Translations under genes and position numbers: made by a program | Shown here: positions 1 through 11,036 of the stretch, piece by piece | Layout of the letters: each line of letters begins with the position of its first letter | Position numbering within the stretch: position 1 is the stretch's first letter | The notes under the pieces: model-generated | The model's database searches: none | The model's input: only the letters and a program-made list of their open reading frames with translations | What the model was told of the DNA's origin: nothing | Source: Candidatus Limnocylindrus sp. | Lineage (GTDB): Bacteria; Chloroflexota; Limnocylindria; Limnocylindrales; Limnocylindraceae | Reading direction: 5' to 3' | DNA: 11,036 bases | Assembly: GCA_040397175.1 (NCBI GenBank) | Contig: JBBAWM010000010.1 | Location: 1 to 11,036 of the forward strand

Positions 1-2
1 CG

Positions 3-302
3 ACGACGATGTACCGCGACTTTGCCTTGAGCCCAGAGCTATTCCACTGGGAGTCCCAATCCACAACGAACTCCAATTCACCGACTGGTCAGCGCTACAT
101 CAATCATCGGCAGAACGGGACCAACGTGTTGCTCTTCGTGCGGGAGGCCAAAACCAACTCGCTAGGCGCCTCGCCGTACGTATTCCTCGGGCCGGCTGAC
201 TACGTCAAGCACGAAGGTAGTAGGCCGATGGCCGTCACCTGGAAGCTTCGCAGACCGATGCCGATGGAGATCTTCTTAGCGTCGAGAGCGGCGGTCGCGT
301 AG
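3..302 (+). CDS. 3' end of a DUF3427-domain protein (usually the C-terminus of a large SF2 DEAD/DEAH helicase); 5'-truncated by the window edge
   Basis: Frame is open from position 3: TTMYRDFALSPELFHWESQSTT..SPTGQRYINH..VLLFVRE..PYVFLGPADYVKHEGSRPMAVTWKLRRPMP matches the DUF3427 C-terminal signature (YxDxxxxxxxFHWESQ..GxRY..LFVR..FLG..G.RPM..TWxL). The ATG at 9 is internal. The helicase part is inferred, not visible. Confidence 0.88.
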   Translation, partial: TTMYRDFALSPELFHWESQSTTNSNSPTGQRYINHRQNGTNVLLFVREAKTNSLGASPYVFLGPADYVKHEGSRPMAVTWKLRRPMPMEIFLASRAAVA

Positions 303-570
303 CGGCCCGGTCAATCGCCTTAGGGTTACGGCCGGTTGACCTAGGCGGCGTACATCGGTCACGGCCATCAAGGCGCGATTCGGAGCGTGCCGGTAAGGAA
401 ATTAGCTGAGTGAACTACTCCAGCTCTCCGGTGCGGACAGGCTAAGTCCTCGATTTGGAGTCGGGTCCGACCGTTTAACCTTGAATAAGCGTTGCTTCCG
501 GCGCTGTGGTGTCGACGGTCTCCGATCGGTCTCTGAGTCAACGGTAGGGGCGGGGCCGGCGCCGTCGGCT

Positions 571-589
571 TGATAGAATTTGCTACGAT
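571..589 (+). promoter_or_regulatory. Two tandem extended -10 elements (TGa-TAGAAT 571-579; TGc-TACGAT 581-589), candidate promoter(s) of the EEP operon
   Basis: Both match TGn-TANNNT and lie 10 bp apart in an AT-rich patch about 130 nt upstream of the ATG at 720. Confidence 0.5.
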
Positions 590-719
590 TGGCTAACCGG
601 GCGGTTTCGACGCGCGAAACTGCGCTCGGACACGGCTTCTTCGCGATCGCTCGAAGAGCCAAACTTCCCCGGGTACTCCTTCGGCCCGACGACCCATTCC
701 CACTTATAGGAGGAACTGA

Positions 720-2108
720 ATGCGGTTTCTGACGTGGAACATCCAAAGTGGCGGAGGCAGGAGAGTGCCGTCGATCCTGCAAGAGCTGGAACGACTCGCG
801 CCCGACTTTGTGACGCTCACCGAGGTTACGTTCAACAACCTCGAGATGATTAAGTCACAGCTTTCACGTCAAGGATTCGGCCAGATCGAGACGACTTGTT
901 CTGAGGGACAGACCAACAGCATTTTGGTTGCCTCAAAAGTGCCCTTCAAGGTGATCGATGAGCCGATCGATCACGATCCAGAGCGCTGGCTCTCCGTTGA
1001 GATCGAAGACCTGGATCTGAGGGTGCTCGCCGTTCATATTCCTGGGTCGACGGACAACAAGTTCGGTCAAGACGGCTTCGGCCTGTCAGGAAAGAAGCGC
1101 AAAGAGCTTTTCTGGGATCAGGTCATCCAGTACGCACAACGACACAAGGGCGAGAGGGTTGTCCTACTTGGCGACTTCAATACAGGGTTGCCTGAAGATG
1201 CCCAGGGCACTCCGTTCGAACTCTCAGACCGGATCCGGGTGCTGCGACTGGAGAAGTACCTGGACACGTGGCGATCTCTCAACTCTGGTAAGCGCGAATT
1301 CACCTGGTACTCAAAGCGGAAGAACAAAGAGACTGGAACATCGGAGGACTTTAACGGGTTCCGACTCGACTATGTGTTCGTTTCAAATGCCCTGCGAGAC
1401 TGCATCCTCAATGCTGAGCATGTCCATAGCGTTCGTTCGCAGGGAACCTCGGATCACTCGATGGTTGTTTCTGATCTGTCGGTCGGGGACTTGACTGCGT
1501 TCGCCGCTTCGGATGCAGAAACCGTTAGCAGAGTGGAGACGAGTAGCTCAGTGAAACGACCTTCGGACCGCTCCGACGAGAGTGCCGACGCTGTGAAACC
1601 TAGACCGAGTGCTCCACCGACTGTCGCCAAGCCGTCGAGGCCGGCGAAGCTCGGCACAGGCTACTTCGCCCAAAAGCCGGGCGACTGGACGAGAGAGGAA
1701 TTCATCGAGTCGATCGAAGACTTCAGCGATCGCGCCTTTCTTCTCAGGCTCCTCGAATTAGTCGATGCTAATGATGAGCTCCCATCGAGGGGACCGGCGC
1801 CGCGTCTCTTCTTCGGAAAGTGCCCTGGCGGGGGCATGTTCGTCTACCAGTTCGGTAGGCGGCATCCGCCGTACAAGTTCTCGATCAGAAAGGGCCGATT
1901 GATGATCGCAGGGTGCTGGACCAGGTTTCCCCAAGTCGAGGGCGATCCAGGATTCGCCGACCTTGCATCAATGTTGAACCTCGACGAGAAGAGTTCAGCG
2001 AAGGCTGTCCCGGTGTCTGGACTCGATCCTGACGAAGTTTGGAAAATTGGCGAGACTGTGTCGCGGGCCATCAACGAGGGATTGCCCATTCGAACCATTT
2101 TGTCATGA
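720..2108 (+). CDS. Endonuclease/exonuclease/phosphatase (EEP, ExoIII/DNase I-like) domain fused through an S/P/A-rich linker to an unidentified ~130-aa C-terminal domain
   Basis: AGGAGG at 708-713. Full EEP catalytic set: TWNIQ, LTE, LLGDFN, FTW, FRLDYVFVS, SDHS (aa 1-~255). Low-complexity linker at aa ~256-320; globular-looking domain from WTREEF (aa 323). Confidence 0.9.
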   Translation: MRFLTWNIQSGGGRRVPSILQELERLAPDFVTLTEVTFNNLEMIKSQLSRQGFGQIETTCSEGQTNSILVASKVPFKVIDEPIDHDPERWLSVEIEDLDLRVLAVHIPGSTDNKFGQDGFGLSGKKRKELFWDQVIQYAQRHKGERVVLLGDFNTGLPEDAQGTPFELSDRIRVLRLEKYLDTWRSLNSGKREFTWYSKRKNKETGTSEDFNGFRLDYVFVSNALRDCILNAEHVHSVRSQGTSDHSMVVSDLSVGDLTAFAASDAETVSRVETSSSVKRPSDRSDESADAVKPRPSAPPTVAKPSRPAKLGTGYFAQKPGDWTREEFIESIEDFSDRAFLLRLLELVDANDELPSRGPAPRLFFGKCPGGGMFVYQFGRRHPPYKFSIRKGRLMIAGCWTRFPQVEGDPGFADLASMLNLDEKSSAKAVPVSGLDPDEVWKIGETVSRAINEGLPIRTILS

Positions 2109-2144
2109 TGCGCGAGCTACCGACTGTAAGGAGTGTTCCTGAAG

Positions 2145-3200
2145 ATGTTCACTAAGAAGTTTTTTCGTCTTGAGCCGGATGTGGGTACCGACCCGTTAGC
2201 GGTTACAGAAGCGTCATCTCTGACGTCTCCCGATGGGTTGCTCGCCAAGCTTCGTCGACACGATGGAATCCTGGTCGCGACATGGGAGCCCCGCACCGAA
2301 CAAGGCCGGGTGCACGCCCTGGGGATCGTGCAGGAAATCGACAAGGGACGATCAGCAATGGTTGATTGGCGACCGGCCAACTTCACCTTGCACCCGAGCG
2401 GTCAGGGAGCCGTCCAGTGGAGGAAGAGACCTTTTTTTGAGTTCGCCGAGAAGGTCGCTGCCCGCTACGGGCTGATTGGCTACTTCGACGATGCCTTTTC
2501 TATGAGCAATGGCGCGGCTCGCGATCGCGACGGGTCTGCGGAGGGCCCTCCGGCTGCATTCGCAACAGCATCGGTTCCAGAATCACTCGGTGCTCACCTG
2601 CCGACGGACACCACTAGTTCCCCCGAAAGCAAAGGTCCGCAATGCAATCGAGTCGCACCCAATGGTGAGATTTCCGCTACCCCCGCGCGCGGACTATTCA
2701 TGGGCAATCGGACCAGCCCGCCGCGCTGGTTGGTCTGCGATCTCCATTTTAAGCGGAACCTCAAGGAGCCGCGGAAGTACACCAAACTGTTTTTTCTCGA
2801 CGAAGCAGTTGCCTTGGCGGCTGGACACCGACCGTGCAACACGTGTCGACGTGATCGCTACGAGGCATACCTATCAGCGGTGAGGGCTGAAACCAGTGTC
2901 GCTGGTGCCACGGAACTTGACGCATTACTCAATGCCGCGCGCCGAACCCCTGGCTTGCGCGCTCCGATCGCGTCCCTGCCCGACGGTGCGTTTATCGCAC
3001 TCGGCGAGGGAGATTATCGGCTTAAGTGGCACGGGGCCCTGCACAGGTGGACGCCGGCCGGGTACGTGGACGCAGTAACGCTAACGGATCTTGCCCGCGA
3101 TGATTCGACTGTTCTGACGCCTGAGCCATCCCTTGCGGCGCTGCGTAATAGCTACCTTCCAGAGGTCCACCCCTCGACTAACTCAACCTGCATTACGTAG
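2145..3200 (+). CDS. Two-domain protein: unknown N-terminal domain + linker + conserved domain containing an Ada-type metal-binding motif
   Basis: AAGGAG at 2128-2133 favours ATG 2145 over GTG 2133. The C-terminal half, NRVAPNGEI..ARGLFMGNR..WLVC..YTKLFFLDEAVALAAGHRPCNTCRR, contains the F..A.AAG(H/Y)RPCxxC motif of Ada Zn-binding domains. It starts shortly after the upstream stop codon, so it is probably co-transcribed. Confidence 0.8.
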   Translation: MFTKKFFRLEPDVGTDPLAVTEASSLTSPDGLLAKLRRHDGILVATWEPRTEQGRVHALGIVQEIDKGRSAMVDWRPANFTLHPSGQGAVQWRKRPFFEFAEKVAARYGLIGYFDDAFSMSNGAARDRDGSAEGPPAAFATASVPESLGAHLPTDTTSSPESKGPQCNRVAPNGEISATPARGLFMGNRTSPPRWLVCDLHFKRNLKEPRKYTKLFFLDEAVALAAGHRPCNTCRRDRYEAYLSAVRAETSVAGATELDALLNAARRTPGLRAPIASLPDGAFIALGEGDYRLKWHGALHRWTPAGYVDAVTLTDLARDDSTVLTPEPSLAALRNSYLPEVHPSTNSTCIT

Positions 3201-3213
3201 AGGCATTTCACGC

Positions 3214-3285
3214 CGCGTGTCAGTTCCCCTTCGTGGAATGGAAAGTACGTAGACGAAAGAGATTGCAATGCCGAGTTGGAGCAGC
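3214..3285 (+). repeat. Copy 1 (degenerate) of a 72-bp direct repeat; copy 2 is at 8060-8131
   Basis: Manual ungapped alignment gives 65/72 identity. Contains TGTCAG-N10-TGGAAT and ATG CCG AGT TGG AGC AGC (MPSWSS) at 3268; this frame stops after 18 codons. Confidence 0.95.
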
Positions 3286-3505
3286 AGGCGCGAGTGCGGG
3301 TCACTCCACGCGACAAGGCGATGATGGCCATCGAGGTCCTCGACAAGGTCCGCTCGGTAGCTGCGGTCGCTGGTGACTACGGATGCGGCTGGCACACCAG
3401 GCACGCCCACGTCGTCACCGTCGCCGATGTGCCTGGATGCCGAGCCAGCCCCGGTGGTGGTGCTGGGTATCGATCGAGACCCGCTGCGGCAAAGCCAAAT
3501 GGAAA
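3286..3505 (+). pseudogene. Internal fragment of an ISL3-family transposase with two frameshifts
   Basis: Stitching three + frames gives ARVRVTPRDKAMMAIEVLDKVRSVAAVAGDYGCGWHT..VVTVAD / LDAEPAPVVVLGID / ETRCGKAKWK (last part 3476-3505). This is the ISL3 HTH (RSVxxVAxxYGxxWxT) followed by the LGIDE first catalytic motif. No terminal IRs seen. Confidence 0.8.
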
Positions 3506-3564
3506 ATGGGAAGTGGGCCGAATTCCGGGCGATCGCGCCACCGCTAGGACCAGTGGCAGTGGTG

Positions 3565-4734
3565 TCAGCCTCGCCGGCCGGCCCGCTCGGCGAAGGCGTC
3601 GAGCGCTGCAAGCACTTCGGGCGCGCGCCAGATTCGGTTGCGCGCTCTGTTGGTTGTCTCGATGAGGATCCCGGCTTCGGTCAGTGGGGCGAGATAGCGG
3701 TGGGCGTTGGTGGAGTCGATGCCCAGTTCCGCGGCGAGCAGTGCGGCGTTGACGACGGGGCGGCGAGTAAGCAGATCGGCGAGCTTCCACACGGCGGAGT
3801 CCGAGCGGGCGACGATCTCGTCGTTCCAGCGCCGACGGATATCCCGCAGGTTGGTGACGAGCAGGCGGCCGTTGTCGATCGCGCGGCTGGTGGCGCGTGA
3901 GAAGCACTCGATGATGGGCGCGGCGTCACCTTCGCGGTAGCTGGTCAGGGCGGCGAAGTACGCGCCGGTGTCGGTGAGGAGTCCGGCCGAGACCGGCACC
4001 GTCAGTTGGCGGGTCAGTCCCTTGTTGCGCAGCATGGCTTGGACAAGGGCCCGTCCGGTGCGGCCGTTGCCGTCGGTGAAGGGGTGGATTGTCTCGAACT
4101 GTGCGTGCGCCACGGCGATCTGGGGCAGTGCGGGGATGTCGGCGCGCTGGGAGAACTCGATCAAATCGGTGATCGCTGCGGGGATGAGGTGATGGCGTGG
4201 GCCGACGAAGGTTGCGCCGACGGGCGTCGAGCTGGCGCCTATCCACACCGGCTCGGTGCGGAACGCCCCGGGGGTGTGTCGCGCCTGAGTGGCCATCAGG
4301 GCGCGGTGCATGGTGAGGATGGCGGCGGCGTCGATGGTGTCGGACAGGGAAAGTGCGGCCTGCATCGCGGCGGTGTTGGCAACGATCATCTCGGCGTTGC
4401 GTTTGGCCTGAAGGCCCGGCAGTTCGGCCTCGGCGATGGCTCGGGCCGACGCCGTCAGGTTCTCGATTTGCGAGCTGGCCGCGGACTCCGAGCGCAACAA
4501 CACCGCGGCGAACGGCGCGACTTCGCTCCCGAGTTCGGCGTCGAATCGGGTGATCTCGCGGCTGGCCGACTCCGCCTCGGCGAGGACGGCGGGCGGAAGG
4601 TCCAGCGTCAGGTCGGTGATGGCGGCCGGGACGGCGGGGTGATACGTGCCCAACGCCTGGCCGGCGCTCGCGGGCTGAGCAGGCTGGGGTTCCCACCGGA
4701 CCGTTTCGTAGGTGAGGGAGTGAAGTGACGCCAT
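3565..4734 (-). CDS. Fic family protein, class II (N-terminal inhibitory motif), with C-terminal winged-HTH-like region
   Basis: Canonical HPFTDGNGRTGR active-site motif; SSQIEN matches the inhibitory (S/T)xxxE(G/N); C-terminal PVVNAALLAAELGIDSTNAHRYLAPLTEAGIL..RNRIWRA is wHTH-like. Start placed at ATG 4734 (leaderless, TAATAT 5 nt upstream); ATG 4752 is the alternative. Confidence 0.95.
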   Translation of the reverse strand: MASLHSLTYETVRWEPQPAQPASAGQALGTYHPAVPAAITDLTLDLPPAVLAEAESASREITRFDAELGSEVAPFAAVLLRSESAASSQIENLTASARAIAEAELPGLQAKRNAEMIVANTAAMQAALSLSDTIDAAAILTMHRALMATQARHTPGAFRTEPVWIGASSTPVGATFVGPRHHLIPAAITDLIEFSQRADIPALPQIAVAHAQFETIHPFTDGNGRTGRALVQAMLRNKGLTRQLTVPVSAGLLTDTGAYFAALTSYREGDAAPIIECFSRATSRAIDNGRLLVTNLRDIRRRWNDEIVARSDSAVWKLADLLTRRPVVNAALLAAELGIDSTNAHRYLAPLTEAGILIETTNRARNRIWRAPEVLAALDAFAERAGRRG

Positions 4735-4739
4735 GACCG

Positions 4740-4773
4740 ATATTAACTTCATTTAAACAGTTAAGTGAAGTTA
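4740..4773 (-). promoter_or_regulatory. fic -10 box (TAATAT, 4745-4740) overlapped by a 13-4-13 inverted repeat (probable operator)
   Basis: TAACTTCATTTAA-acag-TTAAGTGAAGTTA at 4744-4773, with 12/13 arm complementarity and very AT-rich for this genome. Confidence 0.75.
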
Positions 4774-4923
4774 GGAGCCATCGTTAGTGTCACTTCGGAT
4801 CCCGGAGATCGAGCTCGACCCGATCGACTGATCCTATGGGTTGACATCCCACTTGGCGATTGACGGGATTCCGTGCAACTGACTGGCCCGGAGCAACGGC
4901 AACCTCAAGAGACCGTTTCCACC

Positions 4924-5027
4924 TAGCATGAGTCCTGCGGTCCGACGGACTTCCCTGGCTCCTCGGAGCCAGCATGGATATGTCCCCATCCGCACGACTC
5001 TGTTCGTGCTGCCTTGGGGAACTCGAC
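4924..5027 (+). promoter_or_regulatory. Candidate -10 (TAGCAT 4924-4929) and structured 5' leader of the DUF2075 gene
   Basis: Hairpins at 4955-4972 (CTGGCTC/GAGCCAG), 4976-4991 (GGAT/ATCC) and 4992-5009 (GCACGA/TCGTGC). TTCCC 4951-4955 is complementary to GGGAA 5017-5021, which overlaps the SD. Confidence 0.55.
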
Positions 5028-6914
5028 GTGACATTGATCCGGACCACCGCGGATCGCGTCCGTGGGATGGTGCCGGAGTCATTGGTCGAGCAGTTGCTGG
5101 AACAGATGCTTCATCGCACTGGGCGCCGTGCAGCACCCGCCGAGCAGACCTCATGGCGGCGCAGCCTCCCGGTATTGGCCGCGGACTTGGCCGACGCCGG
5201 ACTCGGCGACGTCGAGATGCTGGTCGAATATCACCTCCCGTTGACGTCCCAGCGCGCTGACGTTGTCTTGGCCGGAACCCATCCGCAAACCGGCGAGGCG
5301 TCCTATGTAGTCGTCGAGTTGAAGCAGTGGTCCGCGGCATACGCCTTCGAGGGCGACCCGGAGATCGTCGAGGTGCCCGGTGTCCCGGGTGGACCGCGAC
5401 TGCACCCGGTGATTCAGGTGCGCGGCTACTGCGATTACCTGCTGGACTTCGCTCGCGTGTTAGCAGAACGTCCCGATTCGGTGGCCGGCATGGCTTACCT
5501 GCACAACGCCTCAGACCCCGCACTGGTCAAGGACTTGCTTGCGGTCCCAGTATCCAAGACGGGTCGGCTCTTCACCGCCGCGGACAAAGGAGCGATGTTC
5601 GACTTCCTCCGGTCCAGGCTCGCGCCGGGACCCGGACGGGAGGCCGCTGATTTGTTGATCAACTCCGCTGTGGCACCGTCCAAGCAACTGCTCAAACTTG
5701 CGGCGGCGGAAATCCGCGACCGCTCCCAGTTCCGCCTGATCGGAAACCAGCAGTTGGCAGTCGATTTGGTGATGCACGCGGTGGAACACGCGCGGGCGGG
5801 CAATGCCAAGCGGGTGATCGTGGTGACGGGTGGTCCCGGCAGTGGAAAGAGTGTCGTCGCGCTGTCTCTGATGGGGGAGTTGGCGCGGCGCGGGCGCACC
5901 GTCATCCATGCCACGGGGTCACGCTCATTCACCCAGACGCTCAGAAAAGTTGCCGCCGTGCGGGCCCCGAAGGTTCGCGCGCTGTTCAAGTATTTCAACC
6001 AGTTCATGGCGGCCGATCCGAATGGTCTGGATGTTCTGATCATGGATGAGGCCCATCGCATCCGGCAAACGTCGGTCGACCGGTACACCCGCGCGGAGTA
6101 TCGGACTGATCGTCTGCAGATCGACGAACTCATCGCCGCTGCTCGTGTTCCAGTATTTCTTCTTGACGAGCACCAGGTGGTGCGCCCCGGAGAGATGGGA
6201 ACCCTAGCGCAGATTCAGCACCACGCGCGCCACCTTGGGATCGACTTTCACCACATTGCACTCGGTGAGCAGTTCCGATGCGGTGGAAGTGAGGAATACG
6301 TGCACTGGGTGGTGCGGCTGCTGGGGTTGGCCGGAGGCGATCCACCAATGGCGTGGTCCGGTGATCCGCAGTTCCACGTTCGCGTCGCCGAGACGCCGGA
6401 GGAGATGGAACGCTATCTGGTGAGTCAGATCCAGCAGGGCTACTCGTCGCGCATTACGGCCGGATACTGCTGGCCGTGGAGCGACGCTCGCGAGGATGCA
6501 ACGTTGGTGCCTGACGTTCGGATTGGGGCGTGGGCACGACCGTGGAACAGCAAGAGCGACAGAAGAATCGGCGATGCTCCACCCAGTGCGCTCTGGGCCA
6601 CCGATGACGGCGGGTTTGGGCAAGTTGGCTGCATCTACACGGCCCAGGGATTCGAGTACGACTGGAGCGGTGTCATTCTCGGGCCTGACTTCGTGTGGCG
6701 TGATGGCCGGTTCGTGACGGTCCGTGGCGCCAACAAGGATCCCGACTTTCGGAATACCAAGACCGTGCCGGACAACCGGTTCGACGTCCTTGTGCGCCAC
6801 GTCTACAAGGTGTTGTTGACCCGCGGGATGATCGGCACGGTCATTTACTCCACTGACGCAGAGACGCGGGAGGCGTTGCATTCGCTGGTTGGTGCACAGC
6901 GATTTGATGCCTAG
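5028..6914 (+). CDS. DUF2075 family (Schlafen group-3-like SF1 DNA/RNA helicase) with N-terminal PD-(D/E)xK-like nuclease domain
   Basis: N-terminal EY.LP...RADVVLAG..VVVELKQW; Walker A GGPGSGKS; Walker B LIMDEAHR; EQFRCGGS; AGYCWPW; GCIYTAQGFEYD; YKVLLTRG. GTG 5028 is preferred as start (GGGGA at 5016-5020, 7-nt spacing) over ATG 4974. Confidence 0.92.
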   Translation: MTLIRTTADRVRGMVPESLVEQLLEQMLHRTGRRAAPAEQTSWRRSLPVLAADLADAGLGDVEMLVEYHLPLTSQRADVVLAGTHPQTGEASYVVVELKQWSAAYAFEGDPEIVEVPGVPGGPRLHPVIQVRGYCDYLLDFARVLAERPDSVAGMAYLHNASDPALVKDLLAVPVSKTGRLFTAADKGAMFDFLRSRLAPGPGREAADLLINSAVAPSKQLLKLAAAEIRDRSQFRLIGNQQLAVDLVMHAVEHARAGNAKRVIVVTGGPGSGKSVVALSLMGELARRGRTVIHATGSRSFTQTLRKVAAVRAPKVRALFKYFNQFMAADPNGLDVLIMDEAHRIRQTSVDRYTRAEYRTDRLQIDELIAAARVPVFLLDEHQVVRPGEMGTLAQIQHHARHLGIDFHHIALGEQFRCGGSEEYVHWVVRLLGLAGGDPPMAWSGDPQFHVRVAETPEEMERYLVSQIQQGYSSRITAGYCWPWSDAREDATLVPDVRIGAWARPWNSKSDRRIGDAPPSALWATDDGGFGQVGCIYTAQGFEYDWSGVILGPDFVWRDGRFVTVRGANKDPDFRNTKTVPDNRFDVLVRHVYKVLLTRGMIGTVIYSTDAETREALHSLVGAQRFDA

Positions 6915-6984
6915 TCAATCTGGCTGCCGCCACAACCAGGAACTCAAACTCCCTGCACCGTTTCCCGCTTCTTGACACACTGAG

Positions 6985-7908
6985 ATGGTGCAGCGCGAGG
7001 AGCTTCTCGAAAAGCTGGCCTCACTGCGGATGGCGTCGCGGGGCGGCGGCGAGCGTTACCCGCACAAGCCGCTGCTCCTGCTGTGGTTGCTCGGAAGGAT
7101 GCAACGGCAGGGAACCACGGTCTGCACCTACGAGGAGGCCGAGGCGCCCGTGAGTCGATTGCTGGATGACTTCGGGCCGCCCTCGGCTAAGAAGTACCGG
7201 GCGGCCATGCCGTTCGTCCACCTGGAGTCCGACCTCTGGGAGCTGGGTGGCGATGACGGCGAGCCGTTGAACGACAACCGGGCCGCATTGTGTCGAGCGC
7301 ATGCCGTCGGGCGACTTCGCCCAGAGGTTGAGGAACTCTTGCGCCGGGATCCCGGACTGATTGCCGAATCGGCGCGCATGTTGATCGACCTCAACTTCAC
7401 GCCGACCTACCTCGACCCGATCTGCGCCGATGTGGGCCTAGACCTGGATGTGGGCCGGGACCTCGACGTGGCGAAAGATGTGGCCGGGCAGCACACGGTC
7501 CGACGGCCAACTCGTGCACGCCGACGTGCCGGCTTCCGCAGTGAGGTGTTGCACGGCTGGCGTAACCGGTGCGCCATGTGTGGCTACGACGGCGCTCTGG
7601 GCCGTGATCCCGCCGGCCTGGATGCCGCCCACGTGTTCTGGCACTCCCAAGGCGGTCCCGATGAGACCGACAACGGTCTGGCGCTGTGCTCGCTGCATCA
7701 CGTGCTCTTCGATCTGGGCGCACTTGGCCTCACTGATGATCTTTCCGTGCGGGTCTCACCGCACTACGTTGCGCGCAGCGAGCAGGGGGAGCGGCTCGTC
7801 TATGACCTTGAGGGCCGTGCGCTCTTTGACCCTGTGCCCCGACACCCGACGCCGAACGCGCAGCATGTCCAGTGGCACACCACGCAGGTGTTCAAGACGT
7901 CGGCGTAG
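6985..7908 (+). CDS. HNH endonuclease with N-terminal sulfur-binding-domain (SBD)-like region; putative phosphorothioate-dependent type IV restriction enzyme
   Basis: N-terminal RYPHKPLLLLWLL..MPFVHLESDLWEL resembles SBD signatures (PHKPxLLL; PFxxL...W). C-terminal R..FR..VL..W..RCAMCG..LDAAHV..GGPDETDNGLALCSLHHVLFDLG is an HNH_2-type Zn/HNH domain. Confidence 0.88.
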   Translation: MVQREELLEKLASLRMASRGGGERYPHKPLLLLWLLGRMQRQGTTVCTYEEAEAPVSRLLDDFGPPSAKKYRAAMPFVHLESDLWELGGDDGEPLNDNRAALCRAHAVGRLRPEVEELLRRDPGLIAESARMLIDLNFTPTYLDPICADVGLDLDVGRDLDVAKDVAGQHTVRRPTRARRRAGFRSEVLHGWRNRCAMCGYDGALGRDPAGLDAAHVFWHSQGGPDETDNGLALCSLHHVLFDLGALGLTDDLSVRVSPHYVARSEQGERLVYDLEGRALFDPVPRHPTPNAQHVQWHTTQVFKTSA

Positions 7909-7980
7909 GGCACCGACAGTCCTTCCTTCCTCGACGTCTTCGGCGGCGGCGTGGTCAGCGGCGCGGATATGGATAGGACG

Positions 7981-8007
7981 TTGATATCGCGGGCGATATC
8001 AAGTTTT
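7981..8007 (+). terminator. Perfect inverted repeat followed by a short T run; candidate intrinsic terminator (or operator)
   Basis: TTGATATCGC-gg-GCGATATCAA (7981-8002) then GTTTT, about 70 nt after the HNH stop codon. Confidence 0.55.
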
Positions 8008-8059
8008 GGAAGGACACAGCGGTCCGGAACTGGCCCGGCCGATGCCGAATTCAGCACCA

Positions 8060-8131
8060 CGCGTGTCAGTCCTCCTTCGTAGAATGAAAAGTACGTAGAC
8101 GAAGGAGAGCGCAATGCCGAGTTGGAGCAGC
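8060..8131 (+). repeat. Copy 2 (intact) of the 72-bp direct repeat
   Basis: 65/72 identical to 3214-3285, with an intact -10 (TAGAAT), SD (AAGGAG) and open reading frame. Confidence 0.95.
8064..8085 (+). promoter_or_regulatory. PafBC-dependent / RecA-NDp-type DNA-damage promoter
   Basis: TGTCAG (8064-8069)-N10-TAGAAT (8080-8085) fits the mycobacterial consensus TGTC(A/G)G-N10-TANNNT in both sequence and spacing. Confidence 0.7.
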
Positions 8132-8266
8132 GACCGTCGGTTCGGCAAGAACCTTGACGAGCAAAAGCGGGACCGCGATCAGCGCTATCGCGACGCGCGC
8201 GCCGAGGCGTCCACGGAATACCTCGCCGACATCGCCTCCGATGGGCCGGACTGCGAGGACGATTAG
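8114..8266 (+). CDS. Unannotated 50-aa highly charged small protein (MPSWSSDRRFGKNLDEQKRDRDQRYRDARAEASTEYLADIASDGPDCEDD)
   Basis: Translated by hand; it is absent from the supplied ORF track. AAGGAG at 8102-8107 lies 6 nt before the ATG, there is a promoter upstream, third codon positions are mostly G/C, and the first six codons are identical in repeat copy 1. Confidence 0.65.
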   Translation: MPSWSSDRRFGKNLDEQKRDRDQRYRDARAEASTEYLADIASDGPDCEDD

Positions 8267-8320
8267 CCTCCCCGCGGCCAGACTCCCTGCGTCGGCCCTG
8301 GCGAGGTGGCAGGAAATCTC

Positions 8321-8536
8321 ATGAACAGCCTCGGCACTGAGAAGTCCGTGGATCTGTTTCCGCCAGCTACTTGGACCAGCCACCCGGCAGCGCGGTACGC
8401 CGGCGCCCACTACCCCGGCCTGCGGCCGACCGGGTCCTGGCGTCTGGACCCCGACGGTGAGCTTCGCGGCCTAGACCCGGACGCATTGGGCTGGCGTGAC
8501 CGCGATACAGCCTGTAATCCAACGGAAGTGGACTGA
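8321..8536 (+). pseudogene. Short ORF, possibly the truncated N-terminus of a larger actinobacterial hypothetical protein
   Basis: AGGAAA upstream of ATG 8321; strongly GC3-biased codons through YPGLRPTGSWRLDPDGELRGLDPDALGWRDRD, after which the composition changes and the frame stops. Confidence 0.35.
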
Positions 8537-8665
8537 CGGCTGGGGAATTGAGTACGACGTCAGCCGGCGATTCATCACGGTTGGTGAATTGCTTACCGGC
8601 AGCCGGGCACCATCGGGCGAATGAATCGTGGCGTTGTTTGGCAGGGCCGCCTGTGCATATCTGTA

Positions 8666-8700
8666 TTGCACTTAACTGCAAACTGTTATACCCTTACGGC
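8666..8700 (+). promoter_or_regulatory. SigA-type leaderless promoter of the toxin-antitoxin-like pair
   Basis: TTGCAC (8666-8671)-N17-TACCCT (8689-8694)-N6-GTG (8701). Confidence 0.7.
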
Positions 8701-9000
8701 GTGCGGATCGACATCCGGGCTAGCGCCGCCGACCACGGCATCACCCCGGACGAAGTCCGCGCAGTCGTGACCTTCCCGGCGCTCCGGCTCACACTCGCGC
8801 CCCGCCGGCCCAACTCCGCACCGATGCTGTATGTCGGACCTGCCGCTCCCAACGAACCATGGATTGAGGTGATCGCCGACATGGCCATCCCCGAGGTTGC
8901 CGAGGTGTTTCACGCCATGATGCTGCGCCGCAGCACCTTTACAGCCGCCCGTCGTTTCGCTCCTGACCTCAAGCCGACATTCACCCGTCAACGCCGATGA
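8701..9000 (+). CDS. Putative type II toxin, RelE/BrnT-like fold (99 aa)
   Basis: MRIDIRASAADHGITPDEVRAVV..LYVGP....WIEVIA..EVFHAMMLR follows the 'SAxxHGI..lxiGP..lEv..vFHAM' pattern of small actinobacterial toxin-like proteins encoded upstream of RHH genes. The promoter supports GTG 8701 rather than 8548 as start. Confidence 0.7.
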   Translation: MRIDIRASAADHGITPDEVRAVVTFPALRLTLAPRRPNSAPMLYVGPAAPNEPWIEVIADMAIPEVAEVFHAMMLRRSTFTAARRFAPDLKPTFTRQRR

Positions 9001-9016
9001 TCCCGAAGGAGGAATC

Positions 9017-9340
9017 ATGACCAAGCGTGGAACGCCTCCCCGTCTGACCGATGTCGAGTACGCCGAGCTGGCCGCCGACTACGAAGCCAACCCGATCACC
9101 ACCGACGAAATTCTGTCCGCCGAAGTCAACCCTGCCTTCCTCCCGACCGGCCGCCCCACCAAAGCGGCCGGCAAGGGTGGCAAGACCCCCGTGATGGCTT
9201 TGCGCTTGCCCGCTGCTCTGCGGGCTGAGGTCAAGCAACGAGTCGCGGCCGGGGAATCGCGATCCGAAGCAGAACTGATACGGCGGGCGCTCATCGAATA
9301 CCTCGAATCGCACCGACCGGCTGGCAAGTCCAGAAGCTGA
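9017..9340 (+). CDS. Ribbon-helix-helix (CopG/BrnA-like) antitoxin
   Basis: AAGGAGG SD; acidic N-terminus, GRP motif, then the RHH pattern VMALRLPAALRAEVKQRVAAGESRSEAELIRRALIEYL; 16 nt downstream of the toxin-like gene. Confidence 0.8.
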   Translation: MTKRGTPPRLTDVEYAELAADYEANPITTDEILSAEVNPAFLPTGRPTKAAGKGGKTPVMALRLPAALRAEVKQRVAAGESRSEAELIRRALIEYLESHRPAGKSRS

Positions 9341-9601
9341 TCTATGAGGTAATGGGCGGCGTGCAACTGGGGACGGAAGCGGCCCGATTGGACGGTGCTG
9401 ATCAGATCGGCCTCGGTGACTTCTCCGTGGAGAAGCGCCACATGGGTCGGGGCTCTCGCTGGGCTGTTCGGGGTGTCAGGTCGTGACCCCAGGTTGCCGT
9501 CCTAGCTTGCCGATACGCCCGCATCGTGGGGACGGAAAGGAGTAAACATCTCCACGGAGGCGTCTTGTCGCGCTCAGCCAGCCATCGGCGCGCTCATTGG
9601 C

Positions 9602-9823
9602 TTAACCGATTTTCGGCGTGTAGCCATCCGGGTTCCACGTGCCCGGTGTGCCCGGGACCGGACTGCAACTGATGCTGTTCATCTTGCAGCTGGTACCCGG
9701 AAAGCCGAGACCGGTGCAGACCTGGTTGATACCCGTCGGCGCCGGGTGCTCGTAGGTGCAGCCGACGCCGGGTCCACGGAGGATGGGCCCACTGAGGACC
9801 AAGCCGGCCAATAGTTCAATCAC
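9602..9823 (-). CDS. Small Cys/Pro/Gly-rich, possibly exported hypothetical protein (73 aa)
   Basis: GGGGGG SD-like run before the GTG; hydrophobic N-terminus (IELLAGLVLSGP); four Cys; PGTPGTWNPDGYTP tail; GC3-biased codons. Confidence 0.55.
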   Translation of the reverse strand: MIELLAGLVLSGPILRGPGVGCTYEHPAPTGINQVCTGLGFPGTSCKMNSISCSPVPGTPGTWNPDGYTPKIG

Positions 9824-9921
9824 GATTCCCCCCGAAGTTCGTTTCCGTATCGATGTCTACCAACGGCTACTGACAAAAGCCGTTCGCTGACGTCGTGAGC
9901 GATGTCACGTAGCCTGCGGAC

Positions 9922-10416
9922 GTGGCACTGTTCGACGTCAATGGGCTTATCGGCCGGGCGACGCAGCGAATGGCTGCCACACCCGTATTCGCTCAGGTGG
10001 CCCCACTGCTTGTGCCGCCGTTGGATCGCGCCCTGTACCGGCTCACCGGCGGCCGGTTTATCGTCGGCCGGCTGCTCGTGCCGAGCCTGGTCCTGACTGC
10101 CACCGGTCGTCGTTCCGGTGAACCCCGCGACGCCCCGCTGGCCTGCCTGCCCGCCGACGGCGGCTGGTATGTGGTCGGCTCGAACTTCGGCCGCACCCAG
10201 CATCCCGCCTGGACGGGCAACCTCATCGCCACCCCGGAGGCGACGGTGTCGTTTCAGGGCCGGACCACCGAGGTGGTGGCCCGCCAACTTTCCGAGGAGG
10301 ACCGCGCCAAGGTGTGGCCGCGCCTCGTCGCCGTCTGGCCGCTCTACGACGCTTACGAGGACCGGGCCGGCCGCGGTCTGCGCGTCTTCCATCTCACACC
10401 CGCTCCGACGGGCTGA
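9922..10416 (+). CDS. F420H2-dependent (deazaflavin-dependent) nitroreductase family oxidoreductase, Ddn/FDOR-A-like
   Basis: LVLTATGRRSGEPRDAPL, VVGSNFGRTQHPAWTGNLIATP and WPLYDAYEDRAGRGLRVFHL motifs; leaderless, with TAGCCT (9910-9915) 6 nt before the GTG. Confidence 0.93.
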   Translation: MALFDVNGLIGRATQRMAATPVFAQVAPLLVPPLDRALYRLTGGRFIVGRLLVPSLVLTATGRRSGEPRDAPLACLPADGGWYVVGSNFGRTQHPAWTGNLIATPEATVSFQGRTTEVVARQLSEEDRAKVWPRLVAVWPLYDAYEDRAGRGLRVFHLTPAPTG

Positions 10417-10471
10417 ACAGCCACGTTGAGAGCAGACGGTTTCACTGCGCGCGAAACAGGTGGCACTTTCT

Positions 10472-10493
10472 TGTAATGGTGTAATCATGTAAT
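10472..10493 (+). repeat. Three TGTAAT direct repeats with 8-bp period directly upstream of ATG 10495
   Basis: TGTAAT at 10472, 10480 and 10488 (TGTAATgg TGTAATca TGTAATt-ATG). Confidence 0.85.
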
Positions 10494-10494
10494 T

Positions 10495-11019
10495 ATGAAA
10501 TCATCTTCTCGTCGGGTTGACCCCGCTGAAATCGCCGACTGGTTCGCCGGTCGATTGCCCACCGACTGGTTCGCCGGTGAACCCGCCGTCACGGTGGATC
10601 GTGAGGAGATCACGGTTATCGGCACCCTGCCCGCGGACGGCGACGCGGAGACGTCGTCGCGTGCATCGGGCCGGGCCGCACGGTTCCGGGAGGACTCCCG
10701 CGGTGAGCGCATCCGGATCGCCGAGGAGGCCCAGCAGCAGTTCGGCCGGACGGTGTCCTGGGGTGTCGAGTTCGGGGACCCCGCCGCACCGGAGCGAATC
10801 CTGTTCACCCACATCGCGGTTCCGGTGATGACCCGGCTCAGGCAGCCCGAGCGCCGGGTGCTCGACACCCTCGTCGACGCGGGGGTGGCCCGCTCCCGCG
10901 CGGACGCGCTGGCGTGGTCGGTGCGTCTGGTCGGCGAGCACACCGAGGAATGGCTGGCGAAGTTGCGCGCCGCGATGGAACAGGTGGACGACGTCCGTGC
11001 GCAGGGACCCGAGCTGTAA
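10495..11019 (+). CDS. Conserved actinobacterial hypothetical protein with RHH-like C-terminal segment
   Basis: WFAGRLPTDWF..VTVDREEITVIG..FREDSR..RIRIA..VSWGV..PVMTRLRQPERRVLDTLVDAGVARSRADALAWSVRLV; core-like high-GC codon usage. Confidence 0.85.
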   Translation: MKSSSRRVDPAEIADWFAGRLPTDWFAGEPAVTVDREEITVIGTLPADGDAETSSRASGRAARFREDSRGERIRIAEEAQQQFGRTVSWGVEFGDPAAPERILFTHIAVPVMTRLRQPERRVLDTLVDAGVARSRADALAWSVRLVGEHTEEWLAKLRAAMEQVDDVRAQGPEL

Positions 11020-11036
11020 GACCCGTATCCGCACCG

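Follow-up and report, generated by a model that had tools for sequence, protein, structure and literature searches.

Integron attC arrays and pdif arrays hold modular cargo whose order varies while its orientation stays constant. Flexible genomic islands and defence hotspots, as described in PMC4033161 (see also PMC10250203), keep a fixed position with varied cargo of similar function, recombine through conserved flanks and contain relics of insertion sequences. The promoters of the PafBC regulon follow the consensus tGTCgg(N10)tA(N3)T (PMC8635444), and a TGTCAG variant of the box has been described (PMC8151990). In Moraxellaceae, the WYL activator DdaA couples RM and CRISPR defence to the damage response (PMC12392091), which provides a precedent for boxes of a global damage activator at defence loci.

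In this study, a pair of 72-bp direct repeats was analysed in a window of 11,036 nucleotides, which is the whole stretch of DNA considered (Table 1). The contig was probably mis-binned into a non-mycobacterial assembly. With moderate confidence, the repeat is read as the promoter and start of a micro-gene, intact at 8060-8266 and clipped by an ISL3 remnant at 3286, the intact unit being likely a PafBC-induced anchor for homologous recombination of a defence slot rather than a cassette junction. The locus resembles the described islands in its fixed position, its varied cargo of similar function, its recombining conserved flanks and its insertion-sequence relic. It differs in that a promoter-plus-microgene of 210 bp, lying inside the island, is the putative anchor, in that a clipped second anchor is kept, and in that cargo is both replaced and added.

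Table 1. Features of the window, with their positions, strands and supporting evidence.
Feature	Position	Strand	Evidence or remark
DUF3427 type IV restriction helicase, C-terminus; left anchor of slot	9..302	+	Domain and PADLOC scans; continues on contig C22
PDC-S40-like candidate defence gene, upstream of copy 1	2133..3200	+	PADLOC 1.5e-53
Repeat copy 1: relic promoter, SD, micro-gene codons 1-6	3214..3285	+	65/72 to copy 2; homology stops at codon 6, where ISL3 sequence begins
PafBC-type box of copy 1	3218..3239	+	Conserved -10 A changed to G at 3235
ISL3-family transposase fragment, internal, frameshifted, residues ~99-170 of 435	3288..3516	+	Nucleotide match, tblastn, weak Pfam HTH_Tnp_ISL3
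Fic/SoFic-like gene	3565..4752	-	Pfam Fic, PADLOC SoFic; travels with ISL3 fragment
DUF2075 / SLFN-g3 helicase	4974..6914	+	Pfam 2e-83
Phosphorothioate-DNA-binding HNH endonuclease	6985..7908	+	NF045808, 257 bits, cut-off 180
Core of separate dispersed palindromic element upstream of copy 2	7982..8001		Copies in relatives
Repeat copy 2: intact promoter, SD, gene start	8060..8131	+	Repeat alignment and allele comparison
PafBC-type box of copy 2, TGTCAG-N10-TAGAAT	8064..8085	+	Only strict match in window
Conserved 50-aa gene	8114..8266	+	Family search, alignment, AlphaFold; predicted as one helix, with basic N-half and acidic tail

The repeat and the gene that it opens

Direct comparison of the two copies reproduced the geometry of the original prediction, namely 65 identities in 72 gap-free positions at a spacing of 4846 bp (BLASTN E of about 1e-21 between copies). 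No other direct repeat in the window approaches the pair in length, and BLASTN of the whole 1.38-Mb assembly found no third copy. The repeat comprises the promoter and codons 1-6 of a short gene conserved in freshwater mycobacteria; the earlier reading as a promoter with a micro-ORF was borne out, since copy 2 opens a 50-aa family of 53 clusters. Copy 1 is a dead relic of the same unit, truncated after codon 6 at a fusion with the ISL3 fragment. The copies differ at 3225, 3227, 3235, 3241, 3258, 3263 and 3264 (copy 1 numbering), and four of these differences do lie in the -10, the SD and the SD-ATG spacer, as had been said. The decay of copy 1 that had been read from them is half right, as only two of the seven look like decay: allele comparison identified TT at 3263-3264 as the common allele of the other promoter class and placed the changed base at 3227 and 3241 in copy 2. 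The SD change at 3258 is missing from copy 1 of other populations.

The ISL3 fragment directly 3' of copy 1 had been overlooked. Its nucleotide sequence is 76% identical to that of an element on a Rhodococcus plasmid, the protein of which scores above the NF033550 cut-off, and the fragment is assigned to the ISL3 family by its amino-acid identity (72% and 50%) to an NF033550-positive transposase, although only an internal piece of 72 residues is left here. Neither element ends nor a target duplication could be identified. A target-site duplication was ruled out as the source of the repeat itself, which is 72 bp long at 90% identity, with an ISL3 piece that is internal and present on one side only.

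The fusion of copy 1 to ISL3 was observed directly outside this assembly. Contigs spanned the junction in two of four independent runs, both of them lake metagenomes (X8 at about 93% and X4 at about 95%), and in both PDC-S40 was joined to copy 1 and ISL3; contigs of runs X3 and X7 passed through the ISL3 fragment and fic, and one contig of run X1 covered 708-4827. An assembly artefact, which the probable mis-binning of the contig and its highly variable surroundings might suggest, is therefore of negligible probability: the copies carry seven differences, a single X1 contig runs over 708-4827, and the spanning of the copy-1 junction in two other studies already refutes an artefact there.

The intact micro-gene is unannotated and lineage-restricted, with what appears from comparison of loci to be a strongly conserved PafBC-type promoter. 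It was present in only five of the 301 Mycobacterium genomes searched, and the complete relative G041 holds one unit genome-wide. The 40 relatives of G000 yielded no unit, only two weak matches of 32-41 bp, as expected if the contig is mis-binned. A metagenome pattern scan gave 102 matches, of which 80 were dropped as chance and 22 loci kept; among viral contigs, none of 271 candidate stretches was confirmed. Variable sites in 16 alleles are distributed 6/6/39 over the codon positions, and the gene is under purifying selection. Among distant homologues, R21, E31, Y36, A38 and D39 are invariant. The 50-aa protein belongs to no family in Pfam, PADLOC, NCBIfam or PHROGs, had no PDB match under E 0.39 and fell only into unnamed clusters of the Atlas. 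A profile search returned 16 representatives, the weakest being a repetitive, chance-like protein, and the one longer match was a read-through of the micro-gene itself. AlphaFold modelled the protein as a single helix (pLDDT 74, pTM 0.35). The least certain point of the analysis is its role: it might, as a tentative suggestion, pair as a single helix with a protein of the DNA-damage response. An Rfam scan of the window gave no match at E up to 1, and 7900-8700 gave none against phage and plasmid collections.

A PafBC-type promoter

The promoter is of PafBC type and not a plain sigma-70 promoter: copy 2 has a GTC-containing -26 element, a 10-nt spacer and a tA(N3)T -10, whereas copy 1 departs from the consensus at the -10 A. 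No canonical -35/-10 pair of sigma-70 type was found in 3000-8800, with 0.9 expected, which makes this a weak test. A TGTCnn-N9/10-TAnnnT box lies 5' of 32 of 35 homologue loci (L141 left out; none at L008, L138 and L140) and in 12 of 1754 background windows, many of the loci sharing a haplotype. Compared with the PafBC regulon and RecA-NDp promoters (PMC8635444, PMC8151990, PMC8682763), the likeness of copy 2 extends to the consensus, the TGTCAG variant and the absent -35, and relatives encode pafB-pafC-like genes. The differences are that the target here is an unnamed 50-aa gene, that the spacer of one allele class is 9 nt long instead of the published 10 (12 of 22 metagenome loci), and that PafBC control is here predicted from the motif.

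Further support came from G041, in which a genome scan found 41 boxes compared with ten for the reversed pattern. The targets include recA, lexA, dnaB, a RecC-like gene, the ribonucleotide reductase small chain and 13 DUF222 genes, and the TGTCAG 5' hexamer of the copy 2 box also precedes recA. In the same genome, pafB-pafC-like WYL genes that have R46 and R50 stand in tandem. Such genes, identified by their WYL domains, their position beside tatC and R46/R50 (NCBIfam gives the candidates no name), are present in G041, G042 and G329 and absent from G000, whose core is non-mycobacterial. The intact micro-gene is thus likely to be induced by DNA damage through PafBC, to judge from its promoter.

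The box of copy 1 is likely inactive, because the conserved A of its -10, present in nine of nine comparison loci, is changed to G at 3235. It could still be argued that copy 1 was retained as a functional damage-inducible promoter, for example of an RNA antisense to the convergent fic, since the arrangement persists with an intact SD in populations 5-7% divergent. This is very improbable, as the conserved -10 A is lost in the window and the persistence equally fits neutral hitch-hiking with PDC-S40 and fic.

The variable defence slot

The part of the original prediction that proposed an expandable defence array was upheld. In nine of 25 other loci and in the window, the slot between the DUF3427 gene and the micro-gene measures 78, 458, 1097, about 2015, 5079 or 7815 bp, that is, from 78 bp to 7.8 kb, and its cargo is largely of defence type, with matches to mREase IV, HNH, DruE, UzuA, PDC-S40 and SoFic. 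DUF3427 or HNH stands upstream of the micro-gene in 14 of the 25 loci, and the 25 units show ten classes of upstream flank. In the window, the calls of Fic, DUF2075 helicase and HNH genes hold (Pfam, PADLOC, NCBIfam). The gene just before copy 1, where a nuclease-containing module had been described, is PDC-S40 by PADLOC, with a weak Ada-type Zn site, rather than a demonstrated nuclease. The alleles of the micro-gene unit are mosaic, and site incompatibility rises with distance (rho 0.30, p 0.0005, 16 alleles). Because the micro-gene closes a variable slot and its alleles recombine, it likely anchors homologous exchange. Distant homologues (L007, L009-L013, L015 and L020) lie amid transport and metabolic genes without defence cargo, so the anchor role would be confined to one clade.

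The unit had also been proposed to mark cassette junctions, with recombination between the copies deleting or amplifying the 4.8-kb block. A site-specific junction of attC or pdif type would agree with the varying slot content, with flank homology that in many loci stops abruptly 4-7 nt ahead of the box, and with other modules that open with such a box, for example directly 3' of the micro-gene in L008. As in those arrays, cargo is modular and its order varies while orientation is kept. However, the repeat does not recur between modules: the unit is single in 25 of 25 other loci, nine of which extend 5 kb or more upstream, and single genome-wide in G041, and no stub-type copy occurred among the 102 metagenome pattern matches. 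Furthermore, the repeat holds a coding start, neither copy shows an inverted repeat or dyad among the longest 25 of 92 pairs, its left edge lies where promoter constraint ceases, and the longest perfect run between copies is 21 nt. No recombinase was found among the 14 window ORFs scanned or in 73 ORFs covering most of the G041 island. The block does not behave as a unit either: X1 contig breaks and depth steps, and with them the module edges, lie at 708 and 4798, inside or outside the block and not at the repeats, and among relatives L034 has DUF2075 and HNH but no fic, and L014 has fic but no DUF2075. The contigs of four of four runs showed no deletion, amplification or circle joint between the copies, which is weak evidence as contigs drop rare variants. 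At 72 bp, the remnant probably offers too little homology for appreciable deletion or amplification of the block. A site-specific junction is very improbable.

Origin of the second copy and the region in relatives

In the favoured reading, two modules, each ending in a micro-gene allele, would have been brought into tandem, after which an ISL3 insertion and a later deletion may have clipped the upstream copy, whose -10 and SD would then have started to decay. The intact micro-gene is likely the fixed anchor next to which the set of anti-phage genes varies. A scar of an old tandem duplication in the lineage, followed by random loss and with the cargo and ISL3 relic arriving later between the copies, departs from this reading only in the origin of the second copy, and is a distinctly less probable but serious possibility. 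Both copies share a hybrid haplotype at three sites that is missing from the nine other loci with a 10-nt spacer, a pattern that fits an old duplication and also gene conversion; the scrambled order with kept orientation in G041 and G042 is the trace expected of duplication and loss or of excision and reinsertion. On the other hand, the TT spacer allele of copy 1 belongs to the other promoter class and is absent from copy 2, copy 2 is closer to alleles of other samples (67/72) than to copy 1, the hybrid start with the left flank of copy 2 occurs on contigs of run X11 as well, and a repeat scan and BLASTN found no other duplicated sequence in the window.

Around the micro-gene, G041 and G042 differ by 15 breakpoints in 18 adjacencies, yet 17 of 19 orthologues keep their relative orientation; a core region shows no breakpoint in 26. 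Within 100 kb around the micro-gene, about 3% of the genome, lie 14 of the 41 boxes of G041. Speculatively, and with low probability, this may be a shuffling zone of about 100 kb that freshwater mycobacteria maintain, with a PafBC box for each accessory or anti-phage module and with modules that change order but not orientation by way of circular or tandem intermediates. The clipped repeat would be a fossil of this process, and the 50-aa gene would encode an undescribed damage-response effector that anchors it. If so, an accessory and anti-phage island would be wired to a global ssDNA-sensing damage activator. Should damage induction be confirmed, defence cargo that mycobacteria exchange horizontally would be under PafBC control, a parallel to DdaA in Moraxellaceae. 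The activator and the promoter geometry differ from those of DdaA (PMC12392091), and the present case is predicted from the motif. Among the titles and opening lines of abstracts searched, none gave an account of PafBC control of exchanged defence cargo or of this locus, and passages of PMC12381374 contain nothing on it. G041 is a cultured relative with a complete genome, in which damage induction is directly testable. As a relic the repeat is ordinary, but it leads to an unannotated 50-aa gene and to a box cluster across an accessory and defence region. The palindromic element upstream of copy 2, which a terminator scan did not flag, has three copies in G041 and seven in G042 and occurs in 12 of 201 Mycobacterium genomes.

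The repeat pair and the micro-gene

The 72-bp repeats that had been described in this DNA were borne out: they align without gaps at 65/72 identity, 4846 bp separates them, and the whole assembly holds two copies only. Copy 2 consists of 54 nt of upstream sequence and the initial 18 nt of a 50-aa ORF, referred to here as the micro-gene, for which 53 homologous clusters were found, with 16 representatives in the profile search. Variable sites among 16 alleles are distributed 6/6/39 over the three codon positions, and the micro-gene is thus under purifying selection. Family and structure searches with its protein gave no match; the predicted structure is a single helix spanning residues 14-42. 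The gene is present in five of the 301 Mycobacterium genomes searched, all of 2.9-3.6 Mb, two of which carry two paralogues, and was absent from the viral contigs, phages and plasmids searched. What the repeat preserves is the relic of a new small gene, a predicted member of the known PafBC regulon, within a known kind of island.

Coordinates of features in the window and in compared sequences (L, compared locus; G041, complete genome of a relative; X1, sequencing run that may be the source of the window)
Feature	Position	Remarks
Copy 1	3214-3285	
ISL3 transposase fragment	3288-3516	internal, frameshifted; starts right after copy 1
Copy 2	8060-8131	
Micro-gene	8114-8266	
Lower-depth single contig in X1	708-4827	exo/endo-phosphatase, PDC-S40, copy 1, ISL3 relic, fic
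Palindromic element	core 7982-8001; element about 7978-8030	unrelated to the 72-bp repeat
Truncated gene	8306-8536	76-aa form of a ~215-aa unannotated gene
Small gene (phrog_26576) and ribbon-helix-helix gene	8701-9340	resembles a toxin-antitoxin pair
TM0106-family RecB-like nuclease	L034:1949-3679; L041:4138-5853	recurring cargo beside the DUF3427 gene
Further PafBC-type box	L008:2446-2467; also L041 and related loci, just past the stop	directly after the micro-gene, ahead of a membrane-protein gene
Box cluster	G041:C1:2622624-2721782	in an accessory and defence region; L174, L125-L129

A predicted PafBC-type promoter

Nearly all that the upstream sequences of distant homologues have in common is the pattern TGTCnn-N10-TAnnnT. 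A box of this type preceded 30/33 loci in a first count and, with L011 and L015 added on a second look, 32/35, a figure in which several loci repeat one haplotype and from which the unparsed L141 is left out; L008, L138 and L140 have no box upstream of the micro-gene homologue. The background rate is 12/1754 windows. Since the pattern fits the consensus tGTCgg(N10)tA(N3)T given in passages of PMC8635444 and PMC8682763, the promoter was read as PafBC type; TGTCAG is a described variant of the element, according to part of PMC8151990. A strict scan of G041 gave 41 matches (10 for the reversed control), and the 32/41 downstream ORFs scanned included recA (TGTCAG again), lexA, dnaB, a RecC-like gene, a ribonucleotide reductase subunit and 13 DUF222 genes. 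Furthermore, tandem WYL genes carrying the DNA-reading residues R46 and R50 adjoin tatC in this genome. A 9-nt spacer in 12/22 metagenome loci counts against the PafBC reading, but the promoter is likely to be a PafBC target, as predicted from these motifs. The 9-nt spacer defines a second allele class that keeps both box elements (L028, L031, L041, L078, L080, L082, L100, L104 and duplicates) and may be a tolerated spacing variant.

A variable slot and the origin of copy 1

The original prediction, that the repeat marks cassette junctions in an expandable defence array or is the scar of a duplication or insertion, gained support in part. The locus is indeed expandable, the micro-gene closing a variable slot behind the type IV restriction gene DUF3427; the distance from the end of that gene to the micro-gene ATG is 78, 458, 1097, about 2015, 5079 or 7815 bp (9/25 other loci and the window). 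DUF3427 or HNH lies upstream in 14/25 loci, DruE and UzuA are further neighbours, and ten upstream flank classes occur among 25 units. The micro-gene alleles are mosaic, with site incompatibility growing with distance (rho 0.30, p 0.0005), which fits homologous exchange at flexible islands as part of PMC4033161 describes it; the micro-gene is likely an anchor of such exchange. This role would be limited to the clade, because distant homologues sit amid ordinary transport and metabolic genes. In L034, L042, L063 and L096 the ~215-aa gene is followed by a gamma-glutamylcyclotransferase-like gene, and in run X3 the phrog_26576/ribbon-helix-helix pair lies upstream of the micro-gene, unlike in the window.

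As a junction mark, the repeat found no support. Copy number was one in 25/25 other loci, at least 5 kb upstream being covered in nine of them, and one in the whole of G041. A metagenome pattern scan gave 102 loci, 22 of which contain the micro-gene, the other 80 being dropped as chance matches; no stub resembling copy 1 was found among the 102. A site-specific junction is accordingly very improbable. Nor did deletion or amplification of the 4.8-kb block gain support: the longest perfect run common to the copies is 21 nt, and no joint between them occurred in four runs compared over the whole window, in contigs, which drop rare forms. The X1 contigs break at 708 and 4798, away from the repeats, with steps in depth (22.8 versus 37.8-39.3, depth not being a share of cells); L034 has DUF2075, HNH and the micro-gene without fic, and L014 has fic and the micro-gene without DUF2075. 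The block is therefore not a unit. Alternative sequence joins at both X1 breaks, and 708-4827 is the real variable unit there.

Homology of copy 1 to the micro-gene ends after codon 6. Contigs bridge the junction of PDC-S40 (a candidate defence gene), copy 1 and ISL3 in two of the four runs compared there, differing from the window at 66 positions over 901 bp (X8) and 29 over 564 bp (X4), so the junction is real and not private to one strain; an artefact or single-strain oddity was thereby ruled out. The proposed decay of copy 1 held in part. Compared with nine loci of the same promoter class, copy 1 stands alone only at 3235 (-10 A to G) and 3258 (SD), which confines decay to these two sites; its state at 3225 recurs in one of the nine, 3227 and 3241 changed on the copy-2 side, and loci of the other promoter class usually carry the TT seen at 3263-3264 in their spacer. 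In X4 and X8 the copy-1 SD is intact.

We favour, with some reserve, an origin in which two modules, each ending in a micro-gene allele, would have been stacked, ISL3 insertion and deletion would then have clipped the upstream micro-gene copy, and decay would have followed, an order of events that we infer. That an old duplication produced copy 1 is rather unlikely, but it keeps a real chance because the copies have in common three sites missing from the nine comparison loci.

Box cluster, gene order and host

The main interest lies in the box cluster and orientation-preserving scrambling rather than in the repeat itself. Fourteen of the 41 G041 boxes fall inside 100 kb around the micro-gene (scan test p < 5e-5); Markov controls averaged 0.6 with at most 2, and other spacer lengths gave 0 or 1 match each. 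Genes preceded by a box include one for a metallophosphoesterase, a DUF1156 gene, DUF7229 genes and several of unknown type. In G042, a second relative, 75 kb of the homologous region holds 10/33 boxes, a result that by descent is not independent of G041. Between G041:C1:2.62-2.74 Mb and G042:C2:1-120 kb, 15/18 adjacencies are broken and 17/19 orthologues keep the same relative orientation, in one genome pair with a simple custom gene caller; one 60-kb core region tested as a control had 0/26 breakpoints. A literature search over titles and the openings of abstracts found no paper that treats this locus or places defence islands under PafBC, and regulon supplements could list similar targets; the nearest precedent for a damage activator acting on defence loci is DdaA, as described in part of PMC12392091.

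The window is an entire 11-kb contig, C10, in a 1.38-Mb assembly and probably belongs to a freshwater Mycobacterium and was mis-binned here, because the assembly core is not mycobacterial (RpoC 51% and RecA 66% identity to Mycobacterium proteins; no match to PafB, PafC or DUF222 queries), the tetranucleotide correlation of the contig (0.933) is below that of every same-sized chunk of the main contig (minimum 0.954), its last genes are an F420 nitroreductase and AbmR, and genomes with micro-gene relatives are Mycobacterium or Actinomycetota. Contig C22, joined to the left end of the window via a 55-nt overlap and bearing most of the DUF3427 helicase, is probably also mycobacterial and mis-binned into this small non-mycobacterial assembly. 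In the low-GC contigs C6, and C7 and C11, of the same assembly, ends that are repeated or join one another suggest circular elements.

G041 carries three copies of the palindromic element inside 20 kb, and G042 carries seven, five of which share a contig. The element lies mostly between genes and is present in 12/201 Mycobacterium genomes. Candidates are a REP- or MITE-like element, a terminator or an operator. Its edges coincide with several contig joints and loose ends of other runs, including beside 9901-9905.
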